A stretch of 35,247 nucleotides of DNA from a virus (lineage: Duplodnaviria > Heunggongvirae > Uroviricota > Caudoviricetes), in IMG/VR virus record IMGVR_UViG_2703719355_000021. One strand, written 5' to 3'. Numbering within the stretch: the first letter of the stretch is position 1; the number at the start of each line of letters is the position of its first letter. Under the pieces are notes generated by a model. It worked only from the letters and a program-made list of their open reading frames with translations. It had not been told where the DNA came from and searched no databases. A program made the translations under genes and the position numbers. Shown in pieces: positions 1 to 35,247 of this stretch.

Positions 1-135
1 AAAGAGTTCCTTTCAAATTTAAATAAGCGTTAAGCCCACCACTCTTACTGGTGGGCCTCAATTTAAATTTGGGTGCCACTTCGACCATACCCTGGCAACC
101 GATTGACGGGGGATTGCTCCCCCGTCGCGGTTTCC

Positions 136-276
136 TTACTGCTTACACTGTAAGAACGCCGCAAACTCCGCTCCCCAGAAGCTCATCCGTATTTCACACA
201 GCGAACCGTGCAACATCCAGATGATGAGGATTGCCGTCACGCAGAACGTGATGGCCGTAAGCGATTTTTGCGACAT
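136..276 (-). CDS. hok: Hok/Gef-family type I toxin, 46 aa small membrane peptide
   Basis: Not in ORF track (<60 aa). Translation MSQKSLTAITFCVTAILIIWMLHGSLCEIRMSFWGAEFAAFLQCKQ: one TM helix followed by SLCEIR...EFAAF, matching the conserved Hok motif (R1 Hok ...KSLCEIRYRDGHREVAAF...). AAGGAG ribosome-binding site 8 nt upstream of the ATG. Confidence 0.7.
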   Translation of the reverse strand: MSQKSLTAITFCVTAILIIWMLHGSLCEIRMSFWGAEFAAFLQCKQ

Positions 277-406
277 AGCACTTGCTCCTTTTCCGGAGAG
301 GCGCTAACCTTTCACTTGTCAAGGTAATGCGGTTAGGGCCTCGGTTAAACAGAGATGTTTTCCGGGGCCTTTCCACATCTGGCCTTCGGGTATTCCCTCC
401 GACCAT
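194..406 (-). CDS. mok-like overlapping reading frame (70 codons) spanning the hok start
   Basis: Track ORF of 70 aa in a different frame, starting upstream of hok and ending inside it, the same geometry and size as mok in hok/sok loci. No sequence similarity asserted. Confidence 0.4.
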   Translation of the reverse strand: MVGGNTRRPDVERPRKTSLFNRGPNRITLTSERLAPLRKRSKCYVAKIAYGHHVLRDGNPHHLDVARFAV

Positions 407-466
407 CAGCCGAAAGGCACCCGCGCGTAATCTATCGCTTTTTTGTTACTCCGGCAATTCTGCCTG

Positions 467-727
467 TTAATTCTGAGGTAAAGGCAAGCTCATCTGATTG
501 TTTCCCCTGTGTGAAGCTGGCAGATCATGCCACGGGATATCTTCTGAAGAGTGAACGCCGGAGGCGTGTTTTGATGTGAATTTATGGAAAGCTTCCAGTG
601 TTGAGAAGCATACGCCGCATTCCAGATTGTTACACTGGTAATACTTTTGCCGCACGGTGTTTGAATCATTTTCCGGACGACTGGTGCGGATACGGGCAGA
701 TGCGCCACAAAGCGGACAACGGAACAT
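467..727 (-). CDS. ogr: Ogr/Delta-family zinc-finger late transcription activator
   Basis: N-terminus MFRCPLCGASARIRTSR...YYQCNNLECG matches P2 Ogr (MFHCPLCQHAAHARTSR...YHQCQNVNCS) with a C4 zinc finger; GGGAGG ribosome-binding site upstream. Confidence 0.85.
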   Translation of the reverse strand: MFRCPLCGASARIRTSRPENDSNTVRQKYYQCNNLECGVCFSTLEAFHKFTSKHASGVHSSEDIPWHDLPASHRGNNQMSLPLPQN

Positions 728-769
728 AGCGACCTCCCTTAACGTGGTGCTGTCGCTATTCTAAGTTGC

Positions 770-1879
770 TCACTCTGTTTCCGCTATCCATTCCGGGATT
801 TTTGCCTCAAGCTCAAGCTGCGTGGTAAAGCCGCTGTTATCAATGGTGTGCTCGGCTTTTGCAATAATCCAGTCCTGATTATCAATCTCGCTTTTAAATC
901 CTGTTACCGTGCCATGCATTTCGGGGTAGAGTTCTGCACGTCCACGTGCCAGCGTGATGGAAAATGATGCGGCTCCGCGTTGTAGCTGCTGCCACTTTGC
1001 CGCCGCTGCGCGTCTTGCTGCCTGCTCGTTCTGATAAGTCTTGCGTAACACAAACACATTGCCTTCCGCACCTTCCATATAATCACCTTCACGGCTGCTG
1101 CTTTTCTCCTTTTTGGGTTTTGGCGGTTTACGGCGTTTTACGCTGACCTTTTTCTTTTTCCCGTAATTAAGATCAAGCCAGTGGGCGCGTACCCCCGTAT
1201 ACGCCTCGCGGTCAGCAATACGGAACTGATGGCGATCGCCGCTGCTGCGTGTAATGGCGAACGAGGGCAACGGCTGGCCCTGTGCGTTCACGCCACCACC
1301 GGGCATGATGAATAACAGATTGCCGCTTTTTACCGTGGTGATTGCGCCCAGCATTTCCGCCATGCGCGTAAGGAAGGACATATCGCTTTCTTCGGTCTGG
1401 TCGGCGTGGTCGATTTCGATATCCATCAGCATTTCGCTGATTTGCGGTTTCAGACCATACCGATGAGCGATGGCGGATACCACACGCTCAACGGTCACAT
1501 CATGCCAGGACACCTCACGTTTAACGTTAAATTCATCCCGAAAATCTGCGCTTCTGGCTGAAACAGTCAGCCTGTCCGGCGGTCCTTCGTGAGCGATTTC
1601 ATCAACAATGTAAGTGCCTTTTTCTGTCAGCGGTTCTCCTTTCCAGCCAATGAGAACCGTCAGGCGCGCGCCCCGTGGCGGTAGCTGCAACTGACCATCC
1701 GCATCATCCAGCGTGATGGTGAGCTGGTCCGCTTCAAATCCCCGGTTGTCGGTCAGTGACAGACTCATCAGGCACTCTGCCACGCCGGACAGCGTTTCCC
1801 CCTCCGCGAGAATATCAAAATCCGGCATTTTCACGGGGTCTGTGCTCTGACTGAGCAATTGCATGGTGGTGTCGGTCAT
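770..1879 (-). CDS. D: tail protein gpD (late control gene D family)
   Basis: Clear similarity to P2 gpD (LTDNRGFEADQL..., SARSADFR, ESWHD, lysine-rich KKKKVSVKRRKPPKPKK segment, EGxYMxGExxNVF). Start moved to the internal ATG at 1879 (GGGAGGG ribosome-binding site); the track ORF extends to 2011. Confidence 0.9.
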   Translation of the reverse strand: MTDTTMQLLSQSTDPVKMPDFDILAEGETLSGVAECLMSLSLTDNRGFEADQLTITLDDADGQLQLPPRGARLTVLIGWKGEPLTEKGTYIVDEIAHEGPPDRLTVSARSADFRDEFNVKREVSWHDVTVERVVSAIAHRYGLKPQISEMLMDIEIDHADQTEESDMSFLTRMAEMLGAITTVKSGNLLFIMPGGGVNAQGQPLPSFAITRSSGDRHQFRIADREAYTGVRAHWLDLNYGKKKKVSVKRRKPPKPKKEKSSSREGDYMEGAEGNVFVLRKTYQNEQAARRAAAAKWQQLQRGAASFSITLARGRAELYPEMHGTVTGFKSEIDNQDWIIAKAEHTIDNSGFTTQLELEAKIPEWIAETE

Positions 1880-2036
1880 CTGTTCCCTCCCTGTGCGGCA
1901 TGGTCGCATGTGCGTGCGGAGTGGGTTACTGCTTTTTGTTGTCGCCGTGACGGGAGAATAGCGCAGGGGTGAGATTACGCGCGTGGTGGGTGATGATTGT
2001 TGCTGAATCATTTAACGGATACAAGGGGCTGAAGCT

Positions 2037-3221
2037 ATGAGTGAAACTCGTTTTCATGGTGCCCGTGTTACGGAAAATACCGACCTGGTAACAGCGATTA
2101 ACGATGTTGATTCCAGCGTTATCGGTATCGTGGCAACGGCGGATGATGCGGACGCGAAGCTGTTCCCGCTGAACAAGCCCACACTGCTGACCCGCGTCAA
2201 TGACGTGCTGGGGAAATGCGGGACAACGGGGACGCTTTATCGTGCGCTTAAGGCCATCGCAGACCAGGTGAGCACAAAGGTGATCGTCGTTCGCGTGGCT
2301 GAACACAAAGAAGAAGACGAAAAGACGCAGGATCAACTGGTTATCGGTGGTTCTGAGGATGACGGCAGCTATACGGGGATGTATGCGCTGCTTGTTGCAG
2401 AGCAGGATGAAAGCATCGGATACCGTCCGCGTATTCTGGCCGCGCCGGAGCTGGACACGGAGGCGGTGACAAAATCCCTGTGCGTGATTGCGGGTAAACT
2501 GCGCGCATTTGTGTATGCCTCATGTCACGGCTGTAACACGATGGCTGAAGCGATTACCTACCGCCAGAAATTCAACGAACGTGAAGTGATGCTCTTATGG
2601 CCGGACTTCATCGCCTACAACCCGAAAAGTGGCGAAAACGAAACGTTCCCCGCGCCTGCCTATGCGTGCGGCCTTCGTGCGTACATTGACCATGAACAGG
2701 GCTGGCACAAATCGCTGTCCAACGTTCCGGTTAAAAATGTGCTGGGGATGTCCAGGCATGTGTTCTGGTCGTTACAGGCCGAAGACAGTGATGCCAACAG
2801 CCTCAACAACAAAGAAATCACGACCATTATTCGTCGCAACGGGTTCCGCTTCTGGGGCAACCGCACACCGGAAACGAACGCCTACATCTTTGAGGTGTAT
2901 ACCCGAACCGCACAGGTGCTGGCTGATTCAATTGCGGAAGCGCAGTTTGAAACCATCGACAGTCCACTGACGCCTGCGAACGTGAAGGATGTTATCAGTG
3001 CCATCAGGGCAAAACTGGATTCACTGGTTACTGCCGGGAAACTGATTGGCGCGGAGTGCTGGTATGACGTGGTGGATAACAGCACCACGGATTTACGTCA
3101 GGGGCGTGTGCGTATTCGCTACAAATATACGCCCGTTCCGCCACTGGAAGACATGGAGCTTTACCAGACGTTTACTGATGAATACTTTGAACCCGCATTT
3201 GCGGTGCTGGGAGGTGCCTGA
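2037..3221 (+). CDS. FI: contractile tail sheath protein gpFI
   Basis: 394 aa; size and sequence consistent with P2 FI sheath; stop overlaps the FII start (ATGA-type junction). Confidence 0.93.
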   Translation: MSETRFHGARVTENTDLVTAINDVDSSVIGIVATADDADAKLFPLNKPTLLTRVNDVLGKCGTTGTLYRALKAIADQVSTKVIVVRVAEHKEEDEKTQDQLVIGGSEDDGSYTGMYALLVAEQDESIGYRPRILAAPELDTEAVTKSLCVIAGKLRAFVYASCHGCNTMAEAITYRQKFNEREVMLLWPDFIAYNPKSGENETFPAPAYACGLRAYIDHEQGWHKSLSNVPVKNVLGMSRHVFWSLQAEDSDANSLNNKEITTIIRRNGFRFWGNRTPETNAYIFEVYTRTAQVLADSIAEAQFETIDSPLTPANVKDVISAIRAKLDSLVTAGKLIGAECWYDVVDNSTTDLRQGRVRIRYKYTPVPPLEDMELYQTFTDEYFEPAFAVLGGA

Positions 3222-3733
3222 TGGCTGTGCCAAAACATCTTCGCTTTTTTACGCTGTTTGTGGATGGTGAAAACGAAGTGGGTAAGGTGACGTCCGTCAC
3301 TCTACCTAAGCTGACGCGCAAAACCGACAGCTACCGGGGTGGTGGCATGATGGGTGCGGTAAGTATTGATCTCGGTCTGGACGACTCCGCGCTTGATGCG
3401 AGCTTTGTCATGGGGGGCGCAGTTCGTGAGCTGTTCCTTAAGTATGGCGGCACGATTGACGGCACGCTGCTGCGTTTTGCGGGTGAATACTACACCGATG
3501 CAGAAAGCGACCTGTATGAAGTCGAAATGCGCGGACGTGTGACGGAAATTGATATGGGGGAAGCCAAACAGGGCGAAGCCACATCACACACTTACGCTAT
3601 TAAAAACACCTACTACAAGCTGAGTGTTAACGATCGCCCATTGTGGGAGATTGACCTGCTGAACTTCATTTACCGGAAGGACGGCAAGGACATTGTGCCC
3701 GATCGCATCCGTTCCGCGCTTGGGCTTGGCTGA
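3221..3733 (+). CDS. FII: tail tube protein gpFII
   Basis: 170 aa immediately after the sheath gene; P2 FII-like. Confidence 0.92.
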   Translation: MAVPKHLRFFTLFVDGENEVGKVTSVTLPKLTRKTDSYRGGGMMGAVSIDLGLDDSALDASFVMGGAVRELFLKYGGTIDGTLLRFAGEYYTDAESDLYEVEMRGRVTEIDMGEAKQGEATSHTYAIKNTYYKLSVNDRPLWEIDLLNFIYRKDGKDIVPDRIRSALGLG

Positions 3734-3788
3734 TAAGTAATATGCAGGCGGCGCGGTGCGTCGCCTCTGACTGAAAAGGAGACAACTG

Positions 3789-4163
3789 ATGAAAGACATC
3801 GATACTGAAACCCGGAATAACACCGTGGCGGATGATGTGACGGCAGGAGAGGATATGGCTGTCGAACGTGGTGTAAAACTTTCCCGGCCAATTGAGCGTG
3901 GTGCCGAAAAAATCACGTATGTGGAGATCACCGGGGCTATTGAGCAGGCGGGATCCCTGCGTGGTCTGTCGCTGTCTGATGTGCTGAATCTGAAAGCGGA
4001 TACCATGTTCACGCTGTTGCCTCGCGTGACCTCGCCACGACTGGATGAAGTGATGATTAAAAAAATGTCGTCACGCGATTTTATTCAGTTGTGCGCTGTG
4101 GCTGTAAATTTTATGAGCGAGCCAGACTCTGGCGCGAAGAGCGTGCAGGAGACGGCAGCGTAA
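3789..4163 (+). CDS. E: tail assembly chaperone gpE
   Basis: 124 aa ORF between the tube and tape measure genes, preceded by AAAGGAG; the conserved position of the frameshifting chaperone. Confidence 0.85.
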   Translation: MKDIDTETRNNTVADDVTAGEDMAVERGVKLSRPIERGAEKITYVEITGAIEQAGSLRGLSLSDVLNLKADTMFTLLPRVTSPRLDEVMIKKMSSRDFIQLCAVAVNFMSEPDSGAKSVQETAA

Positions 4164-4327
4164 TCACCCTGGTGTGCTTTGAGCACATCGAAGATCTGGT
4201 GGCGGATATTGCCGCCATTTTTAACTGGTCGCCCGCCGAAATCTTCATGATGACGCCCGGCGAAGTGGTTAGCTGGCGCGAGCGGGCGGCACTTCGCAGC
4301 GGGAATGCAGATAATGAAGACTCTTGA
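4091..4327 (+). CDS. E' extension reading frame (E+E' product by -1 programmed frameshift)
   Basis: The -1 frame relative to E is open from about 4061 to 4327 and overlaps the start of T. Candidate slippery heptamer A AAT TTT at about 4106-4112 in the E frame. Confidence 0.7.
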   Translation: MRCGCKFYERARLWREERAGDGSVITLVCFEHIEDLVADIAAIFNWSPAEIFMMTPGEVVSWRERAALRSGNADNEDS

Positions 4328-7121
4328 TATCCGGGTCGCTTTCAGCGCCGTTGACAGGCTGACCCGGCCTGCCGAAAACGCCCGCCGCCTGATGGGGCAG
4401 TTTGGTGACTCCATCCAGCGAACGCAGGGGGCGATCAAAAATCTCGAGCGTCAGGCGCGTTCATTTGAGCGCGCCCGCGACGCTGTCAGTAAAGCGGATG
4501 CGGGTATCGTGAAAGCACGACGCCAGCTTAACGCCCTTAATCAGTTACAACGCACGGGTACAGTGCTCAGCGAAAAGCAACAAAAGCTGATGCAGCAGTT
4601 AAGCACCCGGCTTGAACGCCTGAATGAATCGCGCACACGGGAAATTCAGAAAATGCGGGAGCTTGGCGGAGAGCTGAAACGCCACGGCATTTCCCTAACA
4701 GGCAGCGATAGCACCATCCAGCAGGCCATCAGACGCACCGAACAGTACAACAACCAGCTTGAACGCGAACGGCAGGCGCTTGCGCGTGTAACACGTGCGC
4801 GTGAGCGGTATTCGCGCGCGCAGGAAACCGCGGGAAAACTGAAAACAGGTGGTGCGCTGGCAATTGGTGCGGCAGCGGCGGGCGGCTATGCTGCCGGGCG
4901 TTTTTTGCAGCCTGCGATCGGGTTCGGGAAAGAGATGTCCCGCGTTCAGGCACTGACGCGAATCGACCAGAACAGCCCGCAGTTTAAGGCGCTGCGTGAG
5001 CAGGCGTTAAAACTTGGCTCTGAAACGCAGTTCACTGCAGGCGATGCCGCCAGTGGGCAGGCATTTCTTGCAATGGCTGGCTTCACTCCGCAGGCCATTC
5101 AGGCTGCGCTTCCCGGCGTACTGAGCATGGCAACGGCTGGCGGTATGGATCTCGGCGAAACGGCAGATATTGGCTCAAATATCCTGACGCAGTTCGGCCT
5201 TTCTGCTGACCAGATGGACCGGGTCGGTGACACACTCACCGCAGTGTTTACCCGTACCAACACTGACCTTCGCGCACTGGGCGAAACCATGAAATATGCA
5301 GGTCCGGTGGCGGGCAAGCTGGGAATATCGCTGGAGCAGGCCGCAGCGATGGCGGGCGTACTGGCGAATATGGGTATCAGGGGAAGTGATGCCGGGACGG
5401 CAATGCGTGCCAGCCTGGCTCGTCTGGCATCACCGCCAAAGGCGGCGGCAGAAGCTCTGAAAGAGCTGGGCGTGTCCGTCTCTGATGCGAACGGCAAAAT
5501 GCGCCCGATGGAGGATTTGCTGGCCGACCTTTATAAAGCCACCCGCAAATACGGGGAAGTTGACCGGGTATCGTTCTTTAAGGACATTGCCGGAGAAGAG
5601 GCTTTCACATCATTTATGGCTCTCGTTGATGCGGCGGGTGACGGCTCCCTGCCCAAACTGAGAAAAGAACTTGAGGGCGCACGCGGTGAGGCTGAACGCA
5701 CGGCAAAGGTTATGGCCAATAACCTTGATGGCGACCTGAAATCACTCGGCAGTGCATGGGAAGGGCTGCGTATCCGCATTGCAGATCTGATTGATGGTCC
5801 GCTGCGTTCTGTCACGCAGTGGCTCACGCAGGTGGTCTCAAAGGTGACGGCGCTGGCACAGGCTCATCCGGTACTGACGCGCCAGTTACTGATAGCAGGC
5901 GGTGCGCTGCTGGCAATGACTGCAACGGTTGGCTCGTTGTCGCTGGTTATTGGAGTGCTTCACGGGAAGCTGGCCACGTTGCGTCTTGGTTTTTCTCTCC
6001 TGACCGGATCAATGAATGCTGTCAGGGTTCTGCCTGCATTATGGGGAATGGTGACAGGCTCCATCTCGTTACTGGGGGGCGCTGTCGGGGCGCTGTTCAG
6101 TCCGGTTGGGTTGATTGCTGCAGCGTTTGTCGCTGCGGCGGTTCTCATCTGGAAATACTGGGAACCCATCAAGGCGTTTTATGCCGGGGTGTTCAGCGGG
6201 ATTATGGAAAGGCTGACCCCGTTGCGCGAAACCTTTGAACGGTTTGGTCCTGTTTTTGACGCAATCGGAAGCGGGATCAGCCAGGTGTTTAACTGGTTTA
6301 AATCGCTGCTGTCACCGATGGAGTCCAGCAAGGAAACGCTGGATAAATGTACCAGTGCTGGCGAGATATTCGGTAACGTTCTTGGCGGTGCGTTACAACT
6401 TGTTCTGACGCCTGCAAAAATGCTACTGGATACGCTGGCGTGGATACTTGAAAAACTTGGCGTCCTTCCGGATGAAGCGGAAAGGGCGCGCAAGAAAATC
6501 GAAGACGCACAGCGTGCGGCCATTCTTCAGGACAAGGTTGCCTTGCTTCAGGGGGACCTGGCGAAAATCAATCCGCCGAAGCCTGTGGAAAATGGCAATG
6601 GCACCGGAGGTGATAAACCCAAAGACAACAAACCGCTCACAGACAGCAATACCGGTACGCTACGCAGACTCAGCAAAATTGCTGATAACACAGGTAAGCT
6701 GGTTGATGAGACGAAAAAACGCATTGGCCCCGGCGATATTGTCTTTAAGAACCTGCCCCGCGCACTTGCTGTTCGTGGGGAGTGGCAGGAGCGGAAGATT
6801 GCGCAGATCAGTAAGCCTGCTTCCGCAATCAACATCACACCCGTGGTCCCGACTCCTCTGCCTCCGGCGCTGGTCCCTGTTGTTGCGGCCAGCTCCCGCC
6901 CGGTGGCGGAGGCCATACGATCGCCAGTGGCATCAGTTCCTGCAACTTCCCGTAACCGGGAGCCTGTTGTCTCCGGATTTGGCGGTGAAATTCATGTTCA
7001 TCTGCATAACGTTGTTACGCAGAATCCCCGCGAACTGGCGAAACTGGTCGGTGAAATGGTCAGGGCAGAATTGGAACGACGCGACCGTGCCGGACGTGGC
7101 AGTTTTTACGATAAAGATTGA
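4305..7121 (+). CDS. T: tail tape measure protein gpT
   Basis: 938 aa; coiled-coil N-terminal region, Gly/Ala-rich hydrophobic central segment; position after E/E'. Confidence 0.9.
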   Translation: MQIMKTLDIRVAFSAVDRLTRPAENARRLMGQFGDSIQRTQGAIKNLERQARSFERARDAVSKADAGIVKARRQLNALNQLQRTGTVLSEKQQKLMQQLSTRLERLNESRTREIQKMRELGGELKRHGISLTGSDSTIQQAIRRTEQYNNQLERERQALARVTRARERYSRAQETAGKLKTGGALAIGAAAAGGYAAGRFLQPAIGFGKEMSRVQALTRIDQNSPQFKALREQALKLGSETQFTAGDAASGQAFLAMAGFTPQAIQAALPGVLSMATAGGMDLGETADIGSNILTQFGLSADQMDRVGDTLTAVFTRTNTDLRALGETMKYAGPVAGKLGISLEQAAAMAGVLANMGIRGSDAGTAMRASLARLASPPKAAAEALKELGVSVSDANGKMRPMEDLLADLYKATRKYGEVDRVSFFKDIAGEEAFTSFMALVDAAGDGSLPKLRKELEGARGEAERTAKVMANNLDGDLKSLGSAWEGLRIRIADLIDGPLRSVTQWLTQVVSKVTALAQAHPVLTRQLLIAGGALLAMTATVGSLSLVIGVLHGKLATLRLGFSLLTGSMNAVRVLPALWGMVTGSISLLGGAVGALFSPVGLIAAAFVAAAVLIWKYWEPIKAFYAGVFSGIMERLTPLRETFERFGPVFDAIGSGISQVFNWFKSLLSPMESSKETLDKCTSAGEIFGNVLGGALQLVLTPAKMLLDTLAWILEKLGVLPDEAERARKKIEDAQRAAILQDKVALLQGDLAKINPPKPVENGNGTGGDKPKDNKPLTDSNTGTLRRLSKIADNTGKLVDETKKRIGPGDIVFKNLPRALAVRGEWQERKIAQISKPASAINITPVVPTPLPPALVPVVAASSRPVAEAIRSPVASVPATSRNREPVVSGFGGEIHVHLHNVVTQNPRELAKLVGEMVRAELERRDRAGRGSFYDKD

Positions 7122-7127
7122 GGAGTC

Positions 7128-7622
7128 ATGGCCATGATGATGATCTACGGCATGTTTGTTTTTGAGCTGCGTACATTGCCGCATCAACAGTTACAGCAAA
7201 ACAAAAGCTGGCGGCATGTGAAAAATGAACGCGTTAACCGTTCAGCAAGCTGGCAGTATATCGGTGCAGGTGATGATCGCATCGTTCTTTCTGGTGTGCT
7301 TTATCCTGAAATTACAGGTGGCGAAGTGTCGCTGTCGCTGCTGACCACGCAGGCGTATACAGGACGACCCTGGCCTTTGATTGATGGTGTCGGGCAGATT
7401 TACGGCATGTATGTGCTGACTGAAACGAATACGACCCGTTCCGAGTTTGATCGCTACGGTAAGGCGAAAAAGATAGAATTTTCACTGACTCTTGAACGCT
7501 GTGATGAGGATTTGCGGGAGCGCCTGCAATCCTCATCGTTCAGTGATATGCTGTCCGGCTTCAAAGATAAGGTCACATCATCCCTTAACAGCGCGGCCAG
7601 CTCCGTTAAAGGGCTGTTTTGA
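7128..7622 (+). CDS. U: tail protein gpU
   Basis: 164 aa directly after the tape measure gene; P2 gpU-like. Confidence 0.88.
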   Translation: MAMMMIYGMFVFELRTLPHQQLQQNKSWRHVKNERVNRSASWQYIGAGDDRIVLSGVLYPEITGGEVSLSLLTTQAYTGRPWPLIDGVGQIYGMYVLTETNTTRSEFDRYGKAKKIEFSLTLERCDEDLRERLQSSSFSDMLSGFKDKVTSSLNSAASSVKGLF

Positions 7623-7631
7623 TTAACGCAA

Positions 7632-7668
7632 AACCGCTAATGGTCAGATTAGCGGTTATTTTGTTTTC
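7632..7668. terminator. bidirectional intrinsic terminator between convergent U and invertase genes
   Basis: aaccgctaat-ggtcag-attagcggtt perfect 10 bp stem followed by attttgtttt; it sits between the U stop and the invertase stop. Confidence 0.6.
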
Positions 7669-8243
7669 TGACTCTTCTCTATTGTTCCGCTTGATTCTCC
7701 TGCGGGGTGGTAACGATAAATCGTCGATGTACCAATGCCGTAAATTATTGCCAGTTGTTTTCTGTCGTGACCGTTTTTAATCAGCCTTGCTATTTGCTCA
7801 TGCTGTTCTTTTGTCAGCTTCGGGCGACGTCCGCCTGTGCGCCCCCGTGCGCGCGCTGCTGCCAGTCCGGCCAGTGTACGTTCAACGATTAATTCACGTT
7901 CCATTTCAGCCAGGGCACCCATAACGTGGAAGAAAAAACGCCCCATTGGAGAAGATGTATCTATGCTGTCGGTCAGACTGCGAAAATTAATCCCTCGCTC
8001 CTGTAGTTCCCCGACGAGAGAAATCAGATGTTTCATGCTTCGCCCGAGGCGATCCAGTTTCCAGACAACCAGCGTGTCACCTTTTTGAAGGCGCTTTAAA
8101 GCGCGTTTTAATCCCGGTCGGTCTGTCTTTGTCCCGCTTAATTTATCTTCAAATATTTGTTCACATCCTGCACAAACAAGAGCGTTTCGTTGCAGGTCTG
8201 TATTCTGGTCATTTGTTGATACCCTTACATAGCCAATCAGCAC
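7656..8243 (-). CDS. Gin/Pin/Hin-family serine DNA invertase
   Basis: Near-identical in pattern to Mu Gin (LIGYVRVSTNDQNTDLQRNALVCAGCEQIFEDKLSGT...); catalytic Ser in VRVSTNDQ; C-terminal HTH. Start taken as GTG at 8243 (GGGAGA ribosome-binding site); the track begins at a TTG at 8261. Confidence 0.92.
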   Translation of the reverse strand: MLIGYVRVSTNDQNTDLQRNALVCAGCEQIFEDKLSGTKTDRPGLKRALKRLQKGDTLVVWKLDRLGRSMKHLISLVGELQERGINFRSLTDSIDTSSPMGRFFFHVMGALAEMERELIVERTLAGLAAARARGRTGGRRPKLTKEQHEQIARLIKNGHDRKQLAIIYGIGTSTIYRYHPAGESSGTIEKSQKTK

Positions 8244-8314
8244 GCTGAATCTCCCGTCCAAAAGCGTAAATCATGCCATGCAGGTCAGAAACGGCCATTA
8301 TCTAAAACCTCGGT

Positions 8315-9262
8315 TTGCAGGAAACGATAAATCAGGCTTCAGGCGCATTGCAGAAAAACCAGAACGGCGCAGATATTCCAGGAAAAGATACCTTCACAAA
8401 AAATATTGGTGCATGTCGCGCTTTTCACAGTTCTATTAGTACAGGTGCAGGGAACTGGACGACGGCACAATTGATTGAATGGCTGGATTCTCAAGGGGCA
8501 TTCAATCACCCATACTGGATGTGCAAATGTTCATGGTCATACGGCAATAATAAAATTATTACCGATACTGGCTGTGGAACTATTCATCTTGCAGGTTGCG
8601 TTATTGAGGTTATGGGTAATAAAGGTGCCATGACCATCCGTGTAACCACCCCGAGCACTTCCAGCGGTGGCGGAACTACTAATGCACAATTTACTTATAT
8701 AAACCATGGCGCAGATTACGCCCCAGGCTGGCGGCGCGACTACAGCACAAAAAACCAGCAACCTGCATTTGCTTTAGGGCAAACAGGAAGCAGGGTTGCA
8801 AATGATAAAGCTGTTGGCTGGAACTGGAATAGCGGCGTTTATGATGCAGATATCAGTGGCGCATCGACATTAATCCTCCACTTCAATATGAATGCGGGGA
8901 GTTGCCCTGCTGTACAGTTCCGCGTGAATTATAAGAACGGCGGTATCTTTTATCGTTCAGCGCGTGATGGTTATGGCTTTGAAGCTGACTGGTCAGAGTT
9001 TTACACCACAACCCGCAAACCCTCTGCGGGGGATGTTGGTGCATATACGCAGGCAGAATGTAACTCAAGGTTTATTACAGGTATTCGCCTTGGCGGTCTG
9101 TCATCTGTTCAGACATGGAATGGTCCCGGCTGGTCTGACAGGTCAGGTTATGTCGTTACGGGTTCAGTTAACGGAAACCGTGATGAATTAATTGATACAA
9201 CACAGGCAAGGCCAATTCAGTATTGCATTAATGGGACGTGGTATAACGCGGGGAGTATTTAA
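8315..9262 (+). CDS. alternative (currently unexpressed) tail-fibre C-terminal variable segment
   Basis: The ORF begins inside the crossover site with ...LQET, the same residues found in gene H at the other site ([11 protein letters not shown]). It has no start codon of its own, so it would be fused to the H constant region after inversion. Confidence 0.8.
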   Translation: MQETINQASGALQKNQNGADIPGKDTFTKNIGACRAFHSSISTGAGNWTTAQLIEWLDSQGAFNHPYWMCKCSWSYGNNKIITDTGCGTIHLAGCVIEVMGNKGAMTIRVTTPSTSSGGGTTNAQFTYINHGADYAPGWRRDYSTKNQQPAFALGQTGSRVANDKAVGWNWNSGVYDADISGASTLILHFNMNAGSCPAVQFRVNYKNGGIFYRSARDGYGFEADWSEFYTTTRKPSAGDVGAYTQAECNSRFITGIRLGGLSSVQTWNGPGWSDRSGYVVTGSVNGNRDELIDTTQARPIQYCINGTWYNAGSI

Positions 9263-9264
9263 CG

Positions 9265-9798
9265 ATGATGCACTTAAAAAACATTACTGCTGGCAACCCT
9301 AAAACAAAAGAGCAATACCAGCTAACAAAGCAATTTAACATCAAATGGCTTTATTCAGATGATGGAAAAAACTGGTATGAGGAACAAAAGAATTTCCAGC
9401 CAGACACTTTGAAAATGGTCTATGACCATAACGGCGTTATTATTTGTATTGAAAAGGATGTTTCAGCAATTAATCCAGAAGGCGCAAGCGTCGTTGAGGT
9501 TCCTGATATTACAGCAAATCGCCGGGCTGATATTTCGGGGAAATGGATGTTCAAAGATGGCGTAGTGATAAAGCGAACTTACACCGAGGAAGAGCAGAGG
9601 CAACAAGCGGAAAATGAAAAGCAAAGCCTGTTGCAACTTGTCAGGGATAAAACCCAGCTATGGGACTCACAGCTACGGCTGGGCATCATTTCCGACGAGA
9701 ATAAACAAAAATTAACCGAGTGGATGCTCTATGCGCAGAAAGTCGAATCCACAGACACCTCCAGCCTGCCAGTAACGTTTCCCGAACAACCTGAATGA
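9265..9798 (+). CDS. tail fibre assembly protein (alternative copy)
   Basis: 177 aa, N-terminus MMHLKNITAGNPKT...[13 protein letters not shown] paralogous to the minus-strand copy at 9827-10354. Confidence 0.85.
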   Translation: MMHLKNITAGNPKTKEQYQLTKQFNIKWLYSDDGKNWYEEQKNFQPDTLKMVYDHNGVIICIEKDVSAINPEGASVVEVPDITANRRADISGKWMFKDGVVIKRTYTEEEQRQQAENEKQSLLQLVRDKTQLWDSQLRLGIISDENKQKLTEWMLYAQKVESTDTSSLPVTFPEQPE

Positions 9799-9802
9799 GA
9801 CA

Positions 9803-9822
9803 AGGCCCGATATCGGGCCTTA
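9803..9822. terminator. bidirectional hairpin between the convergent fibre-assembly genes
   Basis: aaggcccgatatcgggcctt perfect palindrome followed by a T-run on the plus strand. Confidence 0.55.
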
Positions 9823-9826
9823 ATTT

Positions 9827-10354
9827 TTATTCAGGCTTTTGTGGCCATTCAGGATTTGCCGTATCCACACGGCTGACCAGAACACTGTAGCGTTCCCATG
9901 ACTCCAGTCGTGCGCGTTCCTCATCCGTCGCCATATTCAGCCTGACGGCGCGTTCCAGTGGCTGAATAACGCTTTCTGCTTCGGAAATTAACGCGGCCTT
10001 TTGTGATTCGGCCTGTTGTTGCAGTTCCTGTTCTGTATATTCCCTCTTTACTACTTTACCATCCAGAAACATCCATTTTCCGTTATTGTCTGCGCGACGA
10101 TTTGCCGTAATATCAGGAACTTCAACTATGCTTAGCCCTTCAGGATTAATAGTTGAAACGTCTTTACTGACAGCAACGATGATGTTGTTCTCATCGTAAG
10201 CAATTTTTATGGTGTCTGGCTGAAAATTCTTTTGTTCCTCATACCAGTTCTTGCCATCTTCACAAAAGAGCCATACCACGCCCGCTTTTTTAGTTAGCTG
10301 GTATTGTTCCGGTGTTTTCGGATTCCCGGCCTTAATATTTTTCAGGTGCATCAT
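9827..10354 (-). CDS. G: tail fibre assembly protein gpG (expressed orientation)
   Basis: [14 protein letters not shown]... paralogue of 9265-9798; start taken at the tandem Met 1 nt after the H stop. Confidence 0.85.
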
Positions 10355-10355
10355 C

Positions 10356-12401
10356 TTAAACACTCCCCACGTTGTACCATATTCCCCCAATCAATTTCTG
10401 AATTGGCCTTCTGGCAACAGTGTCGACAATATCATCCGCATTGCTGTTCATTGCGGCTGTTAAAACATAACCTGACGCATCGCCAAAGCCGTAGTCGCGC
10501 CATACGTTTTTAAGTTCAATGCTGCCAAGACGAATATCCCGAACGACATGATTATGCAGCCATGTGCTTAACCAGTTGTTTTCCCACACTGAACCATAAA
10601 TATCGCCACTAGACGCGACTTGCGCACCACTTCCCAGAGTGAAACCGCCATCCCTTTTAAAGATGAAGTCACCACCACCATCTGAACCGTTATTAATATG
10701 AACACCATCACCACCGTTATCTTTCCACAAAAACATACGAATACTTCCGTCTTCGTTGGCGAATGTAATGTGGTGGCGGTAATTACTTTTTAATCTAAAA
10801 TTGCTGCCATTAGATTCAATATCTTTATAAATATGTAATCCTAACTCATCAATATGTCCTATGCGCGAACCATTTGAAAAGATGCTAATAAAACCATCTC
10901 CATCTTGCCTAAATCCGGTGTCGTTATCTCCCAGAACAATGGAGTTTTCACCCAGTGCGTTATCAGTAGCACCAATAGCTAGACCTCCTTCAATTTTGGC
11001 CCCGTGGCTGACAGATATAGCACCTGTTCTCAGATTTATAGCGAATGGCCTTAATGGGCCGATATCACCGTTTTCGCCTTGTCCTTCAGCCGTCGGAATG
11101 AAATGAAGAAAATCTTCTGAACGACGGAAAATAAGACCGAAGGCATCATTGAAAATTCGCAGCGCATTCACCGTGCCAATTTTCAGTTCTCCGGTCATTT
11201 TATCACCGGAACGCTGAACGGCGTTACCAGCCTTGTTTACCGTTTCCTGCAAACCGAGGTATTCGATAACGGCGGCAACGGTCGATTTCGCAAGAATATC
11301 CCGCCCGACTTTTGTCAGAGTTGCCAAGCTGGCGACATCATTCCCCGTAAAATACGGAAACCTGTCTGCCGCAGTAGCAAGCCCGGCCAGCGCCGTCAGG
11401 GTGGCATCTTTCGGTTGCTTACCCGCAAGCGCGTTAGTCATGGTGGTCGCAAAATTCGGGTCGTTGCCCAACGCCGCAGCCAGCTCGTTTAGCGTATTCA
11501 GTGCGTCAGGCGACGAGTCCACGAGGGCAGCGATCGCAGCCATAACGAAAGCCGTGCTTGCGATTTGGGTATTATTCGTTCCCTGTCGCGCAGTTGGCGT
11601 TGTTGGCGTTCCGGTCAACGCAGGACTGTTTAAGGGCGCTTTCTTGTTCGTTTCATCCATTACCGCCTTAACCGCTTTCGATGTCGCGGCCAGTGTTTCA
11701 GACGTGCTGTTGGTTGCACTGCTGAGCTGGACTATCCCTTTTCGTGCCGTCGTGGCGTCCTGAGCGGTATATTTTCCGTTAGCCAGGTCATACGCGGCCT
11801 TAACCGCTTTCGGCGTTGCGGCCAGCGTTTCAGAATCGCTGTTAGTGGCGCTACTGAGTTGAACAAAGCCTTTTGCGGTCAGCGAGGCATCCGGGTGACG
11901 TCGTGACTGTTCATGCTCTTTCAGTTTGTCATCCACGTAATCCACTGTGGCCATCACCATGGTGTTATCCACGGTAAGCGCCACGCTGGCAGTGCTGGAT
12001 ACGGTCAGAATGGTGCGAAATGTTTGTGCACGTCCGGACCCCTCGGCAACGGTTGGCTTGTAACTTTCGGCAGTATTGCCCACCGCGATTAAATCGCCGT
12101 GCTCATCAAATACACCAATTTCCCGGATCCAGAATCCGCCCGTTTCAGGAGGAATAACCAGCTCCGCAATAATGCGGTTCTGATGTGTTGCGTCCAGGAT
12201 GACGCGATTAACAGTGTGTCGCCACACCTCATGCACCAGACGGGTCTGCTTACTGTCTGGTGTGGGCAACGTGCCGCCACCGTCGCCCACGGCCATATGA
12301 GTCAGGCGGACAGGCTTACCATCTGGCGCGGCTGCCTGAGCTAATTTTTTTGCACCCGTATCGGTGATAACGGTTTTAAATTTTCGTGTTGTGGTACTCA
12401 T
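10356..12401 (-). CDS. H: tail fibre protein gpH (constant N-terminal part plus currently joined variable C-terminal part)
   Basis: 681 aa; N-terminus [24 protein letters not shown]..., internal repeats (ATNSxSETLAATxKAVKA twice); the crossover site lies in-frame at about 11244-11269. Confidence 0.9.
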
Positions 12402-12403
12402 GC

Positions 12404-12934
12404 TTAATCGTCCGGATAAATGGTAATAACTTCACCGTCATAAGTTGCCGCCGCTGCGAAAATACCCCCCGGAATTTCCTGAATGATATTCAGCCCTGTC
12501 ATGTGGCGGCTGACCGGACGGGCATCAGCAATCAACCGCTCCATTTCCAGATACATTTCCTCCGTCACGCCACTGTCCAGTGTGCCGACTTCAACGGTAA
12601 ATGTTCCCGGTTCTCCGCCGAACTCCCACCATTCAGACACGCGAATGAGGTATCCCAGCGGCTCAATGGCCCTGCGCAGTGCGCTGATGGTCCCTTTGTG
12701 TCGGTGTATCAGCCATGCATCACGAATAACCTGTCGCTTTGTCTCTTCCGGCCAGTTGCGATCCCAGCGGTCAACGGAAAATGCCCAGGCGAGATAGGGC
12801 AGCAGATGCACCGGACAGGTATCCGGCGACCACAGTGTGTTGAGGTCTACCGGAATGTCTGTAATGCGTGTTCCGACGGCTTCGGCACAACGCATGAAAT
12901 TGCTGGCTGATGGTGGTAACAACGAATTACTCAT
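12404..12934 (-). CDS. I: baseplate protein gpI
   Basis: Aligns with P2 gpI from MSNSLLPPSASN... (LLPYLAWAFSVDRWD, EMERLIADARP motifs). Start moved to the internal Met; the track ORF starts at 12967. Confidence 0.88.
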   Translation of the reverse strand: MSNSLLPPSASNFMRCAEAVGTRITDIPVDLNTLWSPDTCPVHLLPYLAWAFSVDRWDRNWPEETKRQVIRDAWLIHRHKGTISALRRAIEPLGYLIRVSEWWEFGGEPGTFTVEVGTLDSGVTEEMYLEMERLIADARPVSRHMTGLNIIQEIPGGIFAAAATYDGEVITIYPDD

Positions 12935-13823
12935 TGCGCCCACCTTCGCTGATGGTAAATGACTCACAGCGCGCCGCCTGTATGTCGCTGATGGCCATAT
13001 TCTGTGTGGGTTCGATTATCTCCACGCGTTGCACACCGTGCACATGCAGTGCGGCAGCAATGGCGGACAACGCCACGTCCTGACCGATAAGCCCCTGCTC
13101 AGCCAGCCACTTCCTGAACGACGATTCCGCCGCAGCCAGAATAGGTTCGGATTCCGGACCGGGGTAAAAGTACAGTTTTGCATTCAGCCGCCATGTCACG
13201 ATTCTGGCGCTCTGTACGGTCAGGCGGTCGGCCACCGGGCGGGTATCCTCTGCATTCAGAACGACGCGAACGGTATTAAGCAACGCCTCCGTTGCTGTGC
13301 CGTCGCCTTCAGTGGACAGGATGGAAACCGTCACACAGGCCGGAGACGGACTGATAGCCCGCGCATCGCGTACCAGACCGCTGGCGCTGCGGGCAAAATA
13401 CTCGTATGCACCTGAAGGGCCAGCAACACTCAGACCGTCATATGCCCGTTGCGCCCGTAGTCTCAGCGAGGTGTCACTTTCCATCACTGCGTCGGTGGTA
13501 TCCGTTGCCGGAGTGATGGTCAGGCGTTTTGTGTTCATATTGCCCGTGAGGTTGTCCAGGTCTGTCCCGGCGCTGTGGCTTAACATGCAGGCGCGTGCCC
13601 CCTCATTGATCCGCTGGCGTAACAGCATTTCACGAAAAGACATGGTTTGAGCGATAACGTTCAGGGGTTCCGATTCCAGCTCCAGCGCGGCGGAGACGGC
13701 TTCACGCTGTTCGGCAGGATAGGACGCAATCATCATGGCCTTTGTGTCAGCCAGAATTGCCTCAAAGTCAGGCTCCGCGATGATGGCGGGGTCCGGTAAC
13801 TGTGAAAGGTCAACGGCGGGCAT
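12927..13823 (-). CDS. J: baseplate protein gpJ
   Basis: 298 aa; P2 gpJ-like size and position between W and I. Confidence 0.88.
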   Translation of the reverse strand: MPAVDLSQLPDPAIIAEPDFEAILADTKAMMIASYPAEQREAVSAALELESEPLNVIAQTMSFREMLLRQRINEGARACMLSHSAGTDLDNLTGNMNTKRLTITPATDTTDAVMESDTSLRLRAQRAYDGLSVAGPSGAYEYFARSASGLVRDARAISPSPACVTVSILSTEGDGTATEALLNTVRVVLNAEDTRPVADRLTVQSARIVTWRLNAKLYFYPGPESEPILAAAESSFRKWLAEQGLIGQDVALSAIAAALHVHGVQRVEIIEPTQNMAISDIQAARCESFTISEGGRNE

Positions 13824-13826
13824 GAT

Positions 13827-14177
13827 TTACTCCCTTAGCGTGATGGTTAATTCAACATTCTGCATGGTCTGCATGACAGTGCCCGACAGCGTCACCCCGG
13901 CGCGGCCTCCCGCTTTCCAGACAACGTCGATGGCATCCAGGGCAATGCGGGGTTCCCATCGTGTCAGCGCAATCACGGCAGCACTCATGCATTGCAGACG
14001 CGTGGTGTTATTCATGGGTTCGTCAATCAAATCAGGCACAAGGCTGCCATATTCCCGTCGCATAACCCGGCTTGCCAGCGGGGTGGTCAGGATATCCCTG
14101 ACTGACTGTTTCAGGTGCTCCATATCGTTCAGGTTTCCCGTCCCGTCCGGATTCATTCCTGTGTAGCGGGTTGTCAC
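13827..14177 (-). CDS. W: baseplate wedge protein gpW (gp25-like)
   Basis: 116 aa; conserved position and size. Confidence 0.88.
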   Translation of the reverse strand: MTTRYTGMNPDGTGNLNDMEHLKQSVRDILTTPLASRVMRREYGSLVPDLIDEPMNNTTRLQCMSAAVIALTRWEPRIALDAIDVVWKAGGRAGVTLSGTVMQTMQNVELTITLRE

Positions 14178-14755
14178 TGCGGGCCTCCTGTCGAATCGCT
14201 GCCGCCTTTCACGCCACCGTGTTTATGCGTATGCACGGTAATGCCGTTTGAGGTGAAATTGCCGCCGCTGTGCGTGATATTGCCGCTCATCTTTCCCCCT
14301 TTTGTGACGTCAAGCGTCGCCGTTCTCAGAAGGTTTGTGCATTCCACGACGGGCGTATCCAGTTTCACGCTGACGGATGCCTGTAAAGTGGCCGTTTTCA
14401 TGCCGCTGGCGCTCAGTGCGCCTGCGTCCGCGTCGTAGCGGAACACCGCGCCGTCCGGCGCGCTGATCACGATTTCTTTCAGGCTTTTGCCGGGTGCCGG
14501 ACTGGCATCACTCCACAGGCTGCCAATTATCATGGCGGTTTCCGGGTTGCCGCCAATGCAGGCAATTGCCACCTGTTCGCCTGGTGATGGCGGCAGCCAC
14601 ACATTGAAGGCTCCCGCGCGCGTGGTGTTCCAGCGCAGCCAGCCTGTTTCCAGTTCGCCGCTGCGAACGCGCACGCGCCAGGACTTCTCATCAACTTCAG
14701 AGATGATCCCGGTGCGGATGATATTGCTCAGCAGTCGCATGAGTTCTGCGCTCAC
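14174..14755 (-). CDS. V: baseplate spike / assembly protein gpV
   Basis: 193 aa; Gly-rich C-terminus typical of gpV-family spikes. Confidence 0.88.
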   Translation of the reverse strand: MSAELMRLLSNIIRTGIISEVDEKSWRVRVRSGELETGWLRWNTTRAGAFNVWLPPSPGEQVAIACIGGNPETAMIIGSLWSDASPAPGKSLKEIVISAPDGAVFRYDADAGALSASGMKTATLQASVSVKLDTPVVECTNLLRTATLDVTKGGKMSGNITHSGGNFTSNGITVHTHKHGGVKGGSDSTGGPQ

Positions 14756-15396
14756 CGTACAGCCTCCGCAATCCGGCCCAGCACCGTGTTATAAATCAGG
14801 CGCTCATCTGCCTGGCTGATACCCAGCAGCTCACGTACCGGGTAATCGGTGAAAATGCCCGGCGCAACCTGATCGCGCTCACCGAACTGATGAACGCGGG
14901 CAATACGTGCGGCCACGCCGCTGTAACCCACCGTCACACCGGAAGCATCTGCACGGGCTTTCAGGTAGCGGGCGGTGCGCAGTTTTACGAACATGGGGAC
15001 GCGCTTTGTGCTGTCCTGGTTGATGCGCCGGGTGCGTATTTCCAGAAAACGGTCGATGTCATCCCGGTAAAACGTGCGGATATTATTTTTATCCTCATCC
15101 CACCCGGTAATGGTTCGCCCGTATTTCCCCGTGTCGTGATGCCAGTTTTTCAGCGTGCGTGCTTCGTTATTCCAGATAAAGCGAATGCGCTCCTGTATCC
15201 GGGTTACGCGGCGTCTGCGTGGTGTCCATGCGGTCCCGTCCGGCGCTTTCTGTGACCGGATACGTGCCTGCTGGGCGCGGCGTAAATCCTGTGCCAGCTT
15301 TCTGGCGATGTTATTGATGGCCTGCTGATTCAGGCTGTCGCGGATGGCCTCAAAGGTTTCATCCACGCGGGTGAATGCCTTATCCATCGCTTTCAC
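14752..15396 (-). CDS. S: tail completion / virion morphogenesis protein (gpS family)
   Basis: Position between R and V; longer (214 aa) than P2 gpS. Confidence 0.7.
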   Translation of the reverse strand: MKAMDKAFTRVDETFEAIRDSLNQQAINNIARKLAQDLRRAQQARIRSQKAPDGTAWTPRRRRVTRIQERIRFIWNNEARTLKNWHHDTGKYGRTITGWDEDKNNIRTFYRDDIDRFLEIRTRRINQDSTKRVPMFVKLRTARYLKARADASGVTVGYSGVAARIARVHQFGERDQVAPGIFTDYPVRELLGISQADERLIYNTVLGRIAEAVR

Positions 15397-15847
15397 CCCA
15401 CGTCACATCCTGGAATACATGCGACCAGTCGCCTTCGGAAGATGGCAGGCGGGGTTTTGGCTCCGGCAGGTGTTCTGCCTGCGGTGTGCCCTGACTGCTG
15501 CGCGTGATGCGAACGCGTTCCCGCAGGGGGAGCGTAAACAGGAGATCGGCGCTGTCATCGTCATTGATAACGGCGGAGAATTTGATGTCCTGATTACGCT
15601 CAGGGTTGAGCAACAACTGTGGCTGATTTTCGGATAACCACGCCAGCAGCGGCAGCGTGAGGTCGTCCAGCTCCCCGGCGTAATCCATGACAAACATCAC
15701 CATCTGATAGCGGTAAACAAACGAGGGCGTTTCTCCGGTCGTTTCAATGTTGCCGCTCTCCACGAAAATGGTGAATTTTTCCGGGTTAGCCTGACACCAT
15801 CGGCATGAACGGGTCATGGCTTCACGCAGGGAATCAGTTTTCAGCAT
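15380..15847 (-). CDS. R: tail completion protein gpR
   Basis: 155 aa, the same length as P2 gpR, immediately after the lysis genes. Confidence 0.85.
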   Translation of the reverse strand: MLKTDSLREAMTRSCRWCQANPEKFTIFVESGNIETTGETPSFVYRYQMVMFVMDYAGELDDLTLPLLAWLSENQPQLLLNPERNQDIKFSAVINDDDSADLLFTLPLRERVRITRSSQGTPQAEHLPEPKPRLPSSEGDWSHVFQDVTWGESDG

Positions 15848-16124
15848 GGTTGTTATCCTCGTTGTTCAGTCGTTGCAGCCTGCGCTGTTCCAGTAATTCA
15901 ATGGCCCGTTTATCCGCGTTACAGGTTTCCAGTGCATCCAGAAGGCGGTCGCCCCATATACCGAGATTTCCCCATGTGGGAGTGTCAGGGAAGGGAGGAG
16001 GCATTACCGGTATGGTCAGCGTCTGCGGTATAAGCCGGACTGACGGCGCTGGCAGTGGCGCGTTCTGCGTGCCTGCGCAACCTGTCAGTAAAACGAGCGT
16101 CAGGCAAAGCGTGGGCGCATTCAT
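15834..16124 (-). CDS. outer-membrane spanin lipoprotein (LysC / Rz1-like)
   Basis: MNAPTLCLTLVLLTGC... lipobox; Pro-rich; starts inside the i-spanin gene in another frame and extends past it. Start taken at the internal Met; the track ORF begins at 16154. Confidence 0.7.
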   Translation of the reverse strand: MNAPTLCLTLVLLTGCAGTQNAPLPAPSVRLIPQTLTIPVMPPPFPDTPTWGNLGIWGDRLLDALETCNADKRAIELLEQRRLQRLNNEDNNHAEN

Positions 16125-16392
16125 CTTTTGCAATATCGTTGCGTAGCTGTTCACGTCTGGCCTCTCCGTCCTGATTTCGCTGTTGATTTTCCACGCGGAG
16201 TTGCGCCAGCACCTGCTGCATATCCTGTACCCCGGTGCTGATGATATTCAGGGTGTCGACGGTACTTTTCAGGGCGCTGGCCTGCGCTTCGTTTCTGGCG
16301 TTCTCCCGGCCCAGCGACCACGACAGACGCATGGATGTTCCCCATGCGGCAATCAGAAGGAAAGCGACGCCCAGCGTGGGCCAGAGCTTCAT
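15985..16392 (-). CDS. inner-membrane spanin (LysB / Rz-like)
   Basis: Start at the internal Met giving MKLWPTLGVAFLLIAAWGTS (N-terminal TM) followed by a coiled-coil-like region; the ATG overlaps the endolysin stop. Confidence 0.72.
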   Translation of the reverse strand: MKLWPTLGVAFLLIAAWGTSMRLSWSLGRENARNEAQASALKSTVDTLNIISTGVQDMQQVLAQLRVENQQRNQDGEARREQLRNDIAKDECAHALPDARFTDRLRRHAERATASAVSPAYTADADHTGNASSLP

Positions 16393-16781
16393 GCCGGATA
16401 GGCTCCGTGTGGTAACTGAAAATGCGGTCCGTCTTTCAGGGTCTTCCAGTCGCCGCCCCATTCCACCGGAATATTCAGTTCCCGGCTGGCCTGTCTGAAT
16501 GCTGCTGCGATTTTTTCGTACAGCGGCCATTCCCATGACACCTGGCTGCCGATATAAGCCACAACATCCACGGCATGCCCCGTAAGGTGGCGGCTGTTCA
16601 TGGTCTGGCTCTTACCTGTGGCCACAAGTTGTTTCTGGCGGTAACGGCTGCGCAACCCTTCGGTGATACCAAAATCCACTTCCGAGATTTCCAGTGCCCG
16701 TCGGGTCACTTTCACCAGATCAGGATTTACGCCCTGCAAATTCTTTTCGCTCCGGCTGCTGAATTTAAATGTGTTGCTCAT
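16389..16781 (-). CDS. endolysin, peptidase M15 family (L-alanyl-D-glutamate peptidase type)
   Basis: 130 aa with an H-x6-D ... H metal-binding pattern (SRHLTGHAVDV ... HFQLPHG); sits between the holin and the spanins. Confidence 0.8.
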   Translation of the reverse strand: MSNTFKFSSRSEKNLQGVNPDLVKVTRRALEISEVDFGITEGLRSRYRQKQLVATGKSQTMNSRHLTGHAVDVVAYIGSQVSWEWPLYEKIAAAFRQASRELNIPVEWGGDWKTLKDGPHFQLPHGAYPA

Positions 16782-17101
16782 TCGTCCTTCTCCTTCACCC
16801 TGCGATTAAAGGCCGCAATAACCTTGTCGCGTGCTTTCTCTGCGCCCATAAAACCGATTGATGCGCCGATAAACGTCACGGCATCTTCAGGAAACCCGAA
16901 GAAGCGCAACGACCCGGCCACGGCCATGGCAAGAACGCCGCACGCCAGCGATCCCGTTACGGTCTGAACCAGTGTTCGTCCGTCATAAAGACTCATCAGC
17001 GCGGAAATGCTGACCGCCGCGCCTACTGCATACACCGTTGGCAGGTGGTCAAAGAGCCACGCAATAACCTGCTCTGTGATCCCTGTTTGAATGGTGCTCA
17101 C
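16778..17101 (-). CDS. holin
   Basis: GTG start with a GGAG ribosome-binding site just after the X stop; 107 aa with hydrophobic TM segments and a charged C-terminus (RRVKEKDE). The track ORF extends implausibly through gene X. Confidence 0.65.
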   Translation of the reverse strand: MSTIQTGITEQVIAWLFDHLPTVYAVGAAVSISALMSLYDGRTLVQTVTGSLACGVLAMAVAGSLRFFGFPEDAVTFIGASIGFMGAEKARDKVIAAFNRRVKEKDE

Positions 17102-17103
17102 TG

Positions 17104-17304
17104 CTACTCCCCCCACAACTGAATCATTTCTCGTTTCTTCTTCTCCGGCTCCGGCATCTCCACTTCCTGCCCGGCGTCCAGAAATACCTGCTGACAGAGT
17201 CCGGGGTTGGCATCCAGCACCTTTTCGGTGACGCCCTGCGTCGTGCCGTAGTACCGGAAACAGAGCGAATCCACGGTGTCGCCTTCCAGTGCCTTCACTT
17301 TCAT
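17104..17304 (-). CDS. X: tail protein gpX
   Basis: Internal start MKVKALEGDTVDSLCFRYYG... matches P2 gpX (…QGDTLDAICVRYYG…, ANPGL); 66 aa; GGAG ribosome-binding site. Confidence 0.85.
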   Translation of the reverse strand: MKVKALEGDTVDSLCFRYYGTTQGVTEKVLDANPGLCQQVFLDAGQEVEMPEPEKKKREMIQLWGE

Positions 17305-17807
17305 CAGCACAACTCCGCAAAGATTCGCGGGCGGCACAGAATGTCAGAGATGGCCCAGCTCACATCGCGCCACAAATCCGATGTCTGTATATCCAGTGCG
17401 TCCGCCCGGCGGTCGCCCTTGTCCGTTGTGTCTGCATCACGATAACGCTCCAGAATCAGGGCGCGCGTGGCGGTATAAACCGCATTGCGCCAGTGCCAGA
17501 GATTGACGCTTTCTCCGTTAATTACGGGTGCCGGAACATCGGCCAGCGTCTGATGGCCAGCCGCCTGCTGTTCCTGCTGCCACGCTTCCAGCTCGCGGGT
17601 AACGTGTGCCACGGCCCCGGTGGCGGTATGCAGCAGGCGGGAGGTGGTCACACGGCCCGGCAGTCGTACCGCCAGACGCAGCTCACGCAGCACAATATCC
17701 GGCCAGAATGCACCTGCTGAAATACGGGTATCACCATCATCGGTATCGGTGATGTCGTCCTCTGCGGGTCCGGGGTTGGTTCTGGCAACCATACTCATGG
17801 GGTTCAC
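17304..17807 (-). CDS. L: capsid completion protein gpL
   Basis: 167 aa; P2 gpL-like position after terminase M. Confidence 0.85.
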   Translation of the reverse strand: MNPMSMVARTNPGPAEDDITDTDDGDTRISAGAFWPDIVLRELRLAVRLPGRVTTSRLLHTATGAVAHVTRELEAWQQEQQAAGHQTLADVPAPVINGESVNLWHWRNAVYTATRALILERYRDADTTDKGDRRADALDIQTSDLWRDVSWAISDILCRPRIFAELC

Positions 17808-17899
17808 TCCTGAAAAAATCGGGCGGTGGGTGCGCGGTGTAAACGGTCACGGAGTCAAACCGGAACACCGCGCACGCCGCCCGCTGACGGGGTCAGTCG

Positions 17900-18700
17900 T
17901 TAACCGCGCTTCGCCTTCTGCGTCGCGGTGGTTTTTCGTGTTGCAGGCTTCCGCGTTGTCTTTTTACTTTTGCTGCTTTCGTCCTGCGCCTGCGGTGTGC
18001 TGGCATCTTCTGGTGCGGCTGCGGAATCGGCTTTTTTCAGGGCGCGGGAAAGGGTTGCAATCTCGCGTTTCACACCTGCGTTCGGGTTCAGGTGCATCGC
18101 TTCGCGCAGCAGCTTCAGTGATGAGGCCATGCTGTCCGCATCGGTCAGGCCACGGCGGGCAAAGGCGCACGCTTTGCATAATTTGGCGCGCACTTCGTCC
18201 GGCATGTCCTGGTCGGTGACAATCTCCCGGAGGGTGTCCAGTGGTTCGATAAAGGTGGACAAATCCGCGTCGGCATCCGTCCCGGCCTGCGTCAGTACCG
18301 GATTACAGATTTCTTCGGTCAGTACCGTGGCAGCAGTACGTCCAAAGTTATCCGGCATGATGAGGTTGTGACGGACCACATATGCACCAATACGCAGCGC
18401 CAGCGGAAGATCGCCGCAGTCAATCGCCCACACCATCAGCGTGGCAATCACTTCATCCTGCTGCCCGCCGTCAGCCTCCAGCGTTCCTTCAATCCAGCCG
18501 GAAAAGTCCGGCAACAACTCTTTTTTGATGGCGGCTTTGGCGCTTCTGGCCTGTACGCCCTTAAGCCGGGCCTGTGCCAGACGCAGACGATACAGCACCT
18601 CTTCATGCGCGGTACGCGCGGCGTGATCCACGCCTTCATTCGCCCGGCCTGCGCGCTGCGCCATCACGTTCTGCCAGTGTTGCTGTGCAGGAGTAATCAT
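17900..18700 (-). CDS. M: terminase endonuclease (small) subunit gpM
   Basis: 266 aa; DMPDEVRAKL motif shared with P2 gpM; basic Lys/Arg-rich C-terminal tail. Confidence 0.88.
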   Translation of the reverse strand: MITPAQQHWQNVMAQRAGRANEGVDHAARTAHEEVLYRLRLAQARLKGVQARSAKAAIKKELLPDFSGWIEGTLEADGGQQDEVIATLMVWAIDCGDLPLALRIGAYVVRHNLIMPDNFGRTAATVLTEEICNPVLTQAGTDADADLSTFIEPLDTLREIVTDQDMPDEVRAKLCKACAFARRGLTDADSMASSLKLLREAMHLNPNAGVKREIATLSRALKKADSAAAPEDASTPQAQDESSKSKKTTRKPATRKTTATQKAKRG

Positions 18701-18745
18701 TCTTTCTCTCCGTTACAGGCGGGCATGATGCCCGCCGTGAGTTGA

Positions 18746-19798
18746 TTAGCTGTCGGCGAACTTCAGGCCAGTGACCATCGCGCACTTGCCATAGTCTTCA
18801 ACGACATAAGCGTCATTGATGGACTGGTAGGTGGCGATGCGGTTGTATTCCGGCTCGTCTTTCATCAGGCGACGCATTGAGCCTCTCTGCCAGTAAATTG
18901 ACAGGTTGTTGAATGAGGTGATCAGCATCGTTGCATCCGGGAAGAACGGCGCAAGGAATACATCCAGCCCGCCAATGGTGCGCGATGACAGGATGAGCTG
19001 TCCGGCGAGTAATTCCGCATTGGGATTCTGGCCGCTGATGCTGTTCAGAACGGGCAGACGCAGCGAGTTAAACAGGTTGCGCCCCATAATCACCACAAGG
19101 TCGTCTGCTTCCTTGTGCCATTCATCCAGCAGGGATGAGCGCGCGTCCTGTACCAGTGCATCAGCGTTCGCATACTTACCCGCGTGCGCCACGGTGTTGT
19201 CCATGTTGCGGGAAGTCAGCGTCACGTCATTCATAACGCGTTCGCTGGCGTCGGTTCTGATGTGCTCCAGCCATCCCACGTTAACGTCCTGAAGCAGCTT
19301 GTTGGTGCTGAAATTGGATTTTTCCGCGTGTGATGTGCCGTTAAAGCCGATCATGATGCGGTCAAGCGCCACCTGCCGGGCAATCTGTGTGCTGATGCGC
19401 GACTGAAAATCACTGTGAGCCGCCCAGGCATCAAGCTTCGGATACGAAATAAAGGTGTCGTAGTTCACCTGTTCACACTGGTACTGACGAGCCTTCATAT
19501 CGACAGCGTTGATCGGATTACGGCGATCTGTGCCGTCATAACTGGTATTCGTGCGCGCAATCGGCCCGGTGGTGTCCAGGAGAACTTTTTCGCCTTTCTG
19601 GTCAGTTACACCGATTACGTTAATTCTTTTCGTAAATTCGGTACTTTCCTTTGAAGCGTTTTCAAAACGCTGTTGTACCGATGGATTGACGGTAAATCGC
19701 GATACCAGCGCAGAAACCGGGATATTGTTAAGCGACGCCTGCTGCGTCATGTAGCAGCCCAGCTTGTTACGGGTAATATCTGACATCACCAGATTCAT
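18746..19798 (-). CDS. N: major capsid protein gpN
   Basis: RFTVNPSV...INVIGVTDQKGEK...IMIGFNG aligns with P2 gpN (KFTVEPSV...INIVPVSEMKGEK...IMAGFNG); AAGGAG ribosome-binding site before the first ATG. Confidence 0.95.
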   Translation of the reverse strand: MNLVMSDITRNKLGCYMTQQASLNNIPVSALVSRFTVNPSVQQRFENASKESTEFTKRINVIGVTDQKGEKVLLDTTGPIARTNTSYDGTDRRNPINAVDMKARQYQCEQVNYDTFISYPKLDAWAAHSDFQSRISTQIARQVALDRIMIGFNGTSHAEKSNFSTNKLLQDVNVGWLEHIRTDASERVMNDVTLTSRNMDNTVAHAGKYANADALVQDARSSLLDEWHKEADDLVVIMGRNLFNSLRLPVLNSISGQNPNAELLAGQLILSSRTIGGLDVFLAPFFPDATMLITSFNNLSIYWQRGSMRRLMKDEPEYNRIATYQSINDAYVVEDYGKCAMVTGLKFADS

Positions 19799-19821
19799 AA
19801 AAAATTTGCTCCTTTGTCTTA

Positions 19822-20658
19822 TCAGAAGTCAGCCAGCTGGTCGGAGGCTGCGCCCGTTGCGGTGAAGCGGTTCTGCGGATCGCCGTCCTGCGTGCGCAGT
19901 TTTTCCTTCAGTGCTGTCAGCTCTGTGGTCAGTGACGTGATTTTCTGGCGGTCCTGCTGATGGCGGGTTTCCAGCACATTAAAACGGTCGATAATGTCGG
20001 CCTGTGACGTTGCGACGCCTTCCACCGCTTCCTGAATACGGGAGAAACTGGCGTCATCCGCTTTGCGGCCACGACCAATAATCCCCATTACGCGGTTAAA
20101 CCACTGGGTGCCTTCTTCCTGGCGTTGTTCTGCCATTTCGATGATTTCAGACTCGATGGCTTCGGAGATAAGCGGTGCTTCACCCTGGACACTGTTGAAC
20201 GTCATCACCGCCTGACGTTGCTGTGCCGTGAATTTCAGGCGCTCAGTGCCCAGGCTTGCCGGGGTGTCGGTCATCGCCAGCCCGACCAGATAGGCGCGCC
20301 CGTTAACGGAGAACTGCGGGTGCAGTTCGATACTGGAATAGATTTTCTTGCCGTCAGCGACAAGCTGCTTCATGCGCTCGGTCGGTTCGATTTCTGCATA
20401 CAGCGCAGTACGTCCGGCCAGCGGGCCTTCCGTAATATCTTCCGTACTCAGCGCGGTGACATCGCCCATTGCGGAAAATTCGCTTGACGGGCATGGCGAG
20501 AGATAGTGCTCAACGTTCACGCGGGCAGCGTAAACATCCGGGTTGAAGTTCTCGGCGGCTTCACGCAGATGTACCGGGCTGATTTCGCGGCCATCAACAG
20601 TTGATCCGGAGACAGCCACGCGAAACTTTTTGCGGGATGTCTTTTTTTCATTAGCCAT
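19822..20658 (-). CDS. O: capsid scaffolding protein gpO
   Basis: Internal start MANEKKTSRKKFRVAVSGSTVDGREIS matches the P2 gpO N-terminus; GAGGGG ribosome-binding site. The track ORF starts 11 codons earlier without one. Confidence 0.9.
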   Translation of the reverse strand: MANEKKTSRKKFRVAVSGSTVDGREISPVHLREAAENFNPDVYAARVNVEHYLSPCPSSEFSAMGDVTALSTEDITEGPLAGRTALYAEIEPTERMKQLVADGKKIYSSIELHPQFSVNGRAYLVGLAMTDTPASLGTERLKFTAQQRQAVMTFNSVQGEAPLISEAIESEIIEMAEQRQEEGTQWFNRVMGIIGRGRKADDASFSRIQEAVEGVATSQADIIDRFNVLETRHQQDRQKITSLTTELTALKEKLRTQDGDPQNRFTATGAASDQLADF

Positions 20659-20812
20659 AGTTTTTGCCCCTCTGACTGGTTCTTCAGTCATGATGGCAAA
20701 GCGTAACAGGCTGATACAAAGGGCTTTTGTTGTAAGAAAACGGCCAGAACAGGGGGTTAAGGAGAACGGTTTCGCGCGCGGGTAATCTTCCTGTAATTAC
20801 TCAGGGGGAGCA

Positions 20813-22564
20813 ATGATTCAGGACGCTTTTGTGCGCCAGCGTGCGCGGCAACTTTACTGGCAGGGTTATCCGCCCGCAGAAATATCACGTCTGATGGGAA
20901 TAAACCCGAACACGATTTATGCGTGGAAAAAACGTGACCAGTGGGATGAAACGCCACCCGTGCAGCGTGTCACGCAGTCCATCGATGCGCGCCTCATCCA
21001 GCTTACTGAAAAACAGAACAAAACAGGCGGTGACTTTAAGGAAATAGACCTGCTGACCCGGCAGCTTAAAAAACTGCATGATGGCCAGCCGGATGCGACG
21101 GCCACAGGAAAGAAAGGCCGGGCGAAAAAACTCAAAAATCATTTCACGCCGGAACAGATTGCCGCACTGCGGGAAAAAATCATCAGCAGGCTGGAGTGGC
21201 ATCAGCGGGGCTGGTTTGACTCCCTGACCCTTTGCAGGGAAGCCGGGATACGTAACAGGATGATCCTGAAATCCCGACAGATTGGGGCGACCTGGTATTT
21301 TGCACAGGAAGCACTGCTGATGGCGCTGCGTGACGATGTGGCGCAACCTTACCAGCGTAACCAGATTTTTTTGTCTGCGTCGCGTCGTCAGGCGTTCCAG
21401 TTTAAAAGCATTATTCAGAAGGCCGCGGCTGAAGTTGATGTGGAGCTGAAAGGGGGCGATAAAATCATCCTCTCCAACGGCGCAGAGCTGCATTTTCTCG
21501 GCACTTCTGCTGCGTCGGCACAGTCCTATACGGGCAATTTTTATTTTGATGAATTTTTCTGGGTCAGTCGCTTTGCTGAACTGCGCAAGGTGGCTGGCGC
21601 TATGGCAACCCTCAGCGGACTGCGGCGCACCTACTTCTCCACGCCATCCACCGAAACGCACGAGGCATACGCCTACTGGAACGGCGACCGCTGGAACGAG
21701 AAAAAGGCCTCGCATAAACGCCAGCGTTTTTCTGTGGGCTGGGAAACGCTGCATAACGGGCTTATCTGCCCTGACCGGACGTGGCGGCAAATTGTCACGC
21801 TGGAAGATGTGGTTAATCACGGCTGGAAACACACCGATATTGATGAAATTCGTGATGAAAACACCGAAGACGAGTTCCGCAATCTCTATATGTGTGAGTT
21901 TGTCCGCGAAGGGGAATCGGCATTTAACCTGAATATCCTGATTGGCTGCGGTGTTGACGGATACGACGACTGGAAAGACTGGAAACCTTTTGCTCCCCGC
22001 CCGATGGGGAATCGTCCGGTATGGATTGGGTATGACGCAAACGGCAGCAGTGGCAACGGCGACAGCGGCGCTGTGTCCGTGGTGGTTCCTCCGGCTGTTC
22101 CTGGTGGCCGTTTTCGAACGGTGGAGACGCGACGCGTTCAGGGGCTGGAGTTTGAAGAACAGGCCAGAGTCATTGAAGAGTTCACGTATCGCTACAACGT
22201 GGAACACATCGGCATTGATGTGACGGGTGGGAACGGGGAGGCTGTTTATCAGATAGTGAAACGGTTTTTCCCTGCTGCTATTCCGTACACCTTCACGCTG
22301 TCATCAAAACGGTCGCTGGTACTGAAAATGCTGCAAATAATGCGTGCCGGGCGGTGGGAATACGATCGCGCCGAACGCGAGCTGGTCGCGGCCTTTAACG
22401 CCGTGCGTAAGGTGAAAACACCGGGCGGCTTTATCACTTACGAAACGGACCGCGCGAGGGGGATCAGCCACGGCGACCTTGCGTGGGCAACCATGCTTGC
22501 TGTCATTAACGAACCGATTGGCGGCGAAGGAGAAAACGAGCGTTTCACGGTTATGGAGTTCTGA
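20813..22564 (+). CDS. P: terminase ATPase (large) subunit gpP
   Basis: 583 aa; divergent from O as in P2; Walker-type region (ILKSRQIGATWYF); GGGGGAG ribosome-binding site. Confidence 0.95.
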   Translation: MIQDAFVRQRARQLYWQGYPPAEISRLMGINPNTIYAWKKRDQWDETPPVQRVTQSIDARLIQLTEKQNKTGGDFKEIDLLTRQLKKLHDGQPDATATGKKGRAKKLKNHFTPEQIAALREKIISRLEWHQRGWFDSLTLCREAGIRNRMILKSRQIGATWYFAQEALLMALRDDVAQPYQRNQIFLSASRRQAFQFKSIIQKAAAEVDVELKGGDKIILSNGAELHFLGTSAASAQSYTGNFYFDEFFWVSRFAELRKVAGAMATLSGLRRTYFSTPSTETHEAYAYWNGDRWNEKKASHKRQRFSVGWETLHNGLICPDRTWRQIVTLEDVVNHGWKHTDIDEIRDENTEDEFRNLYMCEFVREGESAFNLNILIGCGVDGYDDWKDWKPFAPRPMGNRPVWIGYDANGSSGNGDSGAVSVVVPPAVPGGRFRTVETRRVQGLEFEEQARVIEEFTYRYNVEHIGIDVTGGNGEAVYQIVKRFFPAAIPYTFTLSSKRSLVLKMLQIMRAGRWEYDRAERELVAAFNAVRKVKTPGGFITYETDRARGISHGDLAWATMLAVINEPIGGEGENERFTVMEF

Positions 22565-23610
22565 TGAGCAGAAAAAATAAAAAAGTGCGCATGAGTTCAC
22601 GCATTGATCTCGCTGATGCGCTCAGGAAAGAATCATCGCTCAGTGCATTCACATTTGATGGTCCTTATCGCCTGACCGGGCATGACCTGCTGGACAATAT
22701 GTACTGTGCTGATAACGGGCGGTGGTATGAAACCCCGGTGGACTGGTACGGTCTGGCAAGAGCCGCCCGGCAAACGTCCTGGCATCAGTCTGCGCTTTAC
22801 TTTAAGCGCAATGTATTGCTCGGTTGCTACATCCCGCACCCGCTGCTTTCCCGGCAGGATTTCTCGGCGCTGGCGCTGGACTGGTTTGTGTTCGGTAACG
22901 CATTCCTTGAGCTTCGAAGCAATATGCTCGGCGAACCGCTAAAATTACGGCACGCCCTGGCGAAATACATGCGACGCGGAAGCGATCTTGAATCATGGTG
23001 GTATGTGCAGGATGGCAAGGATGCGTTTCAGTTTCGCCCAGGCAAAGTGTGCCACCTGATGAATCCTGACATTAACCAGGAAATCTACGGCATGCCGGAA
23101 TATCTCGGCGCATTACTCTCGGCCAGCCTGTCTCATTCGGCGGACATGTTCAGAAAACTGTATTACGACAACGGATCCCACGCCGGGTGCATCATCTACA
23201 TCGGTGCAGCGCAGGTAAACCGCGAAAGCATGGACTCCCTGAAAGAAACGCTACAGGGTGCGCGTGGTGGTGGTGCGTTTAAAAACGTGCTCATTCATGC
23301 GCCCAACGGGGGCAAAGAGGGGGTGCAAATTTTGCCGTTCCAGCAGATCACCGCAAAGGATGAGTTCATGAATGTTAAGGCGGCATCCCGTGATGATGTG
23401 CTGGCTGCGCACCGCGTTCCGCCGCAACTGATGGGGGCGATGCCGGGTGAAAAAAGTGCGTTTGGTGATGTGGAGAAGGCCGCGCGGGTTTACGCAATTA
23501 ACGAGCTGATGCCCGTCATGGAGGCCATGAAGCACATCAATGACTGGCTTGGCGAAGAGGTGATCCGCTTTAACCCTTACGCACTGTTAGACATCCAGCC
23601 CACATCCTGA
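22564..23610 (+). CDS. Q: portal protein gpQ
   Basis: 348 aa immediately after P with an ATGA-type overlap; P2 gpQ-like. Confidence 0.95.
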   Translation: MSRKNKKVRMSSRIDLADALRKESSLSAFTFDGPYRLTGHDLLDNMYCADNGRWYETPVDWYGLARAARQTSWHQSALYFKRNVLLGCYIPHPLLSRQDFSALALDWFVFGNAFLELRSNMLGEPLKLRHALAKYMRRGSDLESWWYVQDGKDAFQFRPGKVCHLMNPDINQEIYGMPEYLGALLSASLSHSADMFRKLYYDNGSHAGCIIYIGAAQVNRESMDSLKETLQGARGGGAFKNVLIHAPNGGKEGVQILPFQQITAKDEFMNVKAASRDDVLAAHRVPPQLMGAMPGEKSAFGDVEKAARVYAINELMPVMEAMKHINDWLGEEVIRFNPYALLDIQPTS

Positions 23611-23636
23611 CGCGCTTCGCTTGTCTGCTGCTTCGC

Positions 23637-23661
23637 CGGGGCATAAAAAATTTATGCCCCG
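23637..23661. terminator. perfect 11 bp palindromic hairpin downstream of portal gene Q
   Basis: cggggcataaa-aaa-tttatgccccg about 27 bp after the Q stop; no clear T-run, so it may be a terminator or a protein-binding site. Confidence 0.45.
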
Positions 23662-24034
23662 ACTCTCCAGCTCCTGTATCAATCAGATAATTTCACGACG
23701 CTTTTCTGCTTATTGCCATCATCGGCGGTCAGACTCTTACGCAATCCCACCGCATTGACTGCATGTTCTCGCCGCCTCAGTGCGATTTTGACGGCCTTAC
23801 CTTTCACCCCATCAAATCAGAATCCCTCACGTATTCTTCACGCTCAGCGTGAGAAATACAGCCATTCTGTTGTGTCGCTGCGACATCGTTCAGGGGATGC
23901 TATTTACCCCCTGAAACGCGGGCTGTTCCCCCGTCACCTGCGCGCAGAAAAAGCGCGTTTTTTTGTGCACGCACGGATCCTTGACGGATCCAGCCGCCAC
24001 GCGGGCCGGAAGGGCAAAAAGTCGTTCAAAAAAA

Positions 24035-24061
24035 TTGTGCAAATTTGTGCACTATTGTGCA
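24035..24061. repeat. three TTGTGCA direct repeats at exact 10 bp phasing
   Basis: attgtgcaa / atttgtgcac / tattgtgcag; a fourth copy about 70 bp upstream (about 23963); lies in the Q-to-accessory gap where cos is expected. Confidence 0.5.
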
Positions 24062-24101
24062 GCAGGGCGATGCGCGATTATCGCCCTGGTTTGAGAGGAA
24101 A

Positions 24102-24641
24102 TCAGGTGTTCTTTTTACCTTCTGTCAGTGGGCATAACCATCCACTATTTACATCACTTAGCTGATGCGTTCTTTCCTCGTGCTTCTCCTGCCACAATGC
24201 TTTTCCGCCAGCCTTTATGATGGCTCTTTCAACATCCCGCTCGTATCGCAAGGGCTGAAATACGTCATTAATGAAATATTCGCTTATGTCCGGAAGCGAT
24301 ACTGCAAAATTATTTGTTTGTTGCGCCGTCCTGCTATGCAGCAAAGCGGCATACTTTAATGCGTCCTGTGCTTTCTGGAATTTAAGTGCATAGTCAGTGG
24401 CGATTTTTTCCAGTTCAGCGATGCGTTTTTTTGCTGTTTCCAGTTCATCCAGCAGTGCCAGCATGTCTTCCGGTCCAGCCAGAATTCTGAAGGTGTTGAT
24501 CGCGTCAATATCCACACCGTAATCTTTAAGTTCCTGTTCGCTTAACAAATCATCATCAACTGGCAATATTAACAGGCGTTCCATTGCCGGAATTGCACGT
24601 TCTGCTGCCATTTGTAGTGCCTGATAGTCAATTTTGCTCAC
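24102..24641 (-). CDS. Ead/Ea22-like family protein (paralogue 2)
   Basis: MSKIDYQALQMAAERA... N-terminus and ALLDELETAKKRIAELE coiled-coil motif typical of Ea22-like proteins; start overlaps the stop of the upstream paralogue (ATGA). Confidence 0.8.
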   Translation of the reverse strand: MSKIDYQALQMAAERAIPAMERLLILPVDDDLLSEQELKDYGVDIDAINTFRILAGPEDMLALLDELETAKKRIAELEKIATDYALKFQKAQDALKYAALLHSRTAQQTNNFAVSLPDISEYFINDVFQPLRYERDVERAIIKAGGKALWQEKHEERTHQLSDVNSGWLCPLTEGKKNT

Positions 24642-25237
24642 TGGCTGCCTCCTTTGCGAAGCTCTGCGGCGAAATATACAGCTGCGGAAACAATAGCTGC
24701 ATGTCGGTATTCATCATCAGAAAATAAAGAATCTCCCTTAAGTGCATTGACGATACTCTGATGATTTTTTGCCAGCATCTCCACGCCCTGCGCCCGTACT
24801 TCAGCCAGAAAAGCGTCGGTGGCTGGGGTTTGTGGCATTCCTCCGTCTGTTGCGCAGATATACGCGTCAGATATTTCATCCTGCTCTCCATCAAATACAT
24901 AGCAACTGCCCCTGATAAACAGCTTCATTGCGGCATTCTCCGCTGCCAGCTCCGTGAAATTAGCCTCCAGCTCTGCAATGCGTTTGCTTTGGGCTTCTCG
25001 TTCATCCAACAGAGCCTGCACTACTTCAGGGTTGAAAGCTGCGATATAACGAGCGTTGTTCTCTGCGTTTTTCTGTTCGTCGAATCCAGGCCAGTCGACA
25101 ATATCTCCGTGATGATTATCTCCTGGTGTGTGCACGGCGTACGTGCCGTATTTGCCCGGCGAAATAAATGCGACCCATTCGCCCTGTGTTGCCTGTTTTG
25201 CTAACTCACGCAGTGCCTGATAGTTGATTTCGCTCAT
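24638..25237 (-). CDS. Ead/Ea22-like family protein (paralogue 1)
   Basis: MSEINYQALRELAKQATQGEW... and ALLDEREAQSKRIAELE; AAGGAG ribosome-binding site. Confidence 0.8.
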   Translation of the reverse strand: MSEINYQALRELAKQATQGEWVAFISPGKYGTYAVHTPGDNHHGDIVDWPGFDEQKNAENNARYIAAFNPEVVQALLDEREAQSKRIAELEANFTELAAENAAMKLFIRGSCYVFDGEQDEISDAYICATDGGMPQTPATDAFLAEVRAQGVEMLAKNHQSIVNALKGDSLFSDDEYRHAAIVSAAVYFAAELRKGGSQ

Positions 25238-25300
25238 TAAGTCGGTCTCCTTGTTTATGTTCTGAGGTGGAGATCAGGGCGAACTCGCCCTGACGTTGTG

Positions 25301-25612
25301 TTATTCGGGAAATAACGCCCGGATATTTCCGGCCATCTGACTGGTTATCTGTGCGGTTGGTGCTGGCTGTGGCACGGGGCGTTCTGTCCTGGTTTGTGTC
25401 ACTGATAACGCCTCGCCATCAGCCCATGCAGCCAGTCGGTAAGCCTCTGCCGGATTCATTTTCAGAAGTGCCAGCCCGGCCAGAAAAGCCACGCGTTGGC
25501 TGCTTTTGCGGGCTTCTGGTGTAAGGCTGTCCAGCCAGGCGCATGCTTCGCTTTCGTTCTTGACGGCGGCGGGCTTCAGATAGAAACTTATCCGTCTGGT
25601 TGGTGTCGTCAT
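25301..25612 (-). CDS. parR: ParR-like centromere-binding partition adaptor
   Basis: Internal start MTTPTRRISFYLKPAAV...LDSLTPEARKSSQRVAFLAGLALL...IRALFPE matches recalled plasmid R1 ParR (RRTIAFKLNPDV...LDSIPQGERSRLNRAALTAGLALY...LRSLFPK); AAGGAG ribosome-binding site embedded in the parM 3' end. Confidence 0.75.
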   Translation of the reverse strand: MTTPTRRISFYLKPAAVKNESEACAWLDSLTPEARKSSQRVAFLAGLALLKMNPAEAYRLAAWADGEALSVTQTRTERPVPQPAPTAQITSQMAGNIRALFPE

Positions 25613-25616
25613 TGGT

Positions 25617-26576
25617 TTACTCCTTGTCCATTGCGTACAGCCCATTAACCAGAGCAAACTGTGGCACCCCGTCCGCGATGAAAGTCGCATTAACTCCGCA
25701 GGCTTCGCGGATAGCGGGTGCCACAATCTCCGCCCCGCCACCGACAACCATCACCCGCCCGTAACCCGAAAAACCCGCCAGTGCGCGGATTACGCGTTGT
25801 TTCAGTGTTTCTTCCTTTTCACGAATAACCGCCATCAGGCTGGCGTAATGCGCGTCATTGTGGATGTGCTGGCGCAGCCAGGCTTCATCATGGCGATGTT
25901 CGATAATGGTATTGGCGATGTGGTGACTGGTACGCATACCGTTAGTGGCCATCACCGACAGTACGGCATCGGCCATCAGGGAAACGCCTACGTGTGGATC
26001 GCAAAACACCTGGCTGATACCTGCCAGTTGTCCCTGAACCTTTGCCACATCCAGCGTGGTTCCGCCTAAATCCACAATCAGCAGGGATTCAAACGGACTC
26101 ATGTCAGCCAGTGCTTTAAAACCAGCCGGTATGGATTCAGGCATAACCCGTACGTTACGGATAGTGAATGCTTTTCCGTTCTGGTACGCCACCGGGCGCA
26201 TGACGTTTGCTTTTTTGCGGTTGATGTTGGCCATGTCCGGCTGTGCGTTTGTGTCGAAATACTCGCTCAGTGGCAGGGTGACAACCACATCCACCTCCTG
26301 TGGCGTGATGCCTGATTTGACCAGCGCGTGATGAATGGCAATGACATTCACATCGCTGTACTGGTATTGCGTGTCGGTCGTCTGGACAAAGCGATCGCTG
26401 ACCGGATCAAAACCATAGCGCACGCCATCAAGCATGTAGTTCGCGGGCTGCGTGCCACCGAACGGCGCAGACCATTCCGACTTGAAGCTGTTCGGGCTGA
26501 TGGCGTTGCGGCGTTCGCCGTTCTCAGTCCATGCCAGCTTGATGTTGGTGGAGCCGTCGTCGATACAAATTCTCAT
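25617..26576 (-). CDS. parM: ParM/StbA-family actin-like segregation ATPase
   Basis: MRICIDDGSTNIKLAW...ISPNSFKSEW...YQYSDVNVIAIHHAL...VDVVVTLPL closely parallels R1 ParM (MLVFIDDGSTNIKLQW...ISPNSFKREW...WQYSDVNVVAVHHAL...); AAGGAAAA ribosome-binding site. Confidence 0.9.
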   Translation of the reverse strand: MRICIDDGSTNIKLAWTENGERRNAISPNSFKSEWSAPFGGTQPANYMLDGVRYGFDPVSDRFVQTTDTQYQYSDVNVIAIHHALVKSGITPQEVDVVVTLPLSEYFDTNAQPDMANINRKKANVMRPVAYQNGKAFTIRNVRVMPESIPAGFKALADMSPFESLLIVDLGGTTLDVAKVQGQLAGISQVFCDPHVGVSLMADAVLSVMATNGMRTSHHIANTIIEHRHDEAWLRQHIHNDAHYASLMAVIREKEETLKQRVIRALAGFSGYGRVMVVGGGAEIVAPAIREACGVNATFIADGVPQFALVNGLYAMDKE

Positions 26577-26605
26577 CTCGATTTTCCTTATGTTGATTAA
26601 TTAAT

Positions 26606-26720
26606 CGTTTACGGGATTCTGAAATCCCGTTTTTGCCTGTTTTGTGCGCGCTTCACATATCGCTGCGCGTTTTTTGCTCATTTACGGGATTTGTGAATCC
26701 CGTTTCTGTCTGTTTTTTGT
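26606..26720. repeat. two ~40 bp direct repeats, each with a palindrome (acgggatt-N5-aatcccgt), upstream of parM: candidate parC centromere/operator
   Basis: cgtttacgggattctgaaatcccgtttttgcctgtttt (about 26606) and catttacgggatttgtgaatcccgtttctgtctgtttt (about 26679), 73 bp apart; the second lies within the last codons of gene A. Confidence 0.5.
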
Positions 26721-29475
26721 TTCCACTGGTCAGGCCACCCCGCAGCAGGTCTGCTTTGCGGCGGGCGCGTTCAGTGGTTTCACTGATTCTCTGTGCGTGC
26801 TCTGCGTCGCGGATGGCGCGCAGCATGTCAGAAAGCACGGTAACGGGTGTTTTCATGGTGTTCTGGTCCTGCTGAAGTGTGGATGCCAGGCGTGCGGCGG
26901 CTTCAGGGTCTGATGCCCCCAGCTGTGCCAGATAGCTGGCGACCGGGTTATGGCGGATCTCCGTGCTGCTTACGCCATGATTACGGCTCAGGCGCTGCCA
27001 GAGCTGCGTGATTCGGCTGTCCGGGCGGGTATCCGGTTTGCGTACAATTTCAAATCCCTGCGGTGCAATGATGCTGCCGTCAACGTACAGACTGCCGCCC
27101 CGTAACAGGTGCTGCATCTGTTGTTCACCGATATGCAGGCCGAGAGATTCAGCAGACTCTCGCCATTCTTTAGCGAGTAATTCGTGGTTATCAGGCAAAG
27201 GCCGCTGCTGTTTGCGGCTCTGTGTCCAGCTCTGCATTTCATCACTGCTGTTTTTTGCCTGTTTGTCACGAAGCGAACGCATCAGCGCCCGGCGTTCGTG
27301 CCGTTTCAGTGAGCGCATCCATTCGTTCACTTCAACGCCGTCAGGGAGCTGCGGCCACGGTGCTGGCCGTTCTTCCGGCTGTTCTGTCCCGTTGTTGTCC
27401 GTTTCCTGTACACGGGGACAGTTATTGCCACGAGTCCAAGGGGCGGCAGGGCCGCCCTGAAGGTCAAAACCATTTTCGCGGGCGCTGTCTTCCGCTTCCG
27501 GTTTGCGTCTTACCAGCTTCCAGTTATCCGGATGCGTGCACACACGGGAGGATTCCCCGATGAGTGGTGACCAGATCCCGTAAATCTGTACGCTCTGTTC
27601 GCCGTAATCGTTCAGCTCATCGGCGAGGTCGTAGGCGGTGCGAATCAGGTAGTCTTTGCGTGGAACAAGTACGCCGCCCTGTTTCTCTATGTAGGTGGCA
27701 AAACATCCGGCATCAGCGGCGGCAAGAACCGCATCCATTGCGTCATCCTTCAGCCGTTGCGGGCCTTCCGGGTTGCGTGCCATCTGGCTGGCAAGGCGGC
27801 GCAGTTCACGCCATACCTGGCGGGAGGGGATGCCAAAGAACTGGAACTGGCGGACCCGGTGAAGGCGCGCCCAGCCGATGGCGCGTTCCACGCTCTCGGC
27901 CATTGATTTTCCGGTTTCGTGGTCAACGCGTGGCTTGCCCGTTTTCGGGTCGATGCCATCCACGGCGCGGCTGTCCAGGTTTTTCCCGATGTAGGTGGCA
28001 ATGTAGCTGGTTGGCGTGCCTTTTGAGCCGTCTACATACTCCGCCTTAAAGCGCGGAGTTATGTCATCGCCCAGCTCGTGACGATCTTCCTGAATGGCAA
28101 TATCGCGGGTGTGGGACACAATGGTGTCGATTTCTTCCGGATGAGCAAAGACCATCATATGCCAGTGCACGGTGCCGTCATGGTGAGGCTCCACCGTGCG
28201 GATGCCATACCAGCGCAGGCCGTCGCGGTTCAGTTTCTTGCGGACCGCCGCAAAAAACGTGTTAACCAGGTAATCGCTGGAGTCGCGCATGGTGGCCCCG
28301 TTCCATTTGGGGTTCGGATGACCGTTCTCCGTTGTTGCGTGGTATTTTGACGGGCAGGTGACGGTCAGAAACACCGCTCTGTCGCCACGGGCTTCGGCCA
28401 GAAGTTCCAGTCCCTTCATGGTGGCCATCATTTCTGCTTTACGGTGAACCGGGTTACTTACTCCCGCGTAATACACCGTCTCGAGATCAATCGTGAACCC
28501 GTCTTCATTTTCCAGCATGAAACTTTTCAGGAAATCGCGTGTTTTCTCGCGCTGTGCGCGAAACTCGCTTAACGCGTCCTGGCTCAGATAGGGTGATGTT
28601 TTTCTGGAAACCAGACAGGCGGCGCGGAGTTGTTCTTCTCTCCACTCGCAACGTAACAGCCACAGTTTGCGTTTCCACCATTCCGCACAGGTCAGGCGAA
28701 GGATTGCGCCCGGCAGCAGCTCCGTGTCCGGTTCGTTCCTCCGGTCTTTATCTGTTGTCAGTGCGTCATAATGTGGAGGCATGATGTGCAGGTGTAACGC
28801 CATGCGGGCCAGCATCTGATACGCCTTCAGCGTTACATCCATGGTCAGTTCGCCATCGGTCGCGCCAAAGCCATCGCAGAGTTTTTCGAAGGTGCTGCTG
28901 AACATCGCCGCCGTCATGGTGGCCAGCGTCTGTATCTGGTGTTTGTTGAGCTGCGGCAGGTAAAGCAAATCGTCCAGGCGTTCGCGTCCGGCAAGGGAGC
29001 GATAACCCGGTGTCAGCCAGTGTCCGTCAGTGCGATCCAGACGTTCGAATATTTTGCGCAGGGTTCCGCGTGCATAGCGTTCCGCCTGCCAGCTCTTTTT
29101 GCCTTTCCGGCGATCGGCTTCCTGTTTTTTGCGCAGGAAGGAGAGGTGGCGAATAAGCGGATCGCGCAGATAGGACGGCAGCAGGCGCAGCGAGGCCATG
29201 GCTTCATCCACCGCGCCGCGTGCCTGTTTTCTGGCGTCTCCTGCCAGTGTGATGGTTTTGTCCTGTTTTTCCTGTGCGTCCAGGCTTTTATTAATCAGGT
29301 TGCCCAGCGGCGTGGCGGAGAACGCCGCATCAGCCATTTCCTTGCGGCGCTCGTTCTCTGCCCGGTAGGCATCCAGCCAGGAGGAAAGCGCGGATTCAGG
29401 AGCGGGGATCCCCGTTCCTTCACGCCCCACTGCGTGGCGCGGTTGTTGCCAGTCCCTGATGTACTCTGCCGTCAT
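26653..29475 (-). CDS. A: replication initiation protein gpA (rolling-circle endonuclease family) with extended C-terminal region
   Basis: 940 aa; HHDGTVHWHMMVF-type HUH-like motif and P2/186 A-like central region; last gene of the early operon; about 180 aa longer than P2 A. Confidence 0.88.
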   Translation of the reverse strand: MTAEYIRDWQQPRHAVGREGTGIPAPESALSSWLDAYRAENERRKEMADAAFSATPLGNLINKSLDAQEKQDKTITLAGDARKQARGAVDEAMASLRLLPSYLRDPLIRHLSFLRKKQEADRRKGKKSWQAERYARGTLRKIFERLDRTDGHWLTPGYRSLAGRERLDDLLYLPQLNKHQIQTLATMTAAMFSSTFEKLCDGFGATDGELTMDVTLKAYQMLARMALHLHIMPPHYDALTTDKDRRNEPDTELLPGAILRLTCAEWWKRKLWLLRCEWREEQLRAACLVSRKTSPYLSQDALSEFRAQREKTRDFLKSFMLENEDGFTIDLETVYYAGVSNPVHRKAEMMATMKGLELLAEARGDRAVFLTVTCPSKYHATTENGHPNPKWNGATMRDSSDYLVNTFFAAVRKKLNRDGLRWYGIRTVEPHHDGTVHWHMMVFAHPEEIDTIVSHTRDIAIQEDRHELGDDITPRFKAEYVDGSKGTPTSYIATYIGKNLDSRAVDGIDPKTGKPRVDHETGKSMAESVERAIGWARLHRVRQFQFFGIPSRQVWRELRRLASQMARNPEGPQRLKDDAMDAVLAAADAGCFATYIEKQGGVLVPRKDYLIRTAYDLADELNDYGEQSVQIYGIWSPLIGESSRVCTHPDNWKLVRRKPEAEDSARENGFDLQGGPAAPWTRGNNCPRVQETDNNGTEQPEERPAPWPQLPDGVEVNEWMRSLKRHERRALMRSLRDKQAKNSSDEMQSWTQSRKQQRPLPDNHELLAKEWRESAESLGLHIGEQQMQHLLRGGSLYVDGSIIAPQGFEIVRKPDTRPDSRITQLWQRLSRNHGVSSTEIRHNPVASYLAQLGASDPEAAARLASTLQQDQNTMKTPVTVLSDMLRAIRDAEHAQRISETTERARRKADLLRGGLTSGNKKQTETGFTNPVNEQKTRSDM

Positions 29476-29481
29476 AGTGAT

Positions 29482-29847
29482 TTACTTCGTCATGCCATTC
29501 AGGGTGTCGCGGCAGACGGTAGCCAGCCGCTGAATTTCCAGCACGGTGTCTTCTGTGTCGGCATAGTGATGTGTGATGCGGATGCTGTCGGCAATCACAT
29601 CGACGATCGCAGAGGATGGGCGCTGGTAAATGCCAATAACGGACGGGGTGCCACCTTCAATACGGTAAAGCCTGTAATTTCCCTCGTGGCTGTCAATCAT
29701 GTAACGACCATCAATAACAATCTTTCCGTCAGCGAGCTGCGGTACAGGCAGGGATTTCAGGTACATGTCATAACGTTCACGCACGCGAACGGCAAGATCA
29801 CGCTCTGTGTTGAGCAGGTATTCAAGAAAGTCGTTGGCGAGAATCAT
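29482..29847 (-). CDS. hypothetical early-operon protein (121 aa)
   Basis: Track ORF immediately upstream of A on the same strand; no family recognised. Confidence 0.55.
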   Translation of the reverse strand: MILANDFLEYLLNTERDLAVRVRERYDMYLKSLPVPQLADGKIVIDGRYMIDSHEGNYRLYRIEGGTPSVIGIYQRPSSAIVDVIADSIRITHHYADTEDTVLEIQRLATVCRDTLNGMTK

Positions 29848-29919
29848 TGCGGCAATCCTCTTGTTACAGATGTGCGAAGGCCTCCCGCCGCAAGGTGCAG
29901 GAAAGGCCCGGAACAGGAA

Positions 29920-30150
29920 TTAATGGAGTTTGTTTTGCTGCTGGATGAGCTGCTGAAGCTCGCGCAGATCATCCGCCAGATAGCTGAAAACAGAGGCGGA
30001 ATAAATGTTTGATAGTGCGTGGCTGCGCTCATGCAGCATATTGATGTGCATGATTTGCGCGACGCGTGATGCGCGGGAAAGTCTGCGGTTGATTTCAGTC
30101 TGGATGTGACGACGCTCCGCGATAGCGCGGTGTGGTTTGCGGTTTGCCAT
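29920..30150 (-). CDS. hypothetical small basic protein (76 aa)
   Basis: AAGGGG ribosome-binding site; preceded by a structured 320 bp leader; Arg-rich N-terminus. Confidence 0.55.
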   Translation of the reverse strand: MANRKPHRAIAERRHIQTEINRRLSRASRVAQIMHINMLHERSHALSNIYSASVFSYLADDLRELQQLIQQQNKLH

Positions 30151-30329
30151 GGTGTGGCCCCTTGTGTAGTAAGTTGTGAAAACTCACCATCCAGAGCTGC
30201 GAAACTGTGGGTGGCGAGACGTACGAGGTTCGCAGTACCGGCTACACAAGAACCCGGCCCGACCGAAGTCGGCCCCGTACGCCCCGCCATAATTCTGACG
30301 CGAAAAAAACGTGGCAATACAGTACGCAC

Positions 30330-30350
30330 AAAAAAACCGCTGGCGCGGTT
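30330..30350 (-). terminator. intrinsic terminator inside the early operon (minus-strand sense)
   Basis: Minus-sense aACCGCgccaGCGGT followed by seven T; flanked by complementary cgcaca / tgtgcg. Confidence 0.55.
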
Positions 30351-30470
30351 GTGCGCTTGTGTAGTCAGCAGGCTGCGAAACCCGGCACCCGTTTTGTGAG
30401 GTGCAGCGGAAATGTAACCTGACTGATTGCGGCATGGCAAGCGGTTTTTTTGTGTGTGCATTATGATCAC

Positions 30471-31031
30471 TCAGTTTGGTAATAGCTCGTACAGTGCGGC
30501 GTCAGCAGCGACTCGGCGACCGTAAAGAGAACGTGCTGTGCGAGTGGTGATTTTTATTTGCAGTGTGTGATTAATGTGTTTTGCTATCATGGCGAACGTC
30601 ATGTGCTGCTCATCATGTAGTTCAGTCACCAGTTCTACCAGGTGATCGCTGTATTTGGTCAGGTGATGGAGTTCCCCGCATTTTTGTAGGCTGTAACCAC
30701 GTTTATTCAGGTGTGCTTGTACGGTGCGAGGGGTGCATCCCGCCTCGGCGGCCAGTTCCCGCGCTGTTCTGGTGCGGCGGTTTTCGATGAGAAAGGCGAT
30801 CTCTTTTGCACTCAGTGTCTTTTTCTTGCGGCCAATCAATCCACGATCACGTAAAAAACTAAGTCGGCGCATAACTGCGTCATGGGTTCGTTGAATTCGT
30901 TCAGTTATCTGGTGCGTGTTGCACTCCGGATAAAGCGAGATAAGCATTTCATCTTCCTGTTGTGTCCATGGCTTTACATGTGCCGGAGCCACGCCAGGTG
31001 TACCCATTGGTTTGAGTTTGAAGTTGTGCAT
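30471..31031 (-). CDS. hypothetical DNA-binding protein (186 aa)
   Basis: Track ORF; WTQQEDEMLISLY Myb/SANT-like segment and a predicted HTH (SAKEIAFLIENRRTRTARELAAEAG); function unassigned. Confidence 0.55.
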   Translation of the reverse strand: MHNFKLKPMGTPGVAPAHVKPWTQQEDEMLISLYPECNTHQITERIQRTHDAVMRRLSFLRDRGLIGRKKKTLSAKEIAFLIENRRTRTARELAAEAGCTPRTVQAHLNKRGYSLQKCGELHHLTKYSDHLVELVTELHDEQHMTFAMIAKHINHTLQIKITTRTARSLYGRRVAADAALYELLPN

Positions 31032-31147
31032 ATTTCTTACCCCGTTAGTGGTGGTGCTTTACACGGCGTATAAACCGCGGCGGTGGCACCACACTTCAAA
31101 CATTCGTTTCACAATTTCGCGACAGTAGTAGCCATCGGTATCTCTCG

Positions 31148-31447
31148 TCAGGTCGTAGCGATTGCCATAACGCTGGCGCATCCATCGTTCAAAGGCTTTG
31201 TGCATGCTCTGGCTTCCTTCAGTAGCTGGTTAAACATGAGGGTTAGTGGGTTACCACACCCGAACGGCATCGGGTTTACCTGGTAAGAGAACCGACCACC
31301 TGTTTTGCGTTCTTCTCTGATGACTAAGCCGCTGCGCCAGAGTCGGCGTAACTCCGCATTAATAGCTGTGGTTGGGGTATTCAGTGCTGCGGCGATTTCT
31401 CCACCGCTACACCCCGGATTGGCGGCGATATAGTCCAGAATGGTCAT
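31148..31447 (-). CDS. hypothetical winged-helix protein (99 aa)
   Basis: Track ORF; MTILDYIAANPGCSGGEIAAALN...LRRLWRSGLV resembles a wHTH fold; overlaps the next gene by 4 bp. Confidence 0.55.
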   Translation of the reverse strand: MTILDYIAANPGCSGGEIAAALNTPTTAINAELRRLWRSGLVIREERKTGGRFSYQVNPMPFGCGNPLTLMFNQLLKEARACTKPLNDGCASVMAIATT

Positions 31448-31647
31448 CTTCGTGACTCCTGTATCTGTCGGATAAGGTTCACCTGCACCACATTCGTGGC
31501 GCAGAAGTATGTGTCGTCTATGAGATAAATGTGATGCGCGTCAGGTTGCGAACGGTGACGGTCGAGCGTTTTAATCAGCCGTTCGTCAACTTCGTATTCA
31601 CGCCCTCTGGAGGTGAAACGAATGACGGTAAATTTCTTAATTGCCAT
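31444..31647 (-). CDS. hypothetical protein (67 aa)
   Basis: Track ORF, translationally coupled to its neighbours. Confidence 0.45.
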   Translation of the reverse strand: MAIKKFTVIRFTSRGREYEVDERLIKTLDRHRSQPDAHHIYLIDDTYFCATNVVQVNLIRQIQESRR

Positions 31648-31973
31648 TACGTTTCCTTAGCCTGGAAGGCCTGCACCATTTGATGCAGGCGGTACATGGT
31701 GCGAAAGCGTGGGCGAGTTCGATTGTTGGCGTCAGAACCATTAACGCGGTTAAGCCAGCCGTAGCCATACCAGCGGTTAGCTACCCACACCTCAAAGAAG
31801 TTCTCGCCGTAATAAAAAATCGCGTTATGCCGATTCACGGTTACGAGTGAACCTTCACCCAGTAGTTGTTCTAATGCCCCATCCCATGACGCACTGAACG
31901 GGCGATAGTAAAAGCCGGTTGCGGTCCTGATGATGTGGCCCAGCAGGGCCACGATGTATTTCAGTCTCTCCAT
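31647..31973 (-). CDS. hypothetical protein (108 aa)
   Basis: Track ORF in the early operon; Trp/Tyr-rich. Confidence 0.5.
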   Translation of the reverse strand: MERLKYIVALLGHIIRTATGFYYRPFSASWDGALEQLLGEGSLVTVNRHNAIFYYGENFFEVWVANRWYGYGWLNRVNGSDANNRTRPRFRTMYRLHQMVQAFQAKET

Positions 31974-31985
31974 TGCGTTATTCCG

Positions 31986-32360
31986 TCAGTCAATGAAGCG
32001 GACTTCTTTTTTATTAGCTTCCAGAGCGGGGTTGGCGGAGATCTCCTTAATTAAGAGTTTCTCCTGGTCTTTAGACTCGGCTACGATGATGTAAATTTTG
32101 TCGTCAGCAACAGCGAGGCGAACTCGCTTGCCGATATTGGTGGCTGGCGAATTTTCTTTTGTTTGCTGTGCCCTGATAACTTCCAGCTCGGCAGCCTGTT
32201 TTTCGATGATTTCAGCGGCTTCAGTAGCAGTTTTGGCGATTATTAATGAGAGAGTTGCGGTGTCCATGTGGCCATTCGCCATGGCTTCTTTTGCTACTTC
32301 ACCTTGCATATCTGCGATTTCATTCAGGTTGTGAATAATGCCTTCTTCTTTTGCGTACAT
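31986..32360 (-). CDS. hypothetical protein (124 aa)
   Basis: Track ORF in the early operon; acidic with a helical pattern. Confidence 0.5.
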   Translation of the reverse strand: MYAKEEGIIHNLNEIADMQGEVAKEAMANGHMDTATLSLIIAKTATEAAEIIEKQAAELEVIRAQQTKENSPATNIGKRVRLAVADDKIYIIVAESKDQEKLLIKEISANPALEANKKEVRFID

Positions 32361-32453
32361 TTTTGTATCTCCGTTATTTACGTGTGCGAACGCCTCCGCG
32401 AATGCGGATGGTTTTCATGTTTTCGTATTTAATCTTGTGTTTTGTTTATGCTG

Positions 32454-32567
32454 TTATTCGCCAGTGAAAAAACGTTCAATCTTTTTTACTGAATGAATAA
32501 TTCGCATAATACCAATTGCGCAAACCACCGAAAAAATCAGAACAAGCCACGAAATAAATATATTCAT
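32454..32567 (-). CDS. candidate 37 aa hydrophobic membrane peptide
   Basis: Not in track (<60 aa). MNIFISWLVLIFSVVCAIGIMRIIHSVKKIERFFTGE; ATG overlaps the TGA of the upstream gene (ATGA coupling). Confidence 0.4.
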   Translation of the reverse strand: MNIFISWLVLIFSVVCAIGIMRIIHSVKKIERFFTGE

Positions 32568-32806
32568 GCGATATTCCCCAGCTTATACGGTTCAATATGT
32601 TCCCCGCATTCTGCTGCGCAGATAAGCTCGGAAAGTTCGTTAAGTGCATCCAGATCATCAGCGTAAAAAGCCACGTCATACAGACTCCGGATTGCCCTGG
32701 TCAATGAGTCACGGGCTGCACGTTCAGCATGAGCGCCTGATGCACTTAAGCGAAAATAAAAACGCTCAAGTGCTTTGTTAATGAGAGTTTTATATTCTTT
32801 GCCCAT
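32564..32806 (-). CDS. hypothetical protein (80 aa)
   Basis: Track ORF in the early operon. Confidence 0.5.
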   Translation of the reverse strand: MGKEYKTLINKALERFYFRLSASGAHAERAARDSLTRAIRSLYDVAFYADDLDALNELSELICAAECGEHIEPYKLGNIA

Positions 32807-32817
32807 CGCAACACCCT

Positions 32818-33096
32818 TTAATCTGCTTTCTGAATTTCAGCTTCTGAATCCATGCAGATAATTTCGATATAGGGTTCATCGCCATTAATCTGACGTGCCT
32901 TTTCAGCTTTGTTAATGATTTCGCGTACGGTCTGGTACGGAAGTTCCACAAACAATCGCGTGCCGTTCAGATAAAGGTAAGTGGCCACATCTTTTTCTGC
33001 CGGGACTACAGCATCAATAGCTGATGCGCGTAACAACAACTCACCGCGAAAATCAATAAAACGGATAAATACACCTTGTGCATGCTCTTTGGTCAT
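32818..33096 (-). CDS. hypothetical protein (about 92 aa)
   Basis: Track ORF 32818-33156; start moved to the internal Met (MTKEHAQGVF...) to avoid a long overlap. Confidence 0.45.
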   Translation of the reverse strand: MTKEHAQGVFIRFIDFRGELLLRASAIDAVVPAEKDVATYLYLNGTRLFVELPYQTVREIINKAEKARQINGDEPYIEIICMDSEAEIQKAD

Positions 33097-33106
33097 AAAG
33101 CACCTG

Positions 33107-33448
33107 TTATAAATCAGCCTGTTTAATAAAACTTTGTCCGCGAAGCAGACGATCAACCGTGCGTAGTGCTTCGTATAATGTGAAATCCTGCCCGAACTGA
33201 TTGTCGCCGCAGCTCAATGCAAAAATGCGGTTTCCGGTAAACGGATTGCGTGGGCATTTGTGAACCACGATTCCAGCTTTCTCAATCAGCCAGGCATGCT
33301 CGCCGATTTGTTTTACAGCGTGGCCATCCGGTGTTGCGTGTGTTTCGCTCAGGCTGTAGCGAGAGCTGCTGCGTGATGCACTGGTGGCGAAACGGTTAGC
33401 GTGGCGTTCAGCCCCATTACGAAAGCGTGAATTACGTTGCTGTTTCAT
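33107..33448 (-). CDS. hypothetical protein (113 aa)
   Basis: Track ORF, second gene of the early operon. Confidence 0.5.
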   Translation of the reverse strand: MKQQRNSRFRNGAERHANRFATSASRSSSRYSLSETHATPDGHAVKQIGEHAWLIEKAGIVVHKCPRNPFTGNRIFALSCGDNQFGQDFTLYEALRTVDRLLRGQSFIKQADL

Positions 33449-33466
33449 ATCAAAACTCCCTGCATC

Positions 33467-33793
33467 TCATGCAGCAAAATTAAGGAAGCCTAATCCCAAA
33501 TCTTCCGCCAGCTTCTTGGCTTTCTTAAGCCAGTGATTGCGCCAATCTTTACGCTCAGGAGGAAGCTGTTTCGTTGCGTCATAGACCATTTCGAGCCACT
33601 CATTCCAAAGGATGAGAAGACGGCGCGAACTCCCTTCCTCGCCTAAAACCTCGCGCTCAGTAGTTAGAGGGATGAGTCGACGCTCTACCAACTTTCTTAC
33701 GGCTGATTCGGTCTTACCTGTGCGGCGGGAAAACTCATCGACGGTGATGGGGTCTGGGATCTTAAACAATGCCCTCAATAGTTCTTCATTCAT
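33467..33793 (-). CDS. Cox/Apl-like small HTH regulator (putative excisionase / switch protein)
   Basis: First gene of the leftward early operon, divergent from C; internal start MNEELLRALFKIPDPITVDEFSRRTGKTESAVRKLVERRLIP (HTH); GGGAG ribosome-binding site. Assignment is by position. Confidence 0.6.
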   Translation of the reverse strand: MNEELLRALFKIPDPITVDEFSRRTGKTESAVRKLVERRLIPLTTEREVLGEEGSSRRLLILWNEWLEMVYDATKQLPPERKDWRNHWLKKAKKLAEDLGLGFLNFAA

Positions 33794-33888
33794 GTGATAA
33801 TCTCCCTGTTTGGGGTATTTCTTGCGACGGATGCCCCAAATCAAACTCATTTGTATAAACATTAATACAGACGTTGGAGAATTGCAAC

Positions 33889-34191
33889 ATGCGTATGACT
33901 ATTGGAGAGCGCATAAAAATCATGCGTGAAAGCGAGAGACTTACTAGCCTCCCGGATACAGCAAAAATGCTTGGTTTAAACCGTGATGCTCTGTGGAGAT
34001 ATGAAAGCGGTAAAACTATCCCTAATGCTGAAGTAATTGAGCAAATACTAAACAACCCCAGATTTGAGAAATATGCGTTGTGGTTTATGACTGGGAAAAT
34101 TGCGCCTGAATCCGGGCAGATAGCTCCGGCTCTCGCACACTATGGGCAAGAGCCAACGGACTTACCCCCATCCGAAAGGAAAATTGGCTAA
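33889..34191 (+). CDS. C: P2-type immunity repressor C
   Basis: TIGERIKIMRESERL...YESGKTIP...FEKYALWFMTGKIAPESGQIAPALAHYGQ aligns with P2 C (TISEKIVLMRKSEYL...YESGRSTP...FTKYTLWFMTNQIAPESGQIAPALAHFGQ); start at the ATG with a GGAGA ribosome-binding site. Confidence 0.88.
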   Translation: MRMTIGERIKIMRESERLTSLPDTAKMLGLNRDALWRYESGKTIPNAEVIEQILNNPRFEKYALWFMTGKIAPESGQIAPALAHYGQEPTDLPPSERKIG

Positions 34192-34257
34192 CCCTTTATT
34201 ATTCTTACGTTTTACAAACTGGAAATGTCTTTCCTCGTTTCACCGGAGGGCTTGCCA

Positions 34258-35247
34258 ATGGCAATTAAAGCGCTCGATGGTGGACGGTATAAAGTGGATG
34301 TTAGACCGCGTGGCCGAAGTGGACGTCGGATTCAGCGGATTTTTAAGAAAAAGGCAGATGCAGTGGCCTTTGAGCGTTATGTTCTCAGCCACATGCACGA
34401 TAAGGAATGGCTTGAAAAGCCAACAGAGCAACGTCATCTCTCAGATCTGCTTCCGTTATGGTGGGAATTGGGTGGACGCAATAAGCCATATGCTAACGGC
34501 GTTCTAACCAGGTTGAAAAAAATCATCAAAGAAATGAATGATCCAAGGGTTAGCCAGATTAATGCTCGTTTCATGGCCGCTTATCGAAGCTCCCGTTTAT
34601 CCTTGGGAGTAAAAGAGTCTACTGTTCGGCGTGATGAGTCGGATCTCGGAGGAATGTTTACACTCCTGGCAAATGCCGGGGAATTTCACGGAGAAAATCC
34701 GCTCCGCGCCCTCCCCTCTTTGAAACGAAAATCACCCGAAATGACGTATCTCACCACGGAAGAAATCGCCAAATTACTGGATGCAGTAAGCGGTGATGCC
34801 CGGCGGATTACGCTACTTTGTCTCAGTACTGGGGCGAGATGGGGAGAAGCGAAAAATCTGCGCGCGGAACACATCATCAATAATCGCGTGACGTTTAACA
34901 AAACTAAAAACGGAAAAGTTCGAATTATTCCTGTCTCTGATGAAGTTGTTAGTGAGATCAAAACAAAGAAATCCGGCCTTTTGTTTGACGTCAATTATGA
35001 GGAATATCGCAAGGTGCTTCGCAGTGTTAAGCCAGACCTACCAAAAGGACAGGCTGTACATGTTCTACGCCATACCTTTGCTGCTCACTTTATGATTAAT
35101 GGAGGAAATATACTTACGCTCCAGCGAATTATGGGGCACGCTACGATCCAGCAAACTATGACCTATGCGCACCTCGCTCCTGATTTCCTCCAGGATGCAA
35201 TTTCACTTAATCCGTTAAAAGGAGGCATCCACATTTCATCCACATAA
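34258..35247 (+). CDS. int: tyrosine integrase (P2 Int family)
   Basis: MAIKALDGGRYKVDVRPRGRSGRRIQR...LCLSTGARWGEA...HVLRHTFAAHFMINGGNILTLQRIMGH...YAHLAPDFLQDAISLNPL closely parallels P2 Int; GGAGGG ribosome-binding site. The window ends at its stop codon. Confidence 0.95.
   Translation: MAIKALDGGRYKVDVRPRGRSGRRIQRIFKKKADAVAFERYVLSHMHDKEWLEKPTEQRHLSDLLPLWWELGGRNKPYANGVLTRLKKIIKEMNDPRVSQINARFMAAYRSSRLSLGVKESTVRRDESDLGGMFTLLANAGEFHGENPLRALPSLKRKSPEMTYLTTEEIAKLLDAVSGDARRITLLCLSTGARWGEAKNLRAEHIINNRVTFNKTKNGKVRIIPVSDEVVSEIKTKKSGLLFDVNYEEYRKVLRSVKPDLPKGQAVHVLRHTFAAHFMINGGNILTLQRIMGHATIQQTMTYAHLAPDFLQDAISLNPLKGGIHISST

Follow-up and report, generated by a model that had tools for sequence, protein, structure and literature searches.

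The window analysed here is a stretch of 35,247 nucleotides, in which all positions are counted, and its host element is a P88-like (Xuanwuvirus) prophage of the P2 family. On the minus strand of the window, a 320-bp gap is followed by a 76-aa gene, a 121-aa gene and the replication gene A, the last of which is expected to be the final gene that depends on read-through from the gap (Table 1). RefSeq annotates this segment with nothing or with an 'ash family protein', and no tRNA or tmRNA was found in the gap. A previous sequence-only reading had described an intrinsic terminator, a UUCG hairpin and a bipartite repeat in three copies here, and we found all of them on that strand, with coordinates that differ by a few bases at most from those given. 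Its statement that no credible open reading frame covers the gap is correct only in part, since a 208-codon frame spans the gap but shows no coding signature.

Table 1 Features of the minus-strand cassette and of the genes behind it
Feature	Position	Strand	Evidence or remark
15-nt element CACAAAAAAACCGCU	30443..30457	-	upstream of IsrK start; perfect complement of terminator 3' strand and U-tract
IsrK promoter-like site TTGCCA-18-TACATT	30411..30440	-	consensus scan, 9/12 matches; start near 30404
IsrK small RNA (P4 seqA)	30330..30404	-	RF01394, 64.1 bits vs gathering 50, model positions 1-77/77
Earlier candidate promoter TTGCCA-17-AATTAT	30289..30317	-	scan, 9/12 consensus matches
C4 antisense RNA (P4 CI RNA)	30207..30294	-	RF01695, 83.2 bits vs gathering 45, model positions 1-87/87
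Predicted mature C4	30288..30211 (78 nt)	-	ends inferred by alignment to annotated P1 c4 misc_RNA
a2 target UUUCGCAG	30197..30204	-	7 nt beyond predicted C4 3' end; duplex with a' -10.5 kcal/mol
b2 target CUACACAAG and Shine-Dalgarno sequence	30158..30169	-	b2 30169..30161 overlaps AAGGGG 30163..30158; duplex with b' -17.7 kcal/mol
208-codon ORF over whole cassette and 76-aa gene (other frame)	29844..30470	-	RefSeq 'ash family protein' in relatives
76-aa gene, first controlled gene, P4 epsilon homologue (Pfam 'Derepression')	29920..30150	-	PF25738, 32.2 bits vs 27
121-aa gene, same operon downstream	29482..29847	-	phrog_3237, function unknown
Gene A, rolling-circle replication endonuclease	26653..29475	-	Pfam Phage_GPA, E = 1.4e-131; 'replication endonuclease' in relatives

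Two known regulatory RNAs in the gap

The gap carries two phage regulatory RNAs that are already known, IsrK and the C4/CI antisense RNA, and no new riboregulator. Both Rfam families match the minus strand above their gathering scores, and both are also matched in P88, in a Salmonella relative and in a third relative. The two RNAs correspond to seqA and CI of phage P4 (PMC3632133), and both are strongly expressed in lysogens (bioRxiv 10.1101/787010). The region had been proposed to be an unknown attenuator or an independent small RNA; the attenuator gives way to the known IsrK-C4 module (seqA-CI in P4, c4 in P1), and of small RNAs there are two. A literature search for either RNA in phages of the P88-like or P2-like kind found nothing. 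We consider it very likely that the gap is an ordinary representative, left without annotation, of the RNA immunity system of the P1/P4 type in a P2-like E. coli prophage. The Rfam c4-a1b1 motif (RF03163) reaches 20.9 bits at 30417..30365, below its gathering score of 46.7, and the overlapping isrK model fits better; the same motif model scores P4 at 44.1 bits.

IsrK consists of two 5' hairpins, the target-like elements a1 (30380..30373, in a hairpin loop) and b1 (30364..30356), and the intrinsic terminator (30350..30330), which contains ACCGC (30349..30345), GCGGT (30340..30336) and seven U up to 30330, and which the terminator scan reports as a 6-bp stem with U7. This terminator ends a separate small RNA with its own promoter-like site, which the earlier reading had missed. 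The site ends 7 nt before the start of the isrK model; all 12 relatives have the same -10 hexamer and 11 of them the same -35 (TTGCCC in the other one), over a spacer that varies. It is the putative IsrK promoter. In Gifsy-1, IsrK was shown by experiment to bind Hfq, and its terminator to be partially read through (PMC4825925). The terminator scan found no second terminator at the U-run 30309..30303, which is interrupted in relatives. Two further candidates were rejected by eye: a plus-strand terminator at 30437..30457, where the T-run is preceded by a 4-bp stem only, and a LexA box at TACTGTAT (from 30323), which is a half-site only.

Upstream of IsrK, the 15-nt element was found in 13 of 13 P88-like loci and in none of 44 other C4 loci, and also in Citrobacter phage Shae_phiSM. 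By this distribution it is specific to the P88-like lineage. In folding calculations, a long-range helix between the element and the terminator is favored, with -55.5 kcal/mol vs -45.8 kcal/mol when the terminator is enforced; both arms of this helix are invariant and so carry no covariation signal.

C4 is composed of a basal stem, a UUCG hairpin (30272..30259, with 30272..30268 paired to 30263..30259), a hairpin at 30258..30237 whose loop is b' (30250..30242), and the single-stranded a' (30235..30229). In 37 diverse sequences, including P1 c4 and P4 CI, 96.4% of the cells in the fold were paired and 18 of 27 pairs had changed on both sides, while slid controls were 36-45% paired; paired percentages are inflated by the selection of the 71-locus set described below, which was gathered with a pattern fixing helix 3 and the UUCG loop and then filtered by fold, whereas this bias does not touch the compensatory changes or the covariation with the targets.

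The promoter that had been proposed between the two RNAs (30317..30289) exists as a sequence but is doubtful as the source of C4, and we rejected it as unlikely. Its -35 is TCGCCA in 9 of 12 relatives, and its -10 is the conserved C4 5' leader, in which AAUUAU makes up model positions 1-6, directly preceding the basal stem. Because of this position of the -10, a start from the site would truncate the basal stem, and the site is probably not functional.

Specificity elements and their targets

The three repeat copies are a1/b1 in IsrK, b'/a', which is single-stranded in C4, and a2/b2 in the leader of the 76-aa gene. In the sense of the minus-strand transcript, UUUCGCAG occurs at 30380..30373 and 30204..30197, and CUACACAAG at 30364..30356 and 30169..30161; their complements are CUGCGAA at 30235..30229 and CUUGUGUAG at 30250..30242. 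Both the upstream and the downstream pair of sites thereby offer exact complements of 7 nt to a' and of 9 nt to b'. The 9-mer has three copies in the 35-kb window, all of them in the gap, where 0.10 would be expected by chance, and none of 100 shuffles reached three. The 8-mer by itself is not significant in the window (4 copies vs 1.75 expected), and the a' duplex is short (7 bp), with shuffled loops occasionally reaching similar energies. As had been claimed, the downstream copy covers the ribosome-binding site AAGGGG; b2 ends 11 nt ahead of the ATG at 30150.

To follow the pairing beyond this prophage, we used a DNA pattern scan of viral contigs, since a search with the 76-aa protein, at one genome per species, had given 3 loci only. 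The scan yielded 71 C4 loci with 46 loop combinations, and the complements are kept across them, as the proposed pairing of the repeats had implied. With the loops of the same locus, complements of at least 7 nt were present at a1 in 97%, at b1 in 72%, at a2 in 92% and at b2 in 89% of the 71 loci, b1 being weaker than the other sites, while loops taken from other loci found such complements in 1-3%. In the P88-like relatives, 31 of 50 columns are variable in the six a/b elements vs 68 of 255 in the remaining sequence, and the changes correspond to one another; in P88 itself, the loops are CUGUAGUUG and GUGGAAA. Phages of E. coli, Salmonella and Citrobacter share a nearly unchanged backbone, while their six specificity elements vary in concert and remain complementary. 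In other loci, the genes that follow a C4 module encode Rha, Bro-N and P22-type antirepressors. Ten or more interchangeable specificities on a near-invariant backbone make a convenient natural set for how two short RNA contacts set immunity specificity.

These results support the earlier idea that a structured RNA regulates the 76-aa gene, the 121-aa gene and A through base pairing of the repeat. Its operation can be proposed by homology; for P4, the mechanism, including eta and kil, has been described (PMC10111431). Transcription from the promoter-like site at 30440..30411 would start near 30404, and most transcripts would end at the terminator, giving an IsrK of ~75 nt that bears a1 and b1. 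C4 would be carried by the read-through RNAs and by RNAs from an upstream early promoter, and would be processed to ~78 nt, as happens in P1 and P4 with RNase P generating the 5' end. Its three-helix fold would expose b' in the hairpin loop and a' in the junction strand, and these would pair in trans with a2/b2 in the leader of the 76-aa gene, whose translation would be blocked because b2 overlaps the Shine-Dalgarno sequence.

An untranslated 76-aa gene start would then be expected to cause premature termination, probably Rho-dependent; this C-rich, G-poor 5' part (30142..30040) has a rut-like C/G ratio of 1.75-1.94, above the 95th percentile of the window. Because of the premature termination, the 121-aa gene and A would not be expressed from the internal promoter in the lysogen. 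With a1/b1, C4 would have another place to bind, both in cis, within the read-through RNA, and in trans, on free IsrK, and therefore the IsrK:C4 ratio would tune the block, as shown for Gifsy-1, in which IsrK is accompanied by the processed STnc1160 RNA complementary to it (PMC4825925). The cassette would serve as an immunity determinant or as a gate on induction.

The first controlled gene is homologous to P4 epsilon (BLASTP, 29% identity, E = 4e-9), and P4 epsilon itself scores 170 bits on PF25738. The variable columns of the 76-aa gene fall on the three codon positions as 24, 24 and 52 of 76, a third-position excess. No similarity was found between the 121-aa protein and P4 orf151. In a comparison of three phages, the epsilon-like proteins share 95-99% identity but the C repressors only 35-42%, and no co-variation of the two was seen. 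Because the protein is conserved while the repressors diverge, the presumed role as an antirepressor against the phage's own repressor is unsupported.

The overlapping reading frame and other readings of the locus

The conservation of the segment might be attributed to a protein, the 208-aa 'ash family protein', with the RNA matches being incidental. The frame is open in 12 of 12 P88-like relatives, where indels preserve it, begins directly after the stop of the upstream gene, overlaps the 121-aa gene by an ATGA at its end and is annotated by PGAP in RefSeq genomes. It also passes the Phage_ASH cut-off (PF10554), marginally (26.5 bits vs 26), but only residues 19-112 are matched, which correspond to 30416..30135 and lie over the RNAs, and the same family also picks up the ORF once described as the P4 'cI protein', a gene that in fact yields an RNA (PMC3632133). 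Unlike the overlapping 76-aa gene, the frame shows no codon periodicity, its variable columns being 23, 22 and 23 of 85 at the three positions. One relative reads C4 in another frame between two compensating indels, and more distant C4 loci have the frame closed. Over the 76-aa gene no selection on it is evident, as synonymous shuffles of that gene leave it open in 16-80% of cases. We therefore regard a coding explanation as very improbable. The ORF, without selection at the protein level, may be translated for regulation, with precedents for translation that yields no functional protein in P4 eta (PMC10111431) and Gifsy-1 orf45 (PMC4825925). If the frame is translated as P4 eta is, early-promoter transcripts could evade C4 entirely.

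A leader acting purely in cis, in which the middle copy alternates between the flanking copies and sets termination and ribosome access with no trans RNA, is closer to what the sequence-only reading had envisaged, and we consider it improbable, although less so than the protein. Folding of the minus-strand RNA recovers the C4 fold and half of the proposed alternative: in the most stable structure predicted for the read-through RNA 30404..30140, a1/b1 are paired in cis with a'/b', matching 'structure A' of Gifsy-1, where an inactive cis structure and a switch were demonstrated (PMC4825925). With the downstream copy, however, nested-structure folding keeps C4 intact and gives no cis hairpin. The covariation backs the three-helix C4 fold and not the long-range alternative; the middle copy sits in the loops of this conserved RNA, and its homologues in P1 and P4 are excised and act in trans (P1 annotation; PMC3632133; PMC10111431), which speaks against cis action alone. 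Many interchangeable specificities on near-identical backbones are also what is expected of a trans-acting immunity determinant. The two modes are compatible, and it is cis as the sole mode that we doubt. That the cassette is an inactive remnant, recombined in from a lambdoid phage or a P4-like element and now without function, is hardly credible: the RNA part is indeed nearest to lambdoid modules (67-74% identity) and the gene behind it P4-like, pointing to a mosaic origin, but the backbone is near-invariant, the six elements co-change and remain complementary, the hexamers of the IsrK promoter-like site are kept while the spacer between them varies, and 1153 of the 5426 complete E. coli genomes, about a fifth, carry the module.

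Relation to known systems and possible roles

As judged from the order of its parts, the closest architecture to this cassette is that of the satellite phage P4, with PLE, seqA/IsrK, CI/C4 and seqC followed by epsilon and a replication gene. P4 seqA is scored by Rfam as isrK (60.8 bits) and CI RNA as C4 (74.9 bits) in the same order; in both elements an epsilon-family gene follows the RNAs, a replication gene closes the operon, a long ORF with a Phage_ASH match covers the RNAs, and the internal promoter is located within it (PMC10111431). In contrast to P4, where the small gene kil comes first after b2, the epsilon-like gene does so here. A small first gene of the kil type, with its ribosome-binding site in seqC and nested in a translated eta-like ORF, is absent here; an eta-like frame of 208 codons is present, but it differs from that of the 76-aa gene and has no coding signature. 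The replication protein here is a nicking endonuclease of the gpA type rather than the primase-helicase alpha, and the host element is not a satellite but a complete P2-like phage of the helper type. The IsrK terminator and C4 are separated by 35 nt instead of ~107 nt, the 15-nt terminator complement is absent from P4-like loci, and blastn gave no similarity to P4 at the DNA level.

The immI region of P1/P7 shares the order of promoters, a1, b1, C4, a2, b2 and first gene (annotated c4-icd-ant in P1), as well as the RNA fold, P1 c4 being part of the covariation alignment. In P1, b2 likewise lies over the ribosome-binding site, with an identical 11-nt spacing to the ATG (of icd), and an antisense RNA likewise controls a gene for relief of repression. 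P1 differs in that no IsrK-type terminator is annotated between b1 and c4 and in that icd and ant are unrelated to the 76-aa gene, the 121-aa gene and A; its promoter is under C1 operator control.

By nucleotide sequence, the nearest modules over 30404..30210 are those of the isrK, orf45 (STnc1160) and anrP locus in Salmonella Gifsy-1 and of related lambdoid phages (mEp460, ST64B, Stx phages). They too have a reading frame through the C4 region, and in Gifsy-1 an IsrK with its own promoter and a leaky terminator precedes a processed ~80-nt RNA complementary to IsrK (PMC4825925). The ORF that covers C4 there is in frame with the gene downstream, which encodes Rha or an antirepressor, where our prophage has the epsilon-like and replication genes. 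The published Gifsy-1 model has IsrK activating translation in trans, and repression by the C4-like RNA is not established there (PMC4825925).

A further, speculative proposal, which we hold to be rather unlikely as a whole, joins the 15-nt element and the specificities. By pairing with the 3' strand and U-tract of the terminator, the element may be a switch that distinguishes the promoter of origin, such that RNAs from the early promoter bypass the IsrK terminator or are cut by RNase III while those from the internal promoter terminate; such a switch would complement or replace the eta-translation trick of P4. At the same time, the hypervariable a/b elements, together with an epsilon-like protein that is conserved whatever the phage's own repressor type, may reflect RNA cross-talk that links helper phages with P4-like satellites or further prophages within one cell, for example by decoying or silencing the CI RNA of a satellite or by derepressing a neighbouring prophage. 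If both were true, the P88-like cassette would be more than a borrowed copy of the P4-style cassette.

What seemed to be a gap turns out to hold a known regulatory device, which corrects the database annotation, and the Pfam family Phage_ASH appears to be the translation of a C4/CI RNA gene. The RNA immunity module known from P4 and an epsilon-type gene co-occur ahead of the replication gene in a P2-like lineage of the helper type, while the module is missing from P2 and 186. The finding is relevant to the origin of the immunity and derepression functions of P4, and to how replication or induction might be gated in non-SOS P2-like prophages.

The IsrK–C4 cassette and its prophage

The Rfam scan, which covered the whole window at curated thresholds, returned exactly two matches above threshold, both full length, on the minus strand and inside the gap between the 186-aa and 76-aa genes: the small RNA IsrK and the C4 antisense RNA. 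All the elements that the sequence-only reading had listed in this gap were found again by sequence check and by terminator and promoter scans, and a second promoter-like sequence, absent from that reading, ends 7 bases before the IsrK model starts. By these matches, the terminator belongs to IsrK, the UUCG-capped hairpin is C4's first internal hairpin, and the middle copy of the repeat is C4's two single-stranded elements, a' and b'. The b' element is the 12-nt loop of C4's second hairpin, and a' is the strand joining that hairpin to the basal stem. Of the two flanking copies, a1/b1 (upstream) falls within IsrK and a2/b2 (downstream) within the 76-aa gene's leader, where it enters the AAGGGG ribosome-binding site, as had been proposed. 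The 9-mer of the repeat has three copies in the 35-kb window, every one in the gap, versus 0.10 expected; the copy number of the 8-mer alone in the window carries no significance. The cassette is an unannotated or mis-annotated member of the IsrK–C4 (P1 c4 / P4 CI) RNA immunity family; the RNA family itself is already known, and what is new is the host lineage and the position before a P2-type replication gene.

Features of the cassette and loci compared with it
Feature	Position	Strand	Source or remark
Gap	between 186-aa gene stop (30473..30471) and 76-aa gene ATG (30150)	minus	sense of flanking genes
15-nt element CACAAAAAAACCGCU	30457..30443	minus	upstream of IsrK start and promoter
Promoter-like TTGCCA-18-TACATT	30440..30411	minus	scan
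isrK (RF01394)	30404..30330	minus	Rfam, 64.1 bits, threshold 50
Bipartite element UUUCGCAG...CUACACAAG, two copies	30380..30356 and 30204..30161	minus
Terminator hairpin ACCGC-gcca-GCGGU plus seven U	30349..30330	minus	also reported by terminator scan
Candidate promoter TTGCCA-17-AATTAT	30317..30289	minus	consensus scan
C4 antisense RNA (RF01695)	30294..30207	minus	Rfam, 83.2 bits, threshold 45
Mature C4, 78 nt (predicted)	30288..30211	minus	alignment to P1's annotated mature RNA
UUCG-capped hairpin	30272..30259	minus
Complement of bipartite element, CUUGUGUAG...CUGCGAA	30250..30229	minus
208-codon frame	30470..29844	minus	PGAP 'ash family protein'; PF10554
PF10554 locus, P4 (L128)	8168-8584
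Locus compared with these, P88 (L002)	5033-5221
ParM-type gene	25617-26576	minus
C repressor	33874-34191	plus
C repressor, P88 (L002)	1170-1451
C repressor, P88_4B11 (L003)	1972-2274

The window is a P88-like prophage of E. coli (genus Xuanwuvirus, family Peduoviridae, P2-like). One strand carries the C repressor and integrase, and the other carries, in order, Cox, accessory genes, the 186-aa DNA-binding protein, the cassette, the 76-aa gene, the 121-aa gene, A and ParM. In the Rfam comparison, both isrK and C4 were matched in P88, a Salmonella relative and locus L007, and the early regions of P2 and 186 gave no match to either. Our literature search turned up no account of the module in P2-like phages, P88-like ones included. 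Locus L007 (NZ_JBQPOM010000071.1, 87865-91092) is from a contig titled Vagococcus sp. that contains a P88-like enterobacterial segment with a 76-aa protein of 89% identity, which probably reflects contamination or a mislabelled assembly. We also observed that the gene directly after A is of the ParM plasmid segregation type, and that relatives likewise have a partition or stability gene after A, as the next small ORF downstream of the ParM position. The ParM-bearing prophage was located at 1281 chromosomal places versus 2 on plasmids, being integrated in the chromosome in nearly all E. coli genomes.

Conservation of the pairing elements

C4-like loci were drawn from viral contigs with a search pattern whose sole fixed parts were the UUCG loop and the stem of the second hairpin; three-helix folders were kept and pooled with the relatives and the window to give 71 non-redundant loci. 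Among 37 diverse sequences, including P1 c4 and P4 CI, 96.4% of the cells of the C4 fold are in standard pairs (36-45% in a control with partners slid by 1-3 columns) and 18 of 27 pairs have changed on both sides; selection by pattern and fold inflates the percentage paired but does not create the compensatory changes. Among the 71 loci, the b' loop occurs in 41 versions and the a' element in 24, combined in 46 ways. For a locus's own loops, a perfect complement of 7 nt or more was present at a1 in 97%, at b1 in 72%, at a2 in 92% and at b2 in 89% of the loci, versus 1-3% at each site for loops taken from other loci. The spacing after C4 is conserved as well, with a2 starting at ~8-11 nt and b2 at ~38-43 nt.

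Among P88-like phages of E. coli, Salmonella and Citrobacter the backbone hardly varies, while the six a/b elements co-vary and remain complementary, giving at least 10 specificities; 31 of 50 columns within these elements are variable versus 68 of 255 outside. Such a pattern would be expected for an immunity determinant acting via RNA-RNA pairing. Lack of conservation of the repeat pairing in related phages would have counted against the sequence-only reading; the pairing is conserved, as the own-loop complements and the matched changes show, and this speaks for a function.

The P88-type C4 a' element (GUGGAAA; L001 and L002) is also exactly complementary to a' of three other loci (L012, L085 and L102), UUUCCAC, a sequence carried by Rha-type and some P4-like C4 RNAs; about 0.02 complementary pairs are expected by chance among the 24 distinct a' elements. 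On these motifs, the C4 RNAs of co-resident elements could pair with each other.

By architecture, the closest relative is satellite phage P4, where Rfam calls the seqA region isrK and the CI RNA C4, and where the RNAs are followed by epsilon, two ORFs and the replication gene alpha. The 76-aa protein is of the epsilon family as in P4 (Pfam Derepression, 32.2 bits vs 27; 29% identity, E = 4e-9), whereas no P4 counterpart was found for the 121-aa protein and the replication protein is gpA-type rather than alpha. The richly annotated record of P1 shows an identical order of two promoters, a1, b1, a 77-nt c4 RNA, a2, b2, icd and ant, and the distance from b2 to the start codon is 11 nt in both. 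In nucleotide sequence the nearest are lambdoid phages (mEp460, ST64B and Stx phages), which share the IsrK-C4 part at 67-74% identity, but their modules differ in that Rha or an antirepressor gene comes next. It has been reported that IsrK and C4 are the seqA and CI RNAs of P4, with similar systems in P1, P7, N15 and lambdoid prophages (PMC3632133). In other viral contigs, C4 lies directly upstream of non-antirepressor genes (first ORF of 85 aa in L021, C4 near 1902; of 946 aa in L008, C4 near 2099). One such contig has a Tad2-like (Thoeris anti-defence) protein after C4 and another a 946-aa helicase, seemingly with an intein-like insert; DUF6124 and DUF3077 proteins were also found in this place.

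Among three phages with C repressors of only 35-42% identity (the window's C has 42% identity to that of P88 and 35% to that of P88_4B11), the 76-aa proteins agree at 95-99%. These values are at odds with an antirepressor specific for the repressor of its own phage and indicate that repressor type and RNA-cassette specificity assort independently.

Proposed control of the 76-aa, 121-aa and A genes

On the model of homologous systems, the internal promoter upstream of IsrK, whose -10 hexamer is kept in 12 of 12 relatives and -35 hexamer in 11 of 12 with a variable spacer, would give rise to IsrK, and a C4 precursor would come from leaky termination or from early-promoter transcription. Processed C4 would pair b' with b2 (-17.7 kcal/mol; nine Watson-Crick and two G-U pairs extending into the Shine-Dalgarno) and a' with a2 (-10.5 kcal/mol), and initiation on the epsilon-like gene would be blocked. 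The first ~100 nt of the 76-aa gene are C-rich and G-poor (C/G 1.75-1.94, exceeding the 95th percentile for the window, 1.72), as one would expect for a Rho loading site; the untranslated leader would therefore be expected to cause termination before the 121-aa gene and A, again by analogy with homologues. IsrK would likewise act as a second, competing site for C4, and free IsrK could titrate it.

The sequence-only reading had the middle copy pairing alternatively with either flanking copy. In the minimum-energy fold of the read-through RNA, a1/b1 are indeed paired in cis with a'/b', resembling the inactive 'structure A' of Gifsy-1 (PMC4825925), whereas nested-structure folding predicts no cis hairpin of C4 with a2/b2 and C4 remains folded. 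This fits loop-to-strand pairing over the alternative downstream hairpin. Overall, the earlier interpretation is partly right.

The 15-nt element is a perfect complement of the terminator 3' strand and U-tract (30340..30326), and the two arms bracket the IsrK gene. Each of the 13 P88-like loci has it, as does Shae_phiSM, but none of 44 other C4 loci does. Folding of an upstream-initiated RNA favours the long-range helix over the terminator form by ~9.7 kcal/mol, and the element could carry transcripts of the early operon past the IsrK terminator. The helix could also be an RNase III site, or the element could be part of the promoter's upstream element; since both arms are invariant, covariation cannot choose among these readings. 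In the phage 186 record (L130 5744-6857), translation of A needs translation to the end of orf84, and the terminator tM1 acts if A is untranslated; such a link between translation and read-through just ahead of A may recur generally in P2-like phages.

The 208-codon frame over the RNAs

An overlooked conserved small ORF had been named as an alternative account of the region, and such a frame exists, open in 12 of 12 relatives. The frame begins immediately behind the 186-aa gene's stop codon, runs across the 76-aa gene in a different frame and, at its end, shares an ATGA with the 121-aa gene. Its match to Pfam Phage_ASH (26.5 bits, cut-off 26) covers residues 19-112 only, which are exactly 30416..30135, over IsrK, C4 and a2/b2. 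The historical 'cI protein' ORF of P4, over the CI RNA, matches the same family (59.7 bits), and what confers immunity in P4 is known to be an RNA (PMC3632133; PMC10111431). PF10554 hits just the stretch of the window ORF over the RNAs and this obsolete P4 ORF, and appears to have been built on translations of the IsrK/C4 (P4 seqA/CI) RNA region. In the RefSeq record of P88, a 'hypothetical protein' (gp13) is annotated antisense to these RNAs.

In the comparison of 12 relatives, variable columns of the frame outside the a/b sites number 23/85, 22/85 and 23/85 by codon position, versus a coding pattern of 24, 24 and 52 of 76 for the 76-aa gene in its own frame. Synonymous shuffling leaves the part over the 76-aa gene open in 16-80% of cases, two compensating indels in one relative put the C4 stretch between them into a different frame, and the frame is closed in distant C4 loci. 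On this evidence we reject a functional 'ash' protein as the reason for conservation, which is due to the RNAs. Regulatory translation is nevertheless a live possibility, given the open frame in all 12 relatives and two precedents: the equivalent frame of P4, eta, is translated on transcripts of an upstream promoter and its translation suppresses immunity-dependent termination (PMC10111431), and orf45, a short frame at this position in Gifsy-1, is translated with its nucleotide but not its amino-acid sequence conserved (PMC4825925).

The 320-nt module occurs in 1153 of 5426 complete E. coli genomes, and the present assignment corrects its annotation, as RefSeq currently gives no feature over it or an 'ash family protein' and never lists an RNA gene. 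Beyond the interest of the lineage-specific complement to the IsrK terminator, the cassette links helper-type phages to satellite P4, and its specificities on a shared backbone form a natural panel.

Follow-up and report, generated by a model that had tools for sequence, protein, structure and literature searches.

Does a short hydrophobic open reading frame (ORF) in the early region of a P2-like prophage encode a functional protein, and what might that protein do? The ORF lies on the minus strand of a 35,247-nucleotide stretch of DNA (the window), at 32454..32567, where direct translation of its 37 codons gives MNIFISWLVLIFSVVCAIGIMRIIHSVKKIERFFTGE. An earlier note on the window had described, without giving the strand, an unannotated 37-residue hydrophobic peptide at these positions, and the ORF itself is borne out by the translation.

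The whole window is a P2-family prophage; among named phages, P88 and further Xuanwuvirus (Peduoviridae) members come closest to it. The closest record is that of Escherichia coli TUM1881 (99.8% identity), in which the prophage is located between pheA and raiA. The peptide gene points the same way as the cox-like gene and gene A for replication, and the genes for the C-like repressor and the integrase are oriented divergently from it. The surrounding genes are as follows.

34225 to the window end, plus strand: integrase.
33889-34191, plus strand: C-like HTH repressor.
33467..33793, minus strand: cox-like gene, the first of the early operon (PHROG 11919/272, Pfam Phage_Cox and RefSeq annotation of close relatives).
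33107-33448, minus strand: DUF4761 gene.
32818-33096, minus strand: gene for a PHROG-3800 protein.
32564..32806, minus strand: DUF4754 gene, encoding a soluble, helical protein of 80 residues (Pfam PF15946, E = 2.8e-54).
31986-32360, minus strand: next early gene after the spacer that follows the peptide gene.
26653-29475, minus strand: replication endonuclease A.

On the 3′ side of the peptide gene, several small genes, including one for a MarR-type winged helix protein, precede gene A. Terminator-like matches in the early region did not rise above the expectation from shuffled sequence, and no strong intervening terminator was detected. The location in an early operon that the earlier note had assigned agrees with this P2-type gene order, in which the cox-like gene and A lie on the same strand; the designation as a Pe-type early operon rests on gene order, by analogy with the annotated maps of P2 and 186.

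Two other loci of the prophage are recorded here for their own sake. Inside the early region, matches to the C4 antisense RNA (30207-30294, minus strand, 83 bits) and to the Hfq-binding small RNA isrK (30330-30404, minus strand, 64 bits), both above the Rfam gathering score, lie just upstream of the gene for a 76-residue 'derepression protein' (29920-30150). This group suggests a P1/P7-style antisense-controlled anti-repressor module in a P2-like prophage. At the other end of the window, a 46-residue ORF (136-276, minus strand; MSQKSLTAITFCVTAILIIWMLHGSLCEIRMSFWGAEFAAFLQCKQ) matches Pfam HOK_GEF with 29.9 bits against a threshold of 22. In the near-identical TUM1881 prophage, a Hok/Gef gene is annotated behind ogr and ahead of a TM2-domain gene and a Com/methyltransferase pair, at the raiA-side end of the prophage.

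The peptide gene and its start region comprise the following features.

32454..32567, minus strand: coding sequence of a predicted small membrane protein of 37 residues (P88 gp07 family), with ATG at 32567-32565 and TAA at 32456-32454; identical to RefSeq WP_053897053.1 and under purifying selection.
32564..32567, minus strand: ATGA stop/start overlap between the DUF4754 gene and the peptide gene, kept in 97 of 97 related loci.
32574..32579, minus strand: Shine–Dalgarno-like GGGGAA within the 3′ end of the DUF4754 gene, 6 nt upstream of the peptide ATG.

Neither the size nor the hydrophobicity of the ORF is beyond chance by itself, and its status as a gene rises above chance because of its conservation. 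ORFs of at least 25 residues number 82 in 5.7 kb, and the usual Kyte–Doolittle threshold of 1.6 is exceeded by 16 of the 125 short ATG-initiated ORFs (30–60 residues) in the window, among which the peptide ORF has the highest value of all.

Conservation was assessed in 97 loci, made up of the window, 80 IMG/VR contigs retrieved via DUF4754, 2 genome contigs, 3 annotated records, 10 contigs fetched via divergent peptides and 1 further viral contig. The DUF4754-based scan of genome contigs yielded these 2 loci only, and a viral scan with an alignment as query recovered those 80 near-identical loci again. The peptide frame is open in all 97, and the lack of a conserved frame in relatives, which the earlier note had proposed as grounds for discarding the gene, was therefore not found. 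The encoded peptides have 37 residues in 79 loci, 41 in 10, 45 in 7 and 59 in 1. Among 60 distinct haplotypes, pN/pS in the peptide frame is 0.31 for the 37 codons together and 0.20 for codons 1–33, as against 1.52 and 0.77 in the two other frames. Variable sites are distributed over codon positions 1, 2 and 3 as 9, 4 and 15 in the close lineage and as 24, 13 and 30 in all lineages, in both cases with the order third, first, second. Divergent pairs give dN/dS of 0.13–0.38 at a nearly saturated pS of 0.44–0.8, and peptide identity between lineages is 53–61%, while that of DUF4754 falls to 26–40%. Two overlapping ORFs, at 32476-32679 (minus strand) and 32493-32666 (plus strand), were considered and set aside, as they lack a coding signature.

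The same data bear on the reading that the ORF arose by chance or is conserved merely through recent copying. Similar-sized ORFs are indeed frequent in the window, and hydrophobic ones are not rare. However, the frame, the start context and the protein pattern persist across the near-saturated pairs and in loci where DUF4754 identity is as low as 26%, and both off-frames carry stops in 97 of 97 loci and show pN/pS of about 0.8 or more, so that this reading is effectively refuted. We consider it close to certain that the 37-codon ORF is a genuine protein-coding gene.

Variation at the 3′ end of the gene is associated with homopolymers. A one-base change in a T6 run at codons 33–34 (window approximately 32466-32471) gives rise to the rare 45-residue forms found in 7 of 97 loci, in which the last four residues are replaced, and an A6 run at codons 28–29 (window approximately 32481-32486) is the source of another rare frameshift variant. 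In such alleles, other residues stand in for either the conserved FTGE at the C terminus or the entire tail. Their occurrence implies that the last four residues (in rarer alleles the last 8–9) are dispensable, or else that these alleles are decaying.

The translation signals are conserved together with the frame. The TGA of the DUF4754 gene (32566-32564) shares bases with the peptide ATG, as the earlier note had claimed, and a purine-rich Shine–Dalgarno-like run precedes the ATG in every one of the 97 loci. In divergent loci, equivalent purine runs (GAGGAG, GAGGTGG, GAAGGGGAA and CAGGAGGAA) are kept even though the encoded C terminus of DUF4754 changes. A promoter scan of the peptide gene region gave no promoter of its own above chance, the score being below the shuffle expectation, and an Rfam search of 31500-34300 at E ≤ 1 found no antisense RNA or other family match.

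The description of the peptide as unannotated did not stand, as records in RefSeq, P88, vB_EcoM-569R5 and UniRef all cover the gene. The identical RefSeq protein is named 'hypothetical protein', and the exact window sequence occurs on 153 public contigs; this allele (N2, F12, V15) is a minor variant. The P88 homologue is gp07, labelled 'membrane protein' (YP_009113050.1; 92% identity, tblastn E = 3e-14), the homologue in vB_EcoM-569R5 is labelled 'putative membrane protein', and relatives in UniRef carry the label 'Prophage membrane protein'. A phmmer search of 1.84e9 representative proteins matched the family with E = 1.9e-13. In the HMMER search of these 1.84 billion proteins, only 8 clusters (50% identity) were found, all of 22–59 residues; one is a 22-residue fragment, and the full-length clusters share the N-terminal pattern M-[SN]-[IV]-[FL]-x-S-W. 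Full-length sequence, length and synteny all place the peptide in the uncharacterised P88 gp07 or 'prophage membrane protein' family. The P88 protein has the same 37 residues in length, the same locus, the same 4-nt overlap with DUF4754 and the same Xuanwuvirus-type early operon, with no difference of substance. We found nothing in the literature, including the P88 paper, on the peptide gene, its family or the function of DUF4754.

The distribution of the gene was determined with a 421-nt query that spans the DUF4754 gene and the peptide gene and extends through the spacer as far as a hairpin described below. Of 5426 complete E. coli genomes, 1351 contain this module, O157:H7 EDL933 and ST131 strains among them, and it occurs in prophages of Salmonella, Shigella and Citrobacter as well. 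In all 40 rows sampled from the E. coli genome matches, the peptide ORF bears the annotation 'hypothetical protein', and the EDL933 copy is WP_000021655.1, 'hypothetical protein'. The family appears to be restricted to prophages of these three genera and of Escherichia. The module was also seen, at 98% protein identity, on a 226-kb contig (NZ_JBQPOM010000071.1) labelled Vagococcus sp. WN89Y, a Gram-positive genus; the label probably reflects contamination or a mislabelled assembly.

The product has a two-part architecture.

32505..32561, minus strand: predicted transmembrane helix IFISWLVLIFSVVCAIGIM, codons 3–21 (Kyte–Doolittle mean 2.72; simple-sum Hessa ΔG −3.1 kcal/mol).
32457..32504, minus strand: basic amphipathic juxtamembrane tail RIIHSVKKIERFFTGE, codons 22–37, predicted to be cytoplasmic (net charge +2).

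Residues 3–21 are the best-scoring 19-residue stretch of the peptide. Residues 22–35 are strongly amphipathic, with a helical hydrophobic moment of 0.72, and the tail follows the pattern R-I-I-x-x-[VI]-K-x-I-E-x-[FL]-F-T-G-[DE]. AlphaFold2 models one continuous helix over residues 2–35 (pLDDT 90.8). Hydrophobicity, tail charge and model together uphold the single hydrophobic helix with a basic tail that had been proposed before, and the peptide is very probably a membrane protein. The N terminus, of two residues, is uncharged as against the net charge of +2 on the tail, and this positive-inside bias, with a helix of at least 19 residues, agrees with a bitopic peptide. By the positive-inside rule, an N-out, C-in topology in the inner membrane is predicted.

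The residues that vary little or not at all are S6, W7, L10, A17, G19, I23, I24, K28, I30, E31 and F34. Variability along the peptide follows a helical periodicity of marginal significance (P = 0.04–0.08 against shuffles), with a conserved face formed by S6, L10, S/A13, A17, M21, I24, K28 and E31, and a variable face opposite. The conserved face points to helix–helix packing with a protein partner rather than to non-specific membrane damage.

The region 3′ of the ORF contains a conserved RNA element.

32361..32453, minus strand: spacer of 93 nt from the peptide stop to the next early gene, conserved to approximately 15 nt past the hairpin.
32395..32408, minus strand: 5-bp hairpin UCCGC-N4-GCGGA followed by GG, within the spacer, which travels with the DUF4754–peptide block.

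After this conserved part, relatives have different downstream genes. In nearly all of the approximately 97 loci the stem is preserved and the loop sequence varies, with 98.8% of cells paired; one compensatory pair (C-G to U-A) was found, and two G-U wobble variants can pair in the sense RNA but not in its complement. A U-run is missing from the sense strand of the hairpin, and a terminator-like score is obtained on the opposite strand only. No Rfam family matches it, and it could be a processing or stability element, a pause site or a protein-binding site.

That this spacer and hairpin accompany the ORF in almost all relatives would suit a reading in which translation itself is what matters, with ribosomes carried up to the hairpin and spacer (for example, so that Rho-dependent polarity is prevented or the fate of the RNA farther downstream is decided) and a peptide that has no function, and the tolerance of C-terminal frameshifts in 7 of 97 loci fits the same reading. 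It is nevertheless very unlikely, as selection acts on the amino acids at near-saturated synonymous divergence, and a pure spacer ORF would lose the invariant S6, W7, L10, G19, I23, I24, K28, I30 and F34.

No known family accounts for the peptide. Scans of Pfam, PHROGs, NCBIfam and PADLOC with the peptide and its 41-residue relatives gave nothing at threshold, and PADLOC-DB v2 at E ≤ 1 returned no defence or exclusion family for the 37-residue form or for two 41-residue forms. A profile search of the PDB with the peptide yielded no match to a solved structure and did not retrieve TatA.

TatA/TatE share the design of the peptide, namely a very short N-out tail, a short transmembrane helix and an amphipathic helix at the cytoplasmic face, and there is a weak local similarity (ISxW...LII; NCBIfam E = 0.004–0.11 for the 41-residue variants). 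Membership of that family was rejected on the NCBIfam scores (12.4–16.9 bits against a cut-off of 104), the lack of a Pfam MttA_Hcf106 match at E ≤ 10 and an hhalign probability of 4.5% over 13 columns; the FG hinge motif of TatA is absent from the peptide.

Hok/Gef and other type I toxins are likewise small, hydrophobic, prophage-borne peptides with a charged C-terminal part. Hok/Gef identity was rejected, as the peptide has no HOK_GEF match at E ≤ 10, in contrast to the true Hok/Gef gene near the start of the window. Type I toxins moreover have their own promoter, antisense RNA and leader; none was detected for the peptide gene, which is predicted to be translationally coupled within a polycistronic operon.

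In design, the gene resembles those of small bitopic membrane regulators. Such regulators of enterobacteria and phages include MgrB, AcrZ and SidA-type division inhibitors. Common to these and the peptide are a size of 30–50 residues, one transmembrane helix, a C terminus predicted to lie inside and a conserved face that suggests binding to a larger membrane protein. They have no sequence relationship to the peptide, which differs in being phage-borne and encoded in a lytic early operon, and the likeness is one of functional analogy only.

The gene directly upstream offers a candidate partner. AlphaFold2 models DUF4754 with helices at residues 4–48 and 52–66 (pLDDT 88.8); Foldseek against the PDB found only generic helical bundles (E > 1), and a sequence-profile search of the PDB gave designed helical repeats only. 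In all loci examined, including those fetched via the peptide alone, the peptide gene comes directly after DUF4754, and the genes that flank the pair on either side vary among relatives. Coupling alone is no proof of partnership, as ATGA overlaps are common throughout the early operon, and the constant adjacency may partly reflect shared descent because each of the two families is restricted to a single phage lineage, the same for both.

Public DUF4754 entries of 103–128 residues were inspected as possible in-frame fusions of the two proteins ('Rosetta stone' evidence), and this interpretation was rejected: they are N-terminal extensions or frameshifted read-throughs. The long entries (P0066–P0110) mostly read through into the off-frame ORF at 32476-32679 and mostly derive from single contigs; they are assembly or gene-calling artefacts.

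On these grounds we propose the following mechanism. Translation would start at the ATGA, either by ribosomes that finish DUF4754 or by ribosomes recruited via the purine run 6 nt upstream. The peptide would be made only upon derepression of the early operon, by infection or induction. Its product would be a bitopic inner-membrane protein with a periplasmic N terminus of two residues, a 19-residue helix across the membrane and the basic amphipathic helix (residues 22–35) lying at the cytoplasmic face. There it would act through specific helix–helix contacts in a non-essential, accessory early function. Its partner would most probably be DUF4754, which the peptide may anchor to the membrane or with which it may act jointly on a host membrane protein. 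We give the proposal as a whole, that is, an early-made inner-membrane peptide acting via helix contacts and probably with DUF4754, a probability of roughly 45%. The component that joins the action of the peptide to DUF4754 is, taken separately, somewhat more doubtful than that.

The evidence from recombination runs against a close partnership. Two loci (L086 and L087) have an identical peptide gene and downstream spacer, yet the identity of their DUF4754 alleles is only 42%, and DUF4754 of the window type is found with both the 37-residue and the 41-residue peptide types. Such free reassortment of alleles argues against a tightly co-evolving interface. The identity between the two loci begins approximately 5 nt before the ATG (locus position about 5001), which marks a recombination joint at the gene boundary. 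In the second of them, genes for a Mu-type transposase and MuB take the place of int, C and cox.

Reassortment, with a joint at the ATGA, favours a reading in which the peptide is a stand-alone membrane effector (a toxin, a viroporin-like pore, a block of division, of transport or of another host membrane machine, or an agent of exclusion during lytic growth) and DUF4754 a mere neighbour. Better conservation of the peptide than of DUF4754 across lineages agrees with such a role, and a short N-out helix with a basic tail is the design of many small toxins and membrane modulators. The map position is also suggestive: accessory and host-directed genes, fil and dhr in phage 186 and orf78 and B in P2, occupy a position equivalent to that of the peptide gene, after cox/apl and before the RNA structure that closes the first early block. 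The structures at that position in P2 and 186 are classical U-run terminators of unrelated sequence, in contrast to the P88-type hairpin with its lack of a sense-strand U-run. Homology to 186 Fil, for which similarity by eye (IIRIVHF versus IMRIIHS) had given a lead, was rejected at an hhalign probability of 0.5% over 8 columns; unlike the peptide, Fil has no membrane-spanning hydrophobic stretch.

This Fil result tells against the stand-alone effector, as do the lack of a match to Hok/Gef or any other Pfam, PADLOC or PHROG family and the lack of an antisense RNA, an Rfam match or an above-chance promoter of its own. The peptide gene, moreover, was never found apart from DUF4754. As for exclusion by a resting prophage, the gene lies in an operon that is expected to be under repressor control; superinfection exclusion of the lysogen type thus appears unlikely, because repression would silence the operon in lysogens and nothing points to a separate promoter. 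By contrast, old, tin and fun, the exclusion genes known from P2, have their own transcription units. Overall, we regard a stand-alone effector as unlikely, though a serious competitor to the proposed helix-contact peptide with DUF4754 as probable partner.

A more ambitious version of the proposal takes in the hairpin as well. DUF4754, the peptide and the hairpin might together form a fixed three-part cassette, a previously unrecognised two-component, membrane-targeted device for host takeover or counter-defence, in which the peptide would recruit DUF4754 to a target in the inner membrane and the 3′ end or the stability of the first early transcript would be set by the hairpin. We consider this version improbable; if true, such a device would be present in roughly one in four complete E. 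coli genomes.

The peptide is widespread, under selection and already recorded, and it represents one more conserved hypothetical small phage membrane protein. Small membrane proteins are an under-studied group, and no long-standing question hangs on this gene. Knowledge of what the DUF4754–peptide pair does would supply a missing piece of the early programme of a very common group of P2-like prophages.
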